The notes under the pieces are model-generated. The model was not told the DNA's origin. It saw only the letters and a list, made by a program, of their open reading frames with translations, and did no database searches. Positions 1-64,000 of a DNA stretch of 64,000 bases are shown here, in pieces. The stretch lies in assembly GCA_049696975.1 (NCBI GenBank), contig JBAVUW010000134.1:841-64840 (forward strand). The letters are read 5' to 3'. Source of the stretch: Candidatus Acidiferrales bacterium (GTDB taxonomy: Bacteria; Acidobacteriota; Terriglobia; Acidiferrales; UBA7541). A program made the translations under genes and the position numbers. Numbering within the stretch: position 1 is the first letter of the stretch; the number at the start of each line of letters is the position of its first letter.

Positions 1-2
1 AT

Positions 3-1064
3 TTGCATCTCGACGACTGCGCGATGATGTTCTACCTCGGCGTACTCGCATTCGATCACGTGCAGCATCGCGTCTGGCTGATCCAAAACGTCTTCACTGA
101 CGCCGCCGGCACGCTGCGCGAAAAATACGACGCGGCCGTGGCGGAAATCCAGAAGACTCGGAAACTGCTCGAGGGTCCGTTGCCGAAGCAGGTGCCGGCG
201 AAGGCGGAAGGCAAGCTGCGCGTGCGTTCGAATATGACCAGGGCCCAATTCGAGGGCGCGGTCAAGAAAGCGAAGTCCTACATCCGCGCCGGCGACGCGT
301 TCCAGATCGTCGTGAGCCAGCGCTTCGAGGCGCAGACGCAGGCCGAACCGTTTGAAATTTACCGCGCCCTGCGGGTCGTGAATCCCTCGCCGTATCTCTA
401 TTTCCTCAAGCTCGACGACCTCTCCGTCGTCGGCAGCTCACCGGAAATGCTGGTCAAAGTGCAGGAGCGCGAGGCCACCTATCGACCGCTCGCCGGAACG
501 CGTCCGCGCGGCCAGACGGAAAAACAGGACCGCGAGCTTGAAACCGCGCTGCTGGCAGATCCCAAGGAGCGCGCCGAGCACGTCATGCTCGTCGATCTGG
601 GGCGCAACGATTTGGGGCGCGTCTGCGAATATGGCTCTGTCAAGCCAGAGAGGCTGATGTTCGTCGAGCGCTATTCGCACGTGATGCACATCGCGTCCAG
701 CTTGCGCGGCCGGCTGCGCGACGACGTTGACTGCTTCGATGCATTGATGGCCTGCTTTCCAGCCGGCACGCTTTCAGGTGCTCCGAAGGTTCGCGCCATG
801 GAAATCATCGACGAGCTTGAGCCTACGCGCCGCGGCATTTACGCCGGTGCGATTCTGTATCTGGATTTTTCCGGCAATCTCGATTCGTGCATCGGCCTGC
901 GCACTTTGGTTGCGAAAAACGGTCGGGCGTATGTTCAGGCGGGTGCGGGAATCGTGGCCGATTCGGTGCCCCAGCGGGAATATGAGGAGTCCGCGAACAA
1001 AGCGCGCGCCGTGTTGAAGGCGCTCGAGATCGCGCATAATGGAGGAGTGGGTCGCGAGGGCTGA
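3..1064 (+). CDS. trpE: anthranilate synthase component I, 5'-truncated at window edge
   Basis: ORF is open to the window start. It shows a chorismate-binding C-terminal domain ([28 protein letters not shown]). trpG follows immediately. Confidence 0.9.
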
Positions 1065-1089
1065 TCGATCGCGCCAGGCCGGTTCCAGC

Positions 1090-1653
1090 ATGCTTCTACT
1101 GCTCGACAACTACGATTCCTTTACCTATAACCTGGCCCAATACCTCGGCCAAATGGGGCAGACGCTCGAAGTGCGCCGCAACGATCAAATTACTCTCGAC
1201 GAAATCGAGATTTTGCAGCCGGAGCGCATCGTGATTTCGCCGGGGCCCTGCACGCCGGCCGAAGCGGGGATCAGCGTGCCTCTGATCGAGCGATTCGCGG
1301 GAAAAATTCCAATCTTAGGAGTTTGCCTCGGCCATCAGGCGATCGGCGCGGCGTTCGGCGGCCGCGTGATTCGCGCTCCTCAGGTGATGCACGGCAAAAC
1401 CAGCGAGATCCATCACGACGGCAAAACGATTTTCCGCAGCTTACCGCAGGATTTTCCGGCCACGCGGTATCACTCGCTGATCGTCGAACGAAAAACGCTC
1501 CCACGGACGCTTGAAATTTCGGCCGAAACGGCCGATGGCACAATCATGGGCCTGCGCCATCGCAAAATGAAAGTGGAAGGCGTGCAGTTCCATCCCGAAT
1601 CCGTGCTCACCGGTCCGGGCTTCAAACTTCTGGAAAATTTCCTCGGCGTTTGA
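1090..1653 (+). CDS. trpG: anthranilate synthase component II (glutamine amidotransferase)
   Basis: Class-I GATase motifs are present ([25 protein letters not shown]). Start placed at ATG 1090 (MLLLLDN) rather than the longer ORF start at 1039. Confidence 0.9.
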
Positions 1654-1753
1654 CGTCGCAGCCGCTTCCTGGAGGCGTCCGCTGCGGCCGATACCCAGCA
1701 CCGATACTTGGCGCGAGGGCCACGATTCATAGAGTTCGCCCGCCGAAGGAAGC

Positions 1754-2797
1754 TTATTCGCGCTGAGTAAACCCGACAAACGCGTCGAGCTTTTCCCGCG
1801 CCGCCCCGCTGTCAATCGATTGGGCGGCGAGGTCCACACCGTCGCGAAAATCCGCCGCCCGCCCCGCAGCGACCAGCGCGGCCGAAGCATTCGCAAGCAC
1901 AATGTCTCTGTGCGGAGTGTGTTCGCGATAAAGCAGCGAGCGCCCCAGAATCCTGTGAATGATCTCGGCGTTCTGCTTCGCGTCGCCGCCGTGGATCGAA
2001 TCGAACGGCGCGCGGTTCAAGCCGAAATCTTCCGGCGTCACCCGGTAATTCTGTACCAGGCCATTGCGCAGCTCCGAAACGCGCGTTTCTCCGGAAACGG
2101 AAACCTCATCCAGACCGCCTGCGCCGTGAACCACGAAAGCCCGGCGAACGCCGAGCTCGCCTAGAGCGAGCGCCATCAAATCGGTCATGCCGGCGTCATA
2201 CACACCCACCAGCTGTGCCGAGGCCGACGCGGGATTCGTGAGCGGCCCCAATAAATTAAAAATCGTCCGCGTCTTCAGCTCGCGCCGCGCGGCCATTGCA
2301 TGGCGTGTGGCGGCATGCACGGCCGGCGCAAACAGAAAGCCAATGCCGATTTCGGCAATCGATTGCGCCACGCGTTCCGGCGGCAAGTCGATGCGCGCAC
2401 CCAGTTGCTCGAGCACATCGGCTGAGCCGCAGCGCGAACTGATGGAGCGGTTGCCATGCTTGGCTACGCGCACGCCAGCGCCTGCCACCACGAAGGCCGC
2501 GGCCGTCGAGATGTTGAACGTGCCGGAAGCATCGCCGCCCGTCCCGCACGTATCCACCAGGGCTTCGTCCGCCATCGAATGCCCGGGGGGGAATATTCGC
2601 GTCGCGTGCCGCCTCATCGCTGTCGCAAACCCCACGACCTCGTTGAGCGATTCGCCCTTGGCCCGCAATCCGCTCAGCAGCTCGATAATGTCCGCGTCGC
2701 TCGCGCGACCGGCGAGGATCTCCTCCATGGCCGCATCGGCATCGACGCGCGAGAGGCTTTCGCCGGCGGAGACGATTTCGAGCGCTTCGTGAATCAT
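1754..2797 (-). CDS. trpD: anthranilate phosphoribosyltransferase
   Basis: Motifs CGTGGD, FNISTAAAFV and KHGNRS are present, and the 347-aa length is typical. Convergent with trpEG. Confidence 0.9.
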   Translation of the reverse strand: MIHEALEIVSAGESLSRVDADAAMEEILAGRASDADIIELLSGLRAKGESLNEVVGFATAMRRHATRIFPPGHSMADEALVDTCGTGGDASGTFNISTAAAFVVAGAGVRVAKHGNRSISSRCGSADVLEQLGARIDLPPERVAQSIAEIGIGFLFAPAVHAATRHAMAARRELKTRTIFNLLGPLTNPASASAQLVGVYDAGMTDLMALALGELGVRRAFVVHGAGGLDEVSVSGETRVSELRNGLVQNYRVTPEDFGLNRAPFDSIHGGDAKQNAEIIHRILGRSLLYREHTPHRDIVLANASAALVAAGRAADFRDGVDLAAQSIDSGAAREKLDAFVGFTQRE

Positions 2798-3140
2798 CGA
2801 CCCACTCGTTCATGGTGCGCGCTCATTTCCCTACGACCTTGACCAGTCGACCGGGCCCCACCCAGATCATCCGCATGGACCCAGAGAACCGGCAGCGGCC
2901 GCTACGAGGGCGAGCAAGATCCCGTGTTACGACGCCCCACCCCAAGGCGGTTTCCGCGGGTTTTTTCCACACCGATCGCAGGCGGCGCAGCAGATGCATG
3001 ATTCCGGCGGCCGTCAGGGCGACGAACGGATCCATATGCGCCTCCTTGCCCGGTCTGCGCGTTCCAAGTAAACTGGATCGCTTTCGACGCGCGTAAATTC
3101 TAGCATTAGTAAGGTGGGCTTCGGTTCCGTCACAGCATCC

Positions 3141-4310
3141 ATGAAAATCCACGAATATCAGGCGAAGGCGATTCTGGCGAAGTTCGGTGTGGCTGTCCCG
3201 CGCGGCGAAGTCGTCTCGAAAAAAGATCAGGCTCGCGCCGTGGCCGAGCGTCTGGGCACGCCGGTTGTCGTCGTGAAAGCGCAGATTCACGCGGGCGGGC
3301 GTGGCAAAGGCGGCGGCGTGAAGGTCGCGAAATCGGCTGAAGAAGCCGGAGCCCTCGCCGAGCGCATGCTGGGGATGAATCTCGTGACGGCGCAGACGGG
3401 TCCCGAGGGCCGCATTGTCCGGCGCGTGCTCGTGGAAGAAGGCCTCGACATCCAGCGCGAGATCTACTTGAGCGTTCTGGTCGACCGCGCCGTCGGCGCA
3501 CCGGTTTTCATGGCCAGCGCCGCCGGCGGCATGGAGATCGAGGAAGTCGCCAAGACGCATCCGGAGAAAATCCTGCGCGAAGCGGTTCACGCCGAAGAGG
3601 GATTTCAGGCTTACCACGCGCGGAAGCTGGCCTTCGGCCTCGGACTGTCGCCCGAGCTGGTTCACGCGGCGGTGCCATTCATGACGGCGCTCTATCGCGC
3701 CTTCGTTGAGACGGATTCCTCTCTGCTCGAAATCAATCCATGCGTCGTCACAGGCGATGGCCGGCTGGTGGCGCTTGACGCGAAAATCAATTTCGACGAC
3801 AACGCGCTCTATCGCCACCCCGAATTCAAGGAACTGCGCGATCTGGACGAAGAAACGCCGCTCGAAGTCGAAGCCTCCAAATACAAACTCAACTACATCA
3901 AACTCGACGGCAATATCGCCTGCATGGTGAATGGCGCGGGCCTGGCCATGGCCACAATGGACATCATCAAGCTCAGCGGGGGCAACCCCGCAAATTTTCT
4001 GGATGTCGGCGGCGACGCGTCTGAAGAACGCGTGAAGAACGCGTTTCGCATTTTGCTCAGCGATCCAAGCGTGAAGGCCGTCTTCATCAACGTGTTCGGC
4101 GGGATTTTGCGCTGCGACATGCTCGCGAGCGGAATTGTCAGCGCCGCCAAGGAGCTGCGATTCGAAGTGCCCGTCGTTGTGCGCATGGAAGGCACGAACG
4201 TGCGCGAGGGCCAGGAAATCCTCCGCAATTCCGGCCTCAACTTTTCCGTCGCTGACGGAATGAAGGACGGCGCGGAAAAAGCCGTCGCCCTGGCGGGTGA
4301 CGCGCGATGA
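3141..4310 (+). CDS. sucC: succinyl-CoA synthetase beta subunit
   Basis: [13 protein letters not shown]-terminus with ATP-grasp and ligase-CoA domains. Stop overlaps the sucD start (ATGA). Confidence 0.93.
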
Positions 4311-5251
4311 GCGTTCTAGTCGACAAGAAAACTCGTGTCGTAGTGCAGGGCCTCACGGGCCGCGAGGGAAGCTTTCATTCGCAGCAGATGGTTGATTACG
4401 GCACGAAAATCGTCGCCGGAGTGACCCCGGGCAAGGGCGGCACGAAGCACCTCGGTGTCCCGATCTTCGACACCGTGGCCGAAGCCGGGCGCGAGACCGG
4501 TGCCACCGCTTCGATCGCGTTCGTGCCGCCGGCGTTCGCTGCGGATGCGATTCTCGAAGCCATCGACGCCGGGCTGCCGCTGGCGATCTGCATCGCCGAA
4601 GGCATACCGGTACTGGATATGGTTCGCGTCGCCGCGGCATTGAAAAACTCCACGACGCGGCTGATCGGACCGAACTGCCCGGGCATTATTTCGCCCGGCC
4701 AGTGCAAGCTCGGCATCATGCCGGCCTCGATTCATAAACGAGGCAACGTCGGCGTGGTGAGTCGCAGCGGCACGCTCACCTATGAAGCCGTGGGGCAGCT
4801 CACCGGACTCGGCATCGGGCAATCGACCTGTATCGGCATCGGCGGCGATCCGATCATCGGCACGAGCTTTCTCGACGCGATTCGCATGTTCAACGACGAT
4901 CCGGAAACCCAGGCGATCGTGATGATCGGCGAAATCGGCGGCAACGCCGAGGAGATCGCCGCGGACTTCATCAAGAAACACGTGAAGAAGCCCGTGGTCG
5001 GTTTCATTGCGGGGCAGACGGCGCCGCCGGGCCGCCGCATGGGCCATGCCGGCGCAATCATCAGCGGCGGAAAAGGCACCGCAAAGGAAAAGTACGCCGC
5101 TCTCCGCGCCGCCGGCATCCACACTGTCCAGAGCCCCGCCGAGATCGGCGAAACCATGGCGCGAGCGCTGGCCAAGTCGCCCACGAGCTCGAAGGCGGCC
5201 AAGAAATCTGCCCCCCGCAAGGCGAAGCAAAAAGCAAAAAAGCGCACCTAG
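4307..5251 (+). CDS. sucD: succinyl-CoA synthetase alpha subunit with Lys/Ala-rich C-terminal tail
   Basis: [20 protein letters not shown] and the MGHAGAI phosphohistidine loop are present. There is an extra roughly 26-aa basic tail. Confidence 0.93.
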
Positions 5252-5299
5252 CGCCGAAAGCAGCTGGCGGGACAATTTCAAACACGGGAGAATCATCGA

Positions 5300-5719
5300 A
5301 TGGCGGTTGAGCGAACGTTTGCAATCATTAAACCGGATGCGGTGAAGCGAAATCTGACGGCCGACATTCTGAGCCGGATCCACGCTGCGAAATTCAAGAT
5401 CGTGGCGATCCGGTCGCTGCGCCTGACGAAGGCGGAAGCCGAGGGATTTTACGCCGTGCACCGCGAGCGGCCATTTTTCGGCGAGCTGACGGATTTCATG
5501 AGCTCGGGCAAGGCCGTAGTGATCGTCCTTGAAGCCGAAGGCGCGATCTCGAAATGGCGCGACACGATGGGCGCCACCGACCCGGCCAAGGCCACGCCCG
5601 GGACGATTCGCAAAGAACTCGGCACGAGCATTCAGAACAACTGTACGCACGGCTCGGATGGCGCCGCCACGGCCGCGTTCGAAATCGGCTATTTTTTTGC
5701 CGGCCTCGAGCTGATCTAG
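5300..5719 (+). CDS. ndk: nucleoside diphosphate kinase
   Basis: [12 protein letters not shown] and NCTHGSD (active-site His) are present. Length 139 aa. Confidence 0.93.
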
Positions 5720-5770
5720 CGGGTGCGTCGCGCGCGGTAGGGCGACTCGCCCGACGAATCGGTTGAATAG

Positions 5771-6022
5771 GTGACCATCGAAGCCGCCATGGACCCTCTG
5801 CGCGATCTCGGGAAGCTGCTGCTGGTCGCCGGCGTAGTGCTGATCGGCGCTGGCGCTCTGCTCCTGTTCGGTGCACGCCTGCCGTTTCGGCTCGGCCGCC
5901 TGCCCGGAGACATTTCCTATCAAGGCCGGCACGGCAGCTTTTACTTTCCCCTGGTGACCTGTCTTCTGGTGAGCCTCGCGCTGACGCTGATTTCCTGGAT
6001 CGTGAATTATTTCCGCCGCTAG
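5771..6022 (+). CDS. small membrane protein (DUF2905-like)
   Basis: 83 aa with two hydrophobic helices flanking a GRLPGDI...FYFP motif, as seen in DUF2905 proteins. Confidence 0.55.
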   Translation: MTIEAAMDPLRDLGKLLLVAGVVLIGAGALLLFGARLPFRLGRLPGDISYQGRHGSFYFPLVTCLLVSLALTLISWIVNYFRR

Positions 6023-6026
6023 AGCC

Positions 6027-7391
6027 ATGAGCCAATCCTCCCTGTTCGATCTCGCACCACAGCGACACATTTGGAAGGTCAGCGAGCTCACCGAGCGCAT
6101 TGGAGACTTGATCGAAGGCGCATTCCCGGATGTTTGGATCGAAGGCGAAGTCTCGAATTACCGCCCCGCCCAATCCGGCCATCTGTATTTCACCTTGAAA
6201 GACGCCCGATCGCAGATTCGCTGCGTCTGTTTTCGCGATCAGGCGCGCATGCTGAAGTTCCGCCCCGAGGACGGACTCCATGTCACCGTGCGCGGGTCGC
6301 TAGGCGTCTACGAGCCGCGCGGCGAGTATCAGGTCTACGTCAGCCTGATCGAGCCGGTCGGCGCCGGCGCGCTGCAAGTTGCTTTCGAGCAGCTGAAGAA
6401 AAAGCTTCAGGAGGAAGGTCTTTTCGACTCGGCGCGCAAGAAAGCGTTGCCGGTGCTGCCACGATGCATCGGTGTGGTCACCTCGCCCACCGGGGCGGCG
6501 ATTCGCGACGTCCTGCGCGTGCTGAAGCGGCGATTCGCCAACGTGCACGTGCAGATTTATCCCGTGAAGGTGCAGGGCGAAGGAGCCGCGGCCGAAGTAG
6601 CGGCGGCGTTGCGGTACTTCGATCGCGCGAAATTGGCGGACGTGGTGATCGTGACGCGCGGCGGCGGATCGCTCGAGGATCTCTGGGCTTTCAACGAAGA
6701 GATCGTGGCTCGCGCGATTGCGGCATCGGAGGTGCCGGTGATTACCGGCATCGGCCACGAAACGGATTTCACCATCGCGGATTTCGTGGCCGATCTGCGG
6801 GCACCGACGCCCTCGGCCGCCGCGGAAATCGTGGTGCAATCGCGCCAGGAATTCGAGCGGCATATCGCGGCGTGCACCCGCGACCTGGTGAAGGAGATGC
6901 GTTATTTCCTTTCGCAACGGCGGCACCATGTTCGCGACTTGCAGACGCACCGCGGATTCCGGCAGCTCGAACTGCTGGTGCGGCGCCGGCATCAACAGCT
7001 CGACGAGCTTTCCTCCTCGCTGGGCATGGTGCTGCGACTGAGAATTGCGACGGCGCGCCAGCGGATGACGCAAGCAGGCGCGCAGATACTCTCGTTCGAT
7101 TTGCGGGCGCGGGCGACGGTGCTGCGGCGACGCATCGAGCAGCAGGTCGAATCGCTGCGTGCCGCGGTCGATCGCACGCTGATCGCGAAACGGCATCCCT
7201 ACGAGAAGCTGAAGCTGCAGCTCGACGAGCGCAGCCCGCTGCAACTGCTCGAGCGGGGCTACGCCATCGCCTACGACGCTTCCGGACGGGTTCTGCGTTC
7301 GGCTGATCAAGTGGCCCCGGGGGATGGCATCTCCGTGCGGCTTGCCAGGGGACTTCTCGAGGCCACCGTTCGCAAAAAGCGCGATCCCTGA
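6027..7391 (+). CDS. xseA: exodeoxyribonuclease VII large subunit
   Basis: N-terminal OB fold (VWIEGEVSN...GHLYFTLKD), catalytic core (IGVVTS, VTRGGGS, GIGHETD) and a coiled-coil tail. Confidence 0.87.
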   Translation: MSQSSLFDLAPQRHIWKVSELTERIGDLIEGAFPDVWIEGEVSNYRPAQSGHLYFTLKDARSQIRCVCFRDQARMLKFRPEDGLHVTVRGSLGVYEPRGEYQVYVSLIEPVGAGALQVAFEQLKKKLQEEGLFDSARKKALPVLPRCIGVVTSPTGAAIRDVLRVLKRRFANVHVQIYPVKVQGEGAAAEVAAALRYFDRAKLADVVIVTRGGGSLEDLWAFNEEIVARAIAASEVPVITGIGHETDFTIADFVADLRAPTPSAAAEIVVQSRQEFERHIAACTRDLVKEMRYFLSQRRHHVRDLQTHRGFRQLELLVRRRHQQLDELSSSLGMVLRLRIATARQRMTQAGAQILSFDLRARATVLRRRIEQQVESLRAAVDRTLIAKRHPYEKLKLQLDERSPLQLLERGYAIAYDASGRVLRSADQVAPGDGISVRLARGLLEATVRKKRDP

Positions 7392-7451
7392 CAACGCCTT
7401 TGCGTGTTACGGCGTGGGGGTTTCCCGATATGCCCCAGAGTCTCGTGGATC

Positions 7452-9266
7452 CTATTCGTCGTCGCCGGTGCTGCTGGCGACCTTGAGCACGGCGAGGAAG
7501 GCTTCCTGGGGGATGTCGACACGGCCCACGCGTTTCATGCGTTTTTTGCCTTCTTTTTGTTTTTCGAGGAGCTTGCGTTTGCGGGAGATGTCTCCTCCGT
7601 AGCATTTGGCAATCACGTTCTTGCGGATGGCGCTGATGGTTTCGCGAGCGATCACGCGGCTGCCGATGGCGGCCTGAATGGGCACCTCGAACATCTGTCG
7701 CGGAATCAGTTTGCGCAGGCGGCTGACGAGATCGCGGCCCCGATCATAAGACTGTTCGCGGTGGCAGATGATGGTGAGCGCGTCAACCGGTTCACCGCCG
7801 ACCAGCACGTCGAGCTTCACGAGGTCGGATTCGCGGTACCCGGATAGGTGATAGTCGAGCGAGGCGTAGCCGCGGGAAACGCTTTTGAGCCGGTCGTAGA
7901 AATCGAGCACGATTTCATTCAGCGCCATTTCATAGGTCAGCATGATCCGCGTGGGCGAAAGGTATTCGAATTTTTTCTGCACGCCCCGCTTTTCCTCGCA
8001 CAGAGCGAGCACGCCGCCGACAGATTCCTCCGAGGTGATGATCATGGCGGTGAGGATCGGTTCTTCGATTTTTTCGATGTTGGCGGGCGGTGGAAATTTC
8101 GTGGGGTTGTCCACTTCCCGGACGACGCCGTCGGTGGTGGTGATGCGGTACTGCACGCTGGGCGCGGTGGTGATCAGGTCGATATTGAACTCGCGTTCCA
8201 GGCGCTCCTGCGCGATTTCCATGTGCAGCAGGCCGAGGAAACCGCAGCGAAATCCGAATCCGAGTGCCACGGAATTTTCCGGCTCGTAGAAAAACGCCGC
8301 ATCGTTGAGCTGCAGTTTTCCGAGCGCGTCGCGGAGCAATTCGTAATCCGTGGCGTTCACCGGGAAAAGGCCGGCGAAAACCATGGGCTTGATGGCTTCA
8401 AAGCCCGGCAGCGGCAGCGCGGGGCGGGCCGCTTCGACGATGGTGTCGCCCATGCGCGCATCGGCCACGCGCTTGATGTTCGCAACCACGAATCCCACAT
8501 CGCCCGCGGCGAGCTCCTCGAGCACGACAGGCTTTGGCGTGAGGGCTCCGAGTGCCTCGACTTCGTACACTTCGTTACCGGCGCAGAGACGAATCTTCGT
8601 GCCGGGCGTGAGACGGCCTTCAACGACCCGCACCAGGACGACCGCGCCACGATAGATATCGAACCAGGAATCAAAAATCAGCGCTCGCAGCGGCGCTTCG
8701 AAGGATCCCTTCGGCGGCGGCACGCGATCGACGACGGCCTCAAGAACCTCTTCGACGCCCAGGCCGCTCTTGGCGCTGATGAGCAGTGCGTCGTCGGCGG
8801 GAATCGCCAGCACATTTTCGATTTGGTCCTTGGCGAAATCGGGACGCGCGGCGGGCAGGTCGATCTTATTGATCACCGGAAGGATCGCGAGGTTGTGGCG
8901 CGAGGCGAGAAAAGCGTTGGCGACCGTTTGTGCCTCGACACCCTGGCTGGCGTCAACCACCAGCAGCGCGCCCTCGCAGGCGGAAAGCGCGCGCGAAACT
9001 TCGTAGGAAAAATCGACGTGGCCGGGCGTATCGATCAGGTTCAGCCGATATTCGTGGCCATCTTTGGCGGTGTAGTGCAGCCGGATGCTTTTCGCTTTGA
9101 TGGTGATGCCGCGCTCGCGTTCCAGATCCATCGAGTCGAGCACTTGCGCGCTCATTTCTCGCTGGGTCAGTGCCCCGGTGAGCTCGAGCAGCCGGTCGGC
9201 CAGGGTGGATTTCCCGTGGTCGATATGAGCGATGATGCAGAAATTGCGAATGAACTGCGGGTTCAT
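7452..9266 (-). CDS. lepA: translation elongation factor 4
   Basis: [25 protein letters not shown] and the LepA-specific C-terminal domain are present. Length 604 aa. Confidence 0.95.
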
Positions 9267-9412
9267 GGATTTTCGGGTCGATTGCAGCGCGGCGGGAAAA
9301 AGTTGCGATTCAGCGCGCGGCGGCTGCCTGTTTCAGAGTATTGAGTTTGCCATAGAAATGAGGAGGCAGGGAAGTAAGGAGGCGAGCAGGCCAGGAAGCC
9401 GGGTGTGGGCGG

Positions 9413-10000
9413 TTACTCGCGCGCGGCGCCGCGGGCCGAGGCGGCGAGGATGAATTCCGAGAGCAGTTCGCCGAGGCTGCGGCCGGAGCCGTCGAATGGG
9501 CGATCGCGGGTGGCGCGGTCGAGCCAGCCCAGGCAGATCAACTGGGCCACGTCGGACCATGAATCGGCGGCGGACTGGGTAAATCCGATTTCGCGCAGGA
9601 CATCTGCAATCAGGCGCGATGTTCTTTTCTCGACAGCCGCGACGCGGCCCGCCACCCGCTCATCGGCTCGCGCCCAGGCTCGCAGGGATACCTCCAGACG
9701 CATCCGGTCGGCGTCCACGGCGCGTGCCACGAAGTTTGCCCAGCGTGTGGCAGCGCCGGCAGCGGCCTCTGCGTTCAACCAATCGATCTCGGCATCTTCC
9801 CAGCGCGTCAGCAGCTTTTCAAGCAGCTCGCCTCGATCGCGAAAATGCCAGTAAAAGCTGCCCTTGCTGACGCCGAGGTCGCGGGCCAGCACCTCCACGC
9901 GCACGGATTCGATTCCATTCTGGGCCAGACGGTTTTCGGCGGCACGAAGCCAGTTGTCGGGATGAAGCGAGGGGGCTCGAGCTGGGGCGGCGCTGGCCAT
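9413..10000 (-). CDS. TetR/AcrR family transcriptional regulator
   Basis: N-terminal HTH (VRVEVLARDLGVSKGSFYWHF). Length 195 aa. Confidence 0.8.
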   Translation of the reverse strand: MASAAPARAPSLHPDNWLRAAENRLAQNGIESVRVEVLARDLGVSKGSFYWHFRDRGELLEKLLTRWEDAEIDWLNAEAAAGAATRWANFVARAVDADRMRLEVSLRAWARADERVAGRVAAVEKRTSRLIADVLREIGFTQSAADSWSDVAQLICLGWLDRATRDRPFDGSGRSLGELLSEFILAASARGAARE

Positions 10001-10125
10001 ACGGCGGCGTATGCGAAAGGAAGGTAATTCAATACGGACGTGTCGTCAAGCCAAAGTGCGGGCCAACGTGCGGGCTAAGACCAAATCAAGGGCCGGCGGG
10101 CCTCAGCCCAACGGAGCGGGGTGAG

Positions 10126-11067
10126 CTAGAGAGCGGCTCGCGCGGCGGCGAGGATTCCTGGGTCGTCGCCGAAGCCGGGGAGCCAGTGGACTTCTTCCTC
10201 CTTGCGGAACCAGGTTCCCTGGCGTTTTGAGAAGCGGCGGGTGGCCTGCTGAATGCGAGGCACGGCGAGGGCGATGGCGCGTGCATCCGCGCCGGTGCCC
10301 TCGCTGCGTGTGAGGACCTCGCGCAAATCAGAATAACCGATGAAGTGAAACGGCTTTGCATCGGCGGCCACGCCGCGCGCGATCAGACCGCGAACTTCGT
10401 TTGCCCAGCCGGCGGCGATCATGGATTCTACGCGCGCGTTGATGCGAGCGTACAGGGCCTCGCGCGAGGGTTGCAGGCCGATTTTGCGGATTTCGAATCC
10501 GGCGAGCGCGCTGCGTCCCCGGCGATGGACTTCGCCGACGGATTTTCCGGCGAGCTGACGGATCTCGATCGCGCGAATGATTTTCTGCGTGTCGCGGGGA
10601 GCGATGCGTGCGGCGGCTTCCTTGTCCATACGCGAGAGCACGCCATGCAGGTAGAGCGCCCCGTGTTTTGCGGCGCGCTGGCGCAAGCGGGCGCGTAACC
10701 CTTCGGAGCGCTCGGGCGCCTCGGAGAGCCCTTCGAGCAGGGCCCGAAGATAGAGACCGGTCCCGGCGGTGAGGATCGGCAGCTTGCCGCGACGGCGCAG
10801 GTCGTCGAGCACCTCGATGGCACGCCGGCGATACTCACCGGCGCTGAAAACCTCGTCCGGTTCGACGAGATCGACCAGATGATGCGGGATGCCGCGCTGT
10901 TCAGCTGCAGGAACCTTGCCCGTGCCGATATCGAAATGCCGATACACCTGCGTGGAATCGCAGACCAGGATTTCACCGCCGAGACGCTCGGCGAGATCCA
11001 TTCCCAACGCCGACTTCCCCGAGGCCGTGGGCCCTAGAATCACGATGAGCCGCGCCAGCTCGCTCAT
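10126..11067 (-). CDS. miaA: tRNA dimethylallyltransferase
   Basis: P-loop VILGPTASGKS plus IPHHLVD and GGTGLY-like motifs. Start placed at ATG 11067. Confidence 0.88.
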   Translation of the reverse strand: MSELARLIVILGPTASGKSALGMDLAERLGGEILVCDSTQVYRHFDIGTGKVPAAEQRGIPHHLVDLVEPDEVFSAGEYRRRAIEVLDDLRRRGKLPILTAGTGLYLRALLEGLSEAPERSEGLRARLRQRAAKHGALYLHGVLSRMDKEAAARIAPRDTQKIIRAIEIRQLAGKSVGEVHRRGRSALAGFEIRKIGLQPSREALYARINARVESMIAAGWANEVRGLIARGVAADAKPFHFIGYSDLREVLTRSEGTGADARAIALAVPRIQQATRRFSKRQGTWFRKEEEVHWLPGFGDDPGILAAARAAL

Positions 11068-11173
11068 CCGGCCATGCATCCTGAAAAGGTCCCCCGGCGC
11101 AGCAAGTGCCACAGCGCGGCCAGCAACAAGGGCCCGGCGATTTGCGCGCGGCTCGTTTTCATTGGTTTCCGGA

Positions 11174-12511
11174 CTAGTGGAGGTTCACTTGTTCCGGCGG
11201 AATATTGTAGATGAACACGATCCGCAATTTCAGGTAGGGCCCGTGAAATTGTTTGGGCAGCGGCTCGAATGGGTTCGATGCGTGAATGGCGGACATGGCC
11301 GCGTTGTCGAGCGGCTCTTTGCCGGACGTGCGTTCGAGCTCGGGATCGGGCGCCGACACGCTCCCGTCGGGATTGATTGAGAACGTGGTGAAGACCACGC
11401 CGCGGTCGCCCATGCGCGCCGATTCCGGCATCACCGCTTCCCAATTGCGTTTCAGGGCGGCGAGCAGACGGTTGATGTAGTCGCGGAAATCGACGCCCTG
11501 GGTGTCGGAGAGAATGTCGACGCCATAGCCCATGCCGATACCTCGGCCGGCGCCCGGCGAGCCTCCGCCCCCGCTATAAATAGGCGCTTGGCCGTGGCTT
11601 TCGTGCGCTGCGCTTTGCATCTGGTCTTCGAGCATTTTTCCCGGAGTCGAATCCGACAAGCCCAGCTTGAAGTTCTTGTTAGGCTGTACGGGCATGATCG
11701 GTTCGACCTGCGAAGGCTGCGTGGGCGTCGACGGAATTGCCGTTGTCGGTTGCGGTGGCGCGACGTTTGCTTTAGGACGCGGCGCTTCGGGCAACTCAGG
11801 CGAGGGTTTCACCGGCTCCGGAGGTGCAGGAGCGGGGGACTTCATCTCGGGGGGCGCGACCTTTTCGAGCGTCTTGCGGTTGACGTTCACCTTCGGCGTG
11901 GGTTTCGCCGGCTCGGCCGTGGACGGCGGCGAATACATCCAGTTCACCGGCAAGTTGTCGGCAATTGGCTGCTGGGTCGGCGTGGGGAGTAGCTTCGGCG
12001 CGAAAATTAGAAACGCCAGCACTGCAATGTGCACCAGCACGGATAAAACGGCACGCAGCAGGTCCGACTTGGCGTTCTGTTTTTCTTCCGGCTCGATCAG
12101 CAGGTTGGCGTCGCCGGTAGTGAAAATATCCGGATCGACGATCTCGCGCAGCTCCGCGGTCATTTCCGGCGCGTGCTCGACCACATTCATTTCTTCCGGC
12201 TTCAGCGGCTCGATGTACGCGGGCACGACCGTGCGCGAATCGAGAATTTCGAGCGTGACAGTCGAAACGTGCTGAACTCGGTCGATGGGCTTGGCGGCCA
12301 TGCCACGCGGAACGAGCGTGCGATCGACCAGAACGCCGAGCGGCAGATGCGCCGGAATTGTGGTCCGGCCGTCGAGTGGGGGCGCGTCCGAGACGCCCGA
12401 AGGGACGACGGTGCGGTCGTCCATGTACGTGGTGGTGCGGCTCGGCGCCTTCTTCACCTCGTCTTTATTGACGGGGCGCACGTTCGTCGGGACCAGGGTG
12501 CGCGGGATCAT
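11174..12511 (-). CDS. TonB-family protein with repeat-bearing N-terminus and Pro-rich linker
   Basis: One TM helix, a long PxP-rich spacer and a TonB_C-like C-terminus. The N-terminus carries five RTxVP-type repeats. Confidence 0.6.
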   Translation of the reverse strand: MIPRTLVPTNVRPVNKDEVKKAPSRTTTYMDDRTVVPSGVSDAPPLDGRTTIPAHLPLGVLVDRTLVPRGMAAKPIDRVQHVSTVTLEILDSRTVVPAYIEPLKPEEMNVVEHAPEMTAELREIVDPDIFTTGDANLLIEPEEKQNAKSDLLRAVLSVLVHIAVLAFLIFAPKLLPTPTQQPIADNLPVNWMYSPPSTAEPAKPTPKVNVNRKTLEKVAPPEMKSPAPAPPEPVKPSPELPEAPRPKANVAPPQPTTAIPSTPTQPSQVEPIMPVQPNKNFKLGLSDSTPGKMLEDQMQSAAHESHGQAPIYSGGGGSPGAGRGIGMGYGVDILSDTQGVDFRDYINRLLAALKRNWEAVMPESARMGDRGVVFTTFSINPDGSVSAPDPELERTSGKEPLDNAAMSAIHASNPFEPLPKQFHGPYLKLRIVFIYNIPPEQVNLH

Positions 12512-13491
12512 CGTATGTCCTGTGGGGAAAAGGCACCCAGTTGGACGCGGCGGGCGTGATCCTGGATGCCCGCCATCACGCTGTCGGCCAGCGCCAGGGC
12601 GCGGCGACCGGCCGCGCCATCGATCACGGCCGGTTTGCGCGTGCGCACGGAATCGCGGAAGGCGCGGAGCTCGGCGTGCAGCGGCTCTTCGAGCGCGGTT
12701 TCGAGCTTTTCGAAACCGATGGGCTGCGCAGCTCCCGGCGTCACTTTGATGCGCAGCGCGTCCTGCCGTGTGAAATCGAGCGAGATGTATTCGTGCTCCT
12801 GGAAAAAGCGCATCTTCCGGACGCGCTCGGTCGAGACGCGGCTGGCGGTGAGATTCGCGACCGTGCCGGTTTCGAATTCGACGCGGGCTTGCGCGATATC
12901 CACCTTGTCGGTGATCACCGGGATGCCCACGGCTTTTAAGTCGGCGATCGGGGCATCGACGAGCGAAAGAAGAATGTCGAGGTCGTGGATCATTACATCG
13001 TAGACCACGTCGATATCGAGGCTGCGTGGGGTGAAAATGCCCAGGCGGTGAACCTCGAAAAACATCGGGCGCTGAACGATTTTCTGAGCGGCGACGACGG
13101 CGGGATTGAAGCGTTCGACGTGACCGATCTGCAAGATGCGCTTGGACCGGGCGGAGGCGACGATCAAGCGGTCGGCTTCCTCAAGCGATGCCGCCATCGG
13201 TTTCTCGACCAGCACGTCGATGCCGGCTTCGAGCAGGTGGCAGCCGACGCTGGCGTGCATTTTCGTGGGGACCGCAAGGCTGACTGCCGTGACTCCCTCG
13301 GTAGCAAGCGAATCCAGATCGGGAAGCACGACCGTGCCGAATTCAGCCGCGACTTTCACCGCGCGCTCGGCGTTCGTGTCCACGATGCCGGCAAGCTCGG
13401 CGCCTTCCATCGTGCGCCAGATGCGCACGTGGTTCCGGCCGAATTCTCCGGCGCCGACGACGGCCACCCGAATTGGTTTGTCGCTCATCAC
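12508..13491 (-). CDS. Gfo/Idh/MocA family NAD(P)-dependent oxidoreductase
   Basis: N-terminal Rossmann motif (IRVAVVGAGEFGRNH) and EKP motif (LVEKPMA). Start and stop overlap the neighbouring genes, consistent with operon coupling. Confidence 0.8.
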   Translation of the reverse strand: MMSDKPIRVAVVGAGEFGRNHVRIWRTMEGAELAGIVDTNAERAVKVAAEFGTVVLPDLDSLATEGVTAVSLAVPTKMHASVGCHLLEAGIDVLVEKPMAASLEEADRLIVASARSKRILQIGHVERFNPAVVAAQKIVQRPMFFEVHRLGIFTPRSLDIDVVYDVMIHDLDILLSLVDAPIADLKAVGIPVITDKVDIAQARVEFETGTVANLTASRVSTERVRKMRFFQEHEYISLDFTRQDALRIKVTPGAAQPIGFEKLETALEEPLHAELRAFRDSVRTRKPAVIDGAAGRRALALADSVMAGIQDHARRVQLGAFSPQDIR

Positions 13492-14345
13492 GGTTTCTTC
13501 GTCGCGGAAGTATCCGGAGCAAATGCCTGGATAGCGATGCCTCCTTCGTCGGCCGCGCGAACCAGGGCCTCTCGCTCGAACAGCAGCGTGCGGCCGGCGT
13601 CGATTGCGAGCGCGGTGGCGTTAGACCGCCGCATGACTTCGATGGTCTGCAGGCCGATCACGGGTACGTCGAAGCGCATATCCTGGCGCGGCTTGCTGAC
13701 CTTCACCACCACGAGCCGCTGCCGACCTGCAATGCGCGCGGCGCGCTCGATGGTTTCGTCGGTGCCTTCCATGGCTTCCATCGCCACGCAGGCGCGATCC
13801 CGCACTACGACCGTTTGCCCCAGATCGAGCCCCGCAATCTGCGCGGCGATGCGCCGGCCGTATTCGATGTCCGCGGTTTCGGATTCATCGGGAGCGCGTT
13901 TTGTCAGAATGCCTTCGCGCGGCAGCAGCGGCCCGAGGAACTTCGTCGAATCCACCAGCTCGATGCCTTCTTCCTCGAGCACGCGCGCCACGGCGCCGAT
14001 GAGGGAATCCGTATTCTTGGTCGAAAGCGTGAGCAGCAGTTTTGCCAGGCGCCAGTCGGGACGGATCGAGCTGAAAATCTTGTTGTGCTTCACCTGCCCA
14101 GCCATCACCGCGTGCTTCACACCCTCTTGATGCAGCAGATCGATCCCGCGGCCGAGTTCACCGAGGCTGATCCAGTGGAAGCGCTTCGCGGCCTGTTCGA
14201 GCGCGGGCGACGCCTCCTCGCGAATGGCGATCACGGCCATTTCGATGCCGCGGCTGCGCGCCCCCTCCAGAACGAGAAACGGGAAATCGCCGTTTCCGGC
14301 GATCAGGCCCCAAGACTCCATCGAGTTTTGCGCCGTCGCGGCCAT
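13488..14345 (-). CDS. lpxI: UDP-2,3-diacylglucosamine diphosphatase LpxI (DUF1009)
   Basis: LIAGNGDFP N-terminus, GQTVVV...AVEAxEGTDETI-type C-terminal motif, and a position next to lpxA. Confidence 0.75.
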   Translation of the reverse strand: MAATAQNSMESWGLIAGNGDFPFLVLEGARSRGIEMAVIAIREEASPALEQAAKRFHWISLGELGRGIDLLHQEGVKHAVMAGQVKHNKIFSSIRPDWRLAKLLLTLSTKNTDSLIGAVARVLEEEGIELVDSTKFLGPLLPREGILTKRAPDESETADIEYGRRIAAQIAGLDLGQTVVVRDRACVAMEAMEGTDETIERAARIAGRQRLVVVKVSKPRQDMRFDVPVIGLQTIEVMRRSNATALAIDAGRTLLFEREALVRAADEGGIAIQAFAPDTSATKKP

Positions 14346-14353
14346 AGTCCATT

Positions 14354-15136
14354 CTATTTCGTAAAGCCGCGCTCGCCCACCGACTCGATGAAGCGGATAA
14401 GTAATTGGACGTCCTCGGAATCCGGCAGGGTTCCACGCATTTTCTCGACCGCCTGCGAAGTGTTCAGTTTCGAGCGCAGCAGCAGACGATAGGCCTGGTC
14501 GAGCGTCTTGATGCGATCGGGCGAAAACCCGTGCCGCTGCAGGCCCACTTTATTGATGCCGAAGCATTTCACGCCGCGCTCGCCCACCACCATCGAAAAC
14601 GGCGCCACGTCCTGCGTGATCACCGTGCCCGCCCCGATATAGGAATGGGCGCCCACGCGCGAAAACTGGTGCAGCAGGCAGAAGGCGCTGATGCCGGCGT
14701 AATCCTCCACCACGATGTGTCCGGCCAGCTGTGCGCCATTGGTCAAAATCACATGGTCGCCGATCACGCAATCGTGGCCTACGTGCGCGTAGGCCATGAT
14801 CAGATTGTTGCTGCCGACGCGCGTTGAACCGCCGCCTTTGATGGTGCCGCGATGCACGGTGCAAAATTCGCGAAAGGTATTCAAATCGCCGACCTTCAGA
14901 CACACGCGCTGTCCGGTATAGGTCAAATCCTGCGGATCGCCGCCGACGATGGCGAACGAGTGCACGTGGTTGTTGCGGCCGAATGTGGACGGGCCTTTCA
15001 CCACGGCGTGCGGTTCCAGGACGCAGCCGTCGCCGAGCTCCACATCATCTCCCACCACGGCGAATGCGCCCACGCGAACGCTGTTGCCGAGCTTCGCCGT
15101 GGGCGAAACGATGGCCCGGGGATCGATTTCGCTCAT
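14354..15136 (-). CDS. lpxA: acyl-ACP--UDP-N-acetylglucosamine O-acyltransferase
   Basis: Left-handed beta-helix hexapeptide repeats and an LpxA C-terminal helical domain. ATG 15136 overlaps the fabZ stop (ATGA). Confidence 0.88.
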   Translation of the reverse strand: MSEIDPRAIVSPTAKLGNSVRVGAFAVVGDDVELGDGCVLEPHAVVKGPSTFGRNNHVHSFAIVGGDPQDLTYTGQRVCLKVGDLNTFREFCTVHRGTIKGGGSTRVGSNNLIMAYAHVGHDCVIGDHVILTNGAQLAGHIVVEDYAGISAFCLLHQFSRVGAHSYIGAGTVITQDVAPFSMVVGERGVKCFGINKVGLQRHGFSPDRIKTLDQAYRLLLRSKLNTSQAVEKMRGTLPDSEDVQLLIRFIESVGERGFTK

Positions 15137-15651
15137 TGCGCCTTCCCGGCAGGAACGGTCGCCGGCGGCATCTCGGTTTCCAGGTCCACCATCTTGCACA
15201 TCAGCGTGGCTTCGGCCGCGAGTTCGCCGTTCACCGTGGCCTTGCCGTGCAGCTTGCAGAACCCCAGTGTCTCGCGCCACGCCACCACGTCCATTTCCAG
15301 GCGCAGCTGATCGCCCGGCACCACCGGCCGGCGGAATCGCGCGCCATCGATGGAGACGAAATAGAGAAGCTTTTTTTCGCGGTCGGCCACTTCCTGCAAC
15401 AGCAAAAACCCGCCGGTCTGAGCCATCGATTCGATGATTAAGACACCCGGCATGATCGGTTTGCCCGGGAAATGGCCCTGGAAGAAGCTTTCATTGATTG
15501 TGACGTTCTTGATTCCCACGATGCGCTTCCATCGTTCCATTTCTTCAATGCCGTCAATCAGCAGGAAGGGATAGCGGTGCGGCAGTACTTTCTGTATCTC
15601 GTTGATGTCAAGGAGCACGGTTGTCCTCGTAGCCTGGTGTTTCGGGGCCAA
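15133..15651 (-). CDS. fabZ: 3-hydroxyacyl-ACP dehydratase
   Basis: LPHRYPFLLID and GHFPGxPIMPGVL hotdog-fold motifs. Confidence 0.9.
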   Translation of the reverse strand: MAPKHQATRTTVLLDINEIQKVLPHRYPFLLIDGIEEMERWKRIVGIKNVTINESFFQGHFPGKPIMPGVLIIESMAQTGGFLLLQEVADREKKLLYFVSIDGARFRRPVVPGDQLRLEMDVVAWRETLGFCKLHGKATVNGELAAEATLMCKMVDLETEMPPATVPAGKAQ

Positions 15652-15974
15652 TCAATCCAACAATTCTATACGAATCCCCGCCGAGTGGGAATCGAGTGCT
15701 CGGGCGGGTCGCAGGGTCACCCTCCCCGGGTGCGCTCGTAAAGACCTGGCACCTCGAGCCTCACGGCCCGCCGCGGTCACCCTCCGTGATCGTAGGGCGG
15801 CGCGGACGTGCCGTCAGAGCTCCGGGTCACGTCCGGCGCCCAATATAGTCGATCCGTGCGAACGATTGTGACCGGGACTACACGGCGCGCGCACCGCGTG
15901 GCACTCCGTTCCGTTTCCGCAAACCCCCGGGCGGCGTTGCTGCCCGGTGACGCCGCTGATAGGATACGCGCGCG

Positions 15975-17138
15975 ATGAACCACGATGCTCTGATGATGAA
16001 GCACCTGCAGCGCGAGCTGCGGCGACACGAGCGGGGGTTGGTGAGAATGCTCGGGCAATTCGTGCGCTGCGAATCGCCGAGCCACCAGAAAGCGGCGGTC
16101 GATCGGCTCGGCAAGCTGATCGCGAGCGAATGGCGGCGGCGCGGGGCGAACGTGCGCGTACTACGCGCCAAGACGCGAGGAGATTCGGTGCGAGCCGAGA
16201 TCTGGCTGGGCGACCGCCGGCCCCCGGGGCAGATCATGGTGCTCGGCCACCTCGATACGGTGTATCCGCTGGGCACGCTGGCGACCATGCCTTTCCGCGT
16301 GGAAGGCGGCCGGGCGTTCGGCCCCGGCACATTCGATATGAAGGCGGGCTTGGTGCTCGCGTTCGGCGCCATCGACGCATTGCAGGTGCTGCGGTTGCGC
16401 CCGCAGAAGCGGTTGGTATTTTTCTGGAACTCGGATGAGGAGATCGGAAGCTATTCGTCGCGCGCGCTGATCGAGCGCGAAGCGCGCCGCAGCGACGCCG
16501 TGCTGGTCCTGGAACCGGCGGCCGGCGCTGACGGCCGGCTGAAAACGGGCCGCAAGGGAATCGGCACCGCGGAAATAATCGTCACCGGCCGTTCCGCGCA
16601 TGCGGGGCTCGATCCGGGCGCGGGAATCAACGCGGTGCTCGAGCTCGCCCTGCAAATCGTGCGCCTGAAGGACCTGAACAATTCTCGCCGGGGAATCGCC
16701 GTGCAGGCAACGGTGATGGCTGGCGGCACGGTTTCGAACGTAGTGCCGCATCACGCGCGCGCCGAGCTCGACATTCGCTTCACGCATCTCGCTGACGCGG
16801 CGAAGATCGAGCGGCAGCTGCGCGCGCTCGGCCCGATTTTGCCAGGTGCGCGGGTGGATGTTCGCGGAGGAATCAACCGCCCGCCGCTGGAACGTACGCC
16901 CGCAGTCGCCGCGCTGTTTCATCACGCCCAAAAGCTCATGCGCGAGCTCGGGCAAACTCTTGACGAAACGTCGGTGGGAGGCGGATCGGACGGGAATTTT
17001 ACTGCGGCGCTCGGCGTGCCCACGCTCGACGGGCTCGGCGCGACCGGCAACGGCGCACACAGCGCCGTCGAGCACGTGGTCGTCCGCTCGCTCCCGGAAC
17101 GCGCCGCGCTTCTCGCCGGGCTTCTCGCTACTCTTTAG
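15975..17138 (+). CDS. M20 family metallopeptidase (carboxypeptidase G2-like)
   Basis: LGHLDTV, NSDEEIGS and GxxAHAG motifs typical of M20/M25/M40 enzymes. Confidence 0.75.
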   Translation: MNHDALMMKHLQRELRRHERGLVRMLGQFVRCESPSHQKAAVDRLGKLIASEWRRRGANVRVLRAKTRGDSVRAEIWLGDRRPPGQIMVLGHLDTVYPLGTLATMPFRVEGGRAFGPGTFDMKAGLVLAFGAIDALQVLRLRPQKRLVFFWNSDEEIGSYSSRALIEREARRSDAVLVLEPAAGADGRLKTGRKGIGTAEIIVTGRSAHAGLDPGAGINAVLELALQIVRLKDLNNSRRGIAVQATVMAGGTVSNVVPHHARAELDIRFTHLADAAKIERQLRALGPILPGARVDVRGGINRPPLERTPAVAALFHHAQKLMRELGQTLDETSVGGGSDGNFTAALGVPTLDGLGATGNGAHSAVEHVVVRSLPERAALLAGLLATL

Positions 17139-17174
17139 GTTTTTTCTCCGGCACGGATCATTTCAGGCAATCGA

Positions 17175-18608
17175 TCAGCGCAGATACGCGCGCTTGAGGT
17201 ACGCGACGGCCTGCTGCTGCAAATCGGCGTAATTGGAATGCAGCATTTCCTCGACGGCAGCTTCGGTTGAAGGCGCGGTGGCGACCCGATCGAGCACGCG
17301 GCTGACGTCACTCACTCCACCGGAATCGATCATCGATTCAACCACCGCAAGCGACCAGGCATATGCAAACGCGGCCGAATTGCCGTCGAGCGACATCCAC
17401 GGTCCTTCCAGCTGCGCGAGCGACGGAATCGAGCCTTGCGACGCCATTTCCACCAGCGCCCCGGCGTTCGAAGTGCTGCGGCGTCCTTCCATATATTGCG
17501 CGATGCCCTCCTGCAGCCACGTCGGCGCACGGTTGTGCGATTTCTGTCCCACGAAGCTGTGCGTCAACTCGTGCTTCAGCACGTGCGCAAGCTCCGGGGT
17601 GACCGACGTGAGCCCCTGCACGGGAATCCGCAGCCGTCCGTCGTTCAGCGCCCCCACCCAGCCCGGCGCCCGCGTAATGTCCGCGAAGGCCTGCTGCGTA
17701 TAGAGGATCACGCTGATCTGTTCCGGGGGCGTGTAATCCAGCTGCGATTCAAGGTCGCGGAAATCATCTTCGAGCGCGCGCAGGATTCCGCGCGCAAGGT
17801 CCGGATCGGCGCTGCCGTTGTACTTCAAATCGAAATGCGCGGTCTCGCCTTCGCGGTAGCTTTCTTCCTCCGCCTGGTCGCGCTGCGCTTTTTCGAGCGC
17901 CGCCTTCACCTCCGGATCGGGACGCAATTTTTCCGCGCGCTGCCATTCCTCGATCGCGCGATCCATCTTGTTGGAGCCGTAGTAGGCCCAGCCGGTCAGC
18001 TTGGCCACGTCGGCGGAATCGGGCGCAGCGCGGCGCGCGCGTTCCAGCGGGTCGAGCGCCTTGCCAAACTGGCTTTCGCGCAGATAAAGGACCGCGAGAT
18101 TCAGCAGCAGTCCGGTATTGTCGGGAGCAAACGCCAGCGCCTCGCGATAGTGATCAATCGCGGCGTCCGTATCGCCTTTACCGAGCAGAAACTGTGCGGC
18201 GGCATGATGCGCCGCAGCCACGCGGGCGACCGCCGTTGCCGAACCCGCGCGTGCATCCGATTCCAGGCGCGAGATGTAGGCAAAATCGATGGCATTGTCG
18301 TGCACCGCCAGCGCAGCCACATCTTCAAAGCCGGGCACCGGTTCGATTTCCGGCGCCGACACCGGCGGCGGTTCGGAAGCATGCGATCCGGCCGGAGAAT
18401 ATTCGAAATCGTCCTTCTCGATTCGCGCGACGATCGATTTGGGAATGCTCAACTGACCGGCGGGAGTGAGATAGGTAACGTGCTGCCCGTCATCGCTGAC
18501 GCTTTCAGCCTGGATGCGGCGCCCGTTTTTCAGCACGATCGTATCGGCCGCGGCCGATGAGCACACGGCAAGCAAGAACAGGGCCGCCACTGGCGTTGCG
18601 GAGCGCAC
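17175..18608 (-). CDS. secreted TPR-repeat protein with peptidase-MA-like (HExxH) domain
   Basis: N-terminal signal peptide, TPR-like helices, HELTHSF followed by EGIAQY (gluzincin-like). Confidence 0.55.
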   Translation of the reverse strand: MRSATPVAALFLLAVCSSAAADTIVLKNGRRIQAESVSDDGQHVTYLTPAGQLSIPKSIVARIEKDDFEYSPAGSHASEPPPVSAPEIEPVPGFEDVAALAVHDNAIDFAYISRLESDARAGSATAVARVAAAHHAAAQFLLGKGDTDAAIDHYREALAFAPDNTGLLLNLAVLYLRESQFGKALDPLERARRAAPDSADVAKLTGWAYYGSNKMDRAIEEWQRAEKLRPDPEVKAALEKAQRDQAEEESYREGETAHFDLKYNGSADPDLARGILRALEDDFRDLESQLDYTPPEQISVILYTQQAFADITRAPGWVGALNDGRLRIPVQGLTSVTPELAHVLKHELTHSFVGQKSHNRAPTWLQEGIAQYMEGRRSTSNAGALVEMASQGSIPSLAQLEGPWMSLDGNSAAFAYAWSLAVVESMIDSGGVSDVSRVLDRVATAPSTEAAVEEMLHSNYADLQQQAVAYLKRAYLR

Positions 18609-19012
18609 GAATCAATTTTAGCAATCGCGTGCGCGTAAAATTCGCGCGTCGTGTACGGCGAATGTCGAAAGCGGCACAGTGCGCGGGAAACAAAGCAGGA
18701 TGCGCACGGGTCGCGGTGAGGCAGTGTGCCGTTTCGCGATGCGGAGTGCGAGAATTTTCCGCGAAAGATTGTTTCGATTTAACCTTGCGTCGAAACGCAT
18801 CCGGTTTTATCCTATTGCGTCCTGAGCGAGCTCTTCGAGCTCGTTGTGGAAGTCTTCAGTGTTTGGGCGGGGACTGGCTCTTCGATTCGCCCGAACCTGT
18901 TCGGCTCGGGACCGCGAATCGCGCCAGCACGGGGTGTGGGGACGCAGATTCCGCGCGTTAGACGCCCCTTCAGTTCCGACATGCGTTCGTAAAATTCGTT
19001 CGGGGACAGTGC

Positions 19013-20401
<1,389 letters not shown>

Positions 20402-20428
20402 TCTTAGAAGGAACGTACTAATCGATCG

Positions 20429-21112
20429 ATGGCACAGATCTTTCATCGCAGCACGAACTTCGCAGCGCGGCTGAGCATTTTTGGCGGCGTGGTGATCCTC
20501 GGGCTGTTGAGTTTCGCGCTCTACGAGATTGCGCTCTCGCCCTGGTACACCCAGCAGTACGTGAAGCGGCAGCAGCCCGTGCCTTTCAGCCATCGCCACC
20601 ATGCCGGCGAGCTGGGCATCGACTGCCGCTACTGCCACACATCGGTCGAGAAATCGTCCTTTGCCGGCGTGCCGCCGACGCAGACCTGCATGACCTGCCA
20701 TTCGCAGATCTGGACGAACGCGGCGATGCTCGAGCCGGTGCGGCAGAGCTATCGCGACGACAAATCGCTCGAATGGATTCGCGTGAACGCACTGCCCGAT
20801 TTCGTCTATTTCGACCACAGCATTCACGTGGCCAAGGGTGTTGGCTGCACCACCTGCCACGGGCAAATCGCGGAAATGCCGCTCACCGAGCGCGCCGGAA
20901 CTTTATATATGTCGTGGTGCCTTGAGTGCCATCGGCAGCCTGAAAAATACGTGCGGCCGAAATCGGAGGTTTTCAATCCGTACTACGAGCCGCCGCCGGG
21001 CGACGAGCAGTTAAAGCTTGGCAAGGAGCTCGTGGCGGAATACAAGATTCAGGTGCCGCAGCATCCGGGCGACATGAAGCCGTTGCAGACCTGTTCGACG
21101 TGCCATAGGTGA
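20429..21112 (+). CDS. actA: Alternative Complex III pentaheme cytochrome c subunit ActA
   Basis: N-terminal TM anchor and five CxxCH motifs (CRYCH, CMTCH, CTTCH, CLECH, CSTCH). Confidence 0.82.
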   Translation: MAQIFHRSTNFAARLSIFGGVVILGLLSFALYEIALSPWYTQQYVKRQQPVPFSHRHHAGELGIDCRYCHTSVEKSSFAGVPPTQTCMTCHSQIWTNAAMLEPVRQSYRDDKSLEWIRVNALPDFVYFDHSIHVAKGVGCTTCHGQIAEMPLTERAGTLYMSWCLECHRQPEKYVRPKSEVFNPYYEPPPGDEQLKLGKELVAEYKIQVPQHPGDMKPLQTCSTCHR

Positions 21113-21125
21113 TGAAAGCGAGACG

Positions 21126-24182
<3,057 letters not shown>

Positions 24183-24185
24183 GTT

Positions 24186-24722
24186 ATGGCGAAGCCGAAA
24201 ATTTACGGCGTGATGGCGGAATTCGATTCGCCCGAAGCAGTGCTCGAGGCCGCGCACAAGACGCGCGGCGCCGGCTACAAGCGCATCGACGCGTTTTCGC
24301 CGATTCCCGTTCACGGGCTCGCGGAAGCCATCGGATTCGATTGGACGGTTCTGCCGGCGCTGGTTTTCTGCGGCGGTCTGGGCGGCGGTTTGACCGGTTT
24401 CGGAATGTGCTGGTACGCCAATGTGATCAGCTTTCCGCTCAATATCGGCGGAAAGCCGTTCAACAGCTGGCCGATGTGGATTCCCATCACCTTCGAGTTG
24501 ACCATTCTCGGCGCGGCGCTCACGGCCGTGTTCGGAATGCTTGCCCTGAATGGGCTGCCGTCGCCCTACCACCCGACGTTCAATGTCGAGCGGTTCGCCG
24601 GCGCCTCGACCGATAAGTTCTTTCTGTGCATCAAGGCGCGCGACGCGAAATTCGATCTCGCGCAGGCCAAGTCGTTTCTGGAAGGATTGAAGCCCGGGGG
24701 AGTTTTTGAAGTTGAGGAGTAA
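24186..24722 (+). CDS. actD: Alternative Complex III subunit ActD (DUF3341)
   Basis: YGVMAEFDSPEAVLEAA N-terminus, two TM helices, and its position after actB. Confidence 0.72.
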   Translation: MAKPKIYGVMAEFDSPEAVLEAAHKTRGAGYKRIDAFSPIPVHGLAEAIGFDWTVLPALVFCGGLGGGLTGFGMCWYANVISFPLNIGGKPFNSWPMWIPITFELTILGAALTAVFGMLALNGLPSPYHPTFNVERFAGASTDKFFLCIKARDAKFDLAQAKSFLEGLKPGGVFEVEE

Positions 24723-25386
24723 TTTCCAAGTGGCGGCTGTGGTGAATCGTTCGCGCCTGCGCGCTTTCGCGCTCGGATGCCTGGGCGCGGCGGCCCTGCT
24801 GCTGACTGGCTGCCGGCTTGACATGCACATCCAGCCGAAATACCTGCCCTACGAGCCGACCGATTTCTTCGGTGACGGCCGCTCCGAACGCCAGCCCGTT
24901 CCCGGCACTGTCGCGCGCGGCCAGTTGCGGCTCGACGAGTTGATGTTTACCGGGCGTGAAAACGGCGCGGTGGCCGACAAGTTTCCCTTCCCGATCACCA
25001 AGGCCGATCTTGACCGCGGCCGCGAGCGTTACAACGTTTACTGCACTCCGTGCCACGACTACAGCGGCACCGGACGCGGCATGATCGTTCAGCGCGGATT
25101 CCCGCAGCCGCCGTCCTATCACATCCAGCGCCTGCGCGACGCTCCCGCCGGACATTTCTTCGAAGTGATGACCAACGGATTCGGCGCCATGTACAGCTAC
25201 GCGGCGCGCGTCGAACCGGCCGATCGCTGGAGAATTGCGGCTTATATTCGTGTCCTGCAGCTCAGCCGCAACGCGAAAATCGACGACGTGCCCGAATCCG
25301 AACGCGCCAATCTGTCCCATGAGTCCGCCGACAATCGGGCGCAGCCGAATCCGAATTCCATGATGATGATGATGAAATCGAAATGA
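24706..25386 (+). CDS. actE: Alternative Complex III monoheme cytochrome c lipoprotein ActE
   Basis: Lipobox LLLTGC and a single CTPCH heme motif. The exact start is uncertain because the ORF overlaps actD by 17 nt. Confidence 0.7.
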   Translation: MKLRSNFQVAAVVNRSRLRAFALGCLGAAALLLTGCRLDMHIQPKYLPYEPTDFFGDGRSERQPVPGTVARGQLRLDELMFTGRENGAVADKFPFPITKADLDRGRERYNVYCTPCHDYSGTGRGMIVQRGFPQPPSYHIQRLRDAPAGHFFEVMTNGFGAMYSYAARVEPADRWRIAAYIRVLQLSRNAKIDDVPESERANLSHESADNRAQPNPNSMMMMMKSK

Positions 25387-26573
25387 CCGTCGCAGACTCA
25401 ATTCGGCCGGTGATTGACCGGGTGCAGAAGCGCGCCGTGGTCGTGGGCGCCGTCGGCGTGATCGCTACGCTCGCGCTGGGCTCTCACGATTGGACGCAGT
25501 TTTTCCATTCCTACCTTTTTGCCTACGTCTATTGGATGGTTTTCGCGATGGGTTCTCTCGCGTTCCTCCAGCTGCACCATATGACCGGCGGCAAATGGGG
25601 CCTGCCGATCCGCCGTATCCTCGAAGCCGGATCGCGCACGATTCCCCTGATGTTCGTCCTTTGGCTGCCGCTGCTGGCCGGAATCAAGAAAATCTACCCC
25701 TGGGCCGCGAATCCGGAGATGTTGGGCGACGAGCCAGCGGGTCATTTCCGCCGCTTTTGGCTTCAACCCGGATTTTTCATCGTGCGCGCCTTCATCTACT
25801 TCGCAATCTGGAGCTTGCTCGCCTTCCTGCTCAACAAATGGTCGGCTGAGCAGGACCGCACCGCCGATGTTCGTCTGAAAGACAAAATGAGCAGCCTCGC
25901 TGCTCCCGGCACGGTTCTCTGGGCGATCACCTGGTCCTGGGCCATGGTCGATTGGGTCATGGCGATTGAACCCATGTGGTACTCCTCGATCTACGGCATG
26001 GTGTTTATGGTCGTCGCGTGCCTGGCCGCCATTTCCTTTGGCGTCGTCATGTTGCGCATGCTCGATGGCTACCAGCCGCTGCACGATTCCTATGAGCCCG
26101 CGCGGCTTAATGATATTGGCAACCTCATGCTGACGTTCACGCTCCTGTGGACCTACATGTCATTCTCGCAGTTCCTGATCATCTGGTCCGGAAATCTGAA
26201 GCAGGAAATCCCCTGGTACAAAGTTCGTGCATTTACCTCCTGGGGATACATCGCTGCGGCCTTGCTGATCTTGCATTTCTTCGTGCCGTTTTTCATCTTG
26301 TTGCAGCGCCGCGTCAAGCGCCGCCTCGAGCGCCTCTCGGTCCTGGCGTTCTGGATGCTGTTGATCTCGCTCGTCGACGTTTTCTGGCTCATCGTGCCGG
26401 CGTTCCCGAACCAGCGCACGGGCCCCCATGTTTCACCAGTCGACATTTGCGCGCTCGTCGGTATCGGCGGCATCTGGATTAGCGCGTACATGGCGCAGCT
26501 GAAAAAAATGCCGCTGTTGCCGCTGCACGATCCACGGTTTGAAGGTGTGTTGGAGCATTCGCATGGCGACTAA
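25383..26573 (+). CDS. actF: Alternative Complex III membrane subunit ActF
   Basis: 396-aa polytopic protein with HHMTGGKWG and IIWSGNL motifs of the ACIII quinone-binding subunit 2 family. Confidence 0.7.
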   Translation: MTVADSIRPVIDRVQKRAVVVGAVGVIATLALGSHDWTQFFHSYLFAYVYWMVFAMGSLAFLQLHHMTGGKWGLPIRRILEAGSRTIPLMFVLWLPLLAGIKKIYPWAANPEMLGDEPAGHFRRFWLQPGFFIVRAFIYFAIWSLLAFLLNKWSAEQDRTADVRLKDKMSSLAAPGTVLWAITWSWAMVDWVMAIEPMWYSSIYGMVFMVVACLAAISFGVVMLRMLDGYQPLHDSYEPARLNDIGNLMLTFTLLWTYMSFSQFLIIWSGNLKQEIPWYKVRAFTSWGYIAAALLILHFFVPFFILLQRRVKRRLERLSVLAFWMLLISLVDVFWLIVPAFPNQRTGPHVSPVDICALVGIGGIWISAYMAQLKKMPLLPLHDPRFEGVLEHSHGD

Positions 26574-27108
26574 ACACGGAGAGAAACACGACGTCCCCGT
26601 TGACTCAAGCGCGGGCTGGGAAAAGCGCGACGTCAACATCAAGGGACTGTTCATCTTCGCCTTTTGGATGGCGGTGGTGCTGCTCGTCACCATGGTCGGC
26701 ATGAATTTCGCGTTCAAGGCGTTCAAGGAAGCGTCTCCGATGGGGCCCACCCGGTCACCCGTGGTTCAGGAAGGCGAGCGCATGATTCCGACCGGTCCCC
26801 TGCTTCAGGTGCATCCGCACCAGGAGCTCAAGGACTATTGCGACGCGCAGCAGAAAGAAGTTTCAACGTACGGTTGGATCGATCAATCGAGCGGCGTGGT
26901 CCGCATTCCGGTCGATCGCGCCGAGGAAATGCTTTTGGCCAAGGGTTTGCCCGCGCGTTCCGCCGCCGACGCGGCCGCCGCCGGCGCTCCCATGATCGCT
27001 CCGCCCACAGTTGCGGGTGACACCGACGTCGAAGGCCAGTGTGGTTATCTGGCCGAGCCGACGCTCGCCGACAGAGAACGCGCTGAAGCCAAGGAAGGAG
27101 AAAAGTAA
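26563..27108 (+). CDS. single-pass membrane protein of unknown function, ACIII/oxidase-associated
   Basis: ATG 26563 overlaps the actF stop by 11 nt. It has one TM helix (LFIFAFWMAVVLLVTMVGMNFAF) and a soluble domain. I recognise no family. Confidence 0.45.
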   Translation: MATKHGEKHDVPVDSSAGWEKRDVNIKGLFIFAFWMAVVLLVTMVGMNFAFKAFKEASPMGPTRSPVVQEGERMIPTGPLLQVHPHQELKDYCDAQQKEVSTYGWIDQSSGVVRIPVDRAEEMLLAKGLPARSAADAAAAGAPMIAPPTVAGDTDVEGQCGYLAEPTLADRERAEAKEGEK

Positions 27109-27111
27109 ACA

Positions 27112-28026
27112 ATGAAGTTGCCATTCAACCCGGTCGAGTTCTCCGTGGTCAAGACGTGCCTGGCGGGCGCGGCGTTCGCCGCTCTATTGCTCGCGCATGC
27201 TTCACCGGCCGCGGCTCAATTCACCGACCCGACGCAGAACATCGGCGTCCGTCCCGAGCTGCTCCAGCAGGTCGGCATCGACCAGAAGCTCAATCATCAG
27301 GTTCCCCTCGACCTTACGTTCCGCGACGAGCATGGCGGCAGCGTCGAGCTGGGCCAAGCGTTCGCCGGCAAGCCCGTTGTGCTCACCCTGGTGTATTACA
27401 ACTGCCCGATGCTGTGCACCCAGGTGCTCAACGCACTCGATCGCAGCCTGGAATCGATGCCGCTTGAAATCGGAAAGGATTTCAACGTCGTTACGGTCAG
27501 CATCGACCCGACTGATCGCGCTCCGATGGCGGACGCCAAGCATGCCATGTACGCCGGGATGTACCAGGGCGCGACCGGCCGCACCGGCGCGCAGTATGGC
27601 TGGCATTTCCTCACCGGAGATGAACCTCAGATCAAGGCACTGGCTGACTCCGTCGGCTTTCGCTACGCCTACGATCCTGATTCCAAGCAGTACGCGCACG
27701 CCAGCGCGATTATGGTTCTCACCCCGGACGGCAAGGTCTCGAAATATTTTTACGGCGTCACCTACCCCGCGCGCGACCTGCGCCTCGGTCTGGTGGACGC
27801 CTCGCAGGAAAAAATCGGCACGGTCGCCGATCAGGTGCTTCTGTTCTGCTATCACTACGATCCGCACACCGGCAAGTACGGCCTGCTGATCTCCCGGGTG
27901 ATGCAATTGGGCGGCCTGGCGACGGTGGTGGTCGGTGGAATTTTTCTGATCATTTTGTTCCGGGGCGAGCATTACCAGCTGCCCCGCAAGACAGGACCTC
28001 AGAGCCTGGGCAAGTCCCGGGCGTGA
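27112..28026 (+). CDS. SCO1/SenC family copper chaperone
   Basis: Thioredoxin-like CPMLC (CxxxC) motif, a downstream His, N-terminal signal and C-terminal TM. Located directly upstream of the oxidase genes. Confidence 0.8.
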   Translation: MKLPFNPVEFSVVKTCLAGAAFAALLLAHASPAAAQFTDPTQNIGVRPELLQQVGIDQKLNHQVPLDLTFRDEHGGSVELGQAFAGKPVVLTLVYYNCPMLCTQVLNALDRSLESMPLEIGKDFNVVTVSIDPTDRAPMADAKHAMYAGMYQGATGRTGAQYGWHFLTGDEPQIKALADSVGFRYAYDPDSKQYAHASAIMVLTPDGKVSKYFYGVTYPARDLRLGLVDASQEKIGTVADQVLLFCYHYDPHTGKYGLLISRVMQLGGLATVVVGGIFLIILFRGEHYQLPRKTGPQSLGKSRA

Positions 28027-28045
28027 AAAGGATTGCGACGATACG

Positions 28046-29038
28046 GTGATGATGGGCTCCATTCAATCCGGCTTTGAGATGCTGGCGTTTCTGCAGGCGG
28101 GCGGCTTTCAGCCGCCCGCGGCGTCCACGATCGCCGACAGCGTCGATCAGCTCTACTACCTGCTAAGCGGCATCACCATCTTTTTCTCCGTCCTGATTTT
28201 CTCAATCATTTTTTACTTCATGCTGAAATACCGCCGAAAGGCGCCCGGCGAAGAGGGGACGGAAACCCACACGCCGATGTCGCTCGAGCTCACCTGGACG
28301 ATCATCCCGTCGCTCATCTGCGTCGTGCTGTTCGTGTGGTCCTCGAGCCTCTACGTGCGCAACGGCCGTCCGCCGGTGGCTTCCACCGAAATTTTCGTCA
28401 TCGGCAAGCAGTGGATGTGGCACCTGCAGCATCCCGAGGGTCCCCGCGAAATCAACGAGCTGCACGTCGCGGTGGGCGTGCCCGTGAAGCTCACCATGAC
28501 GTCGCAGGACGTGATTCACGATTTCTATATCCCCGCCTTCCGCGTGAAGAAGGACGTTCTGCCCGGCCGCTACTCCTCGATCTGGTTCCAGCCAACTGAG
28601 ACCGGCACGTTCCATCTCTTCTGCGCGCAATATTGCGGCACGAACCATTCCGAAATGGTCGGCTGGGTGTATGTCATGTCGCCCACCGACTACGCCACCT
28701 GGCTTGCGGGCGGTGAAAAGACGGAGTCGATGGCCCAGCAGGGCGGGCGCCTCTTCAGCCAGTTCGGCTGCGGCGATTGCCATTCGGGCGACGCGGCCGG
28801 CCGCGGACCCTCTCTGGCGGGAATTTACGGAAGGCCGGAGAAGACGGCGACCGGTGAAACGCGAGTGATGGATGAATCGATGATCCGCCAGGCGATCTAC
28901 AATCCGGGTTCTCTTCACGTGGCGGGCTATCAGGCGATCATGCCGACCTATGCGGGGCAGATCGACGAGGAACAGATGCTCCAGCTGATCGCCTACGTGA
29001 AGTCGCTCGGCGCGGAAGAAAGGATCAACGGCAAATGA
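28046..29038 (+). CDS. ctaC: cytochrome c oxidase subunit II with fused C-terminal cytochrome c (caa3 type)
   Basis: Two N-terminal TM helices, the CuA site HDFYIP...[12 protein letters not shown], and a C-terminal CGDCH heme c motif. Confidence 0.88.
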
Positions 29039-30669
29039 GTACGGCAGTCGCGGAACTCCACGAAGCCCCTACCGAATCGCGCGTCAATTATCTCAACGCG
29101 ACCTACGGCATCCGGTCCTGGCTGCTCACGCTGGACCACAAGCGCATCGGACTTCTCTACCTGGGATCGATCACGCTCATGTTTTTCGTCGGCGGCATGG
29201 CCGCGGTGCTCATGCGCCTGCACCTCACCGAGCCGCAGGGCGCCCTGTTCGAGCCGGAAACCTATAACAAGATGTTCTCGACGCACGGGATCATTATGGT
29301 GTTTTTCTTCCTGGTGCCATCGATTCCCGCGACGCTCGGCAATTTCCTGATCCCGTTGATGATCGGCGCACGCGACGTAGCCTTCCCCAAGCTCAACCTG
29401 ATGAGCTGGTACATTTTCATCACCGGTGCGTCACTGGCACTCTACGCCACGCTTTCCGGCGGCGTCGACACGGGCTGGACGTTCTATCCGCCCTACAGCA
29501 GCACGTATTCCCATACCAACGTCACCATCGTGGCGCTCGGCGTCTTCGTCGCCGGATTTTCCTCCATCCTCACCGGCTTGAATTTCATCGTCACCATCCA
29601 CAAAATGCGTGCCCCGGGGATGACCTGGTTCCGCCTGCCGCTCTTCATCTGGGCCCTCTACGCCACGAGCTTGATTTTTGTTCTCGGCACTCCGGTCATC
29701 GCCATCACGCTCTTCCTGCTCGGCATGGAACGCATCCTGCACGTCGGCATCTTCGATCCGGCCGTGGGCGGCGATCCCCTGCTGTTTCAGCACCTTTTCT
29801 GGTTCTATTCGCACCCCGCCGTGTACATCATGATTCTGCCGGGCATGGGCGTGGTCAGCGAGCTGATTACCGCGTTTTCGCGCAAGAAAATTTTCGGCTA
29901 CGCCTTCGTCGCGTTTTCGAGCTTGTCCATTGCGATCATCAGCTTCGTCGTCTGGGGCCACCACATGTTCGTCACCGGCCAGTCGATCTACGCCGGCCTG
30001 GTGTTCTCGGTCCTGAGCTTCCTGGTGGCGATTCCCTCGGCGGTCAAAGTTTTCAACTGGACCGCCACGCTGTACAAAGGCTCGATCTCTTACGAAGCGC
30101 CGATGCTCTACGCTCTCGGCTTCATCGGTCTGTTCACCATCGGCGGCCTCACCGGCCTGTTCCTGGCATCGCTTGCCACGGACGTGCATTTGAACGGCAC
30201 CTACTTCATCGTCGCCCACTTCCATTACGTCATGGTCGGCGGCGCGGTCATGGCCTATATGGGCGGCCTGCATTTCTGGTGGCCGAAGATCACCGGGCGG
30301 CTTTATCCCGATCTCTGGGCGCGCATCGCTGCGGCGATTATCTTCCTCGGGTTCAACCTCACGTTCTTCCCGCAATTCGTGCTCGGCTATCTGGGGATGC
30401 CGCGCCGCTATGCGATTTACCCGCAGGAATTTCAGGTGCTCAACGTGATGTCGTCGGCCGGCGCTTCGATTCTGGGCATCGGCTACCTGATCCCGCTGAT
30501 CTATCTGATCTGGTCGATGCGCTATGGGCCGCCGGCAGGACCGAATCCCTGGGGCGCCAAGGGTCTCGAATGGACGATTCAATCGCCGCCCTTGACCGAA
30601 AATTTTGAGACGATTCCGGTCGTCACCGAAGAGGCCTACAACTACGGCTCAGGAGCCAGCAGTGTCTGA
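29035..30669 (+). CDS. ctaD: cytochrome c oxidase subunit I
   Basis: Heme-copper oxidase signature regions ([29 protein letters not shown]). Length 544 aa. Confidence 0.95.
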
Positions 30670-31330
30670 ACTAGCCCACGGCGCGCATCCGCAGGGATTC
30701 GCGCACCAATTCGAGGACATCGACCAGCAGCGCGATGCCGGCCGTCTGGGCATGTGGGTGTTCCTGGTCACCGAGATTCTGTTCTTCGGCGGCATGTTCA
30801 CGTCCTACATCATCTACCGCTTGCTGCACCTTCCTTCTTTTGTGCAGGGCAGCCACCAGCTGGTCGTCAAATTCGGCGCCACCAACACGGCCGTCCTGAT
30901 CTTCAGCAGCTTGACCATGGCTCTGGCCATCCGCTCCGCGCAGACCGGCAGGAAAAAGGGAACGATCATCTTCTGGCTGATCCTCACGATGATCCTGGGA
31001 GCGGCCTTCATCGCGATCAAGCTGCGCTTTGAATGGTATCGGGATTGGACGGAAGGTTTGATCCCCGGCGTACACTGGTTTTACAACGGTCCGCACGCGC
31101 CCGGCGTGAAGATGTTCATGTGCTTCTACTTCTTCATGACCGGATTGCACGCCGTGCACATGGTTGTGGGCCTCGGCATCCTGACCGTGCTCGTGATCAT
31201 GACCGCGCGCAACAGGTTTTCGTCCGAGTATTACCAGCCGCTCGAGATCAGCGGCCTGTACTGGCACTTCGTCGATATCGTCTGGATTTTTCTTTTCCCG
31301 CTGCTCTATCTGATCGGCGGGCGGTACTAA
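30662..31330 (+). CDS. ctaE: cytochrome c oxidase subunit III
   Basis: [14 protein letters not shown] and [14 protein letters not shown] motifs. Start set at GTG 30662, which overlaps the ctaD stop by 8 nt; the ORF-track start at 30605 is also possible. Confidence 0.83.
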
Positions 31331-31345
31331 CGGGAGCGGCAAGCG

Positions 31346-31717
31346 ATGTCCGATCACAACGAACACGGGACCTCGGGACACGTTGTTCCGATCAGCACCT
31401 ACCTAGCAGTTTTTGTCGCCTTGATGTTCGGCACGGGTCTCACCACCTGGATCGCCTACATCGACCTCGGCCAATGGAACACCGTCGTTGCGCTCGTGAT
31501 CGCCTTCTGCAAAATGATCCTGGTCGTGCTTTTCTTCATGCACGTGAAATATGCCACCGGCCTCACCCGCGTGGTCATCATCGCCGGCTTCTTCTGGCTT
31601 GCCATCATGATCACGCTGTCCTGCTCGGATGAACTCACCCGCACCTGGGAAATCGTTCCGCAAGGCTGGCTCGGCAACGGCAGCATGATCCTTCCGCTGA
31701 TTTCCCGCTGGTTCTAG
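31346..31717 (+). CDS. cytochrome c oxidase subunit IV family small membrane protein
   Basis: 123 aa with three hydrophobic helices and an AxxKxxLVVLFFMH motif typical of the prokaryotic subunit IV family. Confidence 0.68.
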   Translation: MSDHNEHGTSGHVVPISTYLAVFVALMFGTGLTTWIAYIDLGQWNTVVALVIAFCKMILVVLFFMHVKYATGLTRVVIIAGFFWLAIMITLSCSDELTRTWEIVPQGWLGNGSMILPLISRWF

Positions 31718-31997
31718 GCTTCCTCTTGGCACCGTCATATCCGCGATTCCCATTCCGGGAGCGGGAAGCGCAAATTTCGTAGCTTTCTCGCTAAAACGCT
31801 CGGCCGCAGTCGCAGCTCGCCGCGGTCGGGATGGGGCTTCTATCCAAGCGCGCCTCGCGACCGGGAACAACGATCGACGAGTGCTTCGATTGTCCGGATT
31901 GGAAATGGCCGAATCCGGCCGGAAACGAACGAGCGGGCACCGTCTGATCGCCGAAAAATCGGGAAGTTGCTTCGGAGGAGTTTTCCCGGCGCCGCCG

Positions 31998-33770
31998 TCA
32001 CATCCACTTGTCGACGCTGAAGCTGCGGCCGTAGTTCATATTCGCGACCTGGAAGAAGGCGTTGGTTTGGCCGCCGCAGACGACGAGTTCGATGTTTTCG
32101 GCGCGGGGGAACAAGGGGATCGGCGCATCGTCGGGCAGTTTCCACCAGCTGGCCATGGGCTCTTCGCCTTTCAGCGCGCGCGGGTAGAGCCAGACGTGCG
32201 CGAGGAACGACTCCCGATATTCCTTGGCCGTGACCGTATAGTTCTTGAAGAGATACTGCTGCAGTTTTTCCTTTGTGTCGTAGCCCTGTTCGACGAGACC
32301 ATTCACGGTGAGTGGATCGAGCACCACAAGACAGTTGTACATGCGCGCGAGCGTGGGCAGCATGCTGCCGATCTGCTCGTCGAATTTGGGTTCGAGCGCG
32401 CCCGCGCCCTTCGCGCCGTGGCCCATGCGCATGTCCCAGCCGGCAAACACACTGACGACGTTCTCCTCGGGCTTGAATCCCTTTTGCACGTGCAGGGGGG
32501 TCCATTTGCTGCTTTTTTCGTCTTCCGCGATGACGCAGTTGTTGTAGTTGAGATTGTTGCCCTGGCCTCCCCAGTACGTCTGGCCGGGAATCGAGCCGGG
32601 TCCGAGATTTTTTCCGAGCAGCGACCAAGCGCGGCCGATCGTCGCGTTCGGTTGTGCGAATCCGCTCAGTGCGCCGATGCCATAATTCATGTTGAGCTTG
32701 TCGCGGATGGGCCCGTTAATCACCATCGCGTAGCCGAACGACGTGGTGGATCCGCCGAGCGCGAGCTCGCCGGACGCCGCGAGAGCAAGCACGATCGGGA
32801 AACAGGAAGGATCGCATCCGGCCATCACCGCGTTCACGGCGACCTGCTTCACGGTGTATTCGTAGGCGCCGTTGGCGGTGCGGCCGGCGCGCCCGACGAC
32901 CTCGTCCGGCTTGTGGCTGGTGCCTTTCAGCATCTCCGCCACTTTCGCCTCGGTGGGCACGACGATCGGCATGTAATCCGTCATCTGGTTGTTCATGAAA
33001 TAGGCTTGAAGATTGTCGAGCGTGTCCGGACCGAACGTCGCCGGGCCGGGGGACACGGGTTGGAGGCCCGTTTTCTCGTCCTCCGCAGTGAGGGGCGCGG
33101 TCAGTCCGGCGATCACTTCCTTCATGAACGGCTGATGGCTGACGGGATCGCTGGTGTCCAGAAACGCCCGGACCTGATCACCGGTCAGTCCCCAGATCGG
33201 GTGCACGGTGTAGGCGATGCGGAGCGTGGGCATGCCGCGCTGCGCCGCCGTCGATTTCGCGAGATCGACATACGCCTTGGTGATGATCGGCACGCTGGGG
33301 ACGCCCATCTTTTCCATCGTTACGCAGTGACTCACGGTCGCTGGGGTGCAGCCGCCTCAATGCCCAATGGCCATGATGCAGGCGGCTGCATTGGCCTTGA
33401 TCTCCGCCCACAGCTTCGGATCGTCCTCCGGATAGGTACCGGCTTTCTTGCGCGAGACGGTGGTGACGCTCGGCATGTTCTGTTTCATCCAGGCTTCCAC
33501 TTCGCGGATCATCACGTCGGCGGCCATGAAGCCGGTATCGACGAGATAGACCGTCTTGCCGTCGAGGTTGGTGATCGTGCGGGGCGCCATGGCGAAGCGC
33601 ATCACCGGAGGCGGCGTGCCTTTTGGGGTGAGCGCGACAAATTTCGGGTCGGGGGGTGTGGCTGGCGCGGTGTCTTTTTTGTGCTTGTCGCCCGCTGCGG
33701 ACGCGTTCGATGTGGCTAGAAGCGCTGGAGATACGCCTATTAAGGACAGCAGCCTACGGCGATTGATCAT
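31998..33770 (-). CDS. candidate Tat-leader selenoprotein (590 aa if TGA 33357-33359 is read as Sec; H-U-G-G-C motif), function unknown
   Basis: Two ORFs share one frame and are separated by one TGA. A purine-rich SD precedes only the upstream ATG at 33770. The leader is MINRRRLLSLIGVSPALLATSNASA. The junction sequence AIGH-U-GGCTPATVSHC is continuous. A hairpin lies 13 nt after the TGA. Confidence 0.5.
33325..33343 (-). promoter_or_regulatory. candidate SECIS-like hairpin downstream of in-frame UGA
   Basis: mRNA CAGCGAC-CGUGA-GUCACUG forms a 7-bp stem with one C.A mismatch and a GU-containing 5-nt loop. It starts 13 nt after the UGA. The stem is weak and was found by eye only. Confidence 0.25.
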
Positions 33771-33883
33771 TCCTTCCCCCTGGGCCGACTCTTACGACCG
33801 TCAACTTTAATGGGGCGCTCGGGAAAAGGCAACTGCGGGTCGAACAATTGTGTAGAAAGGCTTGGCCGCGGAGACGCCGAGCG

Positions 33884-35104
33884 CTAGGTGGCGCGGAAGG
33901 CTACTACGGCGTTTAGACCGCCGAAGGCGAAGGAGTTCGAGAGAGCGGCGGCTACTTTCTGTTCGCGGGGCTTGTTCGGGATGTAGTCCAGGTCGCATTC
34001 GGGATCGGCTTCGGTGAAATTTGCGGTCGGCGGCAGGATGCCGTGATAGAGCGCGAGAATCGTGGCGATGGCCTCGAGCGCGCCGGCGGCGCCAAGCGCG
34101 TGGCCGTGCATGGATTTTGTCGAGCTGACAGCGAGTTTCTTCGCGTGCGCGCCGAAGACTTCGTGGATTGCCTTTGTTTCTACGGGATCGTTGCCCGCGG
34201 TGCCGGTGCCGTGGGCATTGATGTAGCCGATTTCTTCGGGCGCGATACCGCTCTCGCGCAGGGCGCCGCGCATGGCGCGCGCGGGACCGTCGATGGTCGG
34301 CTGCGTGAGGTGATGCGCGTCAGATGTCATGCCCATGCCGCAGACCTCGGCGTAGATTTTCGCGCCGCGCGCGCGGGCCGAATCCATGGGCTCGAGAATC
34401 ATCATCGCGCCGCCTTCACCGAGAATCATACCGCGACGATCCTTGCTGAACGGACGGCAGGTGTCCGGAGCGACCACGCGCATCGCCTCCCACGCTTTCA
34501 GCATGCCGATGGTGAAGAACGCCTCGGCGCCGCCGGTGACGGCAAGATCGGCATCGCTGTCGCGCACCAGCCGAAACGCCTGGCCGATCGCGTGGTTCGC
34601 CGAAGAGCACGCAGTGGAAACGGTATAAACCGGACCGGCCAGCCCGAGATCCATCGAAATGTGGCTCGCGCCGGCGTTGGCCATGGTCTTGGGGATTGTG
34701 AGCGGATGAACGCGGCCCCGGCCCTGAACCCACAAATCCTCGAATCCGGATTCGATGGCCGCCTGTCCGCCAACGGCGGAGCCGCAAACGATCGCGGCGT
34801 TTTTCTTCTGTTCGGCAGTGAGCTCGAGTTGGGAATCGCGGAAGGCTTCGCGCGCGGCGACCACGGAGAATTGCGCGAAGCGGTCGAGCTGCGCGTCCTT
34901 GCCGCCGACAAAATGCTTCAGCGGGTCGAAGCCCCGGACCTGCGCGCCGTTCGGCATTTTCAGGCCGACGCCGGCTACGTCAGGCACCTGCAGCGGACCG
35001 ATGCCGGAACGGCCTTCGGAGAGAGATCTCCAGTTTTCGGAGAGATCCAGTCCCAGCGCTGAAATGATTCCCAGCCCGGTGATGGCGACGCGGCGCGGGG
35101 CCAT
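33884..35104 (-). CDS. beta-ketoacyl-ACP synthase II family (second, dedicated copy)
   Basis: Active-site Cys (VSTACSSANHAIG) and both His motifs (NAHGTGT, SMHGHALGAAG). Length 406 aa. Confidence 0.88.
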   Translation of the reverse strand: MAPRRVAITGLGIISALGLDLSENWRSLSEGRSGIGPLQVPDVAGVGLKMPNGAQVRGFDPLKHFVGGKDAQLDRFAQFSVVAAREAFRDSQLELTAEQKKNAAIVCGSAVGGQAAIESGFEDLWVQGRGRVHPLTIPKTMANAGASHISMDLGLAGPVYTVSTACSSANHAIGQAFRLVRDSDADLAVTGGAEAFFTIGMLKAWEAMRVVAPDTCRPFSKDRRGMILGEGGAMMILEPMDSARARGAKIYAEVCGMGMTSDAHHLTQPTIDGPARAMRGALRESGIAPEEIGYINAHGTGTAGNDPVETKAIHEVFGAHAKKLAVSSTKSMHGHALGAAGALEAIATILALYHGILPPTANFTEADPECDLDYIPNKPREQKVAAALSNSFAFGGLNAVVAFRAT

Positions 35105-35107
35105 CCG

Positions 35108-35389
35108 TTAGACCGCCGGGCTGGCCGAGCCGGTTGCGGCGCTGGGTGGAGCGGCGGCAATGATCTTCTTGATGCCCACCACGATGTCGTTGACGGTCTT
35201 GATGGAGCGGACGTCGTCGTCGGGAATCGAAATCTTGAAAGCGTTTTCGAGTTCAAACAGCAGTGTGAAGACGTCGAGGGAGTCGATGCCCATTTCCTGG
35301 AGGTTCGAGTCGATGGTGATGCCGTCCGCCGGGATGCGTTTCACGGACGCGAGTGTGGCGATTACCTTGTCTGCGACTTCATCGGCCAT
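35108..35389 (-). CDS. acyl carrier protein (divergent, with Ala/Pro/Ser tail)
   Basis: 93 aa with the phosphopantetheine site GIDSLD. Located 3 nt upstream of the KAS gene. Confidence 0.8.
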   Translation of the reverse strand: MADEVADKVIATLASVKRIPADGITIDSNLQEMGIDSLDVFTLLFELENAFKISIPDDDVRSIKTVNDIVVGIKKIIAAAPPSAATGSASPAV

Positions 35390-35652
35390 CGATTGAGCCC
35401 CCGTCGGTCACGCGCGGCGCGCTGAGGAACGAGCCTCGCCGCAGGTTTTGTTGCGCTTCCCTGAAGTTGCGCTTGTATCGGTAAAAGCTAGCCCACGGCA
35501 CGCAAGAAAGCAAATTCTAGCAGGACTGCCGGGCCGTTGGGGGCCTTTTTGCGGGCGCGCCGCAGGTGCTGGGGGCCGGGGAACGACAGTCTGTATGGCA
35601 TAATAACGAATACGAAAAGCGGGGAGGCGGGCTCCTGGATTTCGTCAAAACT

Positions 35653-36690
35653 ATGACTGCCGGGAAAAAACTACGCAAAAAGATGGCGGGCGTGCATCGA
35701 CGGATGCGCGAGCTGCAGAAGCTTGCCAAGGCGCTGGTTTCAACGCGCCATCCCCTGCTGGTGCACATCATTCCCATTCGGCGCTGCAACCTGGCTTGCA
35801 CGTACTGCAACGAGTTCGACGATTTCTCGAAGCCGGTGCCGACCGAAGAGATGTTCCGGCGGATCGACCGGCTGGGCGCCATGGGCACCGCGGCAGTGAC
35901 GATCAGCGGAGGCGAGCCGCTGCTGCATCCCGATCTCGACGCGATTATTTCGCGGATCCGGAAGAACGGGATGCTGGCCGGGATGATCACGAACGGCTAT
36001 CTGCTGGTGGCCGATCGGATCGAGCGGTTGAATCGCGCCGGGCTGGAGCATTTGCAGATCAGCATCGACAACGTGCAGCCGGACGACGTGTCGAAGAAGA
36101 GCCTGAAAGTTCTGGACGCGAAACTGGGGCTGCTGGCCGAACACGCGATGTTTCACGTGAACATCAATTCGGTGCTGGGCAGTGGAGTGAAAAATCCCGA
36201 AGACGCGCTGAAGGTGGCGCACCGGGCACTGGAACTGGGTTTCACATCCACGGTGGGGATTCTGCACGACGGCAACGGGCAGCTGGAGCCGCTGGGCACG
36301 CGCGAGCAGGAGATTTTTGAGGAAATCATGTCTCTGGGCAAGGCGTCGTTCACGCGCGTGAACGGTTTCCAGCACAACATCGCCGCAGGGCGCGAGAATG
36401 AATGGCGGTGTCGTGCGGGCTCGCGCTATCTGTACATTTGCGAAGACGGGCTGGTCCACTACTGCTCGCAGCAGCGCGGGCATCCGGGGATTCCGCTGGC
36501 CGACTACACGGCGGAGCAGCGGCAACGCGAATTCTTGACGAAGAAGGGTTGCGCGCCGCGATGCACGGTTTCGTGCGTGCATCAGATTTCGGTCGTCGAT
36601 CGCTGGCGCGCGCCGCAGAGATTCGACGGCGGCTCGCCAGCGACATCGGGATCGCTGGTGCAGCTCACCGGGCCCGCCGCGCGCGACTGA
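35653..36690 (+). CDS. radical SAM protein with SPASM/twitch-like C-terminal Cys domain
   Basis: CNLACTYC (CX3CX2C) and a GGEPLL motif, plus C-terminal CX12GX4C and CX3CX3C. The start is uncertain (GTG 35566, ATG 35653 or ATG 35683). Confidence 0.8.
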
Positions 36691-36744
36691 TCCATGTTGC
36701 CGGGCCACAAGCTCCTGCCCCATAAATACCGCGTATAAAAATCA

Positions 36745-38352
36745 ATGGCCGCCACTGCTGAATACGCCGCGCGTCCTGCTTCCGTCGCGCAGGTGAATCC
36801 CTGGTTGATCGCCATCACGGTGATGGCCGCTACGTTCATGGAGGTGTTGGATACCAGCGTGGCGAACGTGTCTCTGCCGCACATTGCCGGAAATCTGTCG
36901 GCGGGAGTGGACGAAAGCACGTGGGTGTTGACGTCCTACCTGGTTTCCAACGCGATCGTGTTGCCCCTGACCGGATGGTTTTCCGCGCTTTTCGGGCGCA
37001 AGAGGTTTTTTATCGGATGCGTGATCATTTTCACGTTGAGCTCGCTGTTGTGCGGACTGGCGCCCTCACTGCCGATGCTGGTGCTGTTTCGCGTGATCCA
37101 GGGCGCGGGGGGCGGGGGAATGCAGCCGGTGTCGCAGGCCATCCTGGTCGATAGCTTTCCGCGCGAAAAGCAGGGCATGGCCATGGCGATTTACGGAATG
37201 GGTGTGGTGGTGGCGCCGACGATCGGGCCCACACTCGGCGGATGGATCACGGACAACTATTCGTGGCGATGGATTTTCCTGCTGAACGTCCCGATCGGCG
37301 TGACTTCGCTGCTGCTGATCTCGATGCTGATCCGTGAATCGGCGCGCGAGTCACGCGGAACGGCGAAGCAGGGCGTGAAGATCGACTTCATCGGTCTCGG
37401 GCTGCTGGCTGTGGGATTGGGTTTCTTGCAGATCGTTCTGGATAAGGGCCAGAGAGACGACTGGTTCGGGTCGCCCTTCATCGTCTGGGGCACGGTGATC
37501 TCGGTGGTGGCGCTGATCGGCCTGATTGTTCGCGAGCTCGCCGTCGAGAATCCGGTCGTGGACATACATTTATTCCGCGATCGAAATTTCGCCATTTCGA
37601 CATTCATGATGTACACCCTCGGCTTCGTGCTCTACGGCACCACCCTGCTGCTTCCGATCCTGATGCAGACGCTAATGGGTTATACGGCGATGGAGAGCGG
37701 CATGGTGCTGCTGCCGGGAGGTTTGTTACTGCTTGGGACTTTGCCCTTCGTGGGAATTCTGCTGAGCAAATTCGCTCCTAGATGGATCGTGGTGACAGGA
37801 CTGGTGGTGATGGCCACGGGGCTTTTCCAGCTCTCGCATCTCGCACTAAATGCGGGCGGCCGGTCGATGGTCTTCGATTGGGCCATTTCGCGAATGGGCA
37901 CGGCATTCCTGTTCGTGCCGATCAACGTGATGGCGTTTTATTTCGTGCCGAAGGGAAAGATGAACAACGCCTCCGGTTTGATCAATCTGGCGCGGAATAT
38001 CGGCGCGAGTACGGGGATCTCGTTTGTGACTACGATGCTGGACCGGCGGGCGCAGTTTCATCAGGATGTTCTTTCGGGCAATCTGCAGCGAACAAATCCG
38101 CATTTGCGGAGCGCGCTCTATCGCATCACGCACCTGATGATGACGAAGGGGCCGGATGCAGTCCACGCGGCAACGCAGGCGCAGGGGATGATCTATGCGC
38201 AATTGCAGCGCCAGGCGATGATGCTGTCGTTTGTGGATAATTTCCGTACGATGGCGCTCCTATGCGTGGCGGTGATTCCGCTGATGCTGATTATGAAGGG
38301 CCGGAGCAACTCGCGCGATGGTCGGCCTTCCACTCACGATCACGTGCATTAA
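36745..38352 (+). CDS. MFS transporter, DHA2 (EmrB/QacA) family, 14 TMS
   Basis: FMEVLDTSVANVSLPHIAG, LFGRKR and WRWIFLLNVPIG motifs. Length 535 aa. Confidence 0.85.
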   Translation: MAATAEYAARPASVAQVNPWLIAITVMAATFMEVLDTSVANVSLPHIAGNLSAGVDESTWVLTSYLVSNAIVLPLTGWFSALFGRKRFFIGCVIIFTLSSLLCGLAPSLPMLVLFRVIQGAGGGGMQPVSQAILVDSFPREKQGMAMAIYGMGVVVAPTIGPTLGGWITDNYSWRWIFLLNVPIGVTSLLLISMLIRESARESRGTAKQGVKIDFIGLGLLAVGLGFLQIVLDKGQRDDWFGSPFIVWGTVISVVALIGLIVRELAVENPVVDIHLFRDRNFAISTFMMYTLGFVLYGTTLLLPILMQTLMGYTAMESGMVLLPGGLLLLGTLPFVGILLSKFAPRWIVVTGLVVMATGLFQLSHLALNAGGRSMVFDWAISRMGTAFLFVPINVMAFYFVPKGKMNNASGLINLARNIGASTGISFVTTMLDRRAQFHQDVLSGNLQRTNPHLRSALYRITHLMMTKGPDAVHAATQAQGMIYAQLQRQAMMLSFVDNFRTMALLCVAVIPLMLIMKGRSNSRDGRPSTHDHVH

Positions 38353-39824
38353 GCCGATCGCCGGGCAAGGATTTTCACAAAGGAGCCTATGCGGAGCTCT
38401 TCTTGGGTCAGGTCCGTTATCGCTTCGACTTCGCCGGCCTCGAGCGCGCCGCAGTGGATTGCTTGTAGAAAATAGTTCAGCAGGCCCTGGACCATGGCTG
38501 CGTCGTCGAAGACGTGGCCTAGGCGCGTGGCTTGCGCGGCCTTTTCGAGGAAGTTGCGGAGGCGCGCGGCGGACGACTCGAGGTTTTCCAGAAAAAACAA
38601 ATAGACGGCGGCGAAGCGGGCGGGAAGTTGTGCCGGATGCAGGTCCCATCCCTGGTAGAAACCGTTTTCGAGCGCGCGGCGGACATGCTCGAACTCGAGC
38701 TTCCAACCCTGATGCACCGCGGCGCGATTCTCGTCGATCTGACGCGTGGCGAGCGCAAGACCGTCTTTCGCTGCGCGGTGTGGCGGGATCGGGAGAACAT
38801 TCAGGGGGCCGTCCGCGATGCGGATTCCCGTTTCGGCGAGCGCGACCTGCATTACCTGGCGGGCAAAATTGGATGCGGCATGCACTCCGGCGCTTTTCGG
38901 GGCGGCGATGCCGAGTGAGGCCGTGTAGTCAAACGGGCCAAAATGAGCCGCGACGCAGCGGCCGCGGGCGGCGCTGGCGAGCGCCAACAGATTTGTTTCG
39001 CCGCGCTCGTTGAAGATAGCCTGGGAAGTTTCGACCATCAACTCGATGCGTAGCGCGCCGGGATCGAAATCGAGCATGGGTTCAAGCCGCGAGCAGATGT
39101 CGGCGAGGGCGGCGACTTCGTCTGCCAGGGCGACCTTGGGCAAGGTAATGCAGAAATGGGGCGGCAGTTTGCCGCGCGATTTCCCCGCAAGCTCCGTAAG
39201 GAATATGTCGAGCGTGCGGATGCTGCGGTCGCGAAGCTCTTCGGTCAAAGGCTTGATGCGAACGCCGATGAACGGGGGTAGTTCGCCGGCGTCCATGCCG
39301 TTACTGATCTCGGCTGCGGCTGATACGGCGTGGGCGTCCTCTTCGTCGTCGGGGCGATTGCCATAGCCATCCTCGAAATCGAGCCGGAAATCTTCGACCG
39401 GCTCCCGGCGCAACTTTTCGCGAACACGCCGGTAAATCGTGTGCGCGAGCCAAGCGTTCTGATTTTCGCGTCGCGCCACCTGCGGATCCGATTCGATCGA
39501 TCGCGCAATCGACGCGGTCGCATCGGGCGCCGCGGGCAGGCTGGACGCACCCGGGAGGCCGATGGCTTTCGCGAACGCCGCGAAGTCCGGCGCGTATTCG
39601 TCGAGTGAGCGCAGAGCCAGATCGCCAAGTCGCCGCGCGGTGCCGGAACGAAACAGATGTGCGCCACCGTACACGACGTGGACGGGTTGCCGTTCGGCGC
39701 CCACGCCTGGATAGCGGCGTTGGAGGGCTTTGTGCGCCTGCTCGAGGCGGACGGCGATCTCCTGGAGCGATTCGGGGGGCAGCGTGCGCTTCATGAAACC
39801 TTTCGCGTGGTTTACCGCTTCCAA
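38349..39824 (-). CDS. HpcH/CitE/malate-synthase-like aldolase superfamily protein (tentative)
   Basis: 491 aa with DFEDGYG and a TIM-barrel-like pattern reminiscent of the aldolase/citrate-lyase family. Recognition by eye only. Confidence 0.4.
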   Translation of the reverse strand: MEAVNHAKGFMKRTLPPESLQEIAVRLEQAHKALQRRYPGVGAERQPVHVVYGGAHLFRSGTARRLGDLALRSLDEYAPDFAAFAKAIGLPGASSLPAAPDATASIARSIESDPQVARRENQNAWLAHTIYRRVREKLRREPVEDFRLDFEDGYGNRPDDEEDAHAVSAAAEISNGMDAGELPPFIGVRIKPLTEELRDRSIRTLDIFLTELAGKSRGKLPPHFCITLPKVALADEVAALADICSRLEPMLDFDPGALRIELMVETSQAIFNERGETNLLALASAARGRCVAAHFGPFDYTASLGIAAPKSAGVHAASNFARQVMQVALAETGIRIADGPLNVLPIPPHRAAKDGLALATRQIDENRAAVHQGWKLEFEHVRRALENGFYQGWDLHPAQLPARFAAVYLFFLENLESSAARLRNFLEKAAQATRLGHVFDDAAMVQGLLNYFLQAIHCGALEAGEVEAITDLTQEELRIGSFVKILARRSA

Positions 39825-40006
39825 TCCTGAGCGGCGACCGATTTTCGAACTGCAGAATCCGAGTTGTCCGAAAGTACGGGACAGGATACATTTGTTTAAC
39901 TAGGGGCGATAGTTCCAAGCGATTCGCAGGGCCCGGGCGGGAATCGAATAGCCCGCAGCGCCTCAGGTTATTCCGCGCGTAATTACCGGCGAAATAGACG
40001 GACGCG

Positions 40007-40996
40007 ATGTTTGAAAGAATTCTCATTGTCGATGATGAACCCGGAGCGCGAACCGCTCTGGCGACCTTGCTGCGACGCGAGGGCTTTGAAGTGCGTGACG
40101 TGAGCGACGGTCCGGCGGCGCTGGTCGCGTGCGCGACGTTTCGTCCCGACCTGATCCTGCTGGATATCGTGATGCCCGGCATGGACGGCTTCGAGGTCTG
40201 CCGGCGGATCAAGGCGACGCCTGAAACGCGACTGACGCCGGTGGTGCTGATCACCGGGCTGTCGGCCACCGAAGACCGCATCCGGGGGATCAATGCGAGT
40301 GCAGACGATTTTCTTAGCAAGCCGATCGATTTTAATGAGCTGCTGGCGCGCACGCGTTCGCTGCTGCGGCTGAAACAATATACCGACGAGCTCGAAAACG
40401 CGGAGGGCGTGCTCTACAGCCTGGCGCAGAGCATCGAGGCGCGCGATCCGTACACTTCGGGGCACTGCGAACGGCTGGCGGAAATGTCGGCGCGGCTCGG
40501 CGGGCGGCTGGGATTGCTCGACGACGATATTCGCGCGCTCAATCGCGCGGGAATCGTGCACGATATCGGCAAGGTGGTCGTGCCGGACGCCATATTACTG
40601 AAGCCAGGGCCGCTTTCCGCCGAAGAAACCGTGGTCATGCGCGAGCATCCGGTCGTGGGCGAGCGAATTTGCGCGCCGCTGCGGACTTTCGGCCGTGTGC
40701 TCCCGATCATACGGCATCATCACGAGCGGCACGATGGAACGGGATATCCCGACGGATTGCGCGGCGACGAAATCCCGCTGACGGCGGCGATCTTGCAGCT
40801 GGCCGATGTGTACGACGCGCTGACGACGGACCGGCCGTATCGTAAGGCGTCGCGCTGGGATGAGGCGCTGGCGATCATGGACGATGAGGCGAAGATGGGC
40901 TGGTGGGACCGGAACTTGTTCGATAATTTCCGGGCGATGATCACCGAAATTCATGCCAATGAGGCGGCTCAGAAATTGGGCAAGGCTGCCGGGTGA
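40007..40996 (+). CDS. response regulator with HD-GYP phosphodiesterase domain
   Basis: REC domain (ILIVDDE...DLILLDIVMPGMDG...K) followed by HDIGK and HHERHDGTGYPDGL. Confidence 0.87.
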   Translation: MFERILIVDDEPGARTALATLLRREGFEVRDVSDGPAALVACATFRPDLILLDIVMPGMDGFEVCRRIKATPETRLTPVVLITGLSATEDRIRGINASADDFLSKPIDFNELLARTRSLLRLKQYTDELENAEGVLYSLAQSIEARDPYTSGHCERLAEMSARLGGRLGLLDDDIRALNRAGIVHDIGKVVVPDAILLKPGPLSAEETVVMREHPVVGERICAPLRTFGRVLPIIRHHHERHDGTGYPDGLRGDEIPLTAAILQLADVYDALTTDRPYRKASRWDEALAIMDDEAKMGWWDRNLFDNFRAMITEIHANEAAQKLGKAAG

Positions 40997-41070
40997 GACA
41001 CGAAAACCTGCGGCATCGTCCGGGAGGCACGCGGAAGAGGGAAACACCGCTCGGGCGCCTTCGTTACGAC

Positions 41071-42012
41071 CTACTTCTTCAGCCGGGAATCTCCCGAGTA
41101 AACCACGAACCGGCGGCCGCGCAGGAAGCCGATCAACGTCTGGCCCATTTCGCGGGCCAGGCGCACGGCGAGGCTTGAGGGCGCTGAGACCGACGCTACC
41201 ACCGGCAAGCCCGCCACGATCGCTTTCTGCACGATTTCGAATCCCCCGCGGCCGCTGACAACCAGGATCGTGTCGCCGAGCGGGACGCGGTCATCGAGCA
41301 GGGCCCATCCGATTACTTTGTCCACGGCGTTGTGCCGGCCGATGTCTTCGCGCAGCACGAGTAGTCCTCCCGTAGCGTCGAAGAGCGCGGCGGCGTGGAG
41401 GCCGCCGGTTCGGCCGAAGACGGCTTGCGATTCGCGTAGCGTTACGGGGAGGCGTACGAGGATTTCGGGATCGAGCCTGAAATCAGGATTGGGTGCAGAG
41501 AGCGTGCGCGCGCGGATCGCATCGATCGTCGCCTTTCCGCAGATGCCGCAGCTCGACGCCGCGAAAAAATTACGGCGCATTTTGTCCGAATCGTAGTCCG
41601 CGTCCCGATCGAGCCTCGCGCTAACCAGGTTGCCCCGATTTTCCCCCGCGTCCATCGATTCGAGCTCCTCCAGCATGAGGATTTGGGCGCGGCGCTGTAC
41701 GAGGCCTTCTGTGAAGAGAAAACCGGCGGCGAGTTCGATGTCATGTCCCGGCGTGCGCATGGTAACGCTCAGCGGATTGTGGCCTATGCGAATTTCGAGA
41801 GGCTCTTCGGTTGCCAGGTAGTCTTCTTTGCGGTGGGATTTGCCGTCGTCCCATTCCGTGACTTGGGTCAGATCGATACTGCGCGCTTTGCGGGCCAAAG
41901 GATTGTCTCCGGGTGGAAAGAATACATTGGTTTCGCGGCGGGAGCGCGTCAATCGTCCCTGCGCGCCTCCCGGGAGCGCCCGGTGTTCCAATCCTTCCAA
42001 AAGCGCCACCAA
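41071..42012 (-). CDS. fdhD: formate dehydrogenase accessory sulfurtransferase FdhD
   Basis: SSCGICGK active-site loop, GGLHAAALF and RHNAVDK motifs. The true start is probably downstream of 42012. Confidence 0.8.
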   Translation of the reverse strand: MVALLEGLEHRALPGGAQGRLTRSRRETNVFFPPGDNPLARKARSIDLTQVTEWDDGKSHRKEDYLATEEPLEIRIGHNPLSVTMRTPGHDIELAAGFLFTEGLVQRRAQILMLEELESMDAGENRGNLVSARLDRDADYDSDKMRRNFFAASSCGICGKATIDAIRARTLSAPNPDFRLDPEILVRLPVTLRESQAVFGRTGGLHAAALFDATGGLLVLREDIGRHNAVDKVIGWALLDDRVPLGDTILVVSGRGGFEIVQKAIVAGLPVVASVSAPSSLAVRLAREMGQTLIGFLRGRRFVVYSGDSRLKK

Positions 42013-42097
42013 AGAATCTGGCCCGCCCCGAAGAACTCAGGGCGGGCCAGGGGGCGTTGCTTGGCGTGAGTGACTACGAGGGATTTCTTGGGGTGTT

Positions 42098-43774
42098 TTA
42101 GTTTTCCTTTTCCAGCACGATTCCCGTCGCGGGGTCCAGGATCAGAATCGGTGCGTTGTTGTTGGGATTGTCGTCGAAGTTGAACATTCCATTCAGGCGA
42201 CCGGCCTTTGCGTCGCTGGAATTTTCCCCGACTCGGCCCAGATTCCAGTTGTCCTCGATGAAGCGAAGGATGGAGGACTGGTCCGTGACACGGTGATCGA
42301 CGTAGTTGACCTTCGCGTAGGGCGAAACGACGATCAGAGGCTGGCGAGGACCGTAACCGCACTGGCCCTGGGTGCTCGCGCTCGGCGAACCGCAGATTCC
42401 CATGCCGGCAAGCGCGTCATCGGAAACCGCGGATTGATTCACGATCGGTCCGAGGACGTGATCGTACCAGCCGTCGGAATCGTCATAGGCGAGGATGATC
42501 GCCGTGCTGTTCCAGAACGGGCTGTTCATGACGGCGTTCACGACGCCGACGACGAAAACCTGTTCGTCGATCGGATCTGAGTAGCCGGGATGGCCGTCCT
42601 GGTAGGCGCCAGCCTTCAAGTAGGTAACCGCCGGCAGTCGGTCTTCCTCCAGAGCCGTCCAGAAGGCGCTGACATCGTACTGGTGGTGCGTGCCATCGGC
42701 GGACTGTCCGATCAAACCAGGATCGGACGGACCGACGTGATGGGCGTTCAAGGTGCTGGCGAAAAACTGGAACGGCTCGTGGTGCGGAATGTAGTCGCCG
42801 TCGCTGGAGTTTTGAGGATTCGTGCCGTCATCGCCGGCGAGCCCTGCATGATGCTGGCCGCAGATCGCATGGCCATTGGCATCGACGCCGGTAGGAGCGA
42901 ATCCTCCCTGGAACCAGCCCCAGGGTATGTTTTTCGCGTTCAGTAGGTCTCCCACGCTCTTGCCGCTGAACGAGACCAGGTTCGCGCCCTGCAAGCCGGG
43001 GTCGGTAAGAACGCACTCATCGCCCAGCGGACGAACGTCGCCGAGCAGCGCGCCCGTCAATTGCCCGTTGGCGATGTTGCCGGAGGGCGCCGCGGGTTTT
43101 CCGTTGACCTTGAGCGGCTGCATGGCGGCGCCTTCGGTGGTGCCGGCGACGAGGTTGATGGCGCCGACGGTCGAGGGTCCGAACATGGTGCTGTAGGAGT
43201 TGTCGCTCAGGGCGAAATGCTGCGCATAGTTCCACATCGCGGTGACCGTGTTGCCGTCGAAATAGCCCATCACATCGCCCGTCCCCTTGCTGTAGTCGTT
43301 GCAAGCCGGGGTGGAGGAAGCGGCTGCCGAACCGGTGTTGGCCGGGAACGCGTCCATCAAACCGTGGTCGTCGGCCATTTGCTCGGGCGTGTAGCTGTGG
43401 TTCATATCGCAGGTCACGGAGGCCACACCGGTGTCCATGCGGAAAGGCTGCGTCGAATTCGGGTTCTCGGTCAGCAGGCCGCCGCTGAGGAGGTTGTTCA
43501 CGCGAGGCGTGTGCGCCTTCGGGTGAAACTGGGGCTCGCCTTCCGGATTGGTGGCGTGCGGATAGGTCGCAAAATAGTGGTCGAAGGAAATGTTCTCGCC
43601 GAAGATCACGATCACGTGCTTGATGGGCGTCGTCGTCTGCAAATTCGCGGCCGGATCCACGAAGCCGCGGCCATTTCCGTTGCGATTGTTGCCGAACAGG
43701 ACGCTCGGACTTGCCAGAATGAGATTGGATGCGACGAGGATCGACGCCATCCAGCGCAGATTCTTTCCGATCAT
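42098..43774 (-). CDS. secreted phosphoesterase family protein (phospholipase C / AcpA-like)
   Basis: IKHVIVIFGENISFDHYF motif. Start at ATG 43774 is preceded by AAGGAG at 5-nt spacing. A signal peptide is present. Confidence 0.8.
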   Translation of the reverse strand: MIGKNLRWMASILVASNLILASPSVLFGNNRNGNGRGFVDPAANLQTTTPIKHVIVIFGENISFDHYFATYPHATNPEGEPQFHPKAHTPRVNNLLSGGLLTENPNSTQPFRMDTGVASVTCDMNHSYTPEQMADDHGLMDAFPANTGSAAASSTPACNDYSKGTGDVMGYFDGNTVTAMWNYAQHFALSDNSYSTMFGPSTVGAINLVAGTTEGAAMQPLKVNGKPAAPSGNIANGQLTGALLGDVRPLGDECVLTDPGLQGANLVSFSGKSVGDLLNAKNIPWGWFQGGFAPTGVDANGHAICGQHHAGLAGDDGTNPQNSSDGDYIPHHEPFQFFASTLNAHHVGPSDPGLIGQSADGTHHQYDVSAFWTALEEDRLPAVTYLKAGAYQDGHPGYSDPIDEQVFVVGVVNAVMNSPFWNSTAIILAYDDSDGWYDHVLGPIVNQSAVSDDALAGMGICGSPSASTQGQCGYGPRQPLIVVSPYAKVNYVDHRVTDQSSILRFIEDNWNLGRVGENSSDAKAGRLNGMFNFDDNPNNNAPILILDPATGIVLEKEN

Positions 43775-43925
43775 GAATTCTCCTTGTAGGTTGCGAGTTT
43801 CCGTTTGACGCCGCCTCGCGCTTCGCGGCGACGGCACTGGCGCACTCCGAGTGCCGAGCGGCCTGCGGAATCAAACGCGTGGAAGATGGATACGCTGTGG
43901 TTGTTAGGGCGTGATGACTAGGTCA

Positions 43926-45872
43926 TTAAAAACTATTTTGTGCCGGTGCTTTTGCGCGCGCGATCGCGTGCAGATCGTTGTCGTGAATGTTTGTCGCTGA
44001 AAATGTTACAGCGCGTTGACGGTGTGGGCGGATCGACCTCGTAGCGGCGGGGTTTCCGCAGAGCCGAGGATTGGCGGCGGACGAGCGCGGCTGTGAATTC
44101 GCGGCGCGACTGGCCGGCTCCACGCGGATGAGTCCCATCATTCCGCCGTCCTCATGTTCGAGCAAATGGCAGTGATAAACGAAGGTTCCCACGACGTTCC
44201 GGTCGCGGAAATCCATACGCAGCTTCACGCCGGGATAGGACTTGCTCACGCCATCCCAGTAGGCGACGTTGATCGTGTCGCGCAGAAAAGGCTCGTCCAC
44301 CGGCACGCCGTTCCATTCGAGCAGCATGAAATGGATCTGATGAATGTGAAAAGCGTGTAACTCGCGCGAGCGGTTTTCGATGATCCAGTCTTCCACGTCG
44401 CCTTCTTTGGCGATGATGTTCGGTGTCTTGTCGCTGGGATCGAATCGCTTGGGCTTCTGGCCGTCCACGGTGATGTAAAAATCCGTGGGGCTGTTTGGAT
44501 CGGCCGGGTTTCTCGGCGCTTCGGAGAAATAGAGAGTCCGGGTTCTCACGGGCGTGACGTCGCCGAGCCAGACCGACGCAGGTTTGGGCCGAGGTGCGGG
44601 AGAGGCTTCGAGCGTGTGGTTCGTTTCCGGAGCATCGTTTGCCGCTACGATCGTAGCCAGCGTTCGCGTGGGATCGTTTTCACCGGCCGGCCCGGTGTCC
44701 ACCACACGTGTTCCAAAGCTGGCTGTGGTGCCCTCGGGAATTCCCTTGAGCACGAATTCGACACGTCCGGCGGGCGGCAGCAGGATGTGGCTCTCCCAGA
44801 GGACGCGATTCCCGGAGAGGCCGTTTTCATTGATCGGGTTCCCGTCCAGCGAGACGACACCCATCATTTGCGCCCTGTTGTTGGCCTTGAACTCGAGATC
44901 GAGATACGTGATGGCGGAGGCGTTGAGCACCCGCCAGAGCTGTTTTTCGGCGGGTTTTACGCGGATGACGGCAGGTTTGTATTCGGGGAACGATACCGGC
45001 ACGAAATTGATGGAGAGATCCTTCGCGGGCTTGCCGCCGTCCATTCCTGCGTTGAGGATGTCGCCTTCGGCGTCGAAGGTTACGACAGGCGTGGGCACGT
45101 TGGCGGTGGAGATCGCCTGTGCGTCGGGATGCTCGAGATCCTGATCGCGAACTACGAACACGCGCTCGGGCAGTCCAGCCAGTAGCGTATTGGCGCGCTC
45201 GATCCCCTCGACGATCAACGCACCGGAGGCTCCGCCCAGCACCTGCGCTTTCGTGAATCCGTGAATGTGAGGGTGATACCAGTACAGGCCGGGTGGTTCG
45301 TCCGCCGGAACACGGAACCGGTATTCGAACGGTTGGGCGCCCGGCTCGATCAGGGTGTTCAGCACGTCGTCCTGATGGCAGACGGGCGGCACATCGAGAC
45401 CGTGGAAATGGATGTTGGTGGCGGCGGCTGTCATTTCCGAGCCGGCGCAATCGCCGGTCATGGACATCGGGTGCGTGCCGGCCCTGGCCAGGCGCGGGCC
45501 GCGGGCGCCCCCGGCGTTTGATTGCAGCGACGAAGGAGGGTCGGCGGGAATTTCGTTTTTCAGGCGCAGTATCAGCAGGTCGCCAGGTTTTACGCGCAGG
45601 GTGGGCGCTTCGCCGCCGTCCGGCGCGAGGTAGCAATAGCGCGTCGCGCCGTTCGCTTCCACGCTCTTGCGATAGAGGAGCTCCACATCCAGCACGCCAT
45701 TGTGCGAACGCAGGTCTTCGGGTTCGGCAACCGTGCTGCCGGCGGCCGGTCTCGAACAGTCGGGCGCGGGTGCCTGTTGTTGCCCGAATGCAGGCGCGAG
45801 GGAAGCGATGAGGGCAGCGCTTACGGCGATCCATTTCGCGATCTTCGGCGGCCAAACGGATGAAAAATCCAC
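43926..45872 (-). CDS. multicopper oxidase
   Basis: Copper-site motifs HFHG, WYHPHIHG and HCHLLEHEDGGMMG, plus an N-terminal signal. Confidence 0.82.
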   Translation of the reverse strand: MDFSSVWPPKIAKWIAVSAALIASLAPAFGQQQAPAPDCSRPAAGSTVAEPEDLRSHNGVLDVELLYRKSVEANGATRYCYLAPDGGEAPTLRVKPGDLLILRLKNEIPADPPSSLQSNAGGARGPRLARAGTHPMSMTGDCAGSEMTAAATNIHFHGLDVPPVCHQDDVLNTLIEPGAQPFEYRFRVPADEPPGLYWYHPHIHGFTKAQVLGGASGALIVEGIERANTLLAGLPERVFVVRDQDLEHPDAQAISTANVPTPVVTFDAEGDILNAGMDGGKPAKDLSINFVPVSFPEYKPAVIRVKPAEKQLWRVLNASAITYLDLEFKANNRAQMMGVVSLDGNPINENGLSGNRVLWESHILLPPAGRVEFVLKGIPEGTTASFGTRVVDTGPAGENDPTRTLATIVAANDAPETNHTLEASPAPRPKPASVWLGDVTPVRTRTLYFSEAPRNPADPNSPTDFYITVDGQKPKRFDPSDKTPNIIAKEGDVEDWIIENRSRELHAFHIHQIHFMLLEWNGVPVDEPFLRDTINVAYWDGVSKSYPGVKLRMDFRDRNVVGTFVYHCHLLEHEDGGMMGLIRVEPASRAANSQPRSSAANPRLCGNPAATRSIRPHRQRAVTFSATNIHDNDLHAIARAKAPAQNSF

Positions 45873-46313
45873 GGCGTGCCTCTGTCACATTTCTTGGAGT
45901 AACCCATTCTGATGAGGATCAGGTGAAGAGCGGTGAATGTCCGATGAACGTTTGTTAACAGGTCGACGCACCCAGGACAGCGCGTCGGCCGCCGCTCGCC
46001 AAGCGCAATCTCATCGGCCATTCGCCGGCCGAACAGACTTCGATTTCAATCTTGTGTCTGATCCGAATCGGGACTTCGATCGGCAGTTGATTCTCGATCC
46101 TTCGAGCGGGGAACCGGTGGAGCGCGGTCGCTAGCGCTCGCCGCTCAGGGACTTGCGCACCCGCGAATGGGAGCTGGCCCGCTCGCCCGGAGGCATAAGG
46201 CCAGCATCCAGGGCGCTCGCCGCGTGTCTTGCCTGTTTTTTGCGCTGCTGCTAGACTGTCGCAGCAAGGGTTGAAGTACCGCTCCTGCCACACTCCCTGT
46301 AAAAGGTCTATTC

Positions 46314-47066
46314 ATGTCTGGACACTCGAAATGGGCCACGATCAAGCACAAAAAAGCGGCGACCGATGCGCGCCGCGGCAAGATTTTCACCAAGCTCATT
46401 CGAGAATTGACCATCGCTACGCGCACCGGCGGAGCTGATCCGGTCACGAATCCTCGTCTGCGAACCGCGATCCTGACGGCCAAGGGCGAAAACATGCCCA
46501 ACGACAACATCGAGCGCGCCATCCAGCGCGGCGCCGGGACTCTGGAGGGCGAAACGCTGGACGAGGTGACGTTTGAGGGCTATGGCCCGGGCGGAGTCGG
46601 CGTGCTGGTCCAGGTGGTCACCAACAACCGCAATCGCATCGTCAGCGAAGTTCGCCACATGTTCTCGAAAAACGGCGGCAACATGGCCGAAACCGGCGCG
46701 GTCGGCTGGATGTTCGAGCGCAAGGGCGACATCGTGGTACCCAAGGAACAGGCGGACGAAGAGAAAATGATGGGCCTCGTGCTGGATGCCGGCGCCGACG
46801 ACCTGCAGGACGATGGGGCCGCGTGGGAAGTAAAGACTCCGCCGGAGGCCCTGGAAAAGGTCCGCGAGGCGCTCCAGGCGGCGGGAATCACGCCGTCCTC
46901 AGCAGAGGTCGCCTGGGTGCCCAAGAATTACGTGAAGCTCACCGGGGCGCAGGCGCAACAGATGCTGCGCATGGTGGAGACGCTGGAAGATCACGACGAC
47001 GTGCAGCACGTCTACGCCAACTTCGACGTGGATGAGAAGGAAATCCAGGCCGCCATGGCGGGGTAG
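46314..47066 (+). CDS. YebC/PmpR family DNA-binding transcriptional regulator
   Basis: MSGHSKWATIKHKKAATDARRGKIFTKL N-terminus. Length 250 aa. Confidence 0.92.
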   Translation: MSGHSKWATIKHKKAATDARRGKIFTKLIRELTIATRTGGADPVTNPRLRTAILTAKGENMPNDNIERAIQRGAGTLEGETLDEVTFEGYGPGGVGVLVQVVTNNRNRIVSEVRHMFSKNGGNMAETGAVGWMFERKGDIVVPKEQADEEKMMGLVLDAGADDLQDDGAAWEVKTPPEALEKVREALQAAGITPSSAEVAWVPKNYVKLTGAQAQQMLRMVETLEDHDDVQHVYANFDVDEKEIQAAMAG

Positions 47067-47187
47067 CCGTTTGCATCGCGCCGCGCGGCTTCGAGAAAAC
47101 ACTTCCCTCCGGTTCCGGCCCGCACGTACACTTGTGCCCGTCGCCATGGCATCCCCTTCGGCTTATACGGGTTTCGATCGTCGGAAG

Positions 47188-47760
47188 ATGCGCGTGCTCG
47201 GCGTCGATCCATCCGTTGCGGGCGCCACAGGCTACGGCGTCATTGAAACCGACGGCAAGCACGCGCAGCTGATGCGTTTTGGAGCGATCCGTCTGCCGGC
47301 GCGCGCGACGTTTGCCGTGCGCCTGCGCGAAATTCACTTCCTCATCACGGGCCTCGTCCAGGAGTTTGCTCCGGATGCAGTCGCGGTCGAGTCCGTGTTT
47401 ACTTCTCTGAATATGGCCACGGCCCTGAAGCTGGCCGAGATGCGCGGCGTGGTCCTGCTCGCTGCGGCCCAGGCGCACATACCGGCGCACAGTTATTCGC
47501 CCCGTGAAGTGAAGGCCAGTGTGGCCGGATATGGGGCCGCTTCCAAGCAACAGATTCAGCTGATGGTGAAATCCCTGCTCGATCTTTCCGAGGTTCCCGA
47601 GCCCGCCGATGCTTCCGATGCTCTGGCCGTGGCGCTCTGTCACGCCCAGGCTTCGCGCGCGCGGGCGCGCCTGGCGCTGGCGGTCGATAACCTTCGTGTA
47701 GCCGGGGAAGCGGGCGGTAGTTCCCGTGGCCCGCGCATCCTCATTCCTCCAGGAAGATGA
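47188..47760 (+). CDS. ruvC: crossover junction endodeoxyribonuclease RuvC
   Basis: MRVLGVDPS...GYGVIE, an E in VAVESVF, and a C-terminal DASDALAVALCH motif. Start at ATG 47188; 47146 is also possible. Confidence 0.88.
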   Translation: MRVLGVDPSVAGATGYGVIETDGKHAQLMRFGAIRLPARATFAVRLREIHFLITGLVQEFAPDAVAVESVFTSLNMATALKLAEMRGVVLLAAAQAHIPAHSYSPREVKASVAGYGAASKQQIQLMVKSLLDLSEVPEPADASDALAVALCHAQASRARARLALAVDNLRVAGEAGGSSRGPRILIPPGR

Positions 47761-48440
47761 AGTCCTCGACTCCTCATCGGTGTCTGCCGGCTCTGGCGCT
47801 TTGCGCCTGCTTTGTTGCGGGGATGACGTGCGCGCGTGGCGCCGTCGCCGCTTCCGCCTCGCCCGGCGCGCAGGCCACGGTCACGTTCCGCAAAGTGTTT
47901 AAGTCGAGCTATCCGGAATACGTCGAGATTCGGGTGACGGACGCGGGCGCGGGAACTTTCGATATTCGCCAGCTTAACGAGGAATCCAACCCGCACACCC
48001 TCCATCTGAATGCGCCGCTGGTGCAGTCGATATTCGATCTTGCCGCGAAGCTGCACAATTTCGACGGCGTGGACCTGGAAATTCACCGGCGAATCGCGAA
48101 TCTGGGCGAGAAGACGTTCGGCTACGACCGCGGCGGCGAATCGCACAGCGTGACCTTCAATTACACGCTCAACCATGAAGCCCTGCAGCTGCTGACGATT
48201 TTTGAGGGGCTGGCCCGCCAACAGACCGATCTTTCCGATCTCGACCGCACCATGCGCTACGACCCGCTGGGCGTCAACGACGTGCTGATGCAGCTGCAAA
48301 AGGACCTCGACAACAAGGCGGTCCCCGAACCGGCGCAGTTCCTGCCCCTGCTCGACCGGCTGGCTGCGGACCAGCACTTCATCGACATCGCCCGCGCCCG
48401 CGCCCGCAAACTCGCTATCCGAATCCGCTCTTCGAGCTAG
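47757..48440 (+). CDS. hypothetical secreted protein
   Basis: Signal-like N-terminus. ATG overlaps the ruvC stop (ATGA). I recognise no family. Confidence 0.4.
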   Translation: MKSSTPHRCLPALALCACFVAGMTCARGAVAASASPGAQATVTFRKVFKSSYPEYVEIRVTDAGAGTFDIRQLNEESNPHTLHLNAPLVQSIFDLAAKLHNFDGVDLEIHRRIANLGEKTFGYDRGGESHSVTFNYTLNHEALQLLTIFEGLARQQTDLSDLDRTMRYDPLGVNDVLMQLQKDLDNKAVPEPAQFLPLLDRLAADQHFIDIARARARKLAIRIRSSS

Positions 48441-48692
48441 TTCGGTTTGACTACGACGGACGCGGCTTCCACCACGTCATCGCTGCGGGTTACGCCCGTG
48501 CTCGTTTCCCGGGGGTTATTAGTAATGCAATTTTCGTGACAAGGCCATCCATCCCGCACGCTACCTGATAGCATCTCACCTGTCCGAATCACGCGACATC
48601 CACCAACTGGAAGGTAACTGAGCACGGATCGCGCCGGCCAGCGCCCTGCAATTCTTCCGGAACTTTTATCGCGTCGGACAGGAATAACGACT

Positions 48693-51371
48693 ATGCCACT
48701 CAAATTTAGGTTGCAGACCCTGCTGTCTGTATTACTCGGATTTCTGGCACTTCTGCCCGCCGGAGCCTTCGCGCAGACGGCGGATTCACAGTCGCGTATC
48801 ACCCAGCAAGTCAATGAGTCGCAGCGGACGGTGCTGTCGGGCAACACCCACCCGCTCGCGCAGGCGAAGTACGACAAAGGCGTGGTGTCGGCGAGCTTGC
48901 CGCTCGATCGCATGTCGCTGGTATTGAAGCGGAGCCCCGCGCAGGAGGTGGCGCTGCAAACGCTGCTCGCGCAGCAGCAGGACAAGAATTCGCCGAATTA
49001 CCACAAATGGCTCACGGCCGCGCAGTTCGGCCAGCTTTTTGGGCCTTCGGAACAGGACATTCAGAAAGTTACGGCGTGGCTAACGACCCACGGTTTTATC
49101 GTCGACCAGGTTGCCACCGGCCGCCAATTCATTCAGTTTTCAGGAACCGCCGGCGAGGTGGAGGAAGCTTTCAAAGCGCCGCTTCACAACCTCAGCGTCA
49201 ATGGCAAGCCGCACATCGCGAACATGACGGATCCGTCGATCCCCACTGCGCTCGCATCGGTAGTGGGAGGCGTCCGCTCGCTTCACGACTTCTTTCCCAA
49301 GGCGCAAAATCACGCAAAAGTCGGCACCCGGGCGCGACCAACTTCCGCCGCCAGTGTAAAGCCGAAATTCACGTTTCCTTCCGGGGGTACCGGCGGTTGC
49401 AACGTGCTGGGCTCGAACAATTGCTTTGGGATCGGCCCTGCCGATTTGGCCACGATCTACAGCATTCCCACCACAGTGGATGGCACTGGCGTGACCATCG
49501 ACATCATGGCCGACAGCAACATTAACCTGGCGGACGTCTCGGATTTTCAGTCCCAGTTCGGGCTTCCGATGAAGGCTCCAACGGTAATTGTTCCGCCCGG
49601 GAGCTCCAATCCGGGTTTGCTGGCCGGTCCGGCCGGTGATGAGATCGAAGCAATTTTGGACGTGGAGTGGGCCGGCGCCGTGGCGCACAACGCCACCATC
49701 AACCTCATCGTTTCCAAATCAAGCAACACCACGTTCGGTGGTGATCTCGACGCCGAATACGTGGTTGACCTCAACAGTCCCCCGCCGATCCTGAGCGAGA
49801 GCTTTGGGGAATGCGAGCTTGGCTTGGGGACTTCGGGGAACACGTTCTACAACAACCTGTGGACTCAGGGCGCGGCCGAAGGGATTACGATCATCATTTC
49901 CTCTGGCGACAATGGCTCGGCCGGCTGCGATGTGCAGCAGGTGGACAACTCGACTCCTACGGGAGCTGCTCAGCTGGGCCTTGCCGTCAACGGGGTTGCG
50001 TCGACGGGTGCTAACGTCGCCGTGGGGGGCACTGACTTCAACGATCTAACCAACCCCTTGACGTACTGGGCTGTGGGTAACAATCCGGTTACGTTGGCCT
50101 CGGCGCTTTCCTACATTCCCGAATCGACGTGGAATGACTCCTGCACGAATGCAGTCTTCATCAATGAGTTTAACGGTCAGTTTGGGAATGACGCCCAAAC
50201 CGTTTGCAACAACGCTACGATTGTGGGCGCCGGGTTGGATCTGCCTGTCGGGGGCTCCGGCGGCAAGAGTGCCTGCACGACCTCCGATGGCTCCAACCCA
50301 TCCAGTTGCGGCGGCGGAAATACCAAACCTACCTTCCAGAATGGCGTTACCACGGACACCACGCGCGATATCCCGGACATCTCTCTGTTCGCCGGTGACG
50401 GAGAAATCGCGGCGAGCTTCTACATTGTCTGCGAACGAGATTTTAGCGGGGATGGCGGCGCCGCTTGTAACCTGGATCCGAACGTCGGTCCGTTCCTCGA
50501 GGTGGGCGGAACCTCCGTCTCAACCCAGGTGTTTGCCGGCGTGATGGCACTCGTCATTCAGAACAACGCTCTCGGGCGGCAGGGCAATCCCGATACCGTT
50601 TTGTACTCGCTGGCGAAGGCGGAATTTGCGGCCAATTGCAACACGAACAATCCTCAGCCTCATAGCACGTGCGTGTTTAATGACGTCACGACCGGGACGA
50701 TCGCAATGCCGTGCGTCACGAGTTCACCCCAGTGCACCACAAACGCCTCAGTGGTGCCGCCGGCTGTGCGCGTGAACCGGCCAACACCGACGACGCTGGT
50801 TACGCTTGTTTGTGCACTCGGCGTCGGTCTGATGCTGATCTGCTTCCGCGGACGCTCGCACGCCTGGACTACGGCGTTGGTGTTTCTCGCGGCGGTCGCG
50901 TTTACGGCGAATGCCGGCTGCGGTGGTGGCGGCAATGGCGGAGGCGTTGGCGGGGGCGGTGGTGGCACTCCGGCCATTGGTCTCCAGAACGGCTACAGCG
51001 CGAGCACGGGCTATGATTTGGCTACCGGCCTCGGCTCGGTCAATGTCGAGAATCTGATCGCGGCGCATGGATTCGCCGCGGCTCCCGATGTCAACCCTCC
51101 GCCGACGACTCCGGTCGCTCCCGCGCTGTTGCGGCAGATGGATGTTCGCGATTGGCAGCCGGCCGTGCGGGCGATTGCCATCACGTTCGTTTTCTGTCTT
51201 GGCATCGTCCTTTTGGGCTTCCGGCAGCGATCGCGCCGGTTGAATGCGGCGATGGTCCTTACGGCCATCGCGCTGCTGACGTTGACGGCGGGGATCGCGC
51301 GCTTCCATGGGTACGCACCCCACGCTGCACGGCCGGCCGAGTCCTTAAGGTTTGCACTCACTCGGCGTTAG
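48693..51371 (+). CDS. S53 (sedolisin/kumamolisin-like) serine peptidase with pro-domain and unusual membrane/poly-Gly C-terminal modules
   Basis: Signal peptide, pro-kumamolisin activation domain, catalytic region with LDVEW (Glu) and GGTS (Ser), a DLATGLGS Ca-site-like motif, and four hydrophobic segments near the C-terminus. Confidence 0.75.
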   Translation: MPLKFRLQTLLSVLLGFLALLPAGAFAQTADSQSRITQQVNESQRTVLSGNTHPLAQAKYDKGVVSASLPLDRMSLVLKRSPAQEVALQTLLAQQQDKNSPNYHKWLTAAQFGQLFGPSEQDIQKVTAWLTTHGFIVDQVATGRQFIQFSGTAGEVEEAFKAPLHNLSVNGKPHIANMTDPSIPTALASVVGGVRSLHDFFPKAQNHAKVGTRARPTSAASVKPKFTFPSGGTGGCNVLGSNNCFGIGPADLATIYSIPTTVDGTGVTIDIMADSNINLADVSDFQSQFGLPMKAPTVIVPPGSSNPGLLAGPAGDEIEAILDVEWAGAVAHNATINLIVSKSSNTTFGGDLDAEYVVDLNSPPPILSESFGECELGLGTSGNTFYNNLWTQGAAEGITIIISSGDNGSAGCDVQQVDNSTPTGAAQLGLAVNGVASTGANVAVGGTDFNDLTNPLTYWAVGNNPVTLASALSYIPESTWNDSCTNAVFINEFNGQFGNDAQTVCNNATIVGAGLDLPVGGSGGKSACTTSDGSNPSSCGGGNTKPTFQNGVTTDTTRDIPDISLFAGDGEIAASFYIVCERDFSGDGGAACNLDPNVGPFLEVGGTSVSTQVFAGVMALVIQNNALGRQGNPDTVLYSLAKAEFAANCNTNNPQPHSTCVFNDVTTGTIAMPCVTSSPQCTTNASVVPPAVRVNRPTPTTLVTLVCALGVGLMLICFRGRSHAWTTALVFLAAVAFTANAGCGGGGNGGGVGGGGGGTPAIGLQNGYSASTGYDLATGLGSVNVENLIAAHGFAAAPDVNPPPTTPVAPALLRQMDVRDWQPAVRAIAITFVFCLGIVLLGFRQRSRRLNAAMVLTAIALLTLTAGIARFHGYAPHAARPAESLRFALTRR

Positions 51372-51389
51372 GCCGTTGCGCGTACGGCA

Positions 51390-52196
51390 TTACGAGATGA
51401 CGATTCCGGCGTACCCGACGACTTGGTCGCGGTCGCCGGAAACGTCACCCGATGTTGCGTAACGGATCAGCTTCGCGTTGCTTGCCTCGAGCGCACGCAT
51501 GGTGACCAGCATGGCCACTGTCGCCGCGTAGCCGCACATCGTGATTCCTTCGTTGCGCACCGTATCGTAGAGCCCGCGCGGATCGAGAGCCAGCACCGGC
51601 GCGATGGCTCGCCCGTCTTTCACACGCGTGATTTCGTCGCTCTCGTAGTGGTTCATGTCCGAGCTGGCGATCACCAGCACCTGCTCGGCCTGCGAACGCA
51701 CCACCTCGGCAACCGCCTGGCCCAGATCCTCCATCACTTTGTAGCGATCCGTCGCCAGCACCACGGGCGCGATCCGCAAGCTGTCGCCAACGATCCACTG
51801 CAGAAAGGGAAGCTGCACTTCGAGCGAATGCTCGCGTGCGTGCGCTACGGCGTCTTCCCGCAACAGCGGGCACGCTCGTGCGAGCTGGGCCGCCAGCGGT
51901 GCATCGATCTGCACCTCGCCCAGCGGAGTGGAAAAGCTTCCGGCGGTCAGAATCGCCAGCGGTTGTCCCTGCGGATAGTGACGCGGGCCCAGCAGAATGC
52001 ATCGCGCAGGAATTTCGAGCGCCGCGTAAACCGCACCTGCCACGTGACCCGAGTACAGGTAGCCCGCGTGCGGTACGACGCATCCCCGCGCGCGTGTCTT
52101 CGCGGCTGGGACGCCAATCAAGTCGCCTACTTGTCCAGCGAGTTCCCGAGAATCGGATGGATAAAAACGGCCGGCAACGGCAGGCGGGCGAATCAT
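51390..52196 (-). CDS. MEMO1-family protein (AmmeMemoRadiSam system protein B)
   Basis: PAVAGRFYP, VPHAGYxYSG and SSDMNHY motifs. Length 268 aa. Confidence 0.8.
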   Translation of the reverse strand: MIRPPAVAGRFYPSDSRELAGQVGDLIGVPAAKTRARGCVVPHAGYLYSGHVAGAVYAALEIPARCILLGPRHYPQGQPLAILTAGSFSTPLGEVQIDAPLAAQLARACPLLREDAVAHAREHSLEVQLPFLQWIVGDSLRIAPVVLATDRYKVMEDLGQAVAEVVRSQAEQVLVIASSDMNHYESDEITRVKDGRAIAPVLALDPRGLYDTVRNEGITMCGYAATVAMLVTMRALEASNAKLIRYATSGDVSGDRDQVVGYAGIVIS

Positions 52197-52241
52197 GAGC
52201 CCTAGATTACCGCAGCGGGAAGAGGAAATCGAAAAACCGGG

Positions 52242-52703
52242 CTAGAGCGATTTCGAAGGCTTGCCGTGAACGCGCAGCGCCACGGTTTGCCCCGGCATCA
52301 TCAGGACACTGACTCTGTCGCCGTACTGAAAGCCGCCCTTGTCAAGCATTGCCTGCATTTTGGGCTGCAGGTCCGATGAGAAATTGAAGGTGTGAATGGC
52401 GTACGCATTCGCGCGCTCGCGTACGATCAGCGTTACGGCGTCGGCATGGATCACTTCCGCCTTGAGCCACTCCGAGCCCTCTGGCGTCGGGTGGCGCAGG
52501 GTCACGAGGTCGACAACCCGGGTAATCACCGGCGCGACCACGGTGCTGACCGCACTGGCTGGCGAGGCGGGCACCACCACCGGTACGGTGGTGGACTTGT
52601 TCGGCGTTACGAGGGTGACCGACTGCGCGCTCGCAGGCCCGGCGAAAACCGCCAGTACGGCGGCAACCGCGAAGGAAGCAGCAAAGATTTTATAGTTCTT
52701 CAT
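52242..52703 (-). CDS. hypothetical secreted protein
   Basis: Clear signal peptide (AVLAVFAGPASAQ). I recognise no family. Confidence 0.4.
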   Translation of the reverse strand: MKNYKIFAASFAVAAVLAVFAGPASAQSVTLVTPNKSTTVPVVVPASPASAVSTVVAPVITRVVDLVTLRHPTPEGSEWLKAEVIHADAVTLIVRERANAYAIHTFNFSSDLQPKMQAMLDKGGFQYGDRVSVLMMPGQTVALRVHGKPSKSL

Positions 52704-53028
52704 CGATCGATATCTTCAGTGACTTCAAGAACTTAATGTCCTGAGGCGTGATTTCCACTTTGGCCTCCGCATGCTCTTCCTCGAGCGCATCCTCATCCAC
52801 ACGGATGTGCAGCGACTCCAGGAAGCGCCGGTCCTGCGAGGTCATCTTGGCGTCTTGCGACGTGCGTCGCGCCAGCCCGATGGTCGCGTCCAACTTCAAC
52901 ACGATGTCGAACCCGGCTGCCCGCACTCCCGCAATGGCTTCCGCGATCCGCTCCGAATCCGACACCGTGTCGTTGATCGCGTGGCCCAGCTCTCGCAGCA
53001 ATTGCTTCATGCGGTCGTCGAGTTGCAA
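52690..53028 (-). CDS. hypothetical small acidic protein with internal repeat
   Basis: 112 aa. The motif xxQDxxFLxSLxIxxDE occurs twice in the C-terminal half. The ORF overlaps the downstream gene by 14 nt. Confidence 0.33.
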   Translation of the reverse strand: MQLDDRMKQLLRELGHAINDTVSDSERIAEAIAGVRAAGFDIVLKLDATIGLARRTSQDAKMTSQDRRFLESLHIRVDEDALEEEHAEAKVEITPQDIKFLKSLKISIDEEL

Positions 53029-53151
53029 GGGGGTAATACCTCCTTTGAACTCTATACCGCAATTTTAGGGCGCTGGCTAGCCCGGAAACAAGGCCTCCGT
53101 CGTAGAGGCTTTCGCCACGGTAACTCCCTGGCCGAGGCCTGTTCCGGGGGC

Positions 53152-54747
53152 CTATTCCAGGGCCCGGCCGGCTCCCGGCTGGAAATTCCGCAGCGCCTCC
53201 AGAATCTGCTGACCGTAAACCTGCGTCTTTCGCTCGCCAAACCCTGAAACGCCTCGGAGCTCGTCGAGCGAGGCCGGTCGTTTGCGGCACAGATCGTCCA
53301 GGGAGGTGTCGTGCATCACCACAAACGCCGCCACGCGGCGCTCTTTCGCCGTCAGCCGCCGCCATTCGCGCAAATGTTCGCGAAGCTCCGGGTCCACGTC
53401 CCGCGGGATCGGCCCTCCCCGGCGTTTCCCGTCTCGGCCGGGCTTTTCCGCGGCGGCTCGCATGGGTGCGGGTGGTTCGGCGCGCCGCCGAGGTGGCGCC
53501 GGCGAAGCGATGGTGGCGTTGCGCAACCACGCCGGCTCAGCGCCGCACGTATCGCATGCCTCACACGTTTTCCATTTGGGATTTTCGCCGAAATGAACGC
53601 ATATCTGGTGATGCCGGCATTTTCCCGGCCCCACGAAAGCTTTGATGTTGTCGTAGCGTTTCCACGCGCGCTGCTGTTCGTCCCGATCGCCGATCTGCTT
53701 GATGAAATGAACCAGCAATGCCGTGTCGCGCTTCTGCCACAGCAGCAGGCAATCCGCCGGATCGCCATCCCGACCGGCGCGGCCCGCCTCCTGGTAATAC
53801 TGTTCAATCGATTTCGGCAGCGAAAGATGGATCACCGCACGCACCGCCGCTTTGTTGATCCCCAGGCCGAATGCGACGGTGCCCACGAGCACGCGCACTT
53901 CATCCGACATCCATTTTTCCTGATTCGTCTTGCGCGTCGCCGGGTCCATCTTCCCGTGGTAGCCGATTGCGGCGATGCCCTGATCCTTCAGAAACCCCAC
54001 GGTCTCGTCGACGCGCGCGATTGTCGGAGAATAAACGATTGCGCTGCTGCCGGCGTGTTTCCGCAGCGCGGCAAGCAGCAGATCCGGCTGTGTTTTCGAG
54101 TTGCACTCAATCACGGCGTAGGTCAGATTCGGCCTGTGGAAGCTCGCGATGTATTTGTCCGGATCCCGCAGTTTCAGCTGCTCCACGATATCGTGGCGCA
54201 CCTGCCGCGTGGCACTGGCCGTGAAGGCCGCAATGGGGCAATCCGGAAAATGCTGGCGCAGCCGGCTCAACTGCCGGTACTCCGGCCGGAATTCGTGCCC
54301 CCACTCGGATATGCAGTGCGCTTCGTCGATGGCGAAGAAAGAAATCCGCACGCGCTTCAGCCATTCGACCGTGTCTTCGCGCGCCAGTCGCTCGGGTGAG
54401 ACGTAGAGCAGCCGGAATTCTCCGGCGCAGGCGTCGCGGATCACCTGCGACTGTTCCGCCGCGCCCAGCGAGCTGTTCAGCACGGCCGCCGCGATCCCCA
54501 TCTCGGCCAGTTGCGCCGCCTGATCCTGCATCAGCGCGATTAGCGGCGAAATCACCAGCACCGTTTTCCCGCCCATCATCGCCGCCGGCAGCTGATAACA
54601 CAGCGACTTTCCGCCGCCTGTAGGCATCACCACGCAGGTGTCGCGTCCGCCCAGCAGACTGCGCACGATTTTCTCCTGCATGGGGCGAAACGATTTGTAT
54701 CCCCAATACCGGCCCAGTACGCCGAACAGCTCCGTCTTCGAGATCAT
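53152..54747 (-). CDS. recQ: ATP-dependent DNA helicase RecQ
   Basis: FRPMQEKIV, MPTGGGKSLCYQLPA, DEAHCISEWGHEFRP, an RQC Zn-Cys cluster and a C-terminal HRDC domain. Start at ATG 54747. Confidence 0.9.
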   Translation of the reverse strand: MISKTELFGVLGRYWGYKSFRPMQEKIVRSLLGGRDTCVVMPTGGGKSLCYQLPAAMMGGKTVLVISPLIALMQDQAAQLAEMGIAAAVLNSSLGAAEQSQVIRDACAGEFRLLYVSPERLAREDTVEWLKRVRISFFAIDEAHCISEWGHEFRPEYRQLSRLRQHFPDCPIAAFTASATRQVRHDIVEQLKLRDPDKYIASFHRPNLTYAVIECNSKTQPDLLLAALRKHAGSSAIVYSPTIARVDETVGFLKDQGIAAIGYHGKMDPATRKTNQEKWMSDEVRVLVGTVAFGLGINKAAVRAVIHLSLPKSIEQYYQEAGRAGRDGDPADCLLLWQKRDTALLVHFIKQIGDRDEQQRAWKRYDNIKAFVGPGKCRHHQICVHFGENPKWKTCEACDTCGAEPAWLRNATIASPAPPRRRAEPPAPMRAAAEKPGRDGKRRGGPIPRDVDPELREHLREWRRLTAKERRVAAFVVMHDTSLDDLCRKRPASLDELRGVSGFGERKTQVYGQQILEALRNFQPGAGRALE

Positions 54748-54929
54748 CGGGAAAGTATAGTTCACGGGGTTGTCACCCGCCACGATGGGGAAACGAGGGT
54801 CGTCGGTCAATTTGCATTGCCGCTCCGGACGGATTCCGGTCTTCCGCTTTGGGACTACACTCGGGCAATCTCGGTGCCGCACAGGTTTGCCGAAACGCAC
54901 GCAAAACCGCAACCCGAGGAGAATCACGA

Positions 54930-55490
54930 ATGCCGAATGACGATCGCACCGGGATAATTTACAGAAGGACGCCGGAATCGGCGGGCCTGTTGGCAAACGT
55001 CCAACGAGCGATGGCCATCACCGCCGCACTGAACCGCTTGATGTTCAACGATGCGGACGAAATTCGGGCCCTGTTCAGCGAACTGATCGGTAAAAAGGTA
55101 GACGAGAGCTTTTTACTGATCCCTCCGTTTCATACAGCCGGCGGGGACGAAATCCGCGTCGGGCATCATGTGTTCATCAATCAGAACTGCACTTTCTATG
55201 ACCTTGGCGGCCTCGATATCGCAGACGATGTGATGATCGGGCCGAACGTGAGCATCATCACGGCGGGCCATCCCCTCCAACCCTCGCAGCGACGCGCCGC
55301 CACTATCGGAAAGCCCATCGTGATTGAGAAAAACGCATGGATCGCAGCCGGCGCTACCATCATCGGTGGCGTAACAGTGGGCGAGAACTCGGTCGTCGCG
55401 GCGGGTTCGGTCGTCACCAAGGATGTTCCCCCGAATATCCTCGTCGTAGGAAATCCGGCGAGAGTCATTCGTTCGATGGGCGACGACTGA
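54930..55490 (+). CDS. sugar O-acetyltransferase (maltose/galactoside acetyltransferase family)
   Basis: Left-handed beta-helix hexapeptide repeats (VMIGPNVSIITAGHP, AWIAAGATIIGGVTVG). ATG 54930 is preceded by GAGGA. Confidence 0.8.
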   Translation: MPNDDRTGIIYRRTPESAGLLANVQRAMAITAALNRLMFNDADEIRALFSELIGKKVDESFLLIPPFHTAGGDEIRVGHHVFINQNCTFYDLGGLDIADDVMIGPNVSIITAGHPLQPSQRRAATIGKPIVIEKNAWIAAGATIIGGVTVGENSVVAAGSVVTKDVPPNILVVGNPARVIRSMGDD

Positions 55491-55625
55491 GAGAACATTG
55501 GCCCGGGATCGAAATGGGGACGGCAAACGGACCCCCTACGGAAACCAGGGAGTCCGCTTGCGGGAATTCAGGCCGGGCAAGCTCCCCGCGCTTGCCATTT
55601 GCGCCATAACTCCTAGAATTGATCC

Positions 55626-55883
55626 ATGTCGGCTAGCCTGCTCCCGGCGCTCGGGCGTTCGCTCCTGGTGACGCTGCGCGTCTGGTGGCGCGTCATCCGC
55701 CAGCTGTTCCACGAATTTACGGGAGCGCTGTTTCTGGTCTTCGCCGCCTACGGAGCGTTCGTCGTCTGGCGCGAATGGAAGCATCGCCCGGCACCCTGGG
55801 TCATCGCCTTCGTCGTGATCTACGCGTTGATGATGGCCGCTTTCGGGTTCACCGCTTTTCGCCGCGCACGGCGTGTCCGATAA
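55626..55883 (+). CDS. hypothetical small membrane protein
   Basis: 85 aa with two hydrophobic helices. Located immediately upstream of the mutase gene. Confidence 0.35.
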   Translation: MSASLLPALGRSLLVTLRVWWRVIRQLFHEFTGALFLVFAAYGAFVVWREWKHRPAPWVIAFVVIYALMMAAFGFTAFRRARRVR

Positions 55884-55893
55884 TCGCTGACAA

Positions 55894-57513
55894 ATGGCAT
55901 CCGACAGAAAAGACCGTCCAGCCGTTCGGCGGAAGAACTCGGCCACGCCCACGGGCCTGCCCATGGAACCGGTCATCGGCCCGGGCGATCTCAAGGGCTG
56001 GGACTCGGAGCGCGACCTCGGTTTTCCGGGTCAGTTCCCGTTCACCCGCGGCGTATACCCCACCATGTATCGCGGCCGGCTCTGGACCATGCGGCAATAC
56101 GCCGGCTTCGGCAGCGCGGTCGAATCCAATCGCCGCTATCGCTACCTGCTCTCACAGGGCCAGACGGGCCTCTCGGTCGCCTTCGACCTGCCCACCCAGA
56201 TCGGCATGGATTCCGATCACCCGCTCGCGATCGGAGAAGTCGGCAAAGTCGGCGTGGCGATCGACTCGCTCGAGGACATGCAGGCGCTGCTCGACAACAT
56301 TCCGCTCGAGCGCATTTCGACGTCGATGACCATCAATTCGACGGCAGCGATCCTGCTCGCGCTCTACGTTGCAGTGGCGAAGCAGCAGGGCGCGAACCTG
56401 GCGCGGCTGGCCGGCACGGTCCAGAACGACATCCTGAAGGAATACATCGCGCGCGGAACCTACATCTATCCGCTGCGCCCGGCGATGCGCCTGGTCACCG
56501 ACATTTTCAGCTGGTGCCGACGCGACCTGCCGAATTGGAACGCGATCTCGATTTCCGGCTATCACATCCGCGAAGCCGGTTCGACTGAGGTGCAGGAAGT
56601 GGCCTTCACCCTGGCCAATGCGATCGCCTACGTCGAATCCGCCGTCGCATCGGGTTTAAAGGTGGACGGATTCGCGCCGCAACTTTCGTTCTTCTTCAAC
56701 TCGCACAACGAATTCCTGATGCAAATCGCCAAATTCCGCGCCGCTCGCCGTCTGTGGGCGCGCACGATGCGCGGTCGCTTCGGCGCCCAAGACCCGCGCT
56801 CGCTGATGCTGCGTTTCCACGCGCAGACGGCCGGCTCTTCGCTCACTGCGCAGCAGCCGGAAAACAATCTGGTGCGCGTCGCGCTGCAAAGCCTCGCGGC
56901 CGTTCTCGGCGGCTGCCAGTCGCTGCATTCCAACGGCCTCGACGAAGCGTTGGCGCTGCCCACCGAACGCGCGGCGCTTCTGGCCCTGCGCACGCAGCAA
57001 ATCATTGCGCAAGAAACCGGCGTTGCAAACACGGTCGACCCGGTCGCCGGCTCCTACGTAATCGAAAAGCTGACCAACGAAATCGAATCCGGCGCCCAGG
57101 ATTACATTTCCAAAATCGACGCGCTTGGTGGAATGCTACCCGCCATCGAAGCCGGTTATCCGCAGTTGGAGATTCAGAAGGCAGCCTACGAGTATCAACA
57201 AGCGGTTGAGGGCGGCGATCAGGTTGTGGTCGGCGTCAACCGGTTCCAAGCAGCAGAAGAGCAAAACATCCCGACGATGCGCATCGATCCTGAAATCGAA
57301 CGCTCGCAGATCGCGCGCCTCAACGCCCTGCGCGCCCGCCGCGACGCCACGAAATCCAGCGCCGCACTCGAAGAAGTGGAACGCTGCGCGCGAGGCACGG
57401 AGAATCTCATGCCCGCGATTCTCACGGCCGTCGAAGCCTACGCCACGGTCGGCGAAATTTCCGATGCCCTGCGGCGCGCCTTCGGCGAATACCGCGAATC
57501 AGTGGTTATCTGA
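55894..57513 (+). CDS. methylmalonyl-CoA mutase family large (catalytic, substrate-binding) subunit
   Basis: [38 protein letters not shown] and [10 protein letters not shown] motifs. There is no C-terminal B12-binding domain. Confidence 0.88.
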
Positions 57514-57525
57514 CGTTCCCACTAA

Positions 57526-58314
57526 ATGACACGCACGCCCCCCAACGAAATCCGCTGGCCCCAGCGCATCGCCACGCTCGCCGACGCCCGCCAATACATC
57601 GATGCTCTCGGCTTCTGCGTGCTTTTCCCGGTCAAGAACGTCGCGCTACCGTCGCTCTATTGGCCCGTCACGCGCCGCGGTCCTGATGACGATTTCGTCT
57701 TCGACCAATCCTTTGAACAAATCTGGCGCTGGAAAGACGAGCTGCCGCGGCGCCGTTGGGCGATCTACGCGAAATACTTCCGCACCCGCGGCACGTTCAT
57801 CTCGCTGGAATATTTACCGTATTTCCTGGCTATGCGAGCCAGCGCCGTCAGCCCCACCGATCACGCACGCTGGTATGCCGAAGGCCGCATCCGCGATGAC
57901 GCGCGGGTCGTCTGGGAGGCCCTGGCGGAGCGCGGCCCGCTCGCCACGCTTGAACTCCGCCAGCTCTGCCACATGGAAACAAAGGCCGGCAACGTCCGCT
58001 TTAAGCGCGCCGTGCTCGACCTCCAGTCTTTCCTCCTGGTCGGTCACTTCGGCAAGGAGCGGGAAACCGGCGCATGGGAATCCACCCGGTTCGAGCTGAC
58101 CTGCCGCGCTTTTCCCGCGCAGACGGCTGCGGCTTGCGCGATCGACCCCGCCGTTGCCCGCACGAAACTCGCCGCGAAGTATCGGCAGTGGCGATGCGGC
58201 GCCCCTCCGGTAGAATTGTCGCGACTGTTCGGTTGGTCGAAAGACGAAACTGCGGCCGCCATCAGCGCTGCCGAAGCCGCCAAGGAAGTTCCGAAAGGCA
58301 AAAAGCGCGGATGA
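57526..58314 (+). CDS. hypothetical protein (possibly winged-helix, YcaQ/AlkZ-like; weak)
   Basis: 262 aa. Coding is supported by operon spacing, including overlap with the maf start. The family assignment is only an impression. Confidence 0.35.
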   Translation: MTRTPPNEIRWPQRIATLADARQYIDALGFCVLFPVKNVALPSLYWPVTRRGPDDDFVFDQSFEQIWRWKDELPRRRWAIYAKYFRTRGTFISLEYLPYFLAMRASAVSPTDHARWYAEGRIRDDARVVWEALAERGPLATLELRQLCHMETKAGNVRFKRAVLDLQSFLLVGHFGKERETGAWESTRFELTCRAFPAQTAAACAIDPAVARTKLAAKYRQWRCGAPPVELSRLFGWSKDETAAAISAAEAAKEVPKGKKRG

Positions 58315-58901
58315 AAATTATCCTGGCATCGGCATCGCCCCGTCGGGCGGAAATCCTGCGCAACGCGGCGATTCCGTTTGAGACGATGGCCGAGGTGATC
58401 GACGAATCGCGACGCCCCGGCGAGCTGCGGGCCGATTACGTTCGTCGCCTCGCGCTCACAAAGGCCAGGGCCGCCGCCGGGGTCGAGCACCAGTCTGCCG
58501 ATCGTCTTTTCATCGGTGCCGACACCGTGGTCGTCGCCGGCGATGAAATTCTCGGCAAGCCCGCATCGCAGGAAGACGCGCGACGGATGCTTCGGCTGCT
58601 GAGCGGCGCGACTCATGAAGTTCACACCGGCCTTGCAATCGCCCGCCGGCCGGGCGCCACGGAGGCCGTCATCGACGAAGTCACCAGCGTCACTTTCGCG
58701 CCGCTCTCAGATGGCGAAATCGAAACATATCTCGCCACCGGTGAGCCGTTCGATAAAGCCGGCGCCTACGGAATCCAAGGCATCGGCGGGCGTTACGTCA
58801 CCCGCATCGAAGGCTGCTATTTCAATGTGATGGGCTTGCCGCTGGCGCGGCTTTGGACGCTCCTGCGTGAATTCGGCTGGAAAGATTCGCCGGCCGATTA
58901 G
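58311..58901 (+). CDS. maf: Maf family nucleoside triphosphate pyrophosphatase
   Basis: IILASASPRR, GADTVV and KAGAYGIQG motifs. ATG 58311 overlaps the upstream stop (ATGA). Confidence 0.88.
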   Translation: MKIILASASPRRAEILRNAAIPFETMAEVIDESRRPGELRADYVRRLALTKARAAAGVEHQSADRLFIGADTVVVAGDEILGKPASQEDARRMLRLLSGATHEVHTGLAIARRPGATEAVIDEVTSVTFAPLSDGEIETYLATGEPFDKAGAYGIQGIGGRYVTRIEGCYFNVMGLPLARLWTLLREFGWKDSPAD

Positions 58902-58909
58902 ACCGGGCG

Positions 58910-58939
58910 AAAAAAGAACGGCGGCCCTCAGGCCGCCGT
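58910..58939 (-). terminator. intrinsic terminator between convergent tatA and maf (U-tract on the tatA side)
   Basis: Perfect 9-bp GC-rich stem ACGGCGGCC/GGCCGCCGT with a 4-nt loop (58918-58939). On the minus strand it is followed by UUCUUUUUU. The tract on the plus strand is weaker (CUCAAUUUC). Confidence 0.55.
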
Positions 58940-58971
58940 CTCAATTTCAATCTGGGTTCTTGAAGATCGGG

Positions 58972-59190
58972 TTACTTCTTCTCTTCAACTGGCGCGGACG
59001 GCGGAGCGTTCGTCGCGGGAGGAGTCACCGGCTGGCTCGCTTGTGCGGGCGGTTGATCGCCCCGCATGCCTTCCTTGAACTCGCGGACTCCTTGTCCGAG
59101 TCCCTTCATCACTTCCGGAATCTTGCGCCCGCCAAAAAGCACCAGGATGACGACCGCGATGATCAACAAATGCATTGGACTGTCCCACAT
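58972..59190 (-). CDS. tatA: twin-arginine translocase subunit TatA/E
   Basis: HLLIIAVVILVLFGGRKIPEVMKGLGQGVREFK (TM plus amphipathic helix). Start at ATG 59190. Confidence 0.82.
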   Translation of the reverse strand: MWDSPMHLLIIAVVILVLFGGRKIPEVMKGLGQGVREFKEGMRGDQPPAQASQPVTPPATNAPPSAPVEEKK

Positions 59191-59350
59191 CGGACACCTG
59201 CCTTTCACACCCGGGATGCCCCAAGGCAAAATCCCCAGAATCACGCATAAACCAAGCACAGTATAGCACGCCCGCACCGCGCCGGCGTGTGAGGGCCGGC
59301 CACGGCGCACGGCTCGGTTTCAGGATTGAGGCGCGGCTTCGAAAGGACCC

Positions 59351-60004
59351 TCAGGCGACTGCAGCGGGAACTCGCTGCGTACTGGCAATTTCCCGGGCGA
59401 TTGCCAAGGCCGCCGCACGCGGATCCTTCGCACCCGTGACCGGTCGGCCCACCACCAGATAGTCGGCGCCAGCCTGAATCGCAGACACCGGTGTCGTGAC
59501 GCGCGCTTGATCATTTAGGTCCGCGCTCGCTGGACGCACTCCCGGCACGACGATCAGGAATTTCGGCCCACACTCCCGCCGAATCGCCAGCGCCTCGTTG
59601 CCGGAAGCGACCACGCCGTCAAGGCCGGCCGATTTCGCAAGTTTCGCAAGCTCGACCGCTCGTTTGGCAGGTGTGCCCGATATCCCCAGGCGCCGCAGCT
59701 CCGGCGCATCCATGCTCGTCAAAATCGTCACGGCCAGCAGCGCCGGGCGCGTCCGCAGGCCGCTCATGGCGTCGCGCGCCGCGCGCATCATCTCGAGGCC
59801 GCCGAGCGCATGCACATTGATGAGCCGCACCTTAGGCAGCGCGGCGGCAGCGGCGACAGCGCCTGCCACGGTATTCGGGATATCGTGGAATTTCAGATCG
59901 AGGAAGATCTCGAAACCCAGGCCCGCAAGCGTTGTAACCGCCCGCGGACCTTCGGCCGAGAAAAGCTGTAAACCTACTTTAAAAAGGCCTGCCGCACCGC
60001 GCAA
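59351..60004 (-). CDS. pyrF: orotidine 5'-phosphate decarboxylase (start unresolved; see findings)
   Basis: FLDLKFHDIPNT and DYLVVGRP motifs. The first canonical start is TTG 60004, but the conserved LIVALD segment is encoded upstream in the same frame. Confidence 0.82.
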   Translation of the reverse strand: MRGAAGLFKVGLQLFSAEGPRAVTTLAGLGFEIFLDLKFHDIPNTVAGAVAAAAALPKVRLINVHALGGLEMMRAARDAMSGLRTRPALLAVTILTSMDAPELRRLGISGTPAKRAVELAKLAKSAGLDGVVASGNEALAIRRECGPKFLIVVPGVRPASADLNDQARVTTPVSAIQAGADYLVVGRPVTGAKDPRAAALAIAREIASTQRVPAAVA

Positions 60005-60057
60005 ACGCCGCGCCAGGGCCGTGGCCGGCCCCAGGCGGTCAACGTCCAGCGCTACGA

Positions 60058-60561
60058 TTAGTCGTGACGTTCCGAGGCGGGGCGTGTGGGCACCTCAAGC
60101 AGTTCCAGGCGGACCTTGGCGGTTCCGCGATGGTCAATTCCAAGCTTCTTGGCAACGGCGTAGGAGACGTCGAGCTCGCGGCCTTCCACGTAGGGGCCGC
60201 GATCGTTGATCCGAACCACATCACTCCGGTGGTTCCGGGTATTCACGACCCGGACGACGGATCCAAGGGGCAGCGTCGGGTGGGCTGCTGTCTCGGCGTA
60301 CATGTCGTAGGTTTCGCCATTGGCCGTCTGCTGGCCGTCGAAATCGTGACCGTACCAGCTTGTTGTGCATTCCCAGGTAGCCAGCGGTTTCTGCTGGGTC
60401 TTGGAGGCCGTTTCAGTCGAGGTTTGGGGGCCGGATACGGTTTGGGAAGGGCTGCCAGCCTTACCCAGGGCCGTGGGATTGGCCGACGGAGTAAGGATAA
60501 GCAAACCCAGTCCTAAGAATACCGATTCGAGGACTATGAATAGTTTCGCTCTCATGTGCAA
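60058..60561 (-). CDS. RlpA-like septal ring lytic transglycosylase (double-psi beta-barrel) lipoprotein
   Basis: SWYGHDFDGQQTANGETYD and VRINDRGP motifs, plus a signal peptide. Confidence 0.8.
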   Translation of the reverse strand: MHMRAKLFIVLESVFLGLGLLILTPSANPTALGKAGSPSQTVSGPQTSTETASKTQQKPLATWECTTSWYGHDFDGQQTANGETYDMYAETAAHPTLPLGSVVRVVNTRNHRSDVVRINDRGPYVEGRELDVSYAVAKKLGIDHRGTAKVRLELLEVPTRPASERHD

Positions 60562-60618
60562 CTAACCTCCCTGAAATCAGCTAATTCTAGCATTTCGAAG
60601 TTCCCTGAAGCAACCGCG

Positions 60619-61572
60619 TTAGGCCTTCATGGATCCCCGTAAGCTCTTGATTTCAAGCAAATTTTCGTCCCGGCACCACGCTTCGAGGTCTCCTACCAGC
60701 GTTTCCGAAGCCCTCGGATCCACGAAGTGTGCGGTGCCTACCTCTACCGCCGAGGCGCCCACGATCATATACTCGGCAACATCAGCCGGGGTCTCTATAC
60801 CGCCAAGCCCTATGATCGGTAACTTTGTTACCCTAGCCGCCTCATAAACCAACCTCACGGTTATAGGTTTTATGCCCGCACCCGACAACCCACCCGTCGT
60901 ACTACCAAGACGGGACTTCCGAGTGTGGGGATCCAGACACATTGCCGGGTATGTGTTCGCTATGATGACAGCGTCCGCGCCCTCATTTTCCGCAACTCCA
61001 GCCATAAGTCCAATAGATCCAATAACGGGTGACAATTTTACCCAAAGCGGGCGTTTCGACGCCGCCCTCGCTGCGCTGATGACCTCAGCAGCCAAAACGG
61101 GGTCGGTACCATACTCGACCCCACCTCGTTTGGTGTTCGGGCAGGAGATATTGAGTTCGTACGCCGCCAGCCCTTCTGTGTCTTCCAGGACACGAATCAC
61201 TTCAATGTAGTCCTGCATGCTGTACCCGAAAACGTTGGCGATGATGGCAGTGTCGAAGTGCCTCAGCTGAGGCAGCTTTTCGGCCACGAACACCCGCACG
61301 CCCATGTTTTGTAGCCCGATCGAATTCAGGATGCCGCTTGGCGTGTCGTACATCCTAGGGCTTGGGTTGCCGGCGATTGGTTGCGCGGAAAGCCCCTTGA
61401 CGACGATACCGCCCAAGCGGTTCAGATCGACCAGCTGGGCGAATTCGACTCCGTAGCCAAAGGTCCCGCTCGCGGCAATGATTGGATTTTTGAGACGGAT
61501 ACTGCCGATGCTGACTCGGAGGTCAACCCCCGACGAGGTCCCGGGGATCCTTACTCGCTCTGGCGAGCTCAC
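60619..61572 (-). CDS. pyrD: dihydroorotate dehydrogenase, class 1 catalytic subunit
   Basis: NPIIAASGTFGYG, NISCPN and GGLSGAGIKP motifs. Length 317 aa. Confidence 0.88.
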   Translation of the reverse strand: MSSPERVRIPGTSSGVDLRVSIGSIRLKNPIIAASGTFGYGVEFAQLVDLNRLGGIVVKGLSAQPIAGNPSPRMYDTPSGILNSIGLQNMGVRVFVAEKLPQLRHFDTAIIANVFGYSMQDYIEVIRVLEDTEGLAAYELNISCPNTKRGGVEYGTDPVLAAEVISAARAASKRPLWVKLSPVIGSIGLMAGVAENEGADAVIIANTYPAMCLDPHTRKSRLGSTTGGLSGAGIKPITVRLVYEAARVTKLPIIGLGGIETPADVAEYMIVGASAVEVGTAHFVDPRASETLVGDLEAWCRDENLLEIKSLRGSMKA

Positions 61573-61622
61573 TAAACGTAGAGTTTAGCACCCTGGTCAA
61601 GGACTGACTCCACTCGAGTAAC

Positions 61623-64000
61623 TCAGCGGAGCCCGCTGACGATATTGAGGACCGAGGAATAGCGCGGAACCGAGAACGCGTAGTATTTCAGATCCGGAGT
61701 GATCACAAGTCTGGAAGCATCCGCGCTTTCCGATTTGAGTTGCTTCCAGAGTGTGCGCCGACCGTCGGACAGGTTTACGATGTTCACAATGAACTCGTGC
61801 CCGGTTGGCTCCGCGAGCAGCAGGGATTTACCGTCACTTGTGAAACGAACCGGGTACTCCCTTTCGTGGCCGGTGGACAGCGGGATGAGCTGGCTTCCAT
61901 CCAGCCTGTTCAGCAAGACCCCCTTGCGCTCCAACCGCAACGCCAGCATTTGGCCGTCCGGAGAGAGTTTTGGAAAGCTATTCCGGGAGCCGCCCTGAAC
62001 AAACCGCGGAGGGCCGCTGACAACCTGCTGTACGTAAACGTTCCAGTCTTGTTGTGTCGTTTCCCCTTCATAGGCGATGAAGCGTCCGTCGTCTGACCAG
62101 GAGACGTGATCGTATCGAGTGATACCGGGAGTCGATAGGTCCCGCGACTCGCCGGCGCCCACTGGTTGCAGCTCCATCCCGGACTCCCTCTGTTTCAATA
62201 CGATGACCGATTTTCCGTCAGGCGAAATCGTGATTTCGCCCGCGCCATAGCTGATGGCAGCCGAGCCATTCGTCGCCCGGACGTAACACTGTCCCTCGCT
62301 GGCGATGGCCCACACTTCGCCTTCCTCGATAAAGCTCACGGTCCGCCCATCGGAAGTGATGGCCGTCGGTTCCGTGTTATCCAGCCATGAATACGGATGG
62401 ATGTCGTTGTCACCGGGAAAGAACCCGATCAATTGGCTGCGCCAACTCTCGCGAGACAGCAGCACACGGCCGTCTCTGAAGACATCGTGCAAGCGAATCG
62501 AAGGTGAGGTCAACAGCGTGCGCATTTTGCCAGAAAGCGTGACGGCCCGGATCGAATCGGCCCAGCCCGTGCGCGGCGAATTTGCGGCAAACCACACTTC
62601 CTTGCCGCCGGGCCCCCAGGCAACTCCTTCGAGGCTGAGGAAACCGGTGGCCAGAGTGGTTTTTCTCCCGTGCAGATCGATTACGTCGATATCCCCGTCG
62701 TCGTCCTCGAGGTTGGCATGGTTCTCGAAAGCAATCAGGGTCCCGTCAGGGGAGAGCCTGGGTCGTCCAAACCAGCCCTCTTTTTGTTGGTAGATCACAT
62801 GCCCCAGCGGGTACTCCAGCTGCGTTCCAGCATCCGAGATCCTCGAAACCATCAGCTGGGTTCCGTCCGGACTCCAGTCAGCGTACGCAATATGGCTGGC
62901 GATATCTCGCGGAAATCCGCCGGCGAGATCGACAGTCGCCAACGTCCCGCCGCACTCGAGAAGAAAAATACGCTCGCAATTGCGCAGGACCGCCAGTTCG
63001 TCCGTTGCAGAGGCGCTGGCGATGGTCGCCGGCCCCACTCCCAGATCCCGCGACTCGAAACTCCCCACGCGAAACGTATCGGTTTCTTGCGGCCCTCCCT
63101 CCCACCAGCCGGTATAGACCACCGTGTTGCCATCGTGGGAAAATCGCGCCGCACCCAGTTCTCCTTCGCGAAATGTCACCATCGAATAGCTGACGTCGAA
63201 AGGCTTGCTTCTCGTGAGAAGGAATGCTCCGCCGAGTGCGATTGCCAGCATGGCCGAAATCAGCCACGGCAGTGTTTTCCATACCGCGGCGGTTGCCGGA
63301 ACCGGCTCGTCAGACTGCGGGGCACTTGGCGGCGCTGCTTCACTGGTCCATTTCAGCTCCAGCCGGGCGTCGCGCGCGGATTGGAAACGGTCGTCGGGGT
63401 TTTTCTCCAGGCACGTTTTCACGATGCGCTCAAGGGATGGCGGTGTGAGCGGCTGAATCGCCGAAATCGGCTCGGGATTTTTTTCCAGAATCGCGCTGGC
63501 CACGCTGATTTGGCTTTTCCCATCAAACGGCCGCTTGCCTGTGACCATTTCGTAGAGCACGGCGCCCAGGGCGAAAATATCTGACCGTGCATCGGCTTCT
63601 TTGCCTTCCAGCTGTTCTGGCGACATGTACTGGATGGTGCCCAGCACTTCGCCCGCGGTCGTAAGCGGCGAGATGGGGCTGATGCCGCTGATCGTTCTTG
63701 CGGCGGAAAGCAGGGGAGCCGCGGCGCCATCGGACGCCACTCCGGATAGCACAGCCTTCGCGAGGCCGAAGTCCATCAGCTTCGCGCCGCCTTTCGTCAG
63801 CATGACGTTTCCCGGCTTCAAATCGCGATGAATGATTCGCGCTCGATGTGCCGTATCGAGTGCCTCGCAGACTTCCATGCCGACCCGGAGGGTCTCCTTC
63901 AGCGGAATCGGGCCGCGCCGCAGCCGGTCGGCCAGCGATTCGCCCTCCAGATACTCCATCACCAGAAAATCGACACCGTCCTGGTGCCCCACGTCGTACA
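61623..64000 (-). CDS. Ser/Thr protein kinase fused to TM helix and TolB-like beta-propeller, N-terminus outside the window
   Basis: HRDLKPGNVML, DFGLAK and SPEQ kinase motifs, one TM helix, then a long WD40-like/PD40-type repeat region. The ORF is open to the window end. Confidence 0.85.
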   Translation of the reverse strand, partial: YDVGHQDGVDFLVMEYLEGESLADRLRRGPIPLKETLRVGMEVCEALDTAHRARIIHRDLKPGNVMLTKGGAKLMDFGLAKAVLSGVASDGAAAPLLSAARTISGISPISPLTTAGEVLGTIQYMSPEQLEGKEADARSDIFALGAVLYEMVTGKRPFDGKSQISVASAILEKNPEPISAIQPLTPPSLERIVKTCLEKNPDDRFQSARDARLELKWTSEAAPPSAPQSDEPVPATAAVWKTLPWLISAMLAIALGGAFLLTRSKPFDVSYSMVTFREGELGAARFSHDGNTVVYTGWWEGGPQETDTFRVGSFESRDLGVGPATIASASATDELAVLRNCERIFLLECGGTLATVDLAGGFPRDIASHIAYADWSPDGTQLMVSRISDAGTQLEYPLGHVIYQQKEGWFGRPRLSPDGTLIAFENHANLEDDDGDIDVIDLHGRKTTLATGFLSLEGVAWGPGGKEVWFAANSPRTGWADSIRAVTLSGKMRTLLTSPSIRLHDVFRDGRVLLSRESWRSQLIGFFPGDNDIHPYSWLDNTEPTAITSDGRTVSFIEEGEVWAIASEGQCYVRATNGSAAISYGAGEITISPDGKSVIVLKQRESGMELQPVGAGESRDLSTPGITRYDHVSWSDDGRFIAYEGETTQQDWNVYVQQVVSGPPRFVQGGSRNSFPKLSPDGQMLALRLERKGVLLNRLDGSQLIPLSTGHEREYPVRFTSDGKSLLLAEPTGHEFIVNIVNLSDGRRTLWKQLKSESADASRLVITPDLKYYAFSVPRYSSVLNIVSGLR

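Follow-up and report, generated by a model that had tools for sequence, protein, structure and literature searches.

The window analysed here is a stretch of 64,000 nucleotides from a Candidatus Acidiferrales bacterium. On its reverse strand, two open reading frames, 33357..33770(-) and 31998..33335(-), lie in a common frame that is interrupted once, by the TGA at 33357-33359, an arrangement noted in the sequence-only reading and borne out by our check of frame and translation. Reading through this codon joins them into a product of 590 residues that contains the stretch ...IMAIGH-U-GGCTPATVSHC... The gene abuts the end of an opposite-strand operon encoding alternative complex III and cytochrome oxidase. 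Upstream of it, on the same strand, lie a ketosynthase gene (33884..35104) and an ACP gene (35108..35389). The ACP and ketosynthase genes were considered as a functional link and rejected, as neither recurs beside any homolog; the alternative-complex-III and cytochrome-oxidase genes likewise show no recurrence. No paralog of the gene was found in the 64-kb window. The features of the locus are collected in Table 1.

Table 1. Features of the predicted selenoprotein gene, in positions of the window
Feature	Position	Strand	Basis
Complete coding sequence of the predicted 590-residue selenoprotein	31998..33770	-	ATG 33770 to TGA stop 31998-32000; one internal UGA
Shine-Dalgarno-like purine-rich run GGGGGAAGGA	33771..33780	-	Abuts ATG 33770; read from the sequence
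Leader MINRRRLLSLIGVSPALLATSNASA with twin-arginine motif, hydrophobic core and A-S-A end	33696..33770	-	RR in homolog leaders
UGSC domain, residues 60-202, alpha/beta module with the redox motif	33165..33593	-	PF24696, NF041046, model fold matches
Putative UGA codon for selenocysteine, residue 138	33357..33359	-	Cys in full-length homologs; TGA in 164 of 186 copies, TGC/TGT in 20
U-G-G-C motif (U138, C141), predicted selenosulfide redox pair	33348..33359	-	Conserved; strand-helix junction in the model
Candidate SECIS: hairpin CAGCGAC-CGUGA-GUCACUG (33343..33325) in a block of invariant synonymous sites	33324..33344	-	13 nt past the UGA
Cys149, third conserved Cys	33324..33326	-	38 of 38 leader-bearing clade members
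C-terminal domain, residues 205-590	32001..33158	-	Many invariant polar residues, no conserved Cys

The signals around the two possible starts were as had been proposed from the sequence. The Shine-Dalgarno-like run directly precedes the ATG of the upstream frame. The GTG at 33335, where the downstream frame nominally starts, is codon +8 past the TGA, has no ribosome-binding site ahead of it and falls within the loop of the hairpin. Coding character is retained across the junction, with GC3 values of 0.75 and 0.82 on the two sides of the TGA, normal codon bias and an intact frame on both. TGA ends 21 of the 55 called genes in the window, one of them being the fragment that ends at 33357-33359. 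It is therefore an ordinary stop codon here, and a reassigned genetic code is ruled out as the explanation.

Using a search of about 5.8 billion proteins, we recovered 2537 homologs. The best 120 of these 2537, sorted by length, fall into about 40 full-length proteins (572-615 aa) and about 80 entries of 431-443 aa. The short entries begin at MEKMG or MGVP, just past the position of the TGA, as expected where gene callers halt at such a codon. In addition, 160 related loci were taken from species-representative genomes and metagenomes, which gave 186 gene copies for comparison.

The N-terminal leader had been described as twin-arginine-like. The arginine pair is present in 33 of 35 leaders of full-length homologs, with the consensus NRRKLLSL followed by a hydrophobic core and A-x-A. 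A twin arginine combined with a moderately hydrophobic core and an A-x-A end is typical of Tat signals and is not needed for signals of the general Sec pathway. Run as a predictor of Tat signals, the HMM TIGR01409 gave no match to the leader from the window, and a typical homolog leader reached 13.9 bits (E 0.053), below the cutoff of 16.7. The Tat-like character of the leader thus stands as a motif conserved in the clade, but the assignment is one of motif only. Homologs in other phyla are mostly leaderless and start about 96-108 residues ahead of the selenocysteine position, from which we infer that most of them are cytoplasmic. In the Acidobacterial clade the protein probably reaches the periplasm, plausibly by the Tat route. 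We consider it unlikely that the leader is instead a substrate of the Sec pathway or an uncleaved N-terminal membrane anchor. The subthreshold TIGR01409 scores would agree with either, as would two relatives (L019 and L053) whose N-termini are of the Sec-pathway type or lipobox-like and lack the arginine pair, but the recurrence and form of the N-R-R-K-L-L-S-L leaders speak against both.

At the position aligned with the TGA, all 37 full-length homologs (572-615 aa) compared carry Cys, and each of them is a single open reading frame. Their motif reads H-C-[AGS]-[GT]-C-T-P-A-T-V-x-H-C. Among the 186 gene copies, which come from many phyla, the codon at this site is TGA in 164, TGC or TGT in 20 and another codon in 2. 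The TGA forms are found in Acidobacteriota, Chloroflexota, Thermodesulfobacteriota, Alpha-, Beta- and Gammaproteobacteria, Actinomycetota and others, and their carriers include the cultured Pseudonocardia acaciae DSM 45401 (Actinomycetota). The pairing of selenocysteine with Cys at the TGA was thereby borne out. The protein is strongly conserved both before and after this codon, with invariant columns in the homolog alignment, so that coding-type conservation also extends past it. The gene is 91-98% identical to other selenocysteine-type copies (L001 and P0011); the closest species-level relative, at 91% identity, is a Candidatus Acidiferrales MAG (L001). From these comparisons, it is almost certain that the in-frame TGA specifies selenocysteine within a single protein of 590 residues.

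Regarding the RNA element, the situation was less simple. The sequence-only reading had placed a hairpin at 33325-33343, roughly where bacterial SECIS elements sit. It has a stem of 3+3 bp, interrupted by a C.A mismatch, and a 5-nt loop, with an energy of about -5 kcal/mol. When the 40 nt past the UGA were folded alone, the result was no more stable than shuffled sequences (z=+0.97) and the minimum-energy fold differed from the hairpin. When 84 nt were folded, the minimum-energy fold did include the hairpin, yet this fold is not significant. No SECIS family in Rfam matches the hairpin at gathering or E<=10 thresholds. An Rfam match to 'mir-2355' in the region was attributed to chance.

The comparison of genes was more informative than single-sequence folding. 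All 36 distinct selenocysteine-type sequences of the leader-bearing clade retain the string CCAGCGACCGUNNGUCACUGC and the hairpin (mean -7.7 kcal/mol). The five Cys-type genes encode the same peptide with other synonymous codons (CCC/CCG, GGC/AAC, CAU), and in all five the hairpin is lost (mean -3.0 kcal/mol). Across 39 selenocysteine-type genes, third-position entropy is zero at codons +5, +6 and +7 and at codons +9, +10 and +11, which form the two arms, as against 1.37 bits at the loop codon +8 and 0.6-1.8 bits at flanking codons. As the arms are invariant in the leader-bearing clade, covariation is absent there, and the case within the clade consists of synonymous-site conservation and the five Cys-type comparators. 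Covariation was found in other phyla, where the equivalent hairpin pairs RNA positions 14-20 with 25-31, usually around a GGUC loop, and shows compensating stem changes. It scores 0.354 for covariation, where shuffles average 0.149 and none of 500 reaches the observed value; slid positions score 0.03-0.15, and five of the seven pairs are altered on both sides. The invariant G22 and U23 are not independent evidence because they double as positions 1 and 2 of a conserved Val codon. Judging from these alignments, comparative support is strong for a functional RNA element that coincides with the hairpin at 33343..33325, and the comparisons show selection on it only in relatives with UGA. The earlier placement of the hairpin is thus upheld by its frozen arms and by its loss in Cys-type genes, and not by folding of the single sequence.

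The element has the general layout of the fdhF-type SECIS, a hairpin within the coding sequence shortly past the UGA. Most non-Acidobacterial members have a 6-9-bp stem that closes a GGUC loop at RNA positions 21-24, and the apical loop of the E. coli fdhF SECIS is likewise GGUC. The hairpin of the window's own clade differs from this type in lying about 3 nt further downstream, in its C.A mismatch and in its loop, which is GUN or CGUGA.

We searched the 64-kb window for selA, selB, selD and tRNA-Sec, covering 20 of its larger ORFs together with tRNA and Rfam searches, and found none; the window contains no tRNA of any kind. Selenocysteine decoding in the genome of this bacterium is therefore inferred. 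Some relatives encode SelB (401 bits, cutoff 242) and SelD (497 bits, cutoff 299) no more than a few kb away from the gene, in nine locus instances, and tRNA-SeC adjoins it in three loci (L047, L058 and L124). The gene could in principle descend from a selenoprotein gene in a lineage that has lost the machinery, with UGA now acting as a stop or allowing low-level read-through with Cys or Trp, and with a gene in decay. The result of the window search fits such a history. So does the energy of the hairpin, the weakest variant of the clade (-5.2 against -7.8 kcal/mol). We nevertheless regard this history as very unlikely, given the intact frame and GC3 on both sides of the TGA and the high identity to other selenocysteine-type copies. 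Moreover, the same hairpin variant (-5.2 kcal/mol) is common to the whole U-G-G-C subclade to which the gene belongs, and it is therefore maintained rather than decaying. That the TGA is a true stop, leaving either a pseudogene made by nonsense mutation or a 137-aa exported protein followed by a 445-aa protein from GTG 33335, is hardly credible: gene callers do give this split, most of the best 120 of the 2537 homologs are short calls and TGA is a normal stop in the genome, but the codon is held at one site in 164 copies across phyla between conserved coding sequences, the Cys-type homologs are undivided, no ribosome-binding site precedes the GTG, which falls in a hairpin loop, and conservation of the RNA element is confined to TGA-type genes.

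The module that carries the putative selenocysteine belongs to the UGSC family, as had been suspected from its pattern. Residues 60-202 match Pfam PF24696 (UGSC family) with 100 bits, against a gathering score of 25, over profile positions 16-157 of 172. The same domain scores 84.6 bits on the NCBIfam equivalog NF041046, where the curated cutoff is 125 bits. Other long-form proteins that carry the UGSC family name at NCBI likewise fall short, at 50-78 bits, and the model therefore fits the short form, with the long form being a distinct subfamily. The protein described by NF041046 is about 147 residues long; the window protein has in addition a leader and a C-terminal domain of 385 residues.

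Residues 138 (U or Cys) and 141 (Cys) are the Cys positions retained across nearly the whole family. To place them in a structure, we took the closest homolog with HCGGC (P0015) as a stand-in for the window protein and used its AlphaFold model (pLDDT 79.7, pTM 0.73). In this model the selenocysteine-equivalent Cys lies in the loop past strand 125-129 and its partner Cys starts helix 136-149, which agrees with the strand-to-helix junction expected earlier for the U-x-x-C motif. U138 and C141 are predicted to form a selenosulfide redox pair. Attention had also been drawn to a further Cys eight residues after the first. This residue, Cys149, is invariant in the leader-bearing clade, but in most other phyla it is replaced by A, G, S or T. 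In a Foldseek search with the whole P0015 chain, all matches were local and low in TM, and involved alpha/beta domains of PTS-IIB-like and flavodoxin-like type.

The C-terminal domain, which could not be placed from the sequence alone, stayed without a match in the databases searched. Sequence and profile searches of its 385 residues gave no Pfam, NCBIfam or PDB match. Modelled alone (pLDDT 81, pTM 0.77), the domain had no neighbour in the PDB by Foldseek, the best hit having E 0.16 and TM <=0.21. It has 3248 representative relatives at 50% identity and is nearly always fused behind the UGSC module. The relatives of atypical length (about 710 aa and about 370-400 aa) contain no other Pfam domain. 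A CDPSC pair had been pointed out in this region and was rejected as a feature: C319 is Ala in 22 of 38 sequences and C323 is Tyr in 37 of 38, so the pair is not conserved.

The gene is a further member of a catalogued, functionally uncharacterised family and not a new architecture, contrary to the impression that no such selenoprotein had been described. The UGSC-containing protein is a recognised selenoprotein family from marine metagenome surveys; the GOS survey gives 255 selenocysteine and 21 Cys forms (PMC2398784). The same paper (Zhang and Gladyshev, PLoS Genet, 2008) notes a 'UGSC/Unknown_1 fusion', whose partner may be the C-terminal domain of the long form (PMC2398784). A review of 2026 still counts the UGSC family as uncharacterised (PMC13188914). 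NCBI and UniRef already use the name 'UGSC family (seleno)protein' for proteins of about 545-590 aa with the same layout, including leader-bearing Acidobacterial ones (P0068 and P0070) and proteins of cultured Sphingobium, Phaeobacter, Neorhizobium, Roseomonas and Agromyces. The long form shares with the family the U-x-x-C motif and the predominance of selenocysteine over an occasional Cys (164 against 20 in our gene copies, as with the GOS counts). The window protein differs in the motif itself, which is H-U-G-G-C in place of D-U-G-S-C.

A resemblance to the selenoprotein B fold of glycine and proline reductases had also been proposed, and it was supported in part. A U-x-x-C redox motif is common to the window protein and to GrdB, GrdF, GrdH and PrdB. 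Weak local similarity to GrdB, GrdF and GrdH is found at the selenocysteine region, between residues 123-189 of the window protein and model positions 331-399 of about 435 (E 0.02-0.08), and the homolog P0015 gives E 0.003-0.005 there. However, the GrdB/PrdB-type models, whose cutoffs are 600-800, give 12-17 bits and no full-length match. The domain order is moreover reversed relative to GrdB, as the selenocysteine module is N-terminal here and nothing matches the N-terminal region of GrdB. The GrdA, GrdE and PrdA partners were not found in the 64-kb window. Operons of the grd type include thioredoxin and thioredoxin reductase, and the latter has a parallel in a TrxR-like neighbour of the cytoplasmic homologs. 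Another point of comparison is formate dehydrogenase-N (FdnG), a Tat-exported periplasmic selenoenzyme with molybdopterin and FeS cofactors. It has in common with the window protein a twin-arginine leader and an internal selenocysteine codon. The window protein differs in having no recognisable cofactor-binding domain and in its thiol-type U-x-x-C site.

Gene neighbourhoods of the homologs differ with the presence of the leader. A gene for a TrxR-family flavoprotein (TIGR01292, 267 bits, cutoff 343) adjoins leaderless homologs in 24 loci. Beside leader-bearing homologs, PQQ-dehydrogenase-like proteins and dihaem cytochromes c recur. These two associations support a selenosulfide redox cycle, and our best guess for the function of the protein is a selenosulfide oxidoreductase.

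Taking the evidence together, we put at about 0.85 the probability that 31998..33770(-) is a single gene whose product of 590 residues is a selenoprotein of the UGSC family in its long form. In the mechanism that we propose, SelB bound to Sec-tRNA(Sec) would recognise the hairpin at 33343..33325 and place selenocysteine at residue 138. The twin-arginine-type leader would direct periplasmic export in the Acidobacterial clade. U138 and C141, at the alpha/beta strand-to-helix junction, would form a reversible selenosulfide that exchanges reducing equivalents with a substrate bound by the C-terminal domain of about 385 residues, the likely catalytic or substrate-binding part. In the cytoplasmic relatives, the selenosulfide would probably be recycled by the dedicated neighbouring TrxR-like flavoprotein, driven by NAD(P)H. 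Candidate partners in the exported clade are the c-type cytochromes and PQQ-dehydrogenase-like proteins encoded nearby. Both the partners and the redox mechanism are suggested by the motif and the gene neighbourhood only.

These results leave selenoprotein biology unchanged in kind. They show that standard gene callers split or truncate this selenoprotein: about two-thirds of the relatives among the best 120 of 2537 are stored as fragments of 431-443 aa, and the copy of Pseudonocardia acaciae DSM 45401 is stored as a 425-aa 'hypothetical protein'. This is a very large family that strongly prefers selenocysteine over Cys, and it has no solved structure. It offers several handles for experiments, namely a sharply delimited putative SECIS, a conserved, putative TrxR-like partner of the cytoplasmic forms and an exported clade with other candidate partners. 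The unplaced C-terminal domain is also worth keeping in view. A further reading, tentative and in our estimate some way from probable, is that the leader-bearing clade represents a periplasmic selenoenzyme whose C-terminal domain is a catalytic fold lacking any solved or curated relative, wired to c-type cytochromes or PQQ-type dehydrogenases and not to NADPH and TrxR. If true, soil bacteria would hold an extracytoplasmic selenosulfide redox enzyme of a new kind.

The long-form gene is often truncated in public databases. For the cultured strain Pseudonocardia acaciae DSM 45401, whose copy contains a TGA at L076:6328, the sole entry is P0121, a selenoprotein mis-annotated as a 'hypothetical protein' and truncated to 425 aa. 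The same kind of truncation affects about two thirds of the database relatives, as judged from the best 120 of 2537 homologs. In Acidobacterial genomes, tandem paralogs of the long-form gene are frequent, with two or three per genome, and the single array in L002 combines two Cys-type genes with one Sec-type gene.

Around the UGA of the window gene, the 84-nt minimum-energy fold contains a window-specific helix, in which upstream GCAGCCGCC pairs with GGCGGCUGC at codons +1 to +3. This UGA-enclosing helix was not significant in that fold (z=-0.89), and upstream of the TGA the relatives show no conservation at synonymous sites. A 'mir-2355' Rfam match on the + strand, which arises from the same helix, was dismissed as a chance hit.

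Regarding the neighbouring genes, those at 33884-36690 may form a small lipid or secondary-metabolite cassette, which is not conserved beside the selenoprotein homologs. The long respiratory operon encodes an NrfD-like membrane subunit, a 1018-aa molybdopterin/FeS-type subunit (alternative complex III-like) and cytochrome oxidase subunits II, I, III and IV. The DUF6986 protein weakly resembles malate synthases and HpcH/HpaI TIM-barrel proteins. No formate dehydrogenase gene was identified near the FdhD/NarQ-family gene within the window, and the presence of this family member suggests that another part of the genome may encode a molybdoenzyme, possibly a selenoprotein FdhA.

Features of the window and of fetched loci bearing selenoprotein homologs (L-numbers)
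Feature	Location	Strand	Remarks
Respiratory operon	window 19013-31717	+	
UGA-enclosing helix	window 33362-33400	-	84-nt fold
FabF-like ketosynthase	window 33884..35104	-	directly upstream of selenoprotein gene, same strand
ACP gene	window 35108..35389	-	with ketosynthase, directly upstream of selenoprotein gene, same strand
Radical-SAM gene	window 35566..36690	+	divergent from ACP and ketosynthase genes
DUF6986 protein	window 38349-39824	-	491 aa; 537 bits
FdhD/NarQ-family gene	window 41071-42012	-	228 bits
P. acaciae selenoprotein gene	L076:6040-7707		NZ_JIAI01000001.1
Tandem paralogs	L002 (587, 2477, 4395); L006, L007, L008, L010, L017, L085, L087		
Short canonical UGSC genes	L028:266; L029:5039(-); L040:4048		GD-U-GSC/GD-U-GTF
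UGSC-like genes with in-frame TGA, without partner Cys	L065:1301, 3085, 13195		n=3

Some Thermodesulfobacteriota and Desulfatiglans loci carry short canonical UGSC genes a few kb from long-form genes. One full-length family member (L045:6283) has Leu (CTA) in place of Sec/Cys and also lacks the partner Cys, the Cys of the U-x-x-C motif (sequence GQLDTNAPATV); this copy is presumably redox-dead or repurposed. The three L065 genes read GVAW-U-SGAVW or GVCW-U-TGAVW at the TGA and may represent a Sec-only variant of the UGSC module.
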